From contig JAQFVV010000003.1 of the NCBI GenBank assembly GCA_028023455.1, forward strand, positions 1,240,001 to 1,304,000: 64,000 bases of DNA. Reading direction: 5' to 3'. The translations under genes were made by a program, and so were the position numbers. Position 1 is the first letter of the stretch. Every line of letters starts with the position of its first letter. This document shows, piece after piece, positions 1 to 64,000 of the stretch. Under the pieces are notes generated by a model. That model was not told the origin of the DNA. It did no database searches and saw only the letters and a program-made list of their open reading frames with translations. This DNA is from Epiperipatus broadwayi. Lineage: Eukaryota; Animalia; Onychophora.

Positions 1-97
1 TGGTGGTCCCAGAATACTGAAGTTCCTTCATTTTATAATCAATCAGAGAATAAAAACATTTTATAGAAAACTCAGAAATAAACAACCTAAAGACAAT

Positions 98-610
98 ATG
101 AAATATCTATCAATACCTTTTATACATAATGTAACCTCAAACATTGCAAAAAAATTGCCTAACAATTTCAAATTTAGCTTCAGAACACTTCCCAATACTA
201 ACCGACTAATAAATAATTCCAAAGATACAATAGAAAGAGATCAAGTCTTTCATGTGGTCTATAAAATGGCATGCCCTCAATTAGGTTGCCAGGCATCTTA
301 CTATAGTGAGATTCGGGCTAACCTTAATACAAGAATTTACCAACACAGGTATGTATACAACAGGGTTAAAAATAAAAATGAAGGAACATCAGTATTCTGG
401 GACCACCAAATAGTTACAGGCCATGTATTTGAACCTAGTTCTGCCCAACTAGTTTGTACAGAGAAGAGTGATGCCAAAAAAAAGTTAAAGAGGCATTTTA
501 CATTGCAAATGATCCCAGTGCCATTAATAGAAGAGAGGCATGCTTTTCTCTCTCTAAACAATGGACTAATTAAATATTCAAACTCATTTGCATATGTGTA
601 CAATAAATAA
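98..610 (+). pseudogene. GIY-YIG endonuclease domain of a Penelope-like element
   Basis: Motifs as above; GET is degenerate (SEI). Homologous to ORFs 35236-35541 and 61569-61865 (shared NNSK motif). Confidence 0.8.
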
Positions 611-630
611 CAACAGTATTCATTCACAAA

Positions 631-675
631 GCTATGAGTATGAGATTCGAACATTAAATCTTGAAAGGGCTAAGC
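631..675 (+). ncRNA. Minimal type I hammerhead-like motif, A3-U8 core variant
   Basis: GCT|ATGAGTA-T|GAGATT cgaacatta AATCTT|GAAA GGGC TA|AGC: stem I GCT/AGC, 6-bp stem II, GAAA, 1-bp helix III with tetraloop. It lies directly 3' of a PLE endonuclease. Confidence 0.6.
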
Positions 676-1241
676 AGACCTATTACACATTATTTTAAGT
701 ATAATTATAGCTTCACTAACACATGCGAAAAAAGTTGCATATTTATAATTATAATACTTATAATTTTGATAATTGTTTAGTATGTATTTTTCTGTCCTTT
801 CCATGTTTAAGGCTATGAATTACAGCACAAAGAAGTGGGTCATTTTCTCCATGTGAATTCAAACTCCTGCTAAGGAAAACAGTCTATTATCTTGCCTTCA
901 ATTACATCAGTTTATGGTAGCTATTCTGAAAATTCTCTGGTCAGCTAAAACCAACTGCTGCACTTTATCAAGTTGCAATAAAATATTGAAACCAATTTTC
1001 AGCTGACCATTTTTACAAAAATTATTATCCAGACTGGCTGATATTTTTTTATCAGCTCTTTTTATAAAATCATCTGAGGTGTTATAACAACATCTTGATT
1101 AAAAACAGAATTTTATTTTTATCTTTTCGAATCCTTTGGAATCTATATACATGTTTTTACTTAGGGGATTTTTAATAGATAAAAAATTTGTTTAATTAAT
1201 TAAAAAGATTTCAAGAATAAGTATGGTGTTTTTACATTTCA

Positions 1242-1242
<1 letters not shown>

Positions 1243-1284
<42 letters not shown>
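1243..1284. repeat. (AAT)14 microsatellite, 5' flank of LINE A
   Basis: Perfect AAT repeat read directly. Confidence 0.98.
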
Positions 1285-1285
<1 letters not shown>

Positions 1286-1470
1286 TAGCACCAGAGGTCA
1301 CCTCTAGCTTACCACTTGTTCAGATCGTGCTCCTCAATTTATTAAAATAACATAAAATATACCGATTACAGGTATAAGTTTTATATCTCTAATAACTATA
1401 AAATAGAAAACTAATAGATTAATTAAAGAAAGAAGAGAAATACAAAAAGGCAACACAGATTGATTGCATA

Positions 1471-2957
1471 ATGGACTTAGATGTCCAACATAGAGCCATG
1501 ATGTCTGCCAGCTCAGACACATTTAAAAGTTCTTATGCACAAGTTGCAAAATTACCATCAACGGTTATAAAAAAAAGTGAAAATAATACGTGATTGTTTT
1601 TCTCAAGGAAAATGCAGCTAGCACCTAGATTTCACCGTTCTACAGCAGGAGATCTGATGAAACTAGATCTTACCCCAAAAACCACTGAAACCTATGTTAA
1701 CGCAATAAAAGAGCCTTGGTCTAATGATAGCCTTAAAAAAATATCTGAAGTGTTTAACCAGACCATCCCTAGGGAACTCTTCAATTCATTTAAACATTTT
1801 TTCACTGAATGCTCCGTTGTCATTGCAATTACAGATAGAAACTGTTTGCTTTATAGTTTCCCTAAGGAGCTTCTATTCGAAGAGATAAATAATAAAAACC
1901 TATGAAATTTGATAGTTCACGTGGGAGATCATCTGAATCTGCATTATCTGGCTATTGAATTTGTAAATGAAGAAAGCAAAGAATTGTTCCGACAAGAAAT
2001 GAAAACTCTGGGGCAATATGCATTAGTTGTAGTCAATCCCAACAGAGAACACTTTATTACTGGTTTAATTAAAAAAACTTACCTAGGTTACTCAGAAACA
2101 GATTTCATTAAACTTATGAAACCATTCGGGCAGGTGATAGATTTTCAGCCTTTACAGATTAAAAATACATCCATCCCAATATTTAGTAACAATTATAGAT
2201 TTAAAGTAAAACTGGGAGAGAACATTAATCCTGAAAATATTCCAACACAAGTTGCAGTTGAAGAAGCGACATTATTTCTTGTTATAAACGGTCTAAAACC
2301 GCAATGCTTTCATTGCAAAGAATGCGGTCATCTTATTAGCAACTTTCCGGCTTTATATTGTAATAATTGTAATATGAGTGCATCTCCCTTACATCAATGC
2401 CCAAAAGAAGACTTTCATAGTAATCAAGAAGTGACTATAGATGAGGTTGTGCAATCGACAGACCATAATATTGAGGGAAAAAATGATATTGACATTAGAA
2501 ATAGTGGAAAGGTGATTCTACATATTACAGGGTCCAATAGCATTGAAGTTTCCTCCTCTCCTAATCTGGAAATCTCACTCCCTCTTAATAAAACAACTCT
2601 CGAAATAATGGAACTGCTCGCAATGTTATCGTCCCCACAAATTCTAGAAACTTCACAAATCACTAGAAAACCAGGTCGGCCACCTAAAAAAAATCAGGTA
2701 ATAATTCCAAGAAACTAATGGCTCTAGAATGTGAAAGTAGTGATAATGATTCCCCTCCTCCAGTCTCTAGGAAAAAAGCTAACATCACGCCAAGTTACAA
2801 TGCCTCTCTAATTGCCACATACTCATCAGAAAATAGTCCAATGGAAGAGGAAACTGATAGTATTACAAACATAAATAAAGTTTTACTTGAAAACCCATTC
2901 ACAGATAGGAAAATGAGATCCAATGATATTTCTCTCAAATCTACAGACAATAATTGA
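1471..2957 (+). pseudogene. ORF1 (gag-like nucleic-acid-binding protein) of LINE A
   Basis: ATG 1471 is in frame with ORFs 1594-1905 and 1909-2718, broken by TGA at 1591 and 1903. It has the SYAQVA motif and knuckle CFHCKECGH. A probable frameshift in an A8 run joins ORF 2718-2957. Clearly homologous to 6926-8050 (FN.TIPR.LFNSFK.FF). Confidence 0.8.
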
Positions 2958-3088
2958 ACAATGCATATTTATTGATCCATTAAAATATACTACAGATTTC
3001 CTTATTAAAATATTTAACTTTATTTTAGAATAAAACTTTCCTATGCTAGGCTTAGATTCTGATATATATGTGCACACATATACAAATA

Positions 3089-6000
3089 ATGGATATTAAA
3101 ATAGGAGTTTTTAATGTTAGAGGGTTAAACTCCCCACAAAAAATTGACCTCCTCACTAAATGGTACGACATTGTTAAACCGCAGATAATGGGCATTATCG
3201 AAACAAAGATCTACAGTGGCTCACTAATCAACACTACAGACAAGCTAAATTCCAACGGCCATACAGCCTTCTCAAACACATCTGACACTCCATCAGCGGA
3301 TACAGGCATTATCATTGATAAAGCCTGCCCATTTAGTTCTTTCAAAATCCTACATATTGCTGCGCACTTGCTGATAATTATATTTACTCATAAAGCCATT
3401 ACCTTAAACATAGCAATTGTTTATATCCCCCCAGGTCCCACTATTATAAATAGAATTATACAAACACTTAACTCTAGGTTCATAAATGCTATGTATCTGG
3501 CGATTATTTTGGGAGATTTCAACATGACATATCAGACCTTCACCGGCAAATGGTTACATCAACTGTCCTTTTCGATGATGAGTGGAAGAGGCTTTCTGCC
3601 AGAAAAGTCCGTGTCATTTAACAATGGTAGACCTTCATCACTTATAGATCCGGTTTTCTATTCGCCATCATTACACAACATGATATGCATTCGATTAAAG
3701 AATTCTCCCCTCTCTGATCATGCAGCTGTTTTAGTGTCACTGGAAATTAATTTTGATAATAGAACAACAATTAATACAGGAAGAACCATCAGAGGTCTAC
3801 TACCATCACACACACCAGAATATCTTTTTTCAGAAGTATACATATATCTTCACAAGTTGAAAAATATTACAATGGATCCAGTCCAAGCATGATGTGCTTT
3901 TACTAACCTTCTATCATTTAATATTGATCATCTTACCAGGACAACAACATCCCCAACAAAACTACTAAAGCTTATGGATGATACCTATAAAAAAATTATT
4001 GGCACTTCTCAATCAAATCTCGATCATCCCTGTCTGATGGCTTTAAAGAAGAAATATCAAGAGTTAACAAACCAGCTTAAAGAATATATCTCCATTAAAA
4101 AGAAAAAGTTATATTTAAATAAGCCACACATGTATACCAGAAACTTCATTAGATGGGCGCTAGGCCACCCCTCCCAGGTGCGAGTCCCAGCAGCTATTAA
4201 AGTTCTAACTGAAATTGTCTATGGAGATTTTATGTTGGAGTGGCTTTACATATTGTATAGAGAAAAATTCCAGAGGGTATCCTCTCCAAGTTTAATGGCC
4301 TTTTCATGAGATAGATCAGAAAATGAATTTAAAATTTCTTTAAAAGATTTCATTAAAAAAATAGAAGCGATGCCAGATTCATGTCATTCTGGCATAGATG
4401 GAATTTCCAAGTTTGTATACAAACATAAATCGCTGCACAATATATGCTTAACCTAGTCTCCTACCTCACTAAGGACATCTATAAAATACAGGGCTTAAAT
4501 CAAATTATGCATGTGCCATTTTAATCTCAAACACCACTAACCTACATCCAATTTCAATGTGCTCCCTTGGCATAAAGATAATAGAATCAGTGATAAAAGA
4601 TAAAATAGAGCCATTCATTTTGCCAAACCTATCAAAAATGCAATTTGCCAAAAAAAAATCCTCAACAGGACAGGCAGCCTTTCTATTCAAGTCAACTATA
4701 GAAACTGTTAGAGATAATAAAAAATACAGTCCAGTTGTTATTCAACTAGATATTGCAGCCGCTTTTGACATGATTTCCATCAGTACTCTTCTTAAACCTC
4801 TGCAAAAATACTCAGTTCCGAACACATATCTAAACTTGCTTGCTAACTTGCTTTTAAACCGTGAGATTTATGTTTCCCTAAATGGGAAAACTTCACTACC
4901 AATAGTGCCACACCAGTCCATTCCTCAGGGATTACCTCTCATTGCCTTACTGTTTACTGCCTATATCAACCCTCTTATAAAAATAATAGAAAATGAATTT
5001 TCAGGAATCTACGTGCCTACCATCAATGACAACATCTCATGTATCGCATATATGGATGATATAGCAATATTTCTATCATCTCAAAAACAAATTCCAAAAC
5101 TTCTTAAGATACTTAATAATTTTACAAAAGAATACAAGCTAACATTTAATATGGAGAAATCGTGTGCATGGCAGATCTTCACCAGTAATAGCATTACTAA
5201 AGTTTTCAAAGGTAGACAAGCGCATTTCTTGGGTTCAACTTTTATTTACGACATTCATCTATGAGATCGATCATACAGAAAAATTTGATAGAGAAAGTGG
5301 AAAAGACTGTCAATTCATTCTTCAAAGCCTACCTCTCTATATATACAAAAATGGCCTTGCTTAACATGCTTGTGATTACAAAAATCTCTTATATTACTCC
5401 AACAATCATTTATACCAAGGCATTTACAAATAAAATAGACTCCTTATGCAGAAAATTATTCTGGGAAAAAAGATTTCAATATCAATAAAACATCTAAGAA
5501 AGCCCCTTTCACAAAATGGCCTTGGCCTTCACTCAATACATGTCTTCAGGATACAAAAAACATTGAACATAATATCTACACGTGCACAAAAATTCCCATT
5601 TTTAGAAATTGCTGCCAAGATTACCCCTACAGATAGATGACCTCCTCTCCAAGGATATCTGAACACACTACTTACACCATTATTAACAATTCACACTCTT
5701 AATTTTAAACCACCACAAGCCAAATATAAATATTGGGAAGTTTATCAACTTCTACATCCAAATCAAGATGATGTACAAACTCCACTTCATATTAATAATA
5801 AACAATTATGTTGCAAATTCAAACTATGGTCAATTGAACCAAAATGTTTTAACTTTCTCCTAAAGATAAATCTAGACTCACTACCTACACAACACTTTTT
5901 GAAATATCAAAGAAACTATAAAGATATAGATGATATATGTAATCTTTGCCATAGGGACTCGGAGACACAAAACCACCTTTTTTTTTCATGCTCAAGTCTA

Positions 6001-6282
6001 GAAAACATTCGTGAAATTATTAGCACTTCACTCAAGGATAAAAAAATCAATATGAAAACCCTTTTTGACTCTTTTAAAAGAGGTATCTTTGCTGAAATAA
6101 GAATGTGCACATTTTTACTCCATGCCTTATGGTGTACAAGGTGTAATTTCATATACAATTATAACCCTAGAAGACATCCAAACACGTTCAGAAATAAGCT
6201 GCAAACCATACATGAAAGAGACATGAAGATTACAGATCAATCTAAGTACATTGACACCTGGAATATACAAGAACTTATATAA
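3089..6282 (+). pseudogene. ORF2 (AP endonuclease, reverse transcriptase, C-terminal CCHC finger) of LINE A
   Basis: APE motifs FNVRGLN, ETK, VYIP, LGDFN, LIDPVF, SDH. RT motifs GIDG, LDIAAAFD, IPQG, AYMDD, FLG. C-terminal CNLCHRDSETQNHLFFSC and LWCTRC. Several stops and frameshifts. Confidence 0.92.
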
Positions 6283-6597
6283 AAGCACTAACAAAAAAAA
6301 CTATATCAAATGTGGATCCTTGTGCCAGTTTTAAAGCCAACTGACACAAACTAGATGTATTCCTGCTTTAATTTAATTGAAGTATATCTAATTGAATATT
6401 ATCATATGATTGAATGATCATCATTGTTTTTGTTGAACTGTTTTTTTTTAGATACTTCTAGTTTGATAACTCATACAGTTACTGATCAAATCATTGTACA
6501 TATGCAGTTTTGTGAAACCAATTTATATGTAAGAACTATGTGTCAAATGTAACTTGTATAACCTTTTAGAGTACTAATAAAGTTTATCCTTTGAAAC

Positions 6598-6636
6598 ATC
6601 ATCATCATAATAATAATAATGATGATGATGATGATG

Positions 6637-6704
<68 letters not shown>
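6598..6704. repeat. Compound (ATC)/(AAT)/(GAT)/(AAT)n microsatellite between LINE A and LINE B
   Basis: Read directly; ORFs 6574-6759 and 6619-6867 are translations of it. Confidence 0.97.
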
Positions 6705-6705
<1 letters not shown>

Positions 6706-6925
6706 GGGAGTTACTATAGTTACTATAGTAAAGAACGGTTCTCTAACAAATATTATCATCGTTATTATAGAAAAATATCAGTTATTTCGTCAAACCATAA
6801 GGTAAAACTGACTTATATATTATTTATATATAATAACATAATTTTTCTACATAGTTTTTTTAAATAAAAAATCTCAAAATAATCATATTTTAGAAAAAAA
6901 ATAATCCAAAGAAATACGCCATAAT

Positions 6926-8050
6926 ATGGCGATTCCAAATAAGAACGCACAAATTAATTGTTCTACAAATATGTCTATCGAATTTCCAATTCTAGCTATC
7001 AATAATATAAACAAAAATAAATCGTATGCTAGCGTTACCAAAACTATTAATAATCCAAATAATAAATTAGTGTTAAATGAATATCAAAAAACACGTTTTC
7101 GAACGTCTACATTAAATGACATACAGGAATTAGACTTAAATACAATAGACAATTCTCCACCCCCACTTACCGAATATACACAGGAAATGTTAAATAAGAT
7201 TTCTGAAAATTTTAATAACACCATTCCTCGAAATCTTTTTAATTCATTCAAACGTTTTTTTTCTCAAAGATCAGTCATAATAGCTGCAACGGATTCGAAT
7301 TGTTCACTCTATAGATTTCCTCGTCAAGCACTATATGATGCAATAACCTCACATAATTTATGGGAAACAATTTCTAAAATAGCAGATCTCACTAATCTGA
7401 GATATATAGCAATTGAATTTTTTGAAACAAGTCAAAAAGAGCGTTTTCAAACACTTATCAAAACAATACATAATTACATTCTAGTAATAGTGGACGAAAA
7501 TAAACAAAATATTATTAGCGGTATACTCAAAAACACATATTTTAACTACAAAATAGAAGATTTTCAAAATATGATGCAACCTTTTGGAAAAGTGTTAAGC
7601 CTACAAGGAATATATTATAAAGACACACCCATACATATACCATCAAATAATTACGAATTCAAAATAAAGTTGCACTCAAATATTGATCCAAATAATATCC
7701 CAACGCAAATATTAGATCAAGAAGCAATGCTATGTTTATATATAAGAGGATTAAAACCTAAGTGTTACGCTTGCGGATTAAGAGGTCATCTAGCAATTCA
7801 ATGCAAGGAGTTTTCTACACTTAAAAAAAAAAAACAGGTCAATGAATCAAACATTGAACATCAAACTGACATGTCAATAGCAGATAAATCAAAAATTATC
7901 ATACAAAATAATGAAAACAATAATGATCATGAGGCAAAAAATTCAAAAGAAAACGATCCCAAAAATGAAGATAATAGTAACAACAATGCTCACACAACAG
8001 AAAAACAATCTGAAAACTCAAATAACTCAATGAATATAGGAGAAAAATGA
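6926..8050 (+). CDS. ORF1 of LINE B (gag-like, CCHC zinc knuckle)
   Basis: 374-aa open frame with SYASVT and CYACGLRGHLAIQC (Cx2Cx4Hx4C). It probably once extended to about 8376 via now-frameshifted low-complexity sequence. Confidence 0.8.
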   Translation: MAIPNKNAQINCSTNMSIEFPILAINNINKNKSYASVTKTINNPNNKLVLNEYQKTRFRTSTLNDIQELDLNTIDNSPPPLTEYTQEMLNKISENFNNTIPRNLFNSFKRFFSQRSVIIAATDSNCSLYRFPRQALYDAITSHNLWETISKIADLTNLRYIAIEFFETSQKERFQTLIKTIHNYILVIVDENKQNIISGILKNTYFNYKIEDFQNMMQPFGKVLSLQGIYYKDTPIHIPSNNYEFKIKLHSNIDPNNIPTQILDQEAMLCLYIRGLKPKCYACGLRGHLAIQCKEFSTLKKKKQVNESNIEHQTDMSIADKSKIIIQNNENNNDHEAKNSKENDPKNEDNSNNNAHTTEKQSENSNNSMNIGEK

Positions 8051-8546
8051 TGAAAACATAGATCCAGAAATGACTCATATTATAATTAATAAAACATCAA
8101 CAGAAATTATGCAAACTATAATACCGCCACAGACAATCAACACCATCACAAGAAACTAAAAGAAAAACAGCAGGACTCAAAACAAAGCCTGATATTAAAA
8201 AAATTGAAACAGATTACAAGGATAATAAATCAAGCATATCTGATCTGCCAACTGAAAACATACAAATAGAATTTAATAACTTTCAACAAAATATCAAGCA
8301 GAAAAAACATCAATTTAAAAATACATCATATGAAACAAGATCATCAACTACACAAACCATGCCACAAGAACTATAACATAAGAAGATTAAAAAAACAAAA
8401 AAACAAATCATAATTTACATATAACCAAGGAAAATTACAATCATCCAACATACAATAAAACTACTTTATGAAAATTAAAATATCAGCTTTCAACATTAGA
8501 GGAATAAATTCAATATCAAAACTACAACATCTTAGTAAATTATAAG

Positions 8547-9290
8547 TGTAGTGTTTGTAAAAATGGCAGACATTTTTGTGCACTCCAGAAAAACTAGAAT
8601 TTATTCGTAAGGCTGTTTTTAGATTGCGCTCTGATAGCTGAGGAATTTAATTAGTGCATTGATGTAATGGCGATCAACAATTCCTAGAAGTATTTGCTAA
8701 TTACAAATGCTTCTAGATAAGAGACGTTACCTTATTGGTCAGTGCATTGATTGAGATCATTGCAGTTGTCAGAGAGCGAATAGAAGATGGTGTAACATCT
8801 AGCATTAATTAGAGGACAACTCCAGTAGAGAGCAGTCACGCAGTAGTGAGTAGCGAGCAGTATTGGAGAGACGTCTGTTTAACATCAGCAAAGATATCTC
8901 ACGTCAGTGCTGGTGGTAAATGACTAGCACACCCAGTGAAAATGTAGTTCACGGGTGTAGCTGAAAGACACCACAGCAGAGAAGAGCATTAGTTGCAAGA
9001 AGAGCATTAGTTGCAAGAAGAGCATTAGTTGCAAGAAGAGCATTAGTTGCAAGAAGAGCATTAGTTGCAAGAAGAGCATTAGTTGCCGAGAAGGGCATTA
9101 GTTGCAGAGAAGGGCATTAGTTGCAGAGCAGGGCATTAGTTGCAGAGAAGGGCATTCGTTGCAGAGCAAGGCATTTGTTGGAGAGCTTCGTTAAGAAAGA
9201 ACAGCGTGGGAATTGTATAACGTTATTTGCTGACCGCACAGTATGACTTGCAGTTATAACCTTGGCACAGTCATAAGTGTGGATATTACA
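8547..9290 (+). repeat. 5' LTR (744 bp)
   Basis: Direct repeat of 9584-10255; differs by four extra 18-bp units and about 26 substitutions counted by eye. Confidence 0.95.
8981..9184 (+). repeat. 18/19-bp minisatellite in 5' LTR (GAAGAGCATTAGTTGCAA-type, 11 units)
   Basis: 5 x 18 bp + 6 x 19 bp. The 3' LTR copy (10018-10149) has 1 x 18 + 6 x 19. Confidence 0.95.
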
Positions 9291-9291
9291 A

Positions 9292-9302
9292 TGGCACAGT
9301 CG
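9292..9302 (+). promoter_or_regulatory. Primer binding site, tRNA-Ser-like
   Basis: TGGCACAGTCG 1 nt after the LTR; 10/11 match to TGGCGCAGTCG, the complement of the invertebrate tRNA-Ser(AGA) 3' end used by gypsy-group elements. It is followed by ATTTGAACCT, resembling the T-arm complement. Confidence 0.7.
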
Positions 9303-9567
9303 CATTTGAACCTGGGAGTAGCGAATACGTTGAACTATAAGTTTAGCCGTAGACGGAGAAACCGGGCGAAAATGACAATCCCAATTAGTAACGTTAACAT
9401 CGGTGAAAGTTTGGAAATAAAATGTTTGTGCAATTAACATCGGAAGCTAACGTAATTGGAAAAAAAAAAAAAGTTTCAGCAGCTGTTAAATCGCATATTT
9501 CTGAGTGAAATAACAGGAAAGTAGCGAGAAAAAAACAACACCAAGGAATAGCAACAAGGGTTTTTCT

Positions 9568-9583
9568 GGAGTGGAGGGAGGTG
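9568..9583 (+). promoter_or_regulatory. Polypurine tract
   Basis: GGAGTGGAGGGAGGTG immediately before the 3' LTR. Confidence 0.85.
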
Positions 9584-10255
9584 TGTAGTGTTTGTAAAAA
9601 TGGCAGACATTTTTGTGCACTCCAGAAAAACTAGAATTTATTCGTAAGGCTGTTTTTAGATCGCGCTCTGATAGCTGAGGAATTTAATTAGTGCATTGAC
9701 ATAATGGTGTTCGACAATTCCTAGAAGTATTTGCTAATTACAAATGCTTCTAGATAAGAGATGTTACCTTATTGGTCAGTGCATTGATTGAGATTGTTGC
9801 AGTTGTCAGAGAACAAATAGAAGATGGTGTAACATCTAGCATTAATTAGAGGACAACTCCAGTAGAGAGCAGTCACGCAATAGTGAGTAGCGAGCAGTAT
9901 TGGAGAGATGTCTGTTTAACATCAGCAAAGATATCTCGCATCAGTGCTGCCGGTAAATGATTAGCACACCCAGTGAAAATATAGTTCACGGGTGTAGCTG
10001 AAAGACACCACAGCAGAGAAGAGCATTAGTTGCAAGAAGAGCATTAGTTGCCGAGAAGGGCATTAGTTGCAGAGAAGGGCATTAGTTGCAGAGCAGGGCA
10101 TTAGTTGCAGAGAAGGGCATTCATTGCAGAGCAAGGCATTCGTTGGAGAGCTTCATTAAGAAAGATCAGCGTGGGAATTGTATAACATTATTTGCTGACT
10201 GCACAGTATGACTTGCAGTTATAACCTTGGCACAGTCATAAGTGCGGATATTACA
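9584..10255 (+). repeat. 3' LTR (672 bp)
   Basis: Direct repeat of 8547-9290. Confidence 0.95.
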
Positions 10256-13200
10256 ATAAGTATTGTAAAACCACATATACTTGATCTACTAGAAACCAAA
10301 ATATATAGTGGTTCACATACAGATACATCCAACTACTTAAACAAGCATGGTTTTTGCAGTTATTCACGTGATGCTTCAACACCATCAGCAGGTACTGGAA
10401 TAATTGTAACTCCTACAATCATATTTGATAATTTTAAAATATTATACATAGATTCTCACTTATTAATTACAACGTTTCATAACCGTATCACACCCATTAA
10501 TATCATCTTTGTCTACATTCCACCAGGACCTACAGTAATATCATATATCATTCTCACAATAAACTGTTAACATCAACTTCTTATCCTACTATATTAATTG
10601 GTGATTTTAATATGAGTTATTACCAATTTACAAACAAATGGCTTCACCAGCTAACAATACCTCTTATGAGTGGAGAAGGATTCCTACCTTTACATTCAGT
10701 ATCATTCCACAACAAACGATTTGCAACACTGATTGACTTATGCTTCTACTCACCAATGCTTCATCATCTAATAGATATTAAGTTAAATCCATCTTCATTC
10801 TCTGATCACTCAGCACAAACACTTATAATAAATTTAATAAATTTTCAAACAACCACCACTCAGCTAGAAAAAACAATCCGTATGCTCACTCCAACATCAA
10901 CCCCAGAATTCCTATTTTCAGAAACATATATAATGCTATGAAAACTAGATATACTATCATACCTGATCTAGTACAAAAATACTTGGCATTTATGAATATA
11001 CTACCATTCAACATAAATCATCTAACATACAACTTACCATCACCTTTAAGGCTTCTAACAATAGCGGATGAAATACACAAAAGAATTACAATGTTACATC
11101 CTTCACATAACTCACTGGAAAATATATACAAGCTCACACAAATTTACAATAACACATGTAACAAACTAAAGGAATACATAACAATTAAAAAAGCAAAAAT
11201 ATGTCTCTCACAAACACACACATGGTCAAGAGCATATATTAGATGGGGTCTAGGATATCCACCAAAATTGAGAGTACCAATGGCAATAGAAATAGAAGGA
11301 ATGACCTATGCAGGACAGAATATGATAATACCCATATTTAATTACTTCAAGAAAAAACTACAAGAACATAAAAGATTCACACCTTCAGATAATTACTTTG
11401 GACAACCAGAAACAAATTATCCATTTAACATACAACAATTTGCAGATAAACTTAATACAATTAAAACCACATGTCATCCTGGAACAAATGGTATACCAAA
11501 ATTTGTCTTCGCACATTTGAGCCAATTCACATCAAAATATATTTGCAACCTAGCAAATCATCTCTTTCAAAAAATCTACAACCTTAAAGAACTAAATACC
11601 ATAGCCATAGTGCCATTTAATAAAAAAAATTAATATATCAACACTTACCAATGTAAGACCTATTTCTATGGGTACATTAGCCATTAAAATTTTAGAAAAA
11701 GTCATCAAAGATCAAATTGAACAACACTTACTTCCACTTATATCACCTCTACAATTTGCAAAAAAAGAATCATCTACAGGACAAGCAGCATTACTCTTTA
11801 AAACTATTATGACTACAATACAAAAGCAAAAAAAAATGCACCAATAGCAGTACAATTAGATATTCAAGCAGCATTTGATTCAGTGTCAATCAAGATACTT
11901 CTTAATAAATTAGCCAATACCACCTACACTACTCTATGTAATTGCCAATCTTCTCCTTAATAGACAAATTCATATCACACTCAATGGAAGGAAATCAACA
12001 TCATTCACTCCATCACAATCTATTTCACAAGGATCACCACTAAGTTCTCTCCTCTTCACATTCTACATAGATCCACTAATAAGAAAAATACAACAAAATA
12101 TAGCTGGAATACAAATTCCACACACACAACAAAATATCCCATGTTTAGCATACATGGATGATATCATATTTTTTTTAAAATCACACAAAGAATTTCCAGC
12201 ACTACAAAAAATATTAGATCAATACTCATCTGAATTCAAACTAAAATTCAATCCTAATAAAATAGCAGCTTGGTTCATATATACAACCAAAACATATACT
12301 AAATACTTTCAAGGCAAACCCACTCCTTTTCTTGGATTTCCATTTTACTTGGGAACAAATGGTATGAGGCAAAACATACAAAACAAATTACTTGAATCCA
12401 TAAACAAAATTTCAAACTCTTTATCAAAAGCATACCTATCCATATACTCAAAAGTTCAATTATTCAACATGTTAATTTCCACAAAAATGACATATTTTTC
12501 TCCAATAATAAATTTCTCTAAACATTTCAAATCAAAAATATCATTATTATGCACTAAACTACTATGGGGACGCAAAGCCATTGTAATATCCGCTAAATCT
12601 CTTAGCAAATCTACAGAAAACAATGGTTTAGGACTGCACACTATTTACACATTCCATATACAGAAATCAAACAACATATTAGCATCAACAATAAGACAAT
12701 TCCCTAAACTAAAATGTTTGCTCACAATTACACCAACGGATACTCCACCTTCAAATTCACAGTATTTATCTTCACTAATACAAAGTGTCACAACAATATC
12801 TACTCAAAATAACATAGAAGCAACATATAAATATTCATACTGGCAAATTTACAAACTATTATACCCAGAAAATCCTGGAGACACACAAACAACAATGCTT
12901 GAAATTAGCAATTATCAATTATTGAAAAAATTCAAAAAATGGTCATTAGAACGAAAATATTTTGATTTTATATTAAAAATAAACCTTTATGCACTACCAA
13001 CATTATATTTCCTTCGATACAGACGTCTATATAAAAACATTGATCCTTTTTGCAATCTTTGCCTCACGGCAGAATTGACACAACAGCATATTTTCTATTC
13101 ATGCACAAGTTTATCAAATATACGCAGATTGTTAATAGAAACTTACCAAAGGAAAAATACATCATTAATAAATATATTACAATCTTTTAAAAAAAACTCT

Positions 13201-13560
13201 ACCCCAACAATACGAGCAATAACTTTTTTACTATATGCATACTGGTGCACAAGATGCTCATTTACATTTGGTAACAATACAAGAAGACATCCAGCAACAT
13301 TTACAAAAAAACTTCAACAAATAAAAGAGCGGGATTACAAAATTAGCGCTCCAGACATTGCAGCAGCAACATGGTCACTCATAAGACAGCCATCAAACCT
13401 ATAACAGAATAACCATCAAACAGATTATTTAAAATGTAAAATACAATTGATTTTAAAATTTAGAACTTGTTCCAAAGTCCTATGATTGCCTATGTAACAG
13501 AATGCAATCGTCTGTTGTAAAGAATCTATGTAACATTTGTTTAATAAAATTCTTTGAAAC

Positions 13561-13627
<67 letters not shown>

Positions 13628-13665
13628 GTAGTAGTAGTAGTACTAGTAGTAGTAGTAGTAGTACT
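13561..13665. repeat. (AAT)22 followed by (AGT)n/ACT microsatellite, 3' flank of LINE B
   Basis: Read directly. Confidence 0.97.
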
Positions 13666-16444
13666 AACCTTTTAAAAGTTTAATTTACAAAAAAATATTT
13701 TAAATCAGAGTTATTATTTATTTATTTCTATTTCAGTAAATGTAGAAAATATCTACTATAATTTTTGTCTGTGTTTATTTCTACTTTTCCTTTATTTTAC
13801 ATATATATATATTCACATACACTATATTAGTGTGTGTGATATAACCCAACTGGTTACAATATATATATATATATATATATATTTAAGCAGTCAGATCTAA
13901 GTTCAATCCTAGCTTTATAATATCTCACATGTAGCCCACTTCAAACCCTAGTACTAACCATGAATTTCCGATGCAATGGGGTTTTATACATTCAATACCC
14001 ACTAGTTTCATTAAAAATAGTATTATACAAAAATATGTTAAAACCAAGTAGTTTGATATTTAAACTAGTGAATATCATTAATAAATTCATGATAAAATTA
14101 TTCATGAATTTATATATATTATAACTGCATGGATTGTGCATATATATTTATAAATATTTAAATATATATATATTCGTTACAAAGTTTCATTGCGTCGGGA
14201 ATTTTTTATTTTACTTTTAAACAGTTTGTTCAAATTTTAGTGATTAAAAGCTACATTCTTTTGATAAGCTTTCAAATTGTCCTTTTCCAAAGACAATGGG
14301 GAAAATTTTATTAATTAGCAAAAAGATAATACTTTAAAATGTAAGGATGGTTCCTAATTAAAATCATTTTTTAGATTTATAAATTCATTTTCTAATTAGA
14401 AAATGAATTCAAAGTTAATGAGTTTGGAAGCCTTATCGAAGGAATGTATCTAAAATCAATTGATAAAAAATTGTAACATTGATAAAGCAAGAAGCATTAG
14501 CCTTAAGGCATGGAGAATCAGAAATAGGCGGGAAAGCAGAGGACAGTATAAATAGCCCAGAAAAGTTTGGAGAGGGGGAAGCCATTTTTGTTTTAGAGAA
14601 GTGCTACTAATCTAGGTGCATCTTTAAATTATGAATTGCAATAGTGTTTCCATCATGGTGAAGGGCTAAACTTTGGGAGTCTGATTGCTTGGCCTGGAGT
14701 CCCCCAGAAGATCTTTAATGTAGCTGCAAACTAAACCTTTCCACACCGATCCTGCTGCCAAAATCCTGAAAGAATCAATCAAAATGATATTCATCTAATT
14801 CACAAAATACGCTGCTACATTTCAACCAAATTGGACTCTACCATGTAAACTAAGGAGCCAACCATGGAAGGAATGGAATTTAAGAATAACTTTCTGGCCA
14901 GTTTCCGAACTTTATTTTACACTACCTTTAAATTATCTACTGTTAAAACTTTCTCTTTGCTTAATGTATTAATACTATCTTAAATTATGTAGTAATTCTC
15001 TATCTCTATCTCTAGTCTTTAAAATTAATATCTGTTAACTTTTCTTTCTTACAATGGCGGTTCATTTCACTAACTGTATTATATATACATTTATTGAGTA
15101 ATTATTAATGTATTTTTTTTATTATATACTGATAAAACTTCAACTCGATAATAATCTCTTTCGTTAAAATTCTCTCATGAAGATAATCTAATATTAAGTT
15201 ATAATAATTCTTGCCCACTAGAGCTAACTTAATACAGTTCTATTAATTATCGAGTTGAAGGATTTATTAAATGTTGCTATTTTTATTAATGGGTAATAAT
15301 AAATTATTAGCCCAGTTTCTAACCTGTGTCCCCGGCTATTTTATCTAGTTTACAAATGTTTATATATTCATATTTATAATCTTATAATGTTTTGCAAAAA
15401 GGTCGATAAAGGAATTAATGTCAATATATTCTTATTTAAACATTATACTTTATATTAATATTCAGGGAGGGCATGATGTTTGGGGCATGATTAGTATAGT
15501 TATATAATTACGTTAGTACTTTTAGTTAAAGCATGTTTGACTTTAATTTAACTTAATCAGGTCATCATGTAGAGCATTTCTTATATAAAATGGGTTTTAT
15601 TATTTAAACACGATGATTACCAAGTCATCATTTTCTGAACATTGCTGATCCGAGCCATCTAATGCTTCATAAGCTTGTCGATCTTCATGTTATTTTAATT
15701 ATATTAGGAAGAAAGCACTTCCTCTCTCACTCATTTATATTGGAACACCAAAGGTTTGTGGCTATGACCCGGCCTGGTTTTCCCTGTGTTCTATGGATTC
15801 TTTATAGGGCATCAAAGACTTGTCAAATACAAGCCACCCTGCTATTTTTTCAAATCACCGACAAGCAATTATTTCTCATATTTATTTTTATAGCTCTTAA
15901 GTCGTCAGTACCATTTATTTCTCAGTTCCAGTAAAGCCCGTTCTCATGCTTGTAAATCATGATGAATTGATTTTATTAAAGTCAAACAAATTCGTATTCA
16001 TTTCTTATAAAATAAACTCTTTGTTAAATAGTAAAGTTATGCCCTAAATATTTATCTTGCTCATTGTGAATTGATTTGTGAATGTGAAAATAAATCTCAC
16101 ATTCTTTCATTTAAAATTAGAATCAGAATTTCTGTCATAGCCAAATACCTTTATCCACCTTTATTTTCTTGTCAGGGCATAGACATATATAATCCTCCTA
16201 GAATATTATGTAATACTTATTGGCATATAATAAGGACTGCCATTCTTATTGTAATTATAAATTCCGTTTAAAGACTAGAGATAATCTATATAATCATAAT
16301 CTAAAAGTTGAACAAAAGTATTATTATTATTAAACATTTTATTAACATATTTGGTTTTTTTACTTTCTTTCTTATTCCATAGTTATTTTAATATTAATGC
16401 TTGCTGTCTGTATTGGCAACCCGAACATATATATATATATATAT

Positions 16445-16687
16445 GAGTTGAATTAGAAATATCTTTAGTTATTTTATCATACTTTGTCAGAGTCAGTTCA
16501 GGGGTCTCAAATCATCATCATCCATTGAGCTAATTACTTGGTGCATAGTCATGTACCACTGATATATGTCATCCATGGATTTGATCTGAGCTCATGAGTT
16601 GGGTTTGAATTCAGTTTGGTTTGACTGAGTTTGAATCCAACTTTGAGTTTCGGTCTTGTTATTGTGTGGGGTTTTTCGACCGGTGCA
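16445..16687 (-). repeat. Unclassified element bounded by (TA)n, with a TGCACCGG terminus on the minus strand
   Basis: (AT)n on both sides; the end resembles TGTAACCGG at 40699 and TGTAACCAG (minus strand) at 13858. Confidence 0.3.
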
Positions 16688-18685
16688 ATATATATTCACT
16701 AACATTTATATGAGGAATTGTTTCATCTGCTGGTAAACTTTTATTTTTTGTTATATAATAATGCAATTTTATTTGGTGAAATAATTTATTGAGATAATTA
16801 AGTATAAAGTAAATTATTATTAATAAGATAATTATTAATATCTATTCTTAATCTGAAGATGACAATCAATTCCATGAAAAATGACTTGTATGCAGGAAAT
16901 TTCCATGCTTATTTTTCCTTTGAAAATATATATGTTTTAAAAAATAGCTTTTACAAAAAAAATCACAAAAATCTATAAGATTTATGATTAATAGAAATGG
17001 AATTTATTTTATTAGCTGATATATCATATGCATATGCAGTTAAAATCATTTTTATATGCTTTTAATTCATAAATGTAAATAAAAATGTTAAAGTCAAATA
17101 ATTTCTTGTCAATTTCTATTTTGTAGTGAAATTTTATACTTAATTAGTATTCATTTCAATTTTTACTAATGTTAGAATTCTGGTTGTGAACTATATTCCC
17201 ATAGCTGTTTTGTTTGTCATTGCTGTTTAGCAAATTAAGGCATACACTGTCTTCATTTTGTTCTAGAAATATGGAGCTGTATATGGGGTTTGTTTGTTAT
17301 TATATTAACAATTTAAAAATGGAGTTGATAATTAAATTGTTTTCTTTACATAAATGTTATTTTGGGAAAATATATTGGAAGCAAAAATGATTAACTTAAT
17401 TGATTCTAGTTGGGGAGTGCCATTACTCTCATCTTAGAAAAAAATATCATTTATGCAAATTAGAAAATAGGTTGTTATTTAAAATAGTATGTAATATCAA
17501 TGGATGCAATTAATAAATTTCTTTTAAAGTTTTATGAAATATTTGACACACCTATATCACCACAATAGACATTAAAATACATGTCCTACATCTTATCTGA
17601 TAAGAACTGATTACAGGGGATAAAGCTTTGCTTCACTACATTTTTTTATCTTTTTTACTATTTGTATTAATGAAGCTTAGTATTAAGAATTATTTCTTTT
17701 CATAAATTAAAGATTAATAGAATAGCAAAGAACCTGATTCTCAACCATATATAAATTTCAATTTATTCAACACATAATTTACAGGTAAACAATATAACAA
17801 GTATTAAAACAGGCAAAACTCTCTATACATAGTGCCATTCAATGCAATCCAGAGTAATCAATGGATCACAGAAGCCTTGTGCATAAAATCCCCATCTAAT
17901 GTCCATCCAATATCCCAAGACTAGTTTCTGGCTTGTGGCCTTTGTCAGTGAGGTGCCTTGAATTTGAGAGCACTGCACCTAAATCTTAGGATTTAATGCA
18001 ACCCTCCAGCAACCACCTTTTGTCTCTACTTAATTACAAAACTATGAGACTTAAATTGAAAACACTATAATATTTTCAATCCAAACTCATCAGCTTATAT
18101 AGTCTTATAGGTGTGAACTCAGATCAGTATCCATACATTTTGGTGTCTTTGGAGGCTTATACATATAGAGAGTTTTGCCTGTTTAATAACAGTTAAGAGC
18201 AAGCATAAGTAATGGTGATCATGTGAATATAACAAGTAATAAATTCGTTAATATTATCATTTTTTTTTTACTTAAAAATACCACAGCATACAAATGAAGT
18301 TACAATTTTTAGTAATTAAATGTACCATGATTTTTTTAAAAAAAATGTTGAGGAATAAATATTGATAAATTTAAAATTTATACATTTTTTTAAGTAAAAA
18401 TAATCAAGAATATTATTCACCAATCTTATTTATCAAATTCTATGAGATGACATATTTTTAAATCCTTATTTAACCCTCTACTAAGCATAACTTAATATTT
18501 ATTCTTCAACCAATGATTATATAAATATTGATAGGTCTTCTGATGAAAGTTCTAAGCATTTTTAGAACTTAAAATAAATTTTTATCCAAACAAATAAATA
18601 TTTTCAATTATGTATATGCATATTAAATATAAAACTCAAGATTTATTTAAAACATGGACATTATCAAGTTTTTTTTTTTTTTTAG

Positions 18686-18751
18686 GGAGACGATGCAGAT
18701 GGCATGTATCTGATGGAAGATGGTGTTGTTAGGGTTACCATTGCTAATGAA
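18686..18751 (+). CDS. Pka-R2: Exon of cAMP-dependent protein kinase type II regulatory subunit (cyclic-nucleotide-binding domain B, N-terminal part)
   Basis: Poly-T tract + AG acceptor; reads GDDADGMYLMEDGVVRVTIANE; GTAAGT donor, phase 0. Matches the RII pattern QGD.ADGMY.IE.G.V.V. Confidence 0.88.
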
Positions 18752-20129
18752 GTAAGTATTATTATTTTGTCGGTAATGTAAATAGTAATTATATAATTAT
18801 CTAGTTCTCTGAAAATATTAGAGTTAGAATCAATAATTACTTTGATGTAGTTTATTTATTTGATAATGATAAAAAAATAAAATTAAAGACAAGCCTACTC
18901 ATAAATTCTCTATCCTCTTCTAACTAGTTTGTTACATAACTAAGAACTATCATCTTATTTTGTAAATAAATTTTAATGTTTTTCTTATAGGTCAAATAAA
19001 AGAGAATTCATGTTAATAAAAATATGTGTGTGTATATAAATATGTGCGCATATTTAAATAGAAAAAGAACAATAATAGAGCTTTAACTTCAGTTTTTTGA
19101 AATTTAAAGCTTTATTACAGAAGATATTTATCATATAAAGGCATATTAAAATAACTAGGTCAAGACCAAACAATTAAACTTAATTATTATTGATGAACTG
19201 TCACTATATACCCTCTCCCTTAAATTTTAATTAAGTCTTAATATTCATTATTTTAGTATTATGTAAATAGAAGATGGATCTGTATTTACCAAAGTAATTT
19301 TATGCTATATATCACATTTTATTTGTACATAAATATATGTTAAGATATATCATGAATTAATTGACAACATACATGATTAGGATACATTAAATGCAATAAT
19401 GTATCATAATTATTTTTTCTAATGACATTACATGTATCCACATTTAGCACGATTCAGAGCCAGCTAACATCAAAGCATGCTATGTTTAGCTGTTCATAAG
19501 AAAAAGTCAATGTCAGTGACTTTTAGCATTTAGCCTTGTGCTGTGTTAAAAGTCTTAGCCACACTTCTAATAAAATTGTGATATGCTGGATACTAACCAT
19601 AAATTAATGAAAAATATGTTTCCTCTGTCTCAGATGCTTGGTTAGATATTGTTGTATACAATAAGTTGATCAGTATTTAACTATGGTTCAGCTTTGTTTA
19701 AAATTTCTATTACAATTAACTTATTTTAGTTTGCTTCTCTCAAATATTATTGGTCAAAATGTGGATTTATCTGAACTGTCTGTAAGGGAATGATCAATGC
19801 TTTTAGAAGACTTTCCCTGCTAATGACAATAATGTGAATAAATTTAATCAAAAATATATTATCAATTATATCTTATTTTTCATATTTCCATCCCAGTGTT
19901 TTCTTTGAATGCATATTTTATTATTAGAAACTTTTTGCTGATAAAGCAATAAAGTTACCACAATTGTTTTTTGACAATTATTATACATTAAAAAAAAGAC
20001 CATGCATTAAAATTGGTCTAATAGTTTCTGAATTATAAGATAAAAATTATCATTATAATCCAATTGTTTTAATGCATTATTCTGACAAATGTATATTTTA
20101 ATCTTAGGAATGTTTTCACTTTAAGTGAG

Positions 20130-20330
20130 GAAATTGATGTCAATATTACATGAACTTTCATAACTTGCTTAATGCACCCAAGAGCAGTTATCATTGCTCT
20201 AAAGCCATCTAGAATGTGATGTTGTTGATATAAACCTTACTATCCAAAGAGTCAAAAACGCCTACAATTTTTATAGAAGTGAAATTTCAAAAATGTATGA
20301 AAACAGACCTGGTATCAGATCTATATAGCT
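20130..20330 (+). mobile_element. Highly decayed RTE-like LINE fragment (end of RT)
   Basis: Frame-shifting translation LSEEIDV...AVIIA...DVVDINLTIQRVKNAY...MYENRPGI resembles the RTE pattern V..F.YLGS.I....D.EI..RI.KA....W.NRGI. Confidence 0.35.
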
Positions 20331-22236
20331 ATGCAAGTCAGTTAGCCTGGGTTTGAAACCATAAAGTTCTTTAAAATTTTAAGCTTGAATAATATAAATG
20401 AATAAAAGATAATTGCTAAATGCATAATTAACTTAGTTCTAGCTTTAAATCCTAGCCTTCATTAACAAGGCAAAAAGTAGAAATAGGTTAGTCTAGAGAT
20501 CTGATTTTGTAATACTAAACTATATGGTCTCCATTAACTATTCAAGATCGTAATATATGACTCTAGAGTAGGATGAAGATAGCTTCTTATTAAAAAGAGA
20601 AAGCTAATTGGCTGTTATTGCTTCTTAAGAATTATGCTTCACATGAAACAAACCTATCAAAATTGATCTAATAGTTCCTGACTTATAAGACAACAGATAG
20701 ATATTTTATGTTATATAAGGCAAAAATAATTATTATGTTGTTGATTTTTAATAGAATTGTTCTCAAAGGAAAAGAAAAAAAAACTAGAAGAATCTGATAA
20801 TAAAAGATGTAATCATTAGGATTGTTTTTACTTTTATTGCTAAGTATTTCTTCAAAAATTGTGCATAACTGTATTACTTTTAGAACTTATGGACATTCAG
20901 CAGAAGCCTTGCATACAAAATCCAAGTTGAAAACTAATAATTTTATTATTTATCAATTTACATTAAACAACAACATTAAATAATGGTTAGTACTATGAAA
21001 AATTAAATAAAAAAATTTGAATGATTTTTTTTAATACATAACTATTTAAGTACTATTTGACAAACATATAAAATGTAATAAATCTTTTGCTTGTGAAATA
21101 AAAGTATAACTTTGTTTTATATCTTAAGATTAATAGTAAGTGTATTTTCTTTTATAGTTAATTTATAAAATCTATTAAAAAGAATTATAATCTTACCTGA
21201 CCAAAATTAAGATTATTACATTTTAATGGAAGAGGATATGACCCTTGAAGAAATTATCAAGTTTTCATGTTACCGTATATGTAATATGTTAATATCAGAT
21301 GATATGTAAAAAATATAGCCATTTTCAACTATAATGCTCAATCATACTCATCAACCAAAATATGTAATTTTCAACATCTATTGTACTCCTTAGCATTCAT
21401 TAACTCTTTGGTGTTACAATAGATAGCTCTGAAGTAAAATACTGTGTATAGCACGGATATTGAAAGTTGTAAAATAATTTATGCAGTATATACTATCAAT
21501 TGCCAAAGGGTGAAAAGTGTCTAAGATTAATGTGAAACTGAGATATATGATATAATATATATTTGCTAGCTTGGATTCAAAATTATAGGCTGTTTGAATG
21601 GATTATTTAAAATTCCAATGTTTCAATAGTGAAGGCAAATAAGTCTGGAATATAGGAGTATTATGTAAAATATGTTGAATACATAATCTTACTGAAAATA
21701 TCTCTTCAGTTATACTTCATTTAATACAGATTTTTTAATATATTAATGTGGGATTATAATTTATCTAGATACAAGTGATATCATATAATATCTGGAGCTC
21801 TAGTTTTAAAAGATTTTATGTATTTTCTCAGAAGGAGATTTGAATCCATTTGAAATATAAAGAAATTTTGTGGCACTTTTTCTCTTATTTTTATTTTTAT
21901 ATTTTTTTTTTTTATATTGGTTTATCTGATAGATATTTTTTTACATGGTCAATTGTAGTTAGAATTTAATTTCTTCATATTGAAAATTTTTACTAAATAA
22001 TGATTTTATATAAAATGGTTTCTCTTTAAAGATAAAAGTCTATATGCTCAGAAATTCTGTTAACCAAGTTAAAACTCACAAACCATTACACACCACAATA
22101 AACTAATTTACTTTTTGCATCTTATTAACTATTTTTTTCCACCCCAATTAATATTTTTCCTTCTATTTCATATTAATAAAACGTTTTTAATAGGGTTTGT
22201 ACTCATTTATCTTAATTACATTATAGAGATCTAAGC

Positions 22237-24211
22237 CAAGGGTCTTCAATGTGGAGGGTAGCACCCACCAATGAATGTTTTATGATTTTTGGTGGGCAGT
22301 ATTTTATTTAATGTCACAGTACTTTCATTTAATTTTTGCAAAAATGACATCTTTATTTTATGATTTTGTTTTATAAATTTTTTTTATTTACCATATTTTC
22401 CAGCATATAACAAACTTTTTCCCCTCAAAATATATCTAAAATATGTGGTGTGTCTTATGCATTTCTGGTAATCAGAATTATGAGTTGAAATATTAGTCAG
22501 TCTAAAACTTCTGGCTTATATTAATATACATATATAAGTATTCTATTGCATTTTGTTCTCTTTGCAAAACAAAAAAATATTTTAATGAAGCAATGAAACC
22601 ATTTCAATTGCAAAAACATTATACTAAACATAAAAATAAAAGTGAAAAATCTGTAGAAAATTTTAAAAGATATTTGTAAACAATTTAAAAAACATAATAC
22701 CATAACTTCATCATTTGAAAAATATTTAAGAAAAAACAAAGATGGGCTCATAGCAAACCATCAGATATCTGAACTTATTTTTAAAAATGGGGAACCTATA
22801 CTATTGAATAAAAGTTACTAAAACCATGTTTCAAAGTACTTTTATTGACAATGATGCATCAGGATCCAGCTAATATTTTGAAAAATTTGTTTAGTGATAA
22901 TACATTTAGATGGCGATCGATGAAATGACTATATGATATTCAAAAGCAACTTGTTTGGATGCTTCAAATAAAATTATTTTCTCTGCAAGTAGATAAGTCA
23001 AGTGTTGCTGATAATAATGCTCTTTTAATAGCTTATGTTTGTCATTTTGATGAAAATAATTCACTGCAAGAAGAAATCTGTTTGCAGTAGCCAAAGGTAT
23101 ATCCATTTACACTGCAATCCAATCCTATTTCAAAATACATAACATATCATTCACAAATATAGTTGTTTGTGCAACAGATGGAGGACCAGTAATGGTTAGT
23201 CACTATCATGGGTTTTTAACATATTTGAAGAAAGAAGTTCTAAATGTATTATGCATCCATTGCATTATTTATAAGTAACATCTTGCTACAAAACTTATTA
23301 GCCCCAGTTTATATTTATCTTTAACAATTGTTATAAAAGCAATTAACAAGATAAAATCTATTGGAAAAAAAATCATTGAGTATTAAAACAGTTTTGTAAG
23401 GATTGTGACAAATCATATGTCTAATTAATACTTCACACAGAAGTGCACTGGTTATTGAAAGGGTACTGTCTTTCAGTTTTGGTAGAATTAATATATCTTA
23501 GAATTTTTTGAAAATGCCAAAGTTGATATGTGCCAGAAATGAAAAACACAAAAATTATTGTCTTTATTTAGCTGATATATTTATCAAATTAAATGAAGTT
23601 AATTTACATCTCCAAGGAAAAATTATGATCCTTACTGAATGCAAAAAAGTAATTTGTCTATTTATTGATAAGTTAAATTTATTCAGACAAAATATGATGA
23701 ATAAGGAATTCAATCAGTTTTCTAAATTGTTGTTAGTCAAAGATTATCTTACAATTAATGACTTGGAAATTGTAGTAGACATATTCATACATTTAAACTT
23801 GATTTGGAAATCTGTTTTCAAGGTATCATTAACCTGGAAGTGAATGCATGGATAGAGTTTCCATTTAATGTTAATATAACAAGTTGAAATTAGGTTGCAA
23901 GAAGGCTTATTATAACTAAAATGTGATGCTGATAGTAAAATAAATTTCAATGAAGAAGGATACCTACAACCATGACAAAATAAAAAAATTTCAGTGCTGT
24001 GTCCATATTTATGGAATAAAATATTTTCATTCCTAGATCACCTTTTCAACTTTATGTTTGGTGGAAGCCGGATTCAGTGTTGTAAAAAGCTTTTGACCAC
24101 GAAGAGAAACTGCTTGGATTTACAAAAAAAGGGGAGACCAATTATTTTTGACAAACTAAAAACAACATAAAGCATTTACTTATCCAATATCAAGCACAAG
24201 GTTTTCATTAA
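22237..24211 (+). mobile_element. Decayed hAT (Buster/Charlie-type) transposon with near full-length transposase pseudogene
   Basis: TIR-like CAAGGGTCTTCAA at 22237, preceded by ATCTAAGC. Motifs in mixed frames: LSDNT, CATDGGPVM, IHCII, LHTEVHW, YLADIFIKLNEVNLHLQG, terminal QAQGFH*. Right TIR not found. Confidence 0.85.
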
Positions 24212-25129
24212 ATGTAATTTCTATTAAACATTAATTTTTTAATATATGAATTTTTTCTATAGTACAGGCTTATTCAAAATAGAAAGATGAAGTTTGCAGC
24301 TTAACAGGTTAAAATAGAATAAAATTAGCCTATAGATTTAATGAATTTATTATTAAAAAATATAGTATTATTTGTATATTATGATGAACACAGTGCATAT
24401 CCAAACCCATTCACTATATATTAAAATAAAGTAATATTTCTTGACTTATTAATGATTAGAATATTTTGTGTTACCATATTTGGACATCTCTATGTTTATA
24501 TATGTTTGCTATTTAAACTACTTATTTATGTGTCTGTAAATTACAATTTTAATAATGTTACATTTATAGTTTTGTTTGCTAATGTATGCAAATAATATCT
24601 GATATTTGAAAGACACATTTAGAAAAAATCTATTTGTATTGTAGAATATTTATCAGATGTTTCATATTATTGTTATTATTTTTACTTCTAACTAATCAAT
24701 AAATTGATTAATCATTATTTTAAATTATTTCATATATATATATGTTTAAAAGCAAAATTAAAATTTCGCTTTTAAGCATATATTTTCTAGCTTCATTATC
24801 TGTGCATACAGCACATATATATATATTTAAATTATTTCAGTGAAATTATTTAATATTAAAATAGTTTAAGTATTATATATTTTGCATTGATCACAATCAT
24901 TAAGGCTCTTGGCTTTAAAAATATTGGATTTTGTTTTACAAATGTATTGATTCCTGAAGATCAGATGGTACGACTTCAGGAATCAACATTTAATAATAAA
25001 GAGAATTGACAAGATTTTAGTAATTATAATTGAATATCATTATTATAAACCATGATAATGAAACTTACAACAATTTTGTTGAATAAGTTTTATCCAGTTA
25101 TAAGATGAATGGTTACTAGAGATTCAATG

Positions 25130-26400
25130 TTGTTTTAGAAAATCAAACATTATAGAAATAGTTTTTGTTGCCAGGAGAGGCTTTATATACTACTTTTATT
25201 GATTTGGTCAAGGCATTTGATTCAATTAATTAAACAGGACTATGGCATTGTTTGAAATTAGTTTGATGTGTAAACTTTATTCATATTGCATAAATTATAC
25301 ATGATGGAATAAGAGGAAATGATATTAGACTACATATGAAAAATATGAGCCATTTGAAATTATAGTGGTGGAAAATATGGATGTGTACTTGCTCCAATAT
25401 TGTTTTCAATTTGACAGTGGACTTATTTGATACTTCTCCTACTTGGCTTAATGAAACTGGAATCAAGATGAAATACAGGTTTGATGATGGAATTTTTAAT
25501 TTAAGTCAATTAAAAGCAAAAACAAGATCTTAAATTTTCTTAGATTCTAGATTTAGAGTATTCTGATGATTGTGCTACTTTTACTAGATCAAAAAGTGAT
25601 CTATGGATATGCTTAATGTTTTGAATGCAGCAAATAAAGACTTTGGTTTAATAATTAACATTCAAAAAACTCAAGTTTGTTATTAGCCAATGATAGGAAA
25701 AAAATCCTCAATAACTTTTAACTTGGATGATTAACAACTTGAGAACGTAAAGCAATTTAAATATCTTGGCAGTTTTATAAGTAGAAAAATGGACTTAGAT
25801 GTTTTTGTGCAACACAGACTCTAATGCATTGCTGAAGTTTTTAATAATTTAAAAAGTAGGGTATATTACCATAGAGAAATAACTATTGCAACTAAATTAA
25901 CTGTATATAGAGTAAGTATTTTATCTAATTTATTGGGGAAAAGTGGGAATTGAGAACTCTATTGAAGCAGTATAAAGGCATTAAAAAGTTTCATTTAAAG
26001 ATGTTCTGCAATATTTAAAACTACAATGGCACAGTCATAAAACCAGTCAATATGTTTTTTCAGTTTGCTGAATGGTCATACTATAGAATCTACTATTTTA
26101 CAATCACAGATTTATTGGATTGGACATTTAAAAAATGAATGGATAATTTAAGACTTGTACATTATAAGGATTATCCTAAAGACAGTCTAGAAAAATGCAA
26201 TATTGATTATGTCCATTGGGAGATGCAGAAGAGAATACATTGGAAAACTACAATTAGACATGGTGTTAAAATATTTTAGAAATAAATGTTTTTTGCTAAA
26301 GAAATTAAAAGATAACATCATAAAATATTAAATAAACAAAAAAATGGACCAGATATATGTATTTGTGGTTCCATATAATCACTTCAAAACTAATCTCTAA
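25130..26400 (+). mobile_element. Decayed RTE-clade LINE (RT domain to C-terminus)
   Basis: FIDLVKAFDSI, GCVLAPILFSI, YRFDDGIFNLSQLKAKT (RTE-typical YR.DG..FNL..L.AKT), LEYSDDCA, LENVKQFKYLGS. Confidence 0.85.
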
Positions 26401-27520
26401 AGCAGTTGCTTTGTCTTTACTTTGGAGTTGGAATAGTTATGCATGTTGTAATAAGATAGAAAATATATAATTGGAACCATTTTAAAAGGTTACAAAATGT
26501 TAGCACTTTTAAGATAGATTTTTATTAAAAAAAAGTTGGTAGTTTGTAATAGGTCATTTTCTGGAAAATGTTTTTTTTTCATATTATAGTTGATTAACTT
26601 TAAAAGATTTGCCTTTACAAAATGGTTTAATCTGAAAAATTATCAGTCCAAGGTTTTTTATGTAGGCTAACAGCATTATTAATTAAAATTCACATTATTA
26701 TTAATAACTATGGCCAACAATTTTTTTAATCATTTTCTGCCTCAAATTCATTTTTAAAATTATGACAACTAAGAATTCTTGATATTCTGATATTGCCTCT
26801 ACTATTGCTTTTTTTAGGCTTTTCACAAAAAAAAAAAAAATTAAAAAAAAGATTAAAGTCAGAAATTGCTGTATGATTAATTGATATTTTATTTAATCAA
26901 ATATTATTACAAGTATAATAGGAAGATGATGGTGTAAAAGTCATAAAAACCAGTTTTTATATTAAATTACGTGATTGAGGGTTAAGATAAAAAAATACAG
27001 GGAGTAGACAGAAAAGGTTGATAACATCAGAATTAGAATCTAGTCTTCCATGAACCAACCACAAAATAACAGAAAGTATTCTTGATCAAGCATTGCTTAT
27101 TGGTTATTTGCAGTTAATTTTAAATTTGAAATCATTCCATTATCTCTCACCTGAGACTCTTATTGATAGCCTGAGAACAACTATGTAGAAATATAATAGT
27201 ATGTATCATCGCTATATAATTAAATATTTATGCACATAATTTTTTTTAAAAAAGCAATGAAGAAGACAAGTAAGTTTCATAAAACAGTTTCTACTTGAAC
27301 CAGAAAATTTTTTAAACATTTGATCTATTGTGAAAAAGAAATATATGCATATTTATTAATTAACAATTAGTTAAAAATAATTTGTATACACATATATAAG
27401 TGAATAAGACAAATGAGTTTGTAAAGCATTTTCTAATTGAATGAGAGAATATTTTAAACATTTGGTCTATTTGCATAAATTTACATAAGGCTTTATTACA
27501 AGCATTTCTTAATTGGTAAG

Positions 27521-27563
27521 AAATATGTTTATGGGAACTTAGATTTCCTGAAAGCGCTCAGAT
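27521..27563 (+). ncRNA. Degenerate A3-U8 minimal hammerhead-like motif
   Basis: ATGTTTA-T|GGGAA cttagat TTCCT|GAAA GCGC TC|AGA: intact palindromic GCGC loop and a third, unrelated stem II; A6 and stem I are mutated. Confidence 0.5.
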
Positions 27564-27919
27564 GATTAATTGAGATTATTAATTAATACACTATATAGCT
27601 GCATTACATATGCTATAAAGCACAATTATAGAGTTAAAGATTAGATATATAATTTATATACACACGTGTAAATGAATAATTAAAATATTTAAATGCATTC
27701 TCTACTATTAAAATAATGTCTTATTGCATAATATTCTCAATTATTTTTTATTTTAGTTAGTGGTGATTTTTCCATAATTATTTATGTGAAAATAAATGAA
27801 TGACTTTTTTGATTTATTTATATAAATAAATACCTTTGGCTAATATCAGTAGTTTATTTTGTGTAATTATTCAGAATATCAAAAAAATTTCAATGTTATT
27901 TCTACATTATAGTCTATGT

Positions 27920-28402
27920 CAGGGCAAACTAGTTGGTCATGATCTACTTGTAATGTGTTTTTTGGTAGATCTTTTTTCCTCTGACACATTATATGTAAAA
28001 CATTGCATATAAAATGATTAGTTTTAAGAATTTAGAGAATCATCAATTTTAGATATTAAATTAATAATTCTTGAATTGTTTTAACGATTTTAATGAATCA
28101 CTGATTTCAGATATTAAATTAATAATTCTTGATTAATTAATAATTCTTGATTAATATTTATGGTTATTTTTTTTTTTATAAATTCTGATTTTAATAAAAA
28201 TCATTAATTCAACATAATATCAAGAATCTCATTAATAATTATGTTTTTTAGTAATTCATTATAAATGTTTACATTTTGATATGCTTAATGAATGCTGAAA
28301 ACAGATTTTAACATATTTTTCTCCAGTATATGAATAGTTCACTAGATTATTCTATTAAAAGAAAAAGTAGCTTGCATTTCTAAAAATTGTTGAATAACCC
28401 TG
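27920..28402. mobile_element. Decayed hAT-type MITE
   Basis: CAGGG...CCCTG ends, GATCTAC/GTAGATC subterminal inverted motif, imperfect 8-bp TSD GTCTATGT/GCCTATGG with central TA. Confidence 0.5.
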
Positions 28403-31400
28403 GCCTATGGGGATTATATTTATACAAGATTCAATTTTTTAAAAATAAAGTATGCATATACAAAATAATTTGAAGAACTCTGCACAGAAGTATGAGGTTC
28501 TAATAAAAGTCATTAGATTTGCATTATTGTTTTACCAAGAGCTAAAAGGGATAAGTCTTATAACTGGGCTCACTCTTATATGATTACCAACTTAATGTTA
28601 GTGTACTTTTCTACATACAATAGGTAGTTTAGATTCAAAGTTAAGACTGTTTGAATTTTCTAGCCATAGGCTTTGAATAACAGAGTAGAATAATAGATAA
28701 AAACACAAATTTACACCATATTAAATGAAAATGAAGTTAACTAAAAATTATTCATGAAAATCTAGATATATTACCATCTGTTGAACCATTGATTTATTTA
28801 GTGCTTGTATATTTTGGGTAAGTCTACTGAATTCAGCAATGAGTAGAAATTTATAAAATCAATGTGCTTTAGATAATCTTATACCTCACACAAATTTACA
28901 CTACATAATATGTGGCAGAATTATAGAATATGGTCTTCCATATCTGAGGTACAATGCACTCTTTTACAAAAAATAGTTGTTGCTAATAGACTAATGTTAG
29001 AATCCAATGGGACATTTTTCTTGTGATTTGGATTGTGGATTTAGCATTACTAAATGATTTTGATTTATACTTGTATATGTTTTTGTGGGTTATGAAATGG
29101 AAAAACTTTGACTACATCAGTGTTAAACATCAGTCCAATGTATAAATTCTAAAAACTTTAAATTTACTGAATATACAAAGCTCTTATAAATATACACATT
29201 AAAATTCTTAACAAAACACTTATCAAATTACATCTAAGCTTTCTCTAATATTTTTAATTTTTATTATTATGTATAGGATCTAGAAATATTTATATCCTTT
29301 TGATAGCTATTTTTTTATTAGCTGGGATATACATTGCCACTTCTCTTTTGCATATCATTTGAAACAATATTAACTAAAGAAATGATTCAGTTTTGTTTCA
29401 CATATATTTATATTATGATTTGTTTGATATCTTTAAAATAGTTTTGAAGAGATGATAGAGCTTCATTAATTGTGAAGCATGAATACAATGGTAAGATAAA
29501 GTTAGGCAAAGAGGTAATAGAGAATGATATTTGTGATCAATATTTGATATTGTGTAGTCATTTTTAACTTTTTAATCTTCTACTTCAGGAAAAAGAATGG
29601 CCGTATTTGTTTGTATGTGGCATGGTAGTTAATGTCTGGATATCTACATTAATGGAAGTATTTCATTGTATAATTTTATAATTAATCATCTATGTAAAAA
29701 CAAGTAATCAATAGACACAATTGATGGCATCATCATTGTCCATTCACTTTGAAATGGATGTTTCTGTTAAACATAAGGTATAAGAGTTATGTAATCTCTT
29801 GCATAGGATGAACTGGTGTATGTTTGCAAAAGCCAATATTATTAGGAAATATATTGTAATCAGCATTATTGTGTGCATTAATAATATACAAAATTAGTTG
29901 TAATAGCTAAACTGAAATTTATATACCAACCAATCATTTTATTTAATAATATTATTGCAATTACACATAAACACATTGCAACACATTGCATTTCCTACTA
30001 ATAAAAAATTCACAAGTAAGACAGTATTTTTTGCCATTACAACAATTTTTATGTTTCATTATAGTGAGACAATAATATTTGAAATATATTTTATAAATAA
30101 AATTATTTTAGATTAGCAAAATTGTATTTATTTATTTTTTTAGATATATTTTTATTTATAATATTCATTCCCACAAAATAATGACTAGTCAGTGAGCTCT
30201 AATTAGCAGTGCATTTATTGTCTTCTTATTCTTTTAATTAATAATAATATTTGGTTTTCTGCTTGGAAGTTTATATATTATGTAATGAAATAAGACTATA
30301 TGAAAGATATTGTCTTAACCCTGATTAGTATTTATATCTTTTCTCTATTTCCCTCCCATATCACTGTCCTCAATTACTTAGATTCATACAGGGTCTAACC
30401 ATTGTTACCCTTTCATGCCATTGGTCATATTGTTACACCATGATAGAATTATGTATATGTGCAAGCACATTTTCAATCTCTAATTATACCTGCAACAATT
30501 CTGTCTCTAATCTTATCAATTTTTTTTAACTTTTTATTCATTATCTTTCTGCCTTTTTTTCTTTCTGGAGTTGAATGGTCATACTCATTGCCTTCTAATG
30601 ATGATGAAACTGAAAAAAGAATGGTCATCATTGTAAGAACAGAAATAAAATTATATTTTAATGAAAATGGTTTTTTTTTAAAACATTTTTTTGATTTTCC
30701 TAAATTATGTTACTTTTAGTCTGATTTGAATAATTTAGAATTTAGAAAGGAAGAATGGTGGTGTATTTAATGCATAAGTCGAATTATATTTAATATGACA
30801 AAAAGCTCCTCTTCAAATGAAATCAGAAGTTTATGTATATAAGCTATACCAGAGACCTTGTTAAGCATTCTCTCACTCTGAAATGGTTATACAGCACTAA
30901 AAATTGATAATAGTTCTTCAAACATCCTATTAATCCTTGCAATCATTTTTGCAGATTTTTTTTATCTTTTGTTAATAACCTGTTTTATTAATTCTAGTAT
31001 CACATACTCATTTCACCCATTTTTGTTATAAATATTTAAACATTCTATGTCATAATAATAAATATCCAATATTTTTTCTTTCATCTCTATATAATGCACA
31101 TTTACAATCTAAATGTTTATTCTGTTTTTATCCTTTTTTGTAGATAACCAAAGCTCATAATATAGTTTTGTAGGGGTCTGCTATTGAACAATTTGATAAC
31201 ATCAGTAACAAGTTAATTGTATGTATCTTTAATTTTGAACTCATTAATTACATTGGGACTAAAATAGAAGGATGTATCTAATTTTAGATTATGTAATCTG
31301 GAGAGGAAATCAGTGTATATTTATATTCTTTTATGTAATAGTAATGAATATTTAGCTGTTCAGGGGTCTTTAATCCAAGAATTTAAAGTAAGAAAAGACT

Positions 31401-33439
31401 TATTAGGATCTATACTTTTTTTATTAATCAATAATTGTGTCAACTATATTTTAAGAATTATTTTTTATATTTATGCAGTCATATTTGAGTAGCCAATACT
31501 TTATGATCTATATCATTCAAAAATATTATTCTAGATTATATATGTCATTAAGAATGGATGTATAGTGAAACCTAACATAAAAAAATTATAGCCAAAGCAT
31601 GTTATCATACATTGATTATTGATAAATTGATGAATTATTTATTTGGTGATTTGATTTAAAAACACTTGTGATTTGTGTGGAACTAGATTATCTAGTGGTC
31701 TTTGATTTGGATTTCTGGAAAAAAGGTTTGGATTGGCTGCTAAAAAATTTTCTTTGATGAAACTTGATTTAATCTCACTACATTTTACTAAAGAGGACAA
31801 ATTATAAATATTTAATATTCTCTAACTAATTGTTGATGGTGAATATTTTTCACCTTATTATTATTTTTATTATTAAAGCATAGATAATTGTATAATTTAA
31901 ATGTATATAGTACAACTATAAACTTGTTGTTTCAAATATTTTATAATTTTAATATGTGACTGAATGGCTAACTTTCATTAGTCTAAAAATTTATTTTGTT
32001 AAAGTGGAAAACTTTCAAATCAGATTTATCTATATAAAAAACTGAATTGTATTCATAACAAATATGATTACATTTTCAATAAAAGATTCGAAGCATTTGG
32101 CAAAATTATTAAAATGGTTTGATAATTTTACCAATTACTTAGAAAAATTATATTTTAGTATATAAATATAGATTGTTTTAGCATTGGTGGTTCTCCTACG
32201 CAATTACAGCAATGTTGTGGTGTTCCATAGCATAATCAAGATGCATTATGTAATTATACAATATGATGCACAAAGTAACATGATTTTGATTAAAATATGC
32301 ATTGTAAAAAAATTAAGTTGTTATATAGATCCCATTTAAGTGATTAATAATATAAACTAGATCTGCTTTATGACAGTGTAACTGTCATAGCCCATCAATA
32401 AGTGTGAAAGAATCTTAGTAACTGAATTGAAATTAAGTCTGTGATAAGAATTTTTATATAAATGCTTAGGTGTTATTTGAGATGGGAAAGTAATTTACTT
32501 GGCTTTCAGTTTTTATAAAATAGATTTAAATTTTAACTGCTTAATTTTATTTTTTAACTGTTTTTCAACATGAACTTCTCGATATCTTTATCAGCAACAA
32601 CAAACGGGTGATAACTTGATGTTTCCTCTGCTGAACCATGTATTGATACAATAGAGTATCCAAATGATAAGTTATCAGCCCATTTAACTGAATGTTTGTC
32701 TTTACCCTACAGTTTAAATTTCTTACTGCATAGTGTATACTATTTAATTTTGAATTCATATTGTTAATGCATGGTGCTCTAATACAGACATATGACATTT
32801 AAAAGCTATGCAATATCTTTCAAAAACAGATCTAATCATAATATGACTAATATATAACATCTTAGTTGCTCAAAATAATGATAGACTTCAAATAAATGAC
32901 CATAATGATTTCTCCAAAGTTGTTTAATTAATAAATGAATCTGTATTAAGACAAAACTTTATTTTCAGATATACCTTGAATTGAGTGGTATATTTCAATG
33001 AATTGAATATGAATTTCAGTTAATTCAGATGAGTATAAATGTTGAGAGATTTTTTCACTTGTAAGAAGTTTATAATTTAATCTTAGGATATTTAATAACT
33101 GTGCTATGATAGAAAATGATATCTTAACTAAAGGAATTAAATTTGAATTATTCATAAAGTCACTGCTGTATGGTTATAGCATAAATTATTGAGGAAAGTA
33201 CGCCTCTAATATTGATTTAACTCAAATAATGATTTAAGATTTAGATTTTACTTTATGTATAAAAGGCAGATTAGAAGTATATAGAAAAATGACAGATGTT
33301 ACAAGGTGCTATAAATATTGCATTCAGCCATTAGGATTATCTAAAACTTTAGTACATATGGCACTAATGAGTTTCACTTTTGTCATTTGGTAATCACAAT
33401 TGAAGAAAAGAAATATCATGCATTTAAGTTTATTAACAA

Positions 33440-34380
33440 TTAGGTAACATAAATGTTGATATCTTCATTGACATCTTGATTTGGGTAATGTAGAGAAAGC
33501 TTCTAAAAAAGATTCCTGGAGAAGAATAATGAAAATGATATTGCATTTTCTTCTTAGTAGCATATTGCCAGATAAAAGATTTAGTCGATTTTATTGCCGA
33601 GTCAGTTGCTTTGGAACTTACTATTTGCCACAGAAAATGAAAAGAATGTCAACAAGTGATACCACATGAATGGATATGTCTAAATTAGAATATGGAGAAT
33701 ACTAGAAAAAGTGTTGCTAGTATTGTTTATTTTGTATAGATTGCAACCCATAAAAAGGACAGCGGAGAATCTAAAAAATTACCTAAATTCAGTAACAAAA
33801 ACTCATAGTCACACATAATTTTTTAATAGAGTCATTTGTATCCATTAGAAATGTGTGATGAGGAATAAGGAGCTGCAGTGTATGTAAAAATATCAACTAT
33901 GATTTCAAATTAATTTGGGCCATTATGTTGAGAGGAGAAAGCTTCAACTCTTTTGAACGTGGAAGTTCATAAGCAATGAAGATGATATGCTCTTGACACT
34001 ATGTGCTAGTAAAAGTTTTGGCAGAATAAGGTTATTCCATCTTTTTAAAGATGAATATTTCAAATCATTATTACTCACATTGCAGCTTTTATCTATCAAC
34101 AGCATATATTGGTTGTTTTTGTAATTTATCTCATCAGAAATGTCTACCATTATTATAAATTTGAGATCAATAAGACTGCTTTGTTGCAGGCCTAGTATAA
34201 GACATATAATCATACAAAATCTTAGTGTGTTTTGATAGTGTAAATAAGCAGTTTTTTTATTGATAAAGTCAATAATAAAAACTAGTTTGGAGATGTGGAT
34301 ATGCACTATTATCTAGTGATCATTGATTACCCAGTTTTGCAATAAATGGTTCTGGAGTGAAGTAATTTGTAATAATTGTT
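33440..34380 (+). mobile_element. Highly decayed RTE-like LINE RT fragment
   Basis: Fragments FID..EKA..IPGEE (cf. FIDLEKAYDRVPREE) and WKFISNEDDMLL (cf. W.L.YADD.VL), in the expected order. Confidence 0.4.
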
Positions 34381-35129
34381 TTGTATTTTCACACTTGCAT
34401 CTAAGTCTTTTTATGAATAACAAAATTCATAGGTAGTAATAAATCCTTAATAATGTGCATTTTTAATATAACTATATTTATAATGCAAGCATTTGCACAT
34501 TAAAATATCATACATCTTTATTTTCAATAACTTTCTCTTTTTGTAATATTTTTCTTCATGGTTTTTATGATAAAAATTATCAATGAAATGCAATAGATAA
34601 AATGCCTAAATGATTTTAAATTCAAAAATTGAGGTTATCATATTTACCAGAAAAACTTTTTTGTAGCACCAGCATTTACACTATAAACTAAATAATTAAA
34701 ATTTAGAAAAGAAAAATTTTTTTATTTTCTATTTTTTTTTTCATGCTGAAATTGTTATTGAAAACATAGATATGATATAAAGACTATATTTACTCTTAAT
34801 CAGAAGCTACTGTAAAAGAGACTTTTAATAATGTTAAGAGATTGTTAAATTTTTTGGTTAAAGGTTCACTTTGTATAAAATATTATCTTGTAAAAGCAAA
34901 AAAATATTATCTAGAAATATGTTTTGCAAAAAAAAAAAAGAAATATAAAAATAAAAAAATTACTTATATCTTTAATTCATCTTTCGATTTTTCTGTTGTT
35001 TTAATCTAAATCAATTATTAATAAATTTGTTTTATTTTTTATTATTTTGATATAAATCAATTATTAATAAAATTGTTAAATAATGCAGAAAATATTGTTT
35101 TTAAAATGGAAAAATAGTTGCTAATTAAG

Positions 35130-35935
35130 AATTCATTAATAAGAGAAGCTATTCATCCCAAATCAAGAGTCCCTTTAGAACACAAACTTGCAAATCTCAA
35201 ATGTTTCTTGCACAGAAACATGAACTTATGCAAATATGAATTGTAGGAAAAATAATATTGATGCTTATATCAATGACCTCACAAGTCTTGGATATAATAG
35301 GATTATGCTAACAAAAACAATCTGCAAACTTTACACTGATTTAAATAGAAATAAAATTACAAACGATTCACCAAAAGCATGGGTAAACCTTCCATATGTC
35401 TCTAGAATTGCAAAAAAACTAAGAAATATAAGTGCTGATCCATTACTAAATAACTTATTAAATAATTCAAAAGATAAAATGCCAGCGAAGCAAGCCTCTC
35501 AAAGTTGTTTACAAAATTATATGAAATATCCCATCCTGTAGTTCTGTATATAACAAAGATTTCAAGGATTACTCATTATATACTTATGCAACAGAGCAAA
35601 ACAGAATAATGAATATAAATCAATTTTCCTCGATCATGAGCTTGCTATGAATTACACTTTCAATTCCACTAATGGGAGGACAATTTGTGCCAAAAGAGAT
35701 GATAGAAAAAAGTATATATATAAGGAGGCTTGAGCAATTGCAAAGAATTCAAATGCAATCAACAGGAAGGATTCATACATTCCATTATTAGAAAAATGAA
35801 ACATTTAAATGCCACATTTACATATTAGACCTCATTTACATAATAAATTATGTCCATGTATAGGCATAATTTTCAACTGCTAAATTATTGCTAAATTCTA
35901 GCAATGGTCTGCTGAAAACATGTTTAGTGCATTAC
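35130..35935 (+). mobile_element. Penelope-like element 3' fragment (RT thumb, GIY-YIG, pLTR)
   Basis: AIHPKS..PLEHKLA, LGYN, WVNLPYV, LNNLLNNSKD..VYKI, then decayed EN. A possible decayed hammerhead lies at about 35890-35930 (AGCA atggtc TGCT GAAA ACATGT TT AGT). Confidence 0.75.
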
Positions 35936-36720
35936 AAAAGTTTTGAATTTCTTTTTTTACCTTTTTATAATACTCGATTGCAACAAGTTTATAAGAATTG
36001 CATTGATTAACAAAAAAAAAAAGAATTAAATATTTTGAATTAAAAAGTTTATATACAGAAAGACTAACTGAGCTGAAAGGAAAAGTGGATTGGAAATGAA
36101 TTTAAAGGGAGAGTATTCTTTTTTTTTTGAAAAAACAAAACAAAACATAGAGGGAACTATAAAGCAAGGCAACTTTTTTAATTGCCAAGATGAGATACAA
36201 TATTTAAAAAAAATATTTTTTATTAAATTATTAACAAAAAAACATGTAAATAAAATTTTAAAAATAAATTGGCAGCATTTTTTGTGTAATCTCCCCCATC
36301 CCCTTTCTCTTTTATCAAAACTCACTCAATTCTCTGAATGAATTTTTCATTTATTCTTAAAATTTTCTAGAATAATCTTTTAATGAAATAATTAACCCAC
36401 ATCAACAACAATGTAGTTTGTAATACTCCATCTAAAATCAGTATGTGATATTGATCCTAAGATATATATATATATATATATATATGTTTTATAAATATAA
36501 TTTTTATAAGCTTATTTACAATAAATGTTAAATTATTTGCACATAATTTTTTTTAAAAATATAGTGAAAATGAAATAAAATTACTTTTGTTTAGCTAGCT
36601 TCAGTTGATAGTTTTTTTGTATTCAATTAATTGTTTTCTTATAATCAGTTATTATAATAAAATAAATTTGCTTCTTTTTATTGCTACCATTAATTACAAT
36701 AATTTTTATTATATTAATCT

Positions 36721-37413
36721 TTAGATGGGTTTGAATCCAGATTTTCAAGCTCACTTTAGTCATCCATTTCATCTTATCCAACCAATACACATAACCATAT
36801 ACTTGTGAAAAAGACAAATGATCTCCAATATTCATATTTATTGTTGAACTAGCACTTATCAGTTGATCCAGATCATGAGCTCCCACTCATATATATAATC
36901 AATACACAATTTATATTGAGATAGCAAATTTTCAAACTTTAATGGACAGGCTTTAATCTCCTCCACTCTCCAATTTTTTAGCTATTCATATCATTGAAAA
37001 TCTGATGATGGTATATTCAAAGCCCTTGTTTGCCAATATTGTTGGCATACTCATGCTAACCATAAATAGTTCTGACCTCTCATGGGTATGACAACAATAT
37101 CAGAAAGCAAGAGCTTTGACCATCCCATCATCAGATTTTTTATGATATGGCTGGTTGAAGAGTTGGAGAGTGAAGATTAAAACCTGTCCATTAATGGTTG
37201 AAGATTTGCTATCTTAATAAAAACCAAGCACTGATTATATATATACATAGAAAATGATGATCCAGACCAACTGATGAGTACTGGTTCAGCACAAAATACA
37301 CATACTGGAGATCATTTATCTTTTTCACATGTATGTTGTCATTTATATCGGTTGTAGAAGATGGAGCAGATGACTGAAGTGAGCTTGAAAATATGAGTTC
37401 AAATCCCATCTAA
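36721..37413. repeat. Foldback: two inverted ~335-bp units, each with a type I hammerhead and Pol III A/B-box-like motifs (retrozyme-like)
   Basis: Arms 36721-37055 and 37081-37413 align as reverse complements with a ~25-nt loop. Hammerheads at 37252-37317 (+) and 36816-36876 (-); A box 37362-37373, B box GAGTTCAAATCC 37395-37406. Confidence 0.75.
37252..37317 (+). ncRNA. Decayed type I hammerhead with bulged stem I
   Basis: CCAA CTGATGA GTAC tggttca GCAC (G>A)AAA TACACA TA CTGG AGATCAT. The two-arm consensus gives stem II GTGC/GCAC and stem I ATGATC..CCAA / TTGG.GATCAT. Confidence 0.6.
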
Positions 37414-38005
37414 TTACATCTAACTTAAATATATATACTATGTTTGTTTTTAAATATTATATTTGTCTTTAAAATATATATAAAAAATAACAATTTTTTG
37501 CTAAAGTAGATTTAAATTTGCAGCTGTCTAGACTACAGCTTGTATAAGATACTTTTAAAATAGGAAGGGGGTTATACATTTAACACTACATGAGCTAAAT
37601 TCAAATTAATTCATTTTTGTAAAATACAGACATATTTAGGAAAGTACTGAGAGGGAAATCTGTTGGTTTAAAGAATAATTTGAAATGAAGGCATTTGAAA
37701 ATTGATAATGATATCACATATCAGTTGTAGCCATTGTAGGTTAACAGAAATGTAATATGAGTTTTATTATAATTTATTTTGTTTTATTTTTCTTTATTTT
37801 TTTAATTGTTATTTCTTTTTTTTTTTGTCCTGAGTTTTTTAAAATTTTATCTAATACATTTTCCCCTCCTATTACATCCATTACTTTGTTGATTAGACTA
37901 TTTTAAATAAGTATTAATAGTCTTTTCAGTAATTTTAAAAGATACAGATTTTAAGCTTTGCCTCATGTATCAAAATTAATCAGTTTACTTTTTTTTATCT
38001 TAGAG

Positions 38006-39640
38006 CAGCGTTTTCCAACCTTTTTTGGCTCACGTACCACTTGGTAGTACATCACGCTAAATTGTACCACTTCATAAAAATGATTGTATTTCGGGAAATT
38101 TGTTATTGCGAGTATGTTATTTTATTTGCATTATAAATATTATAGGGTGACCATGTATGTATTCATATCTCATAATGAGACAAATTACATTGAAACATGC
38201 CTAAACATCATGCCAGATTATAAACTCACTGAAATTATAAACTCACTGTAACATATTTATATGTATGTGTTTGTTCAAAGTTTCATATTTTTTCCAAAAT
38301 AATTTATTAAAGATTACATTATTACATTAAAGGTTATTTGGTACATATTTTGTTCAATGTGTTTTTCTCATTCCTTCATTTGGTTTTCCCGAATTTGAGT
38401 CTGTTTTCTTTTATTTTTTGGAGCATCTTGCTATTGGTTGGGCCATGGAGAGGATAAATCCAGCATGTCCCAAGTTATGCTAAAAATAACCTCAGGGGTT
38501 ATCAGGCTATCTCTTGTTCTTGTTTTCTTTATATTGTTCAGTATGAAGTTAATAGAATTAAAATTTTGATGATTAAATACTAGCTTACATCTAGTAATCC
38601 ACAATAGATGATCAAAAATTAATGAGAGTCTAATTTCTGGGTATGATCCTTTTCTGATACATTCTTTCAAATTAAATAATTTAGATTGATTTGCCTTGAT
38701 CCGACTCATTATTTATCTACTATTTTGTCATATTTCGTTTACTAATAAATGGTTTTAATAAAAACACAAAATTATAAAAACCAATTAGTATATTTTCTTA
38801 TCATAATCAAATATTTTTATAAAATAAATTTAATGAGATCTTTGTGCTTGTTTCGAACAACATAATTTTTTGAAATTTGGTTCAAAAGATGCGAGGTATA
38901 CCCTTAAGTCTACAGCTGCATTCAATCTATTTCGATACTTATTTTTTTAAAAAATATATGAAGAAAAAGCTCTTCCTACTAATTCCATAATAGTAAATGG
39001 TAATAATAATTTAAGAGCTTTCTCCGAAAGTTGTTCATATATCTTTAATGTTTAACCAAAAATTAATTAGATTGTGTCGTTTGAATTCTACTTATAAAGT
39101 TCTGTCACATGATAATTCTATTAAATTTTCTTTATCCTTTATTGATAATGATGTAGCTTTTTCCAAATTTTCTGCATAGAAGGGGTTTGAAATCCAATTA
39201 TCATTTGTGTTTTCGGGTTTTGGAAAATATTCCATGAAAGACAATTTTAATCCTGTTAAATGTGCTATTATATTTTCTCGTATATTTTGAGACAGACTAA
39301 CCTTATTTTCAAACAAAAAAATATGTAGAGTTTCGAATACTTCCAGTTGATTGTTTTTGATACTTATATATATTACTGTTTCCAAAATTCTAATTTCTTA
39401 ATCATACTTTCAATTTTATCATTAACATTAAAGATCATTATCGACTGTACATATTAACAACTTTACTGTATAATATTATTAATTAAAATAATTTTTATGA
39501 ATTATAGGAAAAAACGTTTCTATATTTTTATGATTTCATTTTTTTTTTTATGTCCGCCATTATTGATTATTTTTCGTGTACCACCAACCAGCAACTCGCA
39601 TACCACCAGTGGTACATGTACCACAGGTTGGGAAACACTG
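38006..39640 (-). mobile_element. Non-autonomous hAT (Buster-type) deletion derivative, 1635 bp
   Basis: TIRs CAGCGTTTTCCAACCT / AGGTTGGGAAACACTG; perfect 8-bp TSD TCTTAGAG (37998-38005, 39641-39648). Minus-strand transposase C-terminus at 39385-38829 (WISNPF, LIELSCD, DLRVYLASFEPNFKKLC.SKQAQRSH*). Confidence 0.93.
38431..38700 (-). pseudogene. C-terminal ORF2 fragment of a third Tx1-like family, inside the hAT element
   Basis: IRLSLIFDHLLWITRCKLVFN...TRTRDSLIT...ITWD aligns with IRMCTFLLHALWCTRCNFIY...HERDMKIT...TWN (LINE A) and the equivalent in LINE B. Confidence 0.75.
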
Positions 39641-40698
39641 TCTTAGAGGATGAAAAAAATAAGGTTATAAGTATAACTATAAAATAATCTCGAAGAAGAG
39701 ATTACTTATGAGTGTAGTCTCCCATGATATGTAGCTATCATTTTTAATGCCAGTCATTTCATAATGTTAAAACAAGGGGATATGACAATTGTCACACATT
39801 TAATGAACTTTAAAACAATTTTGTATTTTTATTATTATTAAAAAACACCAATGACCACAAAATATTGATTAGACATATGCATCTTATATGTAATACAATT
39901 CTATTAAAATTTAAAGAATATAATATAAAATGATGCTATATTACAAAATAATTTGTGAACCAAACATTTTGAAAGCCACAAATCAAAATATTAATCATGG
40001 CAAAGCTAGATCATGAACTCTTGGAATCATAGCTATGAAATGGGTCTGACAAATTTAATTATCTGCCATATTAATTTTTGCAAACAGTAAAGATGTGATA
40101 GAAGTTAAATATCAATTAAATAGTTTAATATCAGATTTCTTGATCAAGATTTATTGATAAATGAGTTTTTGATTATTCCTTGATTAATGTTTAACCATAT
40201 TGGAAAAGACAACCTTATAGAAATATGACCATAGCAATGAGTCCATTTACCAATATTAATATAAGATAATCAGTTATTATATTTGCATGGTGATTGGCTC
40301 TATCCTAAGGCAACTGATGAAACTTGATCTTCAAATATACACATACTATTAAAGTGGTTTGCTAATTTTTTTATATGTAGATATTTCATGCATGGTACTG
40401 ACATCTCTTGAGATTTGTTTACATATTTTCTGAGTACATCAATCTATTAGTTAATATTAGCATAAATTGTTTGACATTTTCCATTGATAAACAATAATGA
40501 ATTGTGCAGCTTAGGCATTAGTTTATATTTGGGATAATTTAAATTAATCAAAGACCCATATTGTATGTGTATATTGTATATTTAATGTTTTCACAGTTAT
40601 ATGATGTAAATAAAATAGCTTTGGATTAAACCGTGTGTTAGTTTTGATTAATTCCCAATGTTTCAATGAAATAGCATCCAATGTTGTCATATATATAT

Positions 40699-42878
40699 TG
40701 TAACCGGACCCTTACTCATCCGTTCATATAGGGATTGAGAGCTCCGAAACAAACATGATATAGCGTAAAGCTTTATTTATTTTCTTACATCGATAGTTGT
40801 TCATTATCAATACAAGGGGGCGCCAGATACGATGATTTAATTTATAATTTAATTTCTCGCATCACCTTACGTCATATCAAAAACGATTTCGAAGTCTAAT
40901 CCCCGCCCATAAGCTCAAACTCCCAGCATGGACCAATAAGGGTCACTCAGGGTCGCGATGAAATTGTTTCAAGAATATCATTTTGGTAAAAGAACACAAT
41001 AGTAACCAATGGAGAGAAAGTTTGGTTGATTTATAGATCGGTCCAAATATTGGATCGGGTCATTGGCTATTTGGCGACTAATACGAATGCTTGACTTATA
41101 TATCCTTATATAAAAATTAGAAGCTTATAATATCATCCCCCCGTTATCATACAGTCCAACAGAATTACTCCTATTAGCTTTATTGACATTATTTATACTT
41201 ATTAATAATAGACCCTCCCAACTCTTAAGTCTATCTTAACTACATAATAAATAAACATCGTGACTTACGGCACGATGGAACTTAAATAAATAAACAAAAC
41301 AAAAAAAATAAGAAAGATAAATTTTAAAAGTAAAATATTTAACTTCATGAATAAATGCTGATTATACTATTAAAATATATTTTAATTATAGAGAATGATT
41401 TGAGGAATGCTCGACTTGTTTAAATAAAAAAAAGAAACTTTATTAAATATAACAAAATGAAACATTAGTTGATTGCTTTAATTGCACGCACATACACGCA
41501 TTCTCACACTCACACAGAAAAGAACATATTATGTATAATAAACATGGATGATATAATATAAATGTGTGCTATAATTTAGTTGCGAAAGAGAACACTAATT
41601 ATGATTAAAGTCCATAACAGGAAAAGTCCTAAGATTTAAATATGAGAAACTATATAGCATTTGATTTTTATTTGCGAAAGTTGAGGTTAAAATATTAAGA
41701 TTCAAATATGAGGGATTACGGATCATTTTATATTTTGATTTACGAAAGTTGAATTTAATTAGTTATGAGATTGCCTTTTAAAGTTTACGAAAAGAATGAA
41801 TGGGAGCATAAAAGAAATAAATTGTTTACCTAGGATTTTGCGTAGTCTTCTGCTGCTTCTAACTTGGTGAGGGTTCGAACCTGTTGGATACTGTTTCCAT
41901 AATAAATGGTTATTCATTTTATATAAGTTCAGCATAGTATGTTTGGATGATTCTTATATGTTAAACGGAGCAACGTTCTTGAACTGATTGGAATACGATG
42001 TTTGGATGGCAATGTTGTTGATCATTCATAGCTGTGGAGATGTTCTGGCGGCGGAGCGTCGATCAATCACTGAGGGGTTTCTTAGCCCATCATGACGATC
42101 GACGCTCTAAAGGTTAATTTCACAGTTGTCATATTGGATAGGCTGGATAGCAAAAAAAAGAAAGTTCTAGTTGTAGCTTCCGGGAGAATTTAAAAAATTA
42201 TAAGCGTAAGCAAAAACAAAACAAAGCATGTAAAAACTGTAACCGAGCGTATAGACAAAGACTAAGACTCATATTTATCTGGGTTGGTTCTTATCTTAGG
42301 ATCCAATCTCCACCCAGAGTTCAATATTCTCTGAGTTGTCGTTGGGGTCCGTGTCCTACGTAATGTTCATTCAATCCATAGGCTTGAGGCAATCTTAGGT
42401 TTAGGCAATCTCATATTGCAATCTCATTTTAAGAAATTTATACTTATTCACACCTTTGATGAATACGTGTGTGCGTGTTTTGAGAGAACAATATAATCTT
42501 ACATTAGTTTAAAAGTCGAGCATTTAATCTCAAAATCATCTCTATAAGCTTTTAACTTTCGCTATATTTATAATTTAAAATAAAACCCCTTTTTAATTAC
42601 CCCCGCGGCATATACAAGTAGAATTTACTTATTAAAAAAATGGCATATTAGTAATATTTTATATTTTTATTTTTTAGAGGATATTATTATTATAGATTAA
42701 TGAAAGCCTTAAATTATTTAATCATAAATATTAACCTTTTATTTTATAGTGTACTTTATAAAGCATTGAAAATAAAACTACATTTATTTTTATCATAAAC
42801 TGAAAGTAAATAAAATACAGAGTATTTACACTGCTTGTGTGTGTGCGTATATACATATACCGACTTTGTCTCGGTATA
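40699..42878. mobile_element. Unclassified ~2.2-kb repeat (possible solo LTR or non-autonomous element) flanked by (TA)n
   Basis: Begins TGTAACCGG after (AT)n and ends CGGTATA before (AT)n. It is more CpG-rich than the flanks, has no long ORF, and has internal inverted homologies. Confidence 0.4.
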
Positions 42879-42920
42879 ATATATATATATATAATTAATA
42901 ATATAATGATTTTATATGTA

Positions 42921-43563
42921 TGTAATATTGTGGAAGGAAATTAGCCTTCACACATGGGTTATATAATTGTTACATACTATTAATAAACATTTTAAAAGCA
43001 TTGATGGTCCACCTATAAAGCAACTTTTATTGACTGTGTCTAAATTAGGACTTGAACCTACTATGAATCTGATTTTTAAATTGGAAAATTACTTACACAA
43101 GTGATAATTTTTTTCTTCCCTCTGATATTTAAATTGAATTTGAATAAATAATTTACCAATTTAAAAATCAGATCCATAATAGATTTGAGACAAAATTTAA
43201 ACATTGTCAATAAAAGTTGATTTTTGTTTGTTGATGGAGGAGTTGGTATCAATTTTGTAATACATATGTGAAGAATAGTTTTCTTCCATAATGGGACATA
43301 TAGTGTCACATGCAATTAAAGATGAGAAACTTTATCTTCTCTGTGATATATAAATTGAACTTGTGCAAGTAATTTACCTATTTAAAAATCAGGCTCATAA
43401 TAAGTTCAAGCCTAATTTAGGCAAAATCAATAAAAGTTGGTTATTTAAAGAATAAGATCTAAGCATTGGTGGACCACTTATACTTTTAGCCATTTATTGA
43501 TGGAGAAGTGCATGTCAATTCTGTAGCACATGTGTAAAAATAGTTTATTTTCACAATATTACA
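42921..43563. repeat. Inverted repeat pair with B-box-like motifs (head-to-head SINE-like units or a TGT-ended foldback)
   Basis: Outer ends TGTAATATTGTG / CACAATATTACA; arms about 42921-43105 and 43355-43563. GGTTCAAGTCC (minus strand) and AGTTCAAGCC (plus strand). Confidence 0.6.
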
Positions 43564-43929
43564 CACACATATATATATATATGTTGAAATTATATTTTTC
43601 ATGGAATGTTAGTTTGATAAAAATGAAAAGAGATTATATCTATATGATGCCAGGAAACTATCAATTACTACTAATTGACAATCCTCTTAAGGCTAAATAA
43701 GTTTTTTCCATTAACCTATAATAGTTCTTTGTAATTAAAGTAAATATTTTCCCTAAGTACAGATGGAAATAATCAGGTAATAGAGTAACTATAACTAAAT
43801 AATATTTGATTACTATCATTGATAGTGTGTGATTACTTTCTACTCACTTAATATAATCTAATATGTAATAATCAGTAAAGCAAGTCATATATAACATGAC
43901 ATTACTTTTATTATATTAATTAAATATGT

Positions 43930-44170
43930 ATATGTGACAAATCAAAATGAAGACTTTTGGCTTGCATTTGTGTTTGTATATCATTAGACAATAGCACTAG
44001 AGATATTTCAAAGCTTAAAGATAAATTTAACCTATCATCAAAGTAACCGTTAATTGTAACTGCCAATAAAAATTTGTCAAATGATTTATTGCTCACCATG
44101 ATCGTTGAACCTTGAACTTCATAATCTTTCACTCTTCCACTGCACTAAACAATGCAGTGGTTGCTTTAAA
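43930..44170 (-). mobile_element. Possible decayed LINE RT C-terminal fragment
   Basis: VQGSTIMVSNKS.DKFL..YFDDRLNL resembles LNG..I......KFLGV.FD.KL.F. Confidence 0.3.
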
Positions 44171-44380
44171 TATTTTGTAAAAAAGTCATAGTGCAGTTTC
44201 ACATTTTTAAGAAGAAATTTTAATAAAATTTAAAATAATATTAGCCATGTATAATTTAATAATGTTTAGTAAAAAAAAAGACGATTAAATAATAATACAT
44301 TGCTGTATAATTTTTAAATTTAATATTAATCGTTTTAATATAGTAATGCAATTTTTTCATTATTAACCTTTTTTTAATAG

Positions 44381-44432
44381 GATGGGACAGAAAGAGAAGT
44401 TTCTAGATTACACAAAGAACAGTATTTTGGAG
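44381..44432 (+). CDS. Pka-R2: Next exon of the PKA type II regulatory subunit (CNB-B, up to FGE of the phosphate-binding cassette)
   Basis: TTTTTTTAATAG acceptor; reads DGTEREVSRLHKEQYFG-(E); GTAAG donor, phase 1. Continues in frame from exon 18686-18751 and matches RII E.EI..L.KGQYFGELAL. Confidence 0.88.
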
Positions 44433-46520
44433 GTAAGTTTCTGCTCAAAGTATATCTAAATCATATTAGGTATATTTCTATTTATGTAACATTAATAACT
44501 GACAGTAAAGAAAACAATACTGTTTTGCTAATTTATAACATAGATAGTTCAGGAAAACTCCTGATATTTATAGTATTTAGTGAAAGCTTTTGAGAGTAGA
44601 GTTAATGCAAAATTGATTGAAATAAAAACAGTGATCTTGGCATGTAGAATTAATTTCTATTTTACTCTATAGATTGTACTTTGTTATATGACATTTTAGG
44701 AACTTATATTATTAAGTTGTATGTATATTGTAACAAAATATTGGGTATCTTAATTTTTCTAATTCCATGTTGGAAAGCCAAATTTACTTAATGGAATTTG
44801 TGGGCATGGGTTTATCAGTGTATATAATCGTGACTATGCTTGCAAATATGTATGTTATTTTTTCCAACCTAAACAAAAAGAGTTATCTGAAAATGTCCTT
44901 ACAATGCATAGTCCAAATAAAATTAAAGATGTTTACATGTTTAATATATCTAAATAAGATGTCCATTCTAGATTTTTCTATACTGATAATGATTGGTTAA
45001 AAACCACTATAGCAGCATGCACTCAAATTTTTCTCTCTCTTATAGATGACTCATCAAATCATTTCATGGCAATGAACAAGAGAATCTCCCCTTTAAAAAA
45101 AAAAAAAAGATTAAATAACGGATGAGACATGAATTATATTTTAAAAAAAGAAATAGCAACAATTTGTTATCTTCTTTATACAAATAAAATTGATAAAAGA
45201 ATTTAAAATAAATAAACTCAATACACTTGAATAACTTCATATCTTTAATTTCAGAATGAAAGATTGATATTTTTTTGTAACGAATCACACTATTCAAATA
45301 AAAAAAATATTTAAATAATTTGATACTGTGTGTGTATAGTGGAAATTATACAAAAGAGATAACTCATCTTTTGTTTATTATATAAGATAAATCTTATAAT
45401 TTCCCACCATGAGTGTTAGGACAATCGATCAGACAATATGTAAATCCTTAACCATATATATGGTAACAGGACTGGGATTAAACCCTGTTTCAAAAAAGGC
45501 AATTTTGGTACTCATGCATATGCATATAGGTTTATTATTAATTGTGTATATTTCATATTTGATTTACACGTGTATATATTGAATATATATGTTAGTTACT
45601 ATAAATTTTATTATTCTATTTTTAATATTTTTTTTAGAAATGTGTTTTTTTTTTTTGTAGTCTACTATGATTTCTTCTCATGTCAGCAGGCTCTCTTTTC
45701 CTAGTATTTCTGCATTCTTTTTTCAAGCAGTCTCTTATTTTAATAATTTATATTAGTGATTTATTAGACTAGATATTATCCAATAATGAATAGTATTTCT
45801 GTAGTGCAACTTTCACCACACCATTCCCAAACATAGTAGGGACTGGTTCTATTCACTTTTAACACCTTTTGGAGGAGTGTAATCATAAACAGATCTATGA
45901 ACCCTAAGATATACATTTCATGTTGAAAACAGTATTCATTAGTTGGCTCATACTACAATCTCTTACACATATCTATATTATTGTTCAGTATATATAAATA
46001 GCAAATCACTACAGTTTTTTGATGTGTTAAATGTGCTGCACTCACATATTTGACACAAATTACTTAATGAAAGTATAATAATAATAATTTTTATTAGTCA
46101 TATTTTTTGTATTTTTTTTTTTTTTGCATTGTACTGAATTTATATAGATGCATATCAAAGTAGAGCATATGTGATATAGAATGTCTCAGATCTGTAAATT
46201 ATTCTTGAATTTTTTAAAAAAAAAAAATTCTTATTTATTGTTATAACTGTTGCAAGTAACTATCTATAAAAATGCATTATATATAGTATATATTAATTCT
46301 TTATAATCAAATATTTTTTTCCAGTTTAAATGAGATCTTTATTGCTTACTGATCATTCTAACTGTCTTTTTGCCTCTGTAAAGTGAAAGTTTTTATTCAT
46401 TTGTTTTCATTCAGAAGTTCCAAAAAATTGTCTGATGAGGGATTCACATGCACTCCAAATTGTTTTAAATATTTTGTATGTTTTATAAATATTTATTCCT
46501 CTTCCTTAATTTTGCTTCTT

Positions 46521-47208
46521 CATATACAACAATATATCTTTTAAAATAATTACAATCTTCTTACACTTTCTAAGCAAAAATATTTATTATTATAATTACA
46601 GTTTTGTGTACCTCGCAATCTTCTTCAGATCTACAAAAATTTAAATATTATAATAACCATATACATCAATAAATTAACAAACATTTTATACACTTTTAAA
46701 CACTATACATCATTTATTACATATATTACTAAATTACTCAATCCTTAAATGCTTTAATATTTTTAAATTAATTTTTAATTCTTTAATATTTTACATTCCT
46801 TTTTTTATACATTTTAAGAAATATAATATGATAAATAATGTAAGATTTATGTATTTTTAAAAAAAAAATTATAGGGAGGATGTATTAGGGTGTATAAAAA
46901 TGGGAATATAAAATATCAAAGAATTAAAAATTAATTAAAAAATATTAAAACATTTAAGGATTGAGTAATTTAATAGTATATGTAATTAATAAATGATGTA
47001 CAGTGTTTAAGAATGTTATTATATGTATAAATTGTTTGTTAATTTAAAGATGTATATATAAGTTTTGGTTATATTGTTATAATATTTAATTTTTTGTAGA
47101 TCTGAAGAAGATTGCAAGGAACAGTCGAAACTAATTATGATAATAAATATTTTTGCTGAAAAGGTGTAAGAAGATTGTAATTATTTTAAAAGATATATTG
47201 TTTGTATG
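46521..47208. repeat. Inverted pair of Penelope-type pLTRs carrying a canonical minimal hammerhead core
   Basis: Arms 46521-46811 and 46891-47208 are reverse complements. Core CTGAAGA-A-GATTG caaggaa CAGTC-GAAAC at 47102-47131, with a decayed mirror copy at about 46600-46635. Related direct-repeat segments at about 46340-46430 and 47290-47380. Confidence 0.7.
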
Positions 47209-48817
47209 TTTTAAGAGAGTAGAATTTTAGAATTTTTCTTTACTCAAAAGATTGCATAAAACTTGTTTTAAATATGTTTTTTTTTAACTCACTGACCATC
47301 ACAACTCTCTTTTTGTCTTTGTAAAGTGAACATTTTTGCTTCATTTATTTTTTACTCCTAAGCTCCAAGAAATTTGACACCAAATTATGTGAAATTTCAT
47401 TCACCCACTGATCTTTATTTCTGAAAGTAATTATTCTGCTTACTAACGAAAACTGTGTGTGTAATTATGTTTTATTAAATATAATAAATAATTATTTTAA
47501 ATTTTAATTCAAGTTTTAAACAAATTGTTAAATTGATACAAACTACAAAATGAAATATATATTTCTTGTATGAATATTGCTTAAACCATTGTAATTTTTT
47601 GATATATTTGGTGTCAAAATGTGTAAAATTTTATCTGCTCATTGCTATTTATTTTTTAAATTAATTATTTGAACTTTTTGTCAAATTGCATGTCTAGGTG
47701 CTTACTAACAAAAACTGTGCTTGTAAATTATGTTTTTACTAAATATAATAAATATTTATTTTAAATTTTAATTTGAGTTTTAATCCAATTGTTAAATTGA
47801 AACAAACTACCAAACAATATATGTATATTCTTTGTATGCATATCGCTTTAAAACTACTTTTTATTTCTGTAAGTAATTATCCTAACTAAATTAAAATGTT
47901 TTTAAATTGAAAAAAAATTAATGCTCTCTCATGATCATTATTTAAAACAAATGAAAGTTGTAAGAATAATTGTTAACTATGCGATACGTGAAGTTATTGA
48001 ATATTTTTCATATTTTTCCTGCCCTCTGTTCCATATCAAATGGATTAGGGTGGTATAACTTAATTAAATATCAATTTAAAATTTTTTAAATGTCAATTTT
48101 AAAATTTCGTTGTTACTTGAAAAAGATCAAAAGTTAACAAACAAACAGATTTCCCAAAATCAATAAAAGCATTTAAAAAGAAGTTCAATGTAAAATGATA
48201 ATTATATATGTCTTCTGTTCATTACTAGCAAAGGTTATATTGTATTATAATTATGTTTTATAATATTGTCAGCACATTTCTCCAGCTAAGATTATATGAA
48301 TATTCATTTGTCAACCAATATTAGGCATTTAAATGAGCTACCTGAAAAAAAATCCTGAACTTTTCAAACAAAAATTTTAGCTACTTATCATGAATTTAAA
48401 CTCAAAAGTCATGGCAGATGAAAGCTCTCATGAGATTCTTTATATTGATTAAATATTTTATTATAAAGAATGACAAATATATGTTAGTTTAAAATGAATA
48501 TGAAGACTGTATTTGAATGTAATAAAATATACATCAGGCATGATGTATTCAATATATAATCAATAAAATATAAATCTTTATTATATTATAATAACAACTT
48601 ATATATATATATTGTAAGGGGGGGCCGGGGGGAAACTTATCTTCCCCTCCCTTCGGGGGGCGCCCTCTAGGCGTTTGACCTAGAAAAATTTTATAAAGGG
48701 GGAGTTATAGAAAAAAAAATTTTTTTTTTTTTGCCGCCCGTGGGGAAGGATTAAATAATAAAAAAAAAAAAAATAATAAATTTTATATAAAGGGGAGGAA
48801 AAAGGAAAAGGGAAAGG

Positions 48818-48862
<45 letters not shown>

Positions 48863-49267
48863 AAAAAATATATATATATAAGCCTTTTTTGATAATTCTA
48901 AATTTTTTACCCTTTTCAATATAATATCTTCTACTAATACTAACATGTATATTACGCACATAGTGACATTTTATTTATATATTTTCCTTTATATTACTTT
49001 TCATTTCTTATCCATTACCCAATCATTCATTAAATCAGTTGACTTTTTGTAAATATTCATACATGTATTTATATTATATTTTATGTAATTTGTTTCATAT
49101 ATTTTCCTTCTATTTATTTTTTTATATAATTTAATGGTCTTATGTTTTTAATACAATCTATAATGTATTTTCATGACAACAATTTCAATTGTCTATGAAG
49201 ATGCTTTTATTCTACATATATATTCAAAAAGGAACATACATAAAAAGTGGATATAAATTCTTTCATA

Positions 49268-49310
49268 TGTCATAGCATCGGCTGGGATGCGAACCCACAC
49301 CCGTCTGCAA
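49268..49310 (-). mobile_element. Truncated copy of the tRNA-derived SINE
   Basis: TGTCATAGCATCGGCTGGGATGCGAACCC matches the 3' part of the 52462-52567 element. Confidence 0.7.
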
Positions 49311-52300
49311 CCAACAACTAAATAGAATTTTAATTATATATAGATAAAATAGCCAATTTGCATCTCTAACCCATCCATTGAGAAATAATAATGAAAAATA
49401 TATTTAACATACCATTTCTTTTATATTCTTTAACTAATAGCTATCTTGGTAAGAATTATGAATTGTTTATTTTTAGCTATCTATTATTAGCTCTTATATA
49501 TTATGTAAGATAAGATTTCTCTGTGCATTATGAGCTTTGTTTCTTAGATATTTTTGTTTTCAGTTGTGACCAACTTATCACAGTTTTTGGTTGGTTCACT
49601 TCTGCTATTATATATATAATTTTTCAACAATATCATGGATGATATTTAGTTTTTGAAAGTGACCATGCAGTGGTAGAAACATTAATCTGTCATGCTTATG
49701 ATCTAGTTTTGATTTCAGGAGAATAAATCTAGAATTTTTCAAAGTAGCTTAGGATTTTTTATTTACATAACCAATTCATATATGTCCTTGATAATCAGTC
49801 AAATATTGATCAATAAAGGTGTAATAGTCTATTCTTAGGAAAGATAAGAAATTTTAATCTATCATCATTCATCAGTTGAAAGCCTTAAAACTACTACATT
49901 TTTCTGTATGGTTCTTTCATGAGGGCTGCTAGAAAGATCTTTATTGTGGTGTGGTATATTTAAAGACTTTTAATTTTTATCCAGTTATTACTTATGAATA
50001 TTTGGAACCCTGTCATATCTTTAGTGCATCTATCTTTACTCATATAAGTTTTGTTTTAATATTGTGCTTATTCACTCATCTTCAAATCTATATGCAGCAT
50101 TGTTCATTGTTTTTATTTATAAATTATTTGCTTAAATATTAATCAATATTTTTTTCAAAAATATACTATTTTACAGTCTTTTTTTACTAGGTCTATTCTA
50201 TTGATAAAATCCTGATACTGTGTGCTTCGCTTTGCGAGCATTCCCGAATATTTTAATGAGAACCAAGCTTTAATTTTTTGTTTATATAAAATGTGTTTGT
50301 TCTCTTACATTTGTGAAAATACCTTTATAATGTCTTTGTCCAAAATAGAAAATGTTTTATTTCAACTGACATTGCTAAAACGTGGTTGTTTTATTAATTT
50401 AGAAATTATACATCCATTTCTCTTTTATTTCTTAAGAATTTTTTTTCTTTTCAAGCTTTCCAGTTAAAAAATAAAACTGACAAAAGAAAGGAAATATAAC
50501 AAATCTTAGAATAAAATTTAATATTGAATCAACTTTCCTCCTCATTCTTTGAATTTGTCAGATTTCATTTTATGTTTCTAGTTCATTTCTTTCTTTTAAA
50601 TAGATTATTATAAAAATTAACTAAGGCATTAATGTTGCTACGATACAAGTTTTAATTTATATATATTCCGTTATAGAGGTTTAACTTTAGTTAAAATTGC
50701 TATAATGTGATCGTAATAAAAAAAATCCTGGGAATAGCTTACCTTATCGATGGTCTATGTAAATATATGTGTGTTATATGGGCAACAGATTTATTAAAAA
50801 CTAATAGATACATAAGTATCCAACAATCAAACATCAAAGAATGAAATATATATAATTTATAAAAAAAAAATAACTTGCATCTTAACGTTTTAGAGTTTGA
50901 TATATTTGTCAGTCATGTCTACATTTTTATCAATATTTATTCTAACATAAATAAATTAGATATTTCTCAACCATCATAGTAATGTTTTTAGACTTTGTTG
51001 ATCCAAATATAGGTCTATATATTTATGTATGCTGTAATGCTTTTAAGTCATTAAGACACAATCAGACTGCATTTTAATGCAACCTAAATGTATAGAATTA
51101 GTGAGTAAAGATGCATGTATGTATGGATTTTAAAGGTGAACTACTTTAGTGCCATTTACCTTATCAGATGGATGTCTACCCAATACATCATATTTTGTAT
51201 TTTAGCCCAGTATTGGTTTTTTGAATGTCCTGTGAATGTTTTGATTTACATTACAGGTTGTTCACACACAAAAAAAAACAACAGATTAAATATGAATATA
51301 AAATTTATTATTAAGTTATTATTAAATGAATACATAAAAGTCTAACTATAACATTTATAACATTTTCATTGGAATAAAATTTACATCTTTAATATATATT
51401 TCCATTTTTGATGTCAATACTTTTACCTGGCTCTTCATTATTTCTTCTATATTAGCTTTTATTTTAACTCAAATCTTATAATCCTAAATGTTTTATAAAA
51501 CATGTATGTGTTGATAGAATACGATATAGCTAAACATTTTTATATTTTAATCATCCTCTGCTAAACCATATTAAAGCTATTTTATTAAGTATTTTAAACA
51601 TTAAGACATTCTATTCTAGGCAAGTATGGAAACTTATAATCTTTATAACCATTAATAATTTATTATACTTTAAAGCCAATAATATATTATGATGGTTATA
51701 ATGTTCCAGAAAATAGACTACAGTGATATAAAAACATAACTCTTAATTATTAATAAATATGGGAATACTTGCCATTTTTATATCAAAAATACTGATATTT
51801 GAATGAATATTTCACCCCACATAGAAGATCGATTCATAAATACATAATTTAAAAAAAAGTGTTGTTGTATCTTCATTGTTATTTAACTTCAAACATTATT
51901 CACTATTGTATATTCAACCTTTAATAGTATTTTATATATTCACACACACACAGTATATATATGTATACATAAACTTTTATATCATTACTTTCATTGATTC
52001 AATATAATTATCTTTACAATTTGACTGAAAAACTTCTGTTTAACTAAAGAATATTAACTTCATACAAATAAATATTTTCTTAATAATTTATTAATCAGTC
52101 TCATTATATCATAGCATTATAATTTTGTTCACATAAATCTCATAATATATTTAATAATCCATCTCTGTTATCAAAATGAATGCAAACTTGAATACAGGCA
52201 TTAGAAATAATTCCTGCTTTCACATATAAAATAAACAATAGATCATTAAATATTAAAAATTTAATCTTATGTTCTTAGCACGAACATTTTAATTTGACTA

Positions 52301-52461
52301 TAATATACATATATGACTAAGATTATTTAATTTTCACAACAAAGAAACTTTTTTTAATATGCTTCCTTCTGTATAGACTTAATATAACCCACAATTTGGA
52401 AATAATAATTACTTAAATTTTTCTTTTCTTTTAAAACAGTAAATTATTTCTTTATAATTTT

Positions 52462-52567
52462 TTTTTTTTTTAATGTGTCATAGCATCGGCCGGGAAGCGA
52501 ACCCGCTAACCCGTGACAACTGCTTGTAAGGTCGCCGTGCTGACCACTCGACTTACCAACGCTTGAC
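52462..52567 (-). mobile_element. Short tRNA(Val-like)-derived SINE with poly(A) tail
   Basis: A box TAAGTCGAGTGG, B box GGTTCGCTTCCC, acceptor-like stem GCGTTGG/CCGATGC, CTTACAA loop and A tail. 17-bp TSD TATTTCTTTATAATTTT (52445-52461, 52568-52584). Confidence 0.85.
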
Positions 52568-55500
52568 TATTTCTTTATAATTTTCTGACATCAAGTATAA
52601 AGCATTTTAAATGATACAGTTATTACCTTTTTACATATATATTCAGACTAATTTAAGCATGACTAACTTTCAGATTCTTTTAAACAATCTAACAAGAGAG
52701 TTGAGGAAAAAAAAACTTTCTTTTTAAAAAAAAAAAAAATTTAAACAAAATATTTACATAAAAGAAATAATATAAAACAATTGTATACATAAATGCATAA
52801 AAAAAAGTAAAACTTAATATCACTATGAAATATCATTTTAACAATGAACAATAATTTTCATAATTGATTTTCAAAATATATATCTAAATAGAAAGAGCAT
52901 TTTATAATTAATTTTATAGTTTTTATAATTCAAAATAAGTATATCCCCCCCGGGGGAAAAAAGGAAAAAAAAAAAAAAATATATATCTTTATTTTGCATT
53001 TTTGGACCCATACACATATATAACTACATAGTTGATTTACTAGAAAAATTTTCTCCATATCATTTATATAATTTTTCCTTTTTTGTTTTGCATAATGATA
53101 GAGCTTCAGGTTACACAGGATTAAAGCACGTTCACTTTTTATTTTACTGCAGTAATCATAAAGAATTTTAAATCAGTCATTTTCTGAAATAAATATGGCT
53201 TTATCTCTTGCATTTTATAAGTTTTTAGCATTTAGAATTTGCTGTATGATCTCGGGAAATTTGGGGAAATCAAACTTTTTTGTAATCTTCCATGTACAAT
53301 AGCCTATTGTTGAATAGACATAGTTTGAAAAGGCAAATAAATTGGTACACATCATTCACAAGCTAGAATTTTACTGAGTTTTCTTATTTAAAACCTTATT
53401 TAGTATAACTAAGATATGTTAGATTATTTCCATCATCTATCATTAAATGTTGAATGTCTAGAAAATTTTGAAAAATACAAACAACTGTTAGTAATAACAC
53501 ATAAATAGACAACACAGGTGAGTAGATTACATGTATCTACAGTAACAGACCATGTATGTGCTAGTGAACATATGTTCACTTGGGAAAATAAAATAAAAAT
53601 ATTTGAAAAAGAGAAAAAGGTGCAAAGAAGAAAATTCAAAGAAGCTACTCATATGGCAATGGAAATAGTCCTATAAGTCAAGCCATGTGGCAATACTTAA
53701 TGTCTGGACACCTCTAATTAATCTTGCTCTTAGAGAAAAGTTAAAAAATTGGAAGAACAGGGAGGATTTGAACCAGCCCTCATAGAAATGTATATGAAAT
53801 TTCTGACTGTTGTCTTTGGTATGATAGTTGTTGGTTAGAGAATTGTCTCAAAATTCAATATTCAAGAATACAAAGGTGTAACTTCAACTGCTATGCTAAT
53901 ATTGTTACTGATAAGGCCAGAAACACCTGCAAAAGAGCATTTAAGTTTAATTTACTAACCTGTGTTATCTATTTGTCTTATTACTAACAATTGTTTATAT
54001 TTGAAAAAGTTGAAATAAAGTTTAACATTTTCTACACATTCAATATTTAATGGTAGATAATGGAAATAGACCAACATATTATCACATCTAATATACCATT
54101 ATGAATACCTTCAGTCAAATATAAAAGAATAATTTCTATTTAATCTTTAATTAAAACATTTTTTTAAATTTCAAAATAGTTTTCCAAAATTTTGATCTAA
54201 GCAATTTATATTTAGTTTATTCTTTTTTAATAATAGTATTATAAGAATTCTTTTATCTAATTTTTTTCTGCATAAAAAACAACTTTAGTTATATTAATTA
54301 ACATTTTAATCAATTTTTAGTAACAAAAAAGTGAAACATTTCATTTCTTTTCTTTTAATATTGAATGAATATAATTTTGAATGTGTTTTACCTTTTTTTC
54401 CCCTTAAAATTAATTTGCAATTATTTTTAGCACACATACATATATTCATAAATAAATATATATTAAACCTATTTTTTAATGTTTGTAAATGACTAAATAT
54501 TTTAAAGTGTGTGTTGATTCTACAATGACAACAGTACCTATTTTAAACCCTAAGACTATTCCTGCCTATTCTACTTGCCTTAGCAATGAAACACTATTTC
54601 ATTTCATTTATTTCAGATTCATCCATATATATATAAATATTGACTTGTTGTTAATAATAGTGTTTTGTTTTGATCAGATATGCTATTATCTGAAAATAGA
54701 GGTCAGTAAAGAAAGTTGAGTGTTACATGGACTAAAAATTTTTATATGTATTTGTAAAGATTAAACAGACTTTAAATAGACAATATTAAGATAAAGACAT
54801 TTTCAGCAGTTTTTCATATAGAAACAGATAAGGAAAAACATTAACTTTTCAGATCTGTCAATTGTAAAGTGATAAGAGTTTTAATATTTTCCATTCTTAA
54901 CTTGTAGATAAGAATAATTAGGTAACTATTTACTGATCAATAATAAATAGCTATCTGAGCTGGCCATGGATCTGCTACCTGAAAAAAATTCTAAACCTGA
55001 TTAGAATCTGAACATTTTTCAAAGTTTACTAATTAGGATTTGAACCAAGGTCATAAACATTATAGATACATGCTTAATCATGGAGCTAGTCCTATTAATA
55101 GATTTTGAACAAAAAATAGTAAGAAGTTGAAGTTACATAAAAAAAGGTAACTGCTTTTTAAAAATATCATTAGATAAATTATAAAGTCATAAACTAGAAT
55201 GTATCACATATGAACATTACTTGTCTCCACCATCTTAATTCTGTACATTAGAAAGTGGTGATTAGGACTAGTTGGCAATGTCATCAGATAGATTTCTAGA
55301 AGAATAGTACTTGTATTGCTATATTTTTTTCTATATGGATAATTTTTTTGTTGACATTGCCATATAGTGTTCATTGCCTAAATTCAATAAATGCATAACT
55401 TGTTATGAGCAAAAAACAATACAGAGAGATAAGTGGCTAAAATCCAAAATATGCATAACTTAATATGAATAAAAATAGAAGTTAATATAATTCAAAATTC

Positions 55501-56478
55501 AATGCATATTTATCAAATTATAAGTAAAAAAAATATTGCTTTAGAATATATTGATTTTAAAACTACTCTCATGGCATTTGCAAAATGGCATGGAATATCC
55601 ATTATAGAGAATGTCCACTTATGTGTATATGTCAATATAAATTGCAATCACTAAACTACTTTAATCAATAATTAAAATATCAAAATGAATCTAAACATAT
55701 AGGACCATACTCCTGAGAGTTGAGAAACTTACCAGGTGTGATAGACTATAATTCTTATCCCTTTATAATTAAAGTGTAACTAATTATACATAATCTACAT
55801 AAATAGTTTTATGGTATAGTGCTACCTTATTTGCTGCTATGCTTTTAAGCAGGGAGTCTGATCCATACTCAATCTAGTTAGCCATCACAATTTGTCAGAA
55901 ATGAATATCTAACTATTCTTTAAAAACCATTAAAAACCTCATTTGGAAGGCTTCATAAGTAATGCCTCTGTTTTCACTGCTTGGAGAATGTTAAAGAGGT
56001 ATTTGACTTACAATGAGCTATTAGAAAGCTTATATATATATATAAAATAATAATTTTATAAACTACAGATCAATTTAACAAGGCACAAATTTAATTTCAG
56101 ATAATTTCTACAATATAGATGGAATTCTAAGAACGAAATAATTTTATTAAAATACTATAATCTATACTTTGAAGGCTAAATGAAAATATGAAAGTAAAAA
56201 GTAACTATTGGAAGAAAATCTTAGAATAGTTCTGCACACACACACACACACACACACAAATAGGTTACACAAAACCAATGTATAAGTTTTTTTTTATAAA
56301 AAAAAGAGTAAAATTCCTACCTCCTTTTCCCCCCCCATCGTTTTTAGGTGTTCTCCCCTCTTTGGGGTAGGTAGATATAACCCCCTCTATTTTTGGAACT
56401 TTCTCTTTTATGTTTTAGGGTATATATATATATATATTCCTTAGCCAGTAAAGAATCCATGAAAATAATAAATATACA

Positions 56479-56884
56479 AACTAACTAAAGGAAAAATAAA
56501 AACATAATAAAAACACACAATTACTTCTCTATAAAACTGCTTTAATTTTTCAACCAGCAAACTGGTTTTCATCAGAAAACACAGCAAAATGGCTATTTCC
56601 AGAATTTAAACGCTAAAATATTACAGATAGTTATGTATCAGATAACAAAACTAATTTCTATAGGTTAAACATCTTTACAAAACTTCATATAAAAAATACA
56701 AAAAAAAAATTCTTTCACAAAAAACTTATTTAAAAAACTAAAACCATACATATTATTATATATTAAAATATATCAAAAAACCAATAAAAATATACTATTA
56801 TATATGTACTCACCAAGAAAATTATATATATATTCTACTATATGTATTTTACTATATATATATCTTATACATATATAATGTATA

Positions 56885-56923
<39 letters not shown>

Positions 56924-57227
56924 GATGATGATGATGATGATGTATGGTTTAGTTTTTTAAAATAAGTTTTTTGCGAAAGAATTTTTTTTGTATTTTTTAC
57001 ACAAAGTTCTGTAAATATTTTTTATATAGAATTTTTTAAAGATTTTTAAACTATAGAAAATAGTTTTATTATCTGATATGTAACTATCTGTAATATTTTA
57101 GCATTTAAATTCTGGAAATAGCCATTTTGCTGTGCTTTCTGATGAAAAACAATCTGCTGGTTGAAATATTAAAGCAGTTTTATAGAGAAGTAATTGTGTG
57201 TTTTTATTATGTTTTTCTTTTAGTTAG

Positions 57228-57229
<2 letters not shown>
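56479..57229. repeat. Inverted pair of Penelope-type pLTRs with canonical minimal hammerheads; spacer contains (TAT)n(GAT)n
   Basis: Arms 56479-56750 and 56941-57229. Minus copy CTGATGA-A-AACCAG tttg CTGGTT-GAAA (56538-56581); plus copy TGCTTT CTGATGA...GAAA TAT TA AAGCA (57133-57176). Confidence 0.75.

Positions 57230-57230
<1 letters not shown>

Positions 57231-57309
<79 letters not shown>
57231..57309. repeat. (TA)n microsatellite
   Basis: Read directly. Confidence 0.97.
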
Positions 57310-57314
<5 letters not shown>

Positions 57315-58951
57315 GTTCTTTGTGATTGCCAGCAGATGGAGATTTGAGTACTTCAATATTCACATTCAACTTACTATACTATATTGACTATATATATGCA
57401 TATTAGTGTAGTTATCACTACCTGATGATATTGGACTTACATATAATTACTACCATACAAGCATATTAATTTACTTAATGGTCACAAAGAGTTATATAAT
57501 AAGAATCAATGAGAATTTGGGATGAAAGATAACTATTATTACTCTAAAGAGCACCATCATTTAGCCTTGTAAACTGGACGATTACACAACAAGCTTTAAC
57601 TCTTTTAATCATATTCATTCATTATCATATGATTAATTAAATTAGCATAATTTTGATAATGTTTGATGATCATACAATCCGAAGATATATATATATATTT
57701 ACTACTTTCTTTCCCAATCAAGTGATATTTTACAGTTGAATTTTTAAAACTAATAATAGATGCCTTTACAATATATGCAGCATATCAGTTTTTGCAATAT
57801 GACAATCATTAATAAAATAATTCACATTCCAAAATTGAATACTTTCAATATTATAATTATAAAAGAATTTAATTTTATGTTTTTTTATATATGTAAATAG
57901 AATGAAAAAATCTCATTTGGCACAATGTTGTCAGTCTTCAGTTCATTTTTTAAAGTTTCACTTAACAGTCACAGATTAAGGCATCTGAAATACTTTTATT
58001 TTCATGTTTAAAGTTATCTTGATATAAGTATAATTGCAAGTTTTAATATAACAGCTTTTTATATTCATTAGGCTATTGGATCAGTTCTTAGAATATTACA
58101 AATGATAGGTGTTTAGTAGGCTTTGATGAAACTTTGGCTGGACCTTTTTTTTCTTCATCTAATAATCCCATGGATTAGATGTTGATGTTCAATTCAAATG
58201 CACAGTTTGCTTAGCAAGCCATGACAATTAGGTTAAGCACAATTACGATAAAATTATGATCTGAGACATTGCACACATAGTAATACTATAAAAGTCTCTA
58301 TTACCTTTACTAATAAATTATAAGCAAGACAGCACCTTTATTATTTTGAACAAGCTTTAATTCATCCAAGTTTCTAGAAGAAATTAGTTACACCAAAATC
58401 AACTTAATTACTTAATGCTCTTAAGTTGTTTACAAATTAATATAGAATTTTCCCTTTTTCATGATGAATTTTATTTTATTTTTTTAAATTTAAATAATTT
58501 TTTTTTATGTTTAATTAACAAACATTTTATTATTCTTTAATAATTTCATGTTATTTTTTTTATTATGAAATAAAATTTTAATTATGGTCTGTTATGTTAA
58601 ATCTACATGGTTTTTTTTTTTTACAATATTTGAAAAATTATGACATTAAAATTTATTTTTAGAACACAAACAATTTTTTTTTCATTTTTTCTTGTCGTAA
58701 ATTCTCACCCCACAAACAACTATTAATTTAATTCTATAATCTAATATTATTATTTTGGAGATAGTTAAAAAACATTTATTTTATCATTTCTAATCTCTTA
58801 GAGATTTTTACTGATAACTAAATTTCACAGATACCATTTAATTACTCTAACTGCATGATTAACATAGATCAACCTTACTTTTATATGTGTATTTTATTAG
58901 CTTAGACCTGGTTCATGTTGATATATATATATACAAACCTTATAAATATAT

Positions 58952-61900
58952 AATTCTAAAAAAATATTTATCCTGTTTTTCTGCAATAATTGTAATGATA
59001 CAAAAAATGTTAAAACATTTAACAACATAACAGGTTTGAATTTTTAATAAAGAAAATTTATTTAAAGCTGAGCACTTTCTCTACTGAATAGGATCATAAT
59101 CGTAGCATTGAGTGATTAAAGGAAGTTGAGATCTAGTTTTAAAAGGCTTCACATCAAATTCTTAATTGCAAAGAACCTAATTGTTTGAAGTTTTACTATG
59201 GTGAAACCCGAGCTAACTTATCTACAAGACTTGCCCAGCATAACTTTCTGTACAACCAAGTCAAGAAAAGCAATGAATATTCTTCCACATTCTTAAGTCA
59301 CAAGTTGTAGCCAGACCATAACTTTGATTTCTCTATGGCTGACATCATTTGTTCTGAGAGGGATGACAAAAAGAGATTGATGAAGAAGACATTATCAATA
59401 GCTAAAGATCAAGCCATCAATACAAATTATTCTAGTACCCCTTTTTCTAAAAAAATGGCATTTGTAATGACCACCTTTGCCATTAGTTTGCAAATTTACT
59501 CCAAAAAATTCAATTTCATGATAATCTATTATTTAATATTCAAAAGTAACTTTAAATTTAGATCTCAACTTCCTTTAGTCATATAATGCTATGATTACAA
59601 TACTATTCAGTATTGAAAGCACTCAGCTTTAAATAAATTTTCTTTATTACAAATTCAACCCCATTCTGCTGTTAAATGTTTTAACATTTTTTGTATCATT
59701 ATAATTATAGCAGAAAAACAGAATAATTTTTTTTATTTTTAGAATTATGTATTTTCATGCTTAGATTATATATAGAATAAAATGGACTTCATCATGTTAT
59801 GCTGAAAGGCTGCATATATTCCTTAATAATTGTCTTCAATTTAAAAATTTATCCAAATTGCTGTCATATTAAAATTAACAGGTCCATTTATCAATGAGAG
59901 AGGATTATTGAGAAGCTTAAAGAGTGTTATTAAGGTCTATTATAAAAGTCTTTCCAGCACATTTAAGGCTAATAAAAGAAAGGAAGACCATATGGCACTG
60001 GAGTATACAGCTCCCAAAAGTATCTACATAAAATGCAACCACATCACTATCATGTTAAAAAACAAAAATTTCTAAATGTTTAACTTTTTAGCTGAATAGC
60101 AGAATTATGCTGACACTAATCTCACTAACATTAAAAATTAGGTCAATCTTTCAAATGTTGAATTTTCCAATGCAGCTGATAAAATTTTAAATTGCAGATC
60201 CAGATTTATAGGTGGAGAATGGTGCTATTCTGAAATAGAAATATCAATGATTTTTGAGTCTAAATATGAAAACAATCCTGAGAAAGAAAGGATCATAGAA
60301 AAGGCTTTCAATTTTTTGAAATACATACCAAGAGCTAAAAACAATTTCTGGTATCATAATATTAAATGTATTAGAAATTTTATTACAGACAAAAACATTG
60401 TTTGCCTAAAAGAAAATAAGGGCAATGGGTTTGTACTCTTAGAATGGCAAGAGTTTGACTTTAAAATTAGCCAGCATATTGATAGTTTGCATTTTATCAA
60501 AGTAAAACATTATAATTTAAAGGCTAGAAAAGATCAGTTTGTTGTGTTAATTCTTAGAAATCATCAAGGCAAAGCACTGTAAAGCTCTGAATGCTATAAA
60601 ATATACCTGTCTGCTGCCATTGTTTTTAGAATATTTGCAAATATAAATCTGCACAATGAAAATTTCCCACTTTGCCTTTTTCTTGACTTTGGTGGCTCAT
60701 ATTTTTACTATGCAGTTTGCATCTTGGCTCATAGATGACCACAGTCTTACAGTTTGATATCTTCATATACAAATTTATTGAAAAGATTCAAAATTGATAA
60801 TAGCTGCAAAATTACCTCTCTGGATATTAAGGAGTTGTATGGGTCTGCCCCCCCCCCCATTATGAATCTATTAAAATTGTAGAAGAATTTTTGCAGCAAA
60901 TCAGTTATAAAATTGAGGGAAAAAACTTTATTATTGACATATTAAGTTGGATTAGTAATGAAATAATATCAATTAATTACAAAACATATAAAATGAATCA
61001 TTGCTGGCCTATGGGACTTCCTTTTAGTGGAGTTATCTGGGTCTGTCCAAATTTGAGAATTTGATTCTTCCAAAATTTGATTGTCTGTCTAGTACAGTCT
61101 TATATTCCAGATACATAGATGATACATTTGTTTATTCTAATGAAGAAATTATTACTAAAATTTATATTAAATTAGTATCTCCAAGCACTCTAACTCGGAC
61201 CATTGAGAAGGAAGATGAATTCCTGTACAACATAAAATTTTTAAACTTAGATGTCATCAGACAGGACAATGTTTTAAATTATAGGATCATTTTAAAACTA
61301 TTAAATGTAAGATACACCATACACCCTGATTTCTAATACTTTCTTCTTCCATAAATTCACTTGTCTGAAAAATTTTCTCCATAGAAACTTAAGCTGTGCA
61401 AATTCGACGCAGATCAGAGAGGAAACATTGATCTAAATACTAAAGACCTAATCAACATTGGGTACAATTCTAAAAAAAGTAACTGCAAATGCTGATTTTT
61501 ATAACTAAACTTTACACCCTACAAACATTCACCATGATAATAGAAAATGATCTAATCTCCCTTATATTTTGAAACTCACACATAAATTAAAAAATATTTG
61601 TACCAATAAATACAATATCAGTTTTTACTCACCTCCATTTTTAAATAAACTATTCAATAATTCAAAAGTCAAAATATTTAGAGAGGCTTTACATCAAATT
61701 GTGTACACAATTAATTGCAAAGAATCTAATTGCTTGAAGTCTTACTATGGTGAAACACAATCTAACTTATCTAGAAGGCTTGCCTACTATAATTATCTGT
61801 ACAAGCGGCCAAGAAAAGCAATGAATACTCTTTTTTTCTTGGGATCAGTTGCAGTCAGATCATAACTTTGATCTTTCTATGGCTGACATCATTTGTTCTG

Positions 61901-62234
61901 AGAGAGATGATAGAAAGAGAAAGATGAAGGAGACATGGTCAGTAGCTAAAGATCATCATGCCATCAATAAATAGAACCCCTCTTTCTAAAAAAAATGGCA
62001 CTTGTAATGACCACCTTTATCATTAGTATGTAAATCTACTCTGAAAAATATCAATTTTATGATAATCTATTATTTAATGTTCAAAAGTAACTTTAAATCT
62101 AAATTTCAACTTCTTTTAATCACAATGCTATGATTGTGATTCTATTCAGTATTGAAAGCACTCATCTTTAAATAAATTTTCTTTATTACAAATTAAAGCT
62201 GTTTTGTTGTTAAATGTTTTAACATTTTTGTATC
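58952..62234 (+). mobile_element. Decayed near-complete Penelope-like element with inverted pLTR and partial-tandem structure
   Basis: 58952-59135 is an inverted copy of 59558-59746, and 59147-59700 is a direct repeat of 61688-62234. RT motifs KENKGNGFV, SLDIKELY, PMG.P.SG, RYIDDTF, FLNLDV; EN IVYTINCKESNCLKSYYGETQSNLSRR. Confidence 0.88.
59588..59627 (+). ncRNA. A3-U8 minimal hammerhead-like motif (sister copies 62127-62166 on + and 59067-59106 on -)
   Basis: GCT|ATGATTA-C|AATACT attc AGTATT|GAAA GCAC TC|AGC. Three-copy consensus GCT ATGATTAY GATACT attc AGTATC GAAA GCGC TC AGC. Confidence 0.6.
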
Positions 62235-64000
62235 GGTATATATAGTGAATGATTAAATAGACCATTTAACATATATAATAAAAGATCCAATCTTTAAAAT
62301 AAATAAAATAATCATGTGATGTTTTATCACAAGAAATTACTGTTCAAGTTTCAAACCATGAGCTTTTAGCTATTATATTTATCATTTTTCCATAATGCTT
62401 TCAATCCAGATGTATGTATCAAAAAAGCTTAGTAACATTCCTATACAATATAGATTTCATTTAAACTAGAACATCTTCAAATATCTTTGGAACAGAAACT
62501 CATTGAATATATTCAAATTAATTATGCATTATTGTAAGTAGACAATATAATATTTAAAGATACACCTTGAAATTAACTGCATTTAAAATAATTGTAGGAA
62601 AATAGTTCATTTAAAAACTTTACGACATATATTTCAAATTATTAACATATATATATATATAATTTTTATAACTTAAAAAACATAATAAATTTTAAAAATA
62701 TGCATTTGAATATTATTCACATTCTTGTTAGAGTAATACATTATCACTCCGAATATATTGTACCACTATATATATGATAGGCTTTAGGCTTATCTGAAAA
62801 TATTTTTATTTAGTTAAATGTATTATATCATGTTGTTGACTAGTAATCTTTTCAGAAGATAACATATTAAATAAAATTATATTTTATTAATGTTGAATGA
62901 TATGAATCACCAAAATACTTATTTGATATATATAATAAATTTTGCATATATATGTTGATGTGCTTCATGAAATATGTAATTTTTCTGTCTATGATGTTTC
63001 TGGTTTTTCTATTGATCTTAATGCATTTCCAGTGCTGTACACCATAATCATAGCTAGCTCCTTTTTTAACCCTGTATACTATTGTATAGTCACTGTTATT
63101 AACAGTAAATATTTATTATATATTCTAGTGATTCAGTTAATCGATGCTGTTTCATCTTTTTACTTGTTACATTGATATTAAAATTAAAGGATCTTTCCAT
63201 GTAAATTAGCTTCAAATGTGTTTTAGCAGTGATGTTGCTAATTAAACATATGATAAAGAAGCTATTTGTGAACAGAAGAGTAAATTTTAGCCTTAAGAAC
63301 CGTCAGTAGCAATTGATAGTTTCTTCATCAACATCACCACTAAAACATTTGAAGCTAATTTATATGGAAATAACTTAATGCTTTGATTTGTTTACATCAT
63401 AAATCTATGAAATTTTCAAATTTCACATAACTTTAGGGAAGATGAAATATTATTTATAAGATGTTTAAAGATGTTATGACTTATTGAATTCTGGTGCAGG
63501 TAAAAGTAACTTTCTAGATTTAAAACTATAAAACAATTTGAGTTAGAGATAAAAGAGATGTTGATCTTTTTTTATTTCTAAATAAACCTATGATTAAAAA
63601 GTTATTTGATAACAGTAGAGTAAAAAAGTTGCTTAGCCTCAGGAACTGTCAATGGTGATTGATAATTTCTTAGCAACATCACTGCAAAAATACATTAGAG
63701 AGCTATTTACTTGAAAATGACTCCACACTTTGATTTATTTATATATATTTTAATGGCCATTGCATTTTTTTTAAAAAAATGCTAAATTGATAGTAAATAT
63801 ATAATAAAAATAATAATATGATATTCGGGAATTAAACTAGACTAGGGAAACTATGAATATCTAATGGCAACCACGTACATGATGGAGTCATTGTACAGTT
63901 TTTATTTTTAATTGACTAATTTACAGTAGTCATAGATAACAACCAGACTGGGCACACACAAAGGCAAGCCTTTATGCAGATCCAGCGACATTTCCTAACT

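Follow-up and report, generated by a model that had tools for sequence, protein, structure and literature searches.

The two LINEs at positions 1243–13663 of the window (the whole 64,000-nt stretch of Epiperipatus broadwayi DNA analysed here) are two dead, related elements lying head-to-tail within one AAT microsatellite. It is probable (roughly 80%) that they are copies of two families of a single young, multi-family lineage of the L1 superfamily, which integrates almost only into (AAT)n and whose sense strand is the AAT strand.

Two dead LINEs in one AAT microsatellite

Tandem Repeats Finder and direct reading gave the order (AAT)14, LINE A, a CAT/AAT/GAT/AAT array, LINE B, (AAT)22 and (AGT)n, all features being on the forward strand. 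This upheld the layout described in the initial annotation, namely tandem LINEs embedded in (AAT)n. The (AAT)14 (1243–1285), the 5’ remainder of the target array of LINE A, follows DNA (756–1242) without a second match anywhere in the 5.6-Gb genome, and the earlier statement that this array adjoins unique sequence was correct. LINE A (1286–6599), a full-length dead copy, begins with TAGCACCAGAGG and terminates with CTTTGAAACAT. The inter-element array (6600–6705; called as (CAT)4(AAT)4(GAT)6(AAT)22 at 6597–6705) comprises the tail of A and the 5’ flank of B. LINE B (6706–13560), a full-length dead copy of the second family, begins with GGGAGTTACTATAG and terminates with CTTTGAAACA. The tail of B and the 3’ remainder of the target array (13561–13663) consist of (AAT)22 at 13561–13627 and then (AGT)n at 13626–13663. 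The window flanks at 34–755 (left) and from 13879 onward (right) were high-copy repeats. Both flanks were searched genome-wide; their unique parts had no second copy and the assembly contained no empty-site allele. Another array, (ATT)12(ATG)7 at 56886–56942, was rejected as the tail of a minus-strand LINE, since it lies between two inverted-repeat arms with no adjoining LINE coding sequence. The GC content of the genome was approximately 25%, and AAT runs were abundant.

The window copy of A was 96.4% identical to an intact copy (L015). In comparison with an intact copy, it had five in-frame stops and six indels within its ORFs. ORF1 (1471–2957), with a CCHC zinc knuckle, was interrupted by two stops (1591 and 1903) and by the loss of 1 nt at 2686; in ORF2 (3089–6282; APE, RT and a zf-RVT match), three stops (3890, 4307 and 5638) were accompanied by deletions at 4427, 4521, 5217, 5463 and 5473. 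In B, ORF1 (6926–8050; 374 aa, with a CCHC knuckle) was open and shared 47% identity with ORF1 of A. ORF2 of B (8468–13404) started with the APE region at 8468–8546, continued from 10256 and contained the RT at 11611–13401; it was split by an LTR insertion and several frameshifts, which render this copy dead. Pfam matches in the window copies were APE, RVT_1 and zf-RVT for A, and CCHC and RVT_1 for B. The proteins of A and B were homologous end to end with 47–55% amino acid identity. The value for the APE domain, 51%, agreed with the earlier estimate of about one half, from which A and B had been regarded as separate families, a view that was supported.

The insertion in B was a nested TRIM-like LTR element of 1.7 kb (8547–10255), private to the window copy, with LTRs at 8547–9290 and 9584–10255 (TG...CA). 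Each LTR contained a 19-nt minisatellite, and a purine tract preceded the 3’ LTR. The element was flanked by a 5-bp target duplication (ATAAG; 8542–8546 and 10256–10260). Other copies of B lacked the insertion, with 8540 joined straight to 10256.

(AAT)n as the insertion target

(AAT)n is the insertion target of these elements and not merely their 3’ tail. The scoring of flanks in genomic copies with 5’ junctions, set beforehand as a test in the initial annotation, found (AAT)n directly upstream of A in 24 of 26 independent near-full-length copies. Among the first 56 exact 5’-end sites of A genome-wide, 51 had (AAT)3 or longer at most 11 nt from the 5’ end, against only approximately 0.3–0.4% of background positions. 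Runs of (AAT)6 or longer started about once per 62 kb of the genome. Both flanks were (AAT)n in approximately 91% of the copies that retained their 5’ end; with AAT on both sides as the rule, a slippage tail alone is insufficient, as had been argued from the window. The 5’ junction was fixed in phase: in 19 of 20 copies, the upstream array closed with ...AAT-A and the next base was not A. The junction contained 2–11 extra nucleotides that differed from copy to copy. Beyond the arrays, the flanks were unrelated between loci, except for one duplicate pair (L004 and L007). Three 5’-truncated copies of sister families also began directly at (AAT)n. The genome additionally contained 5’-truncated copies of A and many of B. 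For B, AAT was found at the 5’ end in five independent genomic copies, a bare count without a proper denominator, and the three exact 27-mer sites of its 5’ end genome-wide were too few for a rate.

Elements of the lineage stack in one another’s arrays. Approximately 8 of the 26 arrays upstream of A were preceded by the 3’ end of an earlier LINE of the lineage and are visibly its tail, so part of the 5’ AAT signal is due to stacking. The proposal that the elements insert into each other’s flanking arrays was borne out. It had been made for two families; the common target of A and B stood, and the lineage proved wider, with at least nine related families seen. In oriented sequences, 89 arrays of (AAT)5 or longer were on the element strand versus 6 on the other one. 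Fragments of closely related LINEs that lay in the flanks were all oriented like A, and in genome-wide lists, which included 701 3’ ends of A, the 3’ end pairs less than 10 kb apart were on the same strand in 7 of 7 cases.

The blocks ATGTAAC, AATAAAG and CTTTGAAACA before the tail were common to nine families. The 3’ end motif followed by (AAT)3 had 3,938 exact genomic sites, versus 23 for a control pattern. The 3’ arrays (median 174 nt) were longer than the 5’ arrays (median 48 nt), in 17 loci versus 7. The register of the 3’ junction of A varied between copies (GAAACAT-AAT, GAAACA-ATAAT and GAA-TAAT). RNAalifold predicted zero pairs in the shared 3’ end, indicating that its conservation lies in linear motifs rather than in RNA structure. 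An AATAAA signal was located approximately 15–20 nt upstream of the tail; the element RNA may accordingly end at GAAACA, without any AAU tail.

Relationships of the lineage

Three genomic copies (L008, L013 and L015) had intact ORFs, an ORF1 (CCHC) and a 1073-aa ORF2 (N-terminal APE, RT and a putative C-terminal, cysteine-rich zinc-binding domain of the zf-RVT type). In the intact ORF2, Pfam matched Exo_endo_phos (residues 8–211), Exo_endo_phos_2 (107–214) and RVT_1 (482–725), while zf-RVT (PF13966; 26.0 bits, E = 1.5e-5) scored just below the 27.5-bit cut-off. C960, C963, H972 and C977 were invariant when this ORF2 was aligned to 13 distant relatives. The catalytic residues of APE and RT were conserved. 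The Pfam search detected neither RNase H (PF00075) in the intact ORF2 nor an endonuclease domain in the elements other than the N-terminal APE.

The best solved-structure match of the intact ORF2 was LINE-1 ORF2p (E = 4e-24), with one entry aligned across residues 4–823, and no relatives above approximately 30% identity were found among 1.84 billion proteins. An RT tree, obtained by a quick search with long-branch warnings, placed A and B on the L1-like side, apart from the jockey/I-like rows (SH-aLRT 95–99). It excluded them from vertebrate L1, from plant L1 and from an unlabelled zf-RVT group (93), and their stem measured 2.17 changes per site. The RNase H-bearing rows formed a separate clade. 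A Xenopus match used as the seed for a Tx1 reference turned out to be an ordinary vertebrate L1. The elements are APE-type, two-ORF LINEs and probably L1-like, in a comparison whose RT references (vertebrate L1, plant L1, the unlabelled zf-RVT group and the jockey/I-like rows) included no labelled Tx1 sequence; the Tx1-like label of the initial annotation is a candidate placement. They may further represent an undescribed, deep-branching APE clade of the L1 superfamily, with at least nine families in one 5.6-Gb AT-rich genome, each strictly specific for (AAT)n, with a junction of fixed phase and a 3’ end signal common to all. We propose this tentatively, at slightly less than even odds.

Microsatellite-specific LINEs are already known, and the principle is not new. 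Kibi, Koshi and crocodilian Tx1 families, which belong to the Tx1 clade, target (TC)n, (TTC)n and (TTCC)n/(TTTC)n (PMC4494074, PMC3812793). Like these, the elements described here are APE-type LINEs, probably of the L1 group, that are specific to a microsatellite, and the target-sequence-specific insertion characteristic of the Tx1 clade is evident in the 5’ ends of A. They differ in that they target (AAT)n, in that both the target and a conserved 3’ end are common to nine or more families, and in their RT, which is on a long branch and grouped with no labelled clade. Dong (R4 clade; Bombyx, Anopheles and Biomphalaria) targets (TAA)n (PMC3812793). This target repeat is common to Dong and the present elements. 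To our knowledge, Dong is the only known (TAA)n-specific LINE; its one ORF encodes an RT and, C-terminal to it, a restriction-like endonuclease. These two R4-clade traits were absent here, the coding capacity being divided between two ORFs and the APE lying at the N-terminus of ORF2, and the initial annotation was right to consider the endonuclease APE-type rather than of the restriction-like type of Dong. Because endonuclease and ORF structure differ, the target they have in common is a case of convergence.

The I factor of Drosophila (I clade) terminates in TAA repeats (PMC3747384). The present elements also have TAA-type repeats at their end; unlike the I factor, they lack an RNase H domain and have AAT on both flanks. 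The I factor encodes RNase H and is not known to target a microsatellite; its repeats are thought to guide the start of reverse transcription. Same-orientation, head-to-tail stacks in a simple repeat or in the tails of earlier copies are formed by the telomere-repeat LINEs TRAS1 and SART1 (R1 clade) and by Zepp of Chlorella, which targets poly(A) tails. The stacking is alike, but clades and target repeats differ from those of the elements described here. An L1 lineage of Cuscuta with (TAA)n-rich satellite DNA was rejected as a precedent, since it targets the satellite monomer and not a microsatellite (PMC8091179). A survey of the searchable literature turned up no APE/L1-type LINE reported to target (AAT)n.

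Target choice and its consequences

We hypothesize that the APE nicks the (ATT)n strand and that the ...ATT-3’ end released in this way anneals to the (AAU)n terminus of the element RNA and primes reverse transcription. Slippage of the RT on the terminal CAU/AAU template would lengthen the tail, from which variable (CAT)n tracts and longer 3’ arrays would follow. The 5’ end would be joined, with 2–11 nucleotides added, at another break, which would be made in the AAT strand at a specific phase of the repeat. Every new tail would enlarge the target, and elements would accumulate head-to-tail, like A and B. The target preference may be encoded by the APE, as proposed in the initial annotation; much of the specificity could come from an (AAU)n tail of the RNA that base-pairs with the (ATT)n strand once this is nicked.

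It is rather unlikely, if worth serious consideration, that the elements do target (AAT)n without this being encoded by the APE. The endonuclease would then have only a loose, L1-like T-rich/A preference, and only nicks in (ATT)n would pair with the (AAU)n tail and yield insertions. Tail and target are indeed the identical repeat, the target is common to two families only approximately 51% identical in the APE domain, and the varying 3’ junction register of A would be expected from pairing in different registers. Tail pairing leaves the fixed phase of the 5’ junction unexplained, however, which points to a sequence-specific second-strand break. This explanation overlaps with the one preferred here, and the two are not mutually exclusive.

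Explanations without any targeting fared far worse. If (AAT)n were only the elements’ own 3’ tail, the 5’ arrays would be tails of upstream copies joined via template switching or recombination, as the arrays with a LINE 3’ end of this lineage ahead of them might suggest. Many 5’ arrays nevertheless come after DNA that is unique or not from a LINE (for example, those of the window copy, L006, L016, L018, L027 and L029), and some are only (AAT)5 long. Moreover, a concatemer formed by switching should lack AAT at its outermost 5’ junction, in conflict with the 91% of 5’ ends that are AAT-flanked. This improbable account is already largely refuted. Even less credible is an expansion of microsatellites from AT-rich seeds at both ends after insertion, or the segmental duplication of one composite unit. 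A genome with approximately 25% GC and rich in AAT runs would favour the former and the duplicate pair the latter, but both are contradicted by the unrelated flanks at the remaining loci, by the fixed strand and phase, and by extra junction nucleotides that are copy-specific.

With targeted integration into (AAT)n as the preferred reading, families that are approximately 50% identical and have one target and one 3’ end signal provide a comparative handle on endonuclease versus tail pairing. The lineage comprises thousands of copies, some of them intact, and produces head-to-tail LINE stacks and lengthened AAT arrays, through which it shapes the microsatellite content of this large genome and the difficulty of its assembly. 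If the elements do form an undescribed clade, they would be a convergent counterpart of Dong with its restriction-like endonuclease, and a natural system in which endonuclease reading could be separated from RNA-tail pairing in target choice.

Anatomy of the tandem pair and its surroundings

LINE A (1286–6599), terminating in CTTTGAAACAT at 6599, was preceded by (AAT)14 (1243–1285) and followed by a mixed array, (CAT)4(AAT)4(GAT)6(AAT)22, that ran to 6705. LINE B occupied 6706–13560 and was followed by (AAT)22 (13561–13627) and then (AGT)n up to 13663. This is the layout described in the initial annotation, and it was seen at the coordinates claimed. Pfam detected APE, RVT_1 and zf-RVT domains when pieces of A were scanned; for B it reported RVT_1 together with a CCHC knuckle. 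The GC content of the window was approximately 25–35%; the genome assembly comprises 5.6 Gb in 18,588 contigs.

A genomic copy of A at locus L015 was intact, with an ORF1 of 495 aa and an ORF2 of 1073 aa, and both ORFs were also intact at loci L008 and L013. The window copy was 96.4% identical to L015 and, read in register with it, had stops at 1591, 1903, 3890, 4307 and 5638 and deletions within the ORFs at 2686, 4427, 4521, 5217, 5463 and 5473. In B, ORF1 was open (6926–8050), while ORF2, beginning at 8468, contained several frameshifts and was interrupted by an insertion (8547–10255). The insertion was private to the window copy, since 8540 joins 10256 directly in at least eight other genomic copies of B. 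Nested in the APE region, it has the anatomy of a TRIM-like small non-autonomous LTR element: direct repeats of roughly 700 bp (LTRs, 8547–9290 and 9584–10255) with TG...CA termini, a purine tract 5' of the 3' repeat, and a 5-bp duplication (ATAAG) on either side. Each LTR contained a 19-nt minisatellite (8976–9185 and 10013–10150) of unequal copy number; leaving out this variable part, the LTRs were roughly 86–94% identical. Because they differ by about 6–14%, the insertion is not recent.

Further repeats were observed in the window. A repeat of approximately 720 bp (34–755) had thousands of copies at 92–96% identity, an internal inverted match of 34 nt (375–408) and an adjoining inverted partial copy just upstream of the window. 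A high-copy dispersed repeat (13879–15600 and further; >8,000 first-look candidates, 83–89% identity) started approximately 215 nt past the tail of B. At 56700–57000, (ATT)12(ATG)7 was rejected as a LINE tail, being the core between inverted-repeat arms of approximately 43 nt (~56710–56752 and ~56943–56985); the whole resembles a short fold-back or MITE-like element built around a microsatellite.

Families and phylogenetic placement

In stop-free pieces matched over their full length, the proteins of A and B were 47% identical in ORF1, 51% in APE, 50–60% in RT and 47% in the C-terminal region, and scarcely any nucleotide alignment was obtained. A and B are two families within one lineage, in agreement with the earlier description of separate families roughly half identical in APE. 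The lineage is broader than these two: in the window and flanks, nine distinct families (A–I) had 3' ends that could be aligned over three blocks (ATGTAAC, AATAAAG and CTTTGAAACA), of which CTTTGAAACA directly precedes the tail. No conserved RNA fold was predicted in this shared 3' end.

ORF1 carried a CCHC knuckle, and ORF2 comprised APE (residues 8–214), RVT_1 (482–725) and a borderline zf-RVT match (925–979; 26.0 bits against a cut-off of 27.5). The APE and RT catalytic residues and a C-terminal C-C-H-C were invariant in the alignment with distant relatives. By sequence, the top solved structure was human LINE-1 ORF2p (E 4e-24), with R2 behind, and the nearest ESM-Atlas clusters all had RVT_1, Exo_endo_phos and zf-RVT. 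A word search gave no relatives above ~25–33% local identity, and when 1.84 billion representatives were searched exhaustively with HMMER, only three matches fell below 1e-30, all at 22–26% identity. In a maximum-likelihood tree (40 rows, none labelled Tx1; LG+C20, quick search; B as one unbroken piece), A and B formed a pair (100) whose stem measured 2.17 changes per site. They were placed on the L1-like side, apart from jockey/I-like rows (95–99), and outside a group (93) of plant L1, vertebrate L1 and unlabelled zf-RVT elements. This supports a predicted position on a long branch within the L1 superfamily; the Tx1-like affinity suggested initially is a candidate placement. A weak LINE fragment at 38455–38712 (−) matched the C-terminal region of A ORF2, with 27% identity across 86 aa (E 9e-8).

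Association of family A with (AAT)n

A whole-genome search retrieved 25 near-full-length copies of A (93–97% identity) with 1.5-kb flanks; the duplicate pair L004/L007 was counted as one, and alignment artefacts at L010 and L025 were read by eye. (AAT)n, from (AAT)5 to approximately 400 nt, adjoined 24 of 26 independent 5' ends. The exceptions were L004, with only ATAATA upstream, and L005, where the array degenerated into AGT and GGY. A 23-mer from the 5' end of A had 115 exact sites, and in 51 of the first 56 listed (91%) (AAT)3 lay ≤11 nt upstream. Outside the LINEs, only 0.3–0.4% of window positions qualify likewise, and runs of (AAT)6 or longer have approximately 90,800 starts in 5.6 Gb; the enrichment at A 5' ends is therefore >200-fold. 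Three 5'-truncated copies of sister families also began directly at (AAT)n (L002 at 7294, L007 at 6952, L025 at 6890).

In 19 of 20 copies the upstream array finished on AAT-A, and the next base was not A (chi-square test of equal phases, p 4e-8); the same phase was visible in the A 5' junctions listed by the genome-wide search for (AAT)3 upstream. Copy-specific nucleotides, 2–11 in number, separated the array from the conserved CACCAGAGG. Among the family A loci these were often AG/AT/TAG stutters, such as AGAGAGATAGG, ATATAGG and ACATAGG; untemplated addition, a cap-related origin or microhomology are candidate sources. In sequences oriented by A, 89 arrays of (AAT)5 or longer lay on the element strand versus 6 on the opposite strand.

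Closely related LINE fragments in the flanks were all oriented as A. Seven upstream flanks held the 3' part of another lineage element and seven downstream flanks a full or truncated one, which bears out the suggestion that arrays are built by insertion into each other's flanks. In genome-wide lists, 3'-end pairs <10 kb apart were on the same strand in 7/7 cases. Among them, on one contig (C8:1401986–1413431, −), three lineage 3' ends at 5.7-kb spacing on one strand form a stack of three apparently full-length elements; the other close pairs, likewise on a shared strand, were 217 nt to 7.3 kb apart.

Exact sites of the 3' end motif joined to (AAT)3 numbered 3,938, versus 23 for a control pattern. 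An A-specific 3' 20-mer had 701 sites versus the 115 exact 5' ends; the majority of A copies must therefore be truncated at the 5' end or diverged there. Arrays were longer at the 3' end (median 174 nt versus 48 nt; 17 loci versus 7; by a rough measure, Wilcoxon p 0.02). Many A copies had a variable (CAT)4–13 tract between GAAACAT and (AAT)n, and the 3' junction register differed among copies.

Probable integration into microsatellite DNA

Of the first 56 listed 5'-end sites, 91% were AAT-flanked, and many 5' arrays, including several at the retrieved loci, were preceded by non-LINE DNA. The DNA left of the 5' array of window A had no second match in the genome, consistent with the unique flank noted initially. 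The reading of (AAT)n as only a tail therefore fails, in line with the point in the initial annotation that a slippage tail alone is not enough. Expansion of arrays after insertion, or the spread of one unit by segmental duplication, likewise fails: the flanks are independent, strand and phase are fixed, and the junction nucleotides vary from copy to copy.

Directed insertion into (AAT)n is well supported as a real finding, and strand- and phase-specific integration via target-primed reverse transcription is the best-supported mechanism. As to where the specificity may reside, a sequence-specific break is suggested by the constant phase at the 5' junction, and the identity of tail and target repeat, together with the variable 3' register, argues that primer–tail pairing contributes. 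Slippage of the RT on a terminal CAU/AAU template, plus the remainder of the target array, would give CAT tracts, varied registers and longer 3' arrays. An AATAAA signal lies 15–20 nt upstream of the tail, however, and poly(A) directly behind GAAACA may be the true end of the RNA; all flanking AAT would then be target DNA.

Several microsatellite-specific APE LINEs have been described, namely Waldo (ACAY), Mino (AC), Kibi (TC), Koshi (TTC) and crocodilian Tx1 (TTCC/TTTC) (PMC3812793, PMC4494074), and TAA repeats are found at the end of the I factor (PMC3747384). Dong targets (TAA)n (PMC3812793), as here, but its clade, R4, bears an RLE (PMC4640811), whereas this lineage has an APE. Full-text literature searches, in a library lacking Repbase Reports, yielded no LINE of APE or L1 type that targets (AAT)n, so a database entry for one may already exist. 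The lineage joins the established microsatellite-specific APE LINEs, a principle that is already known.
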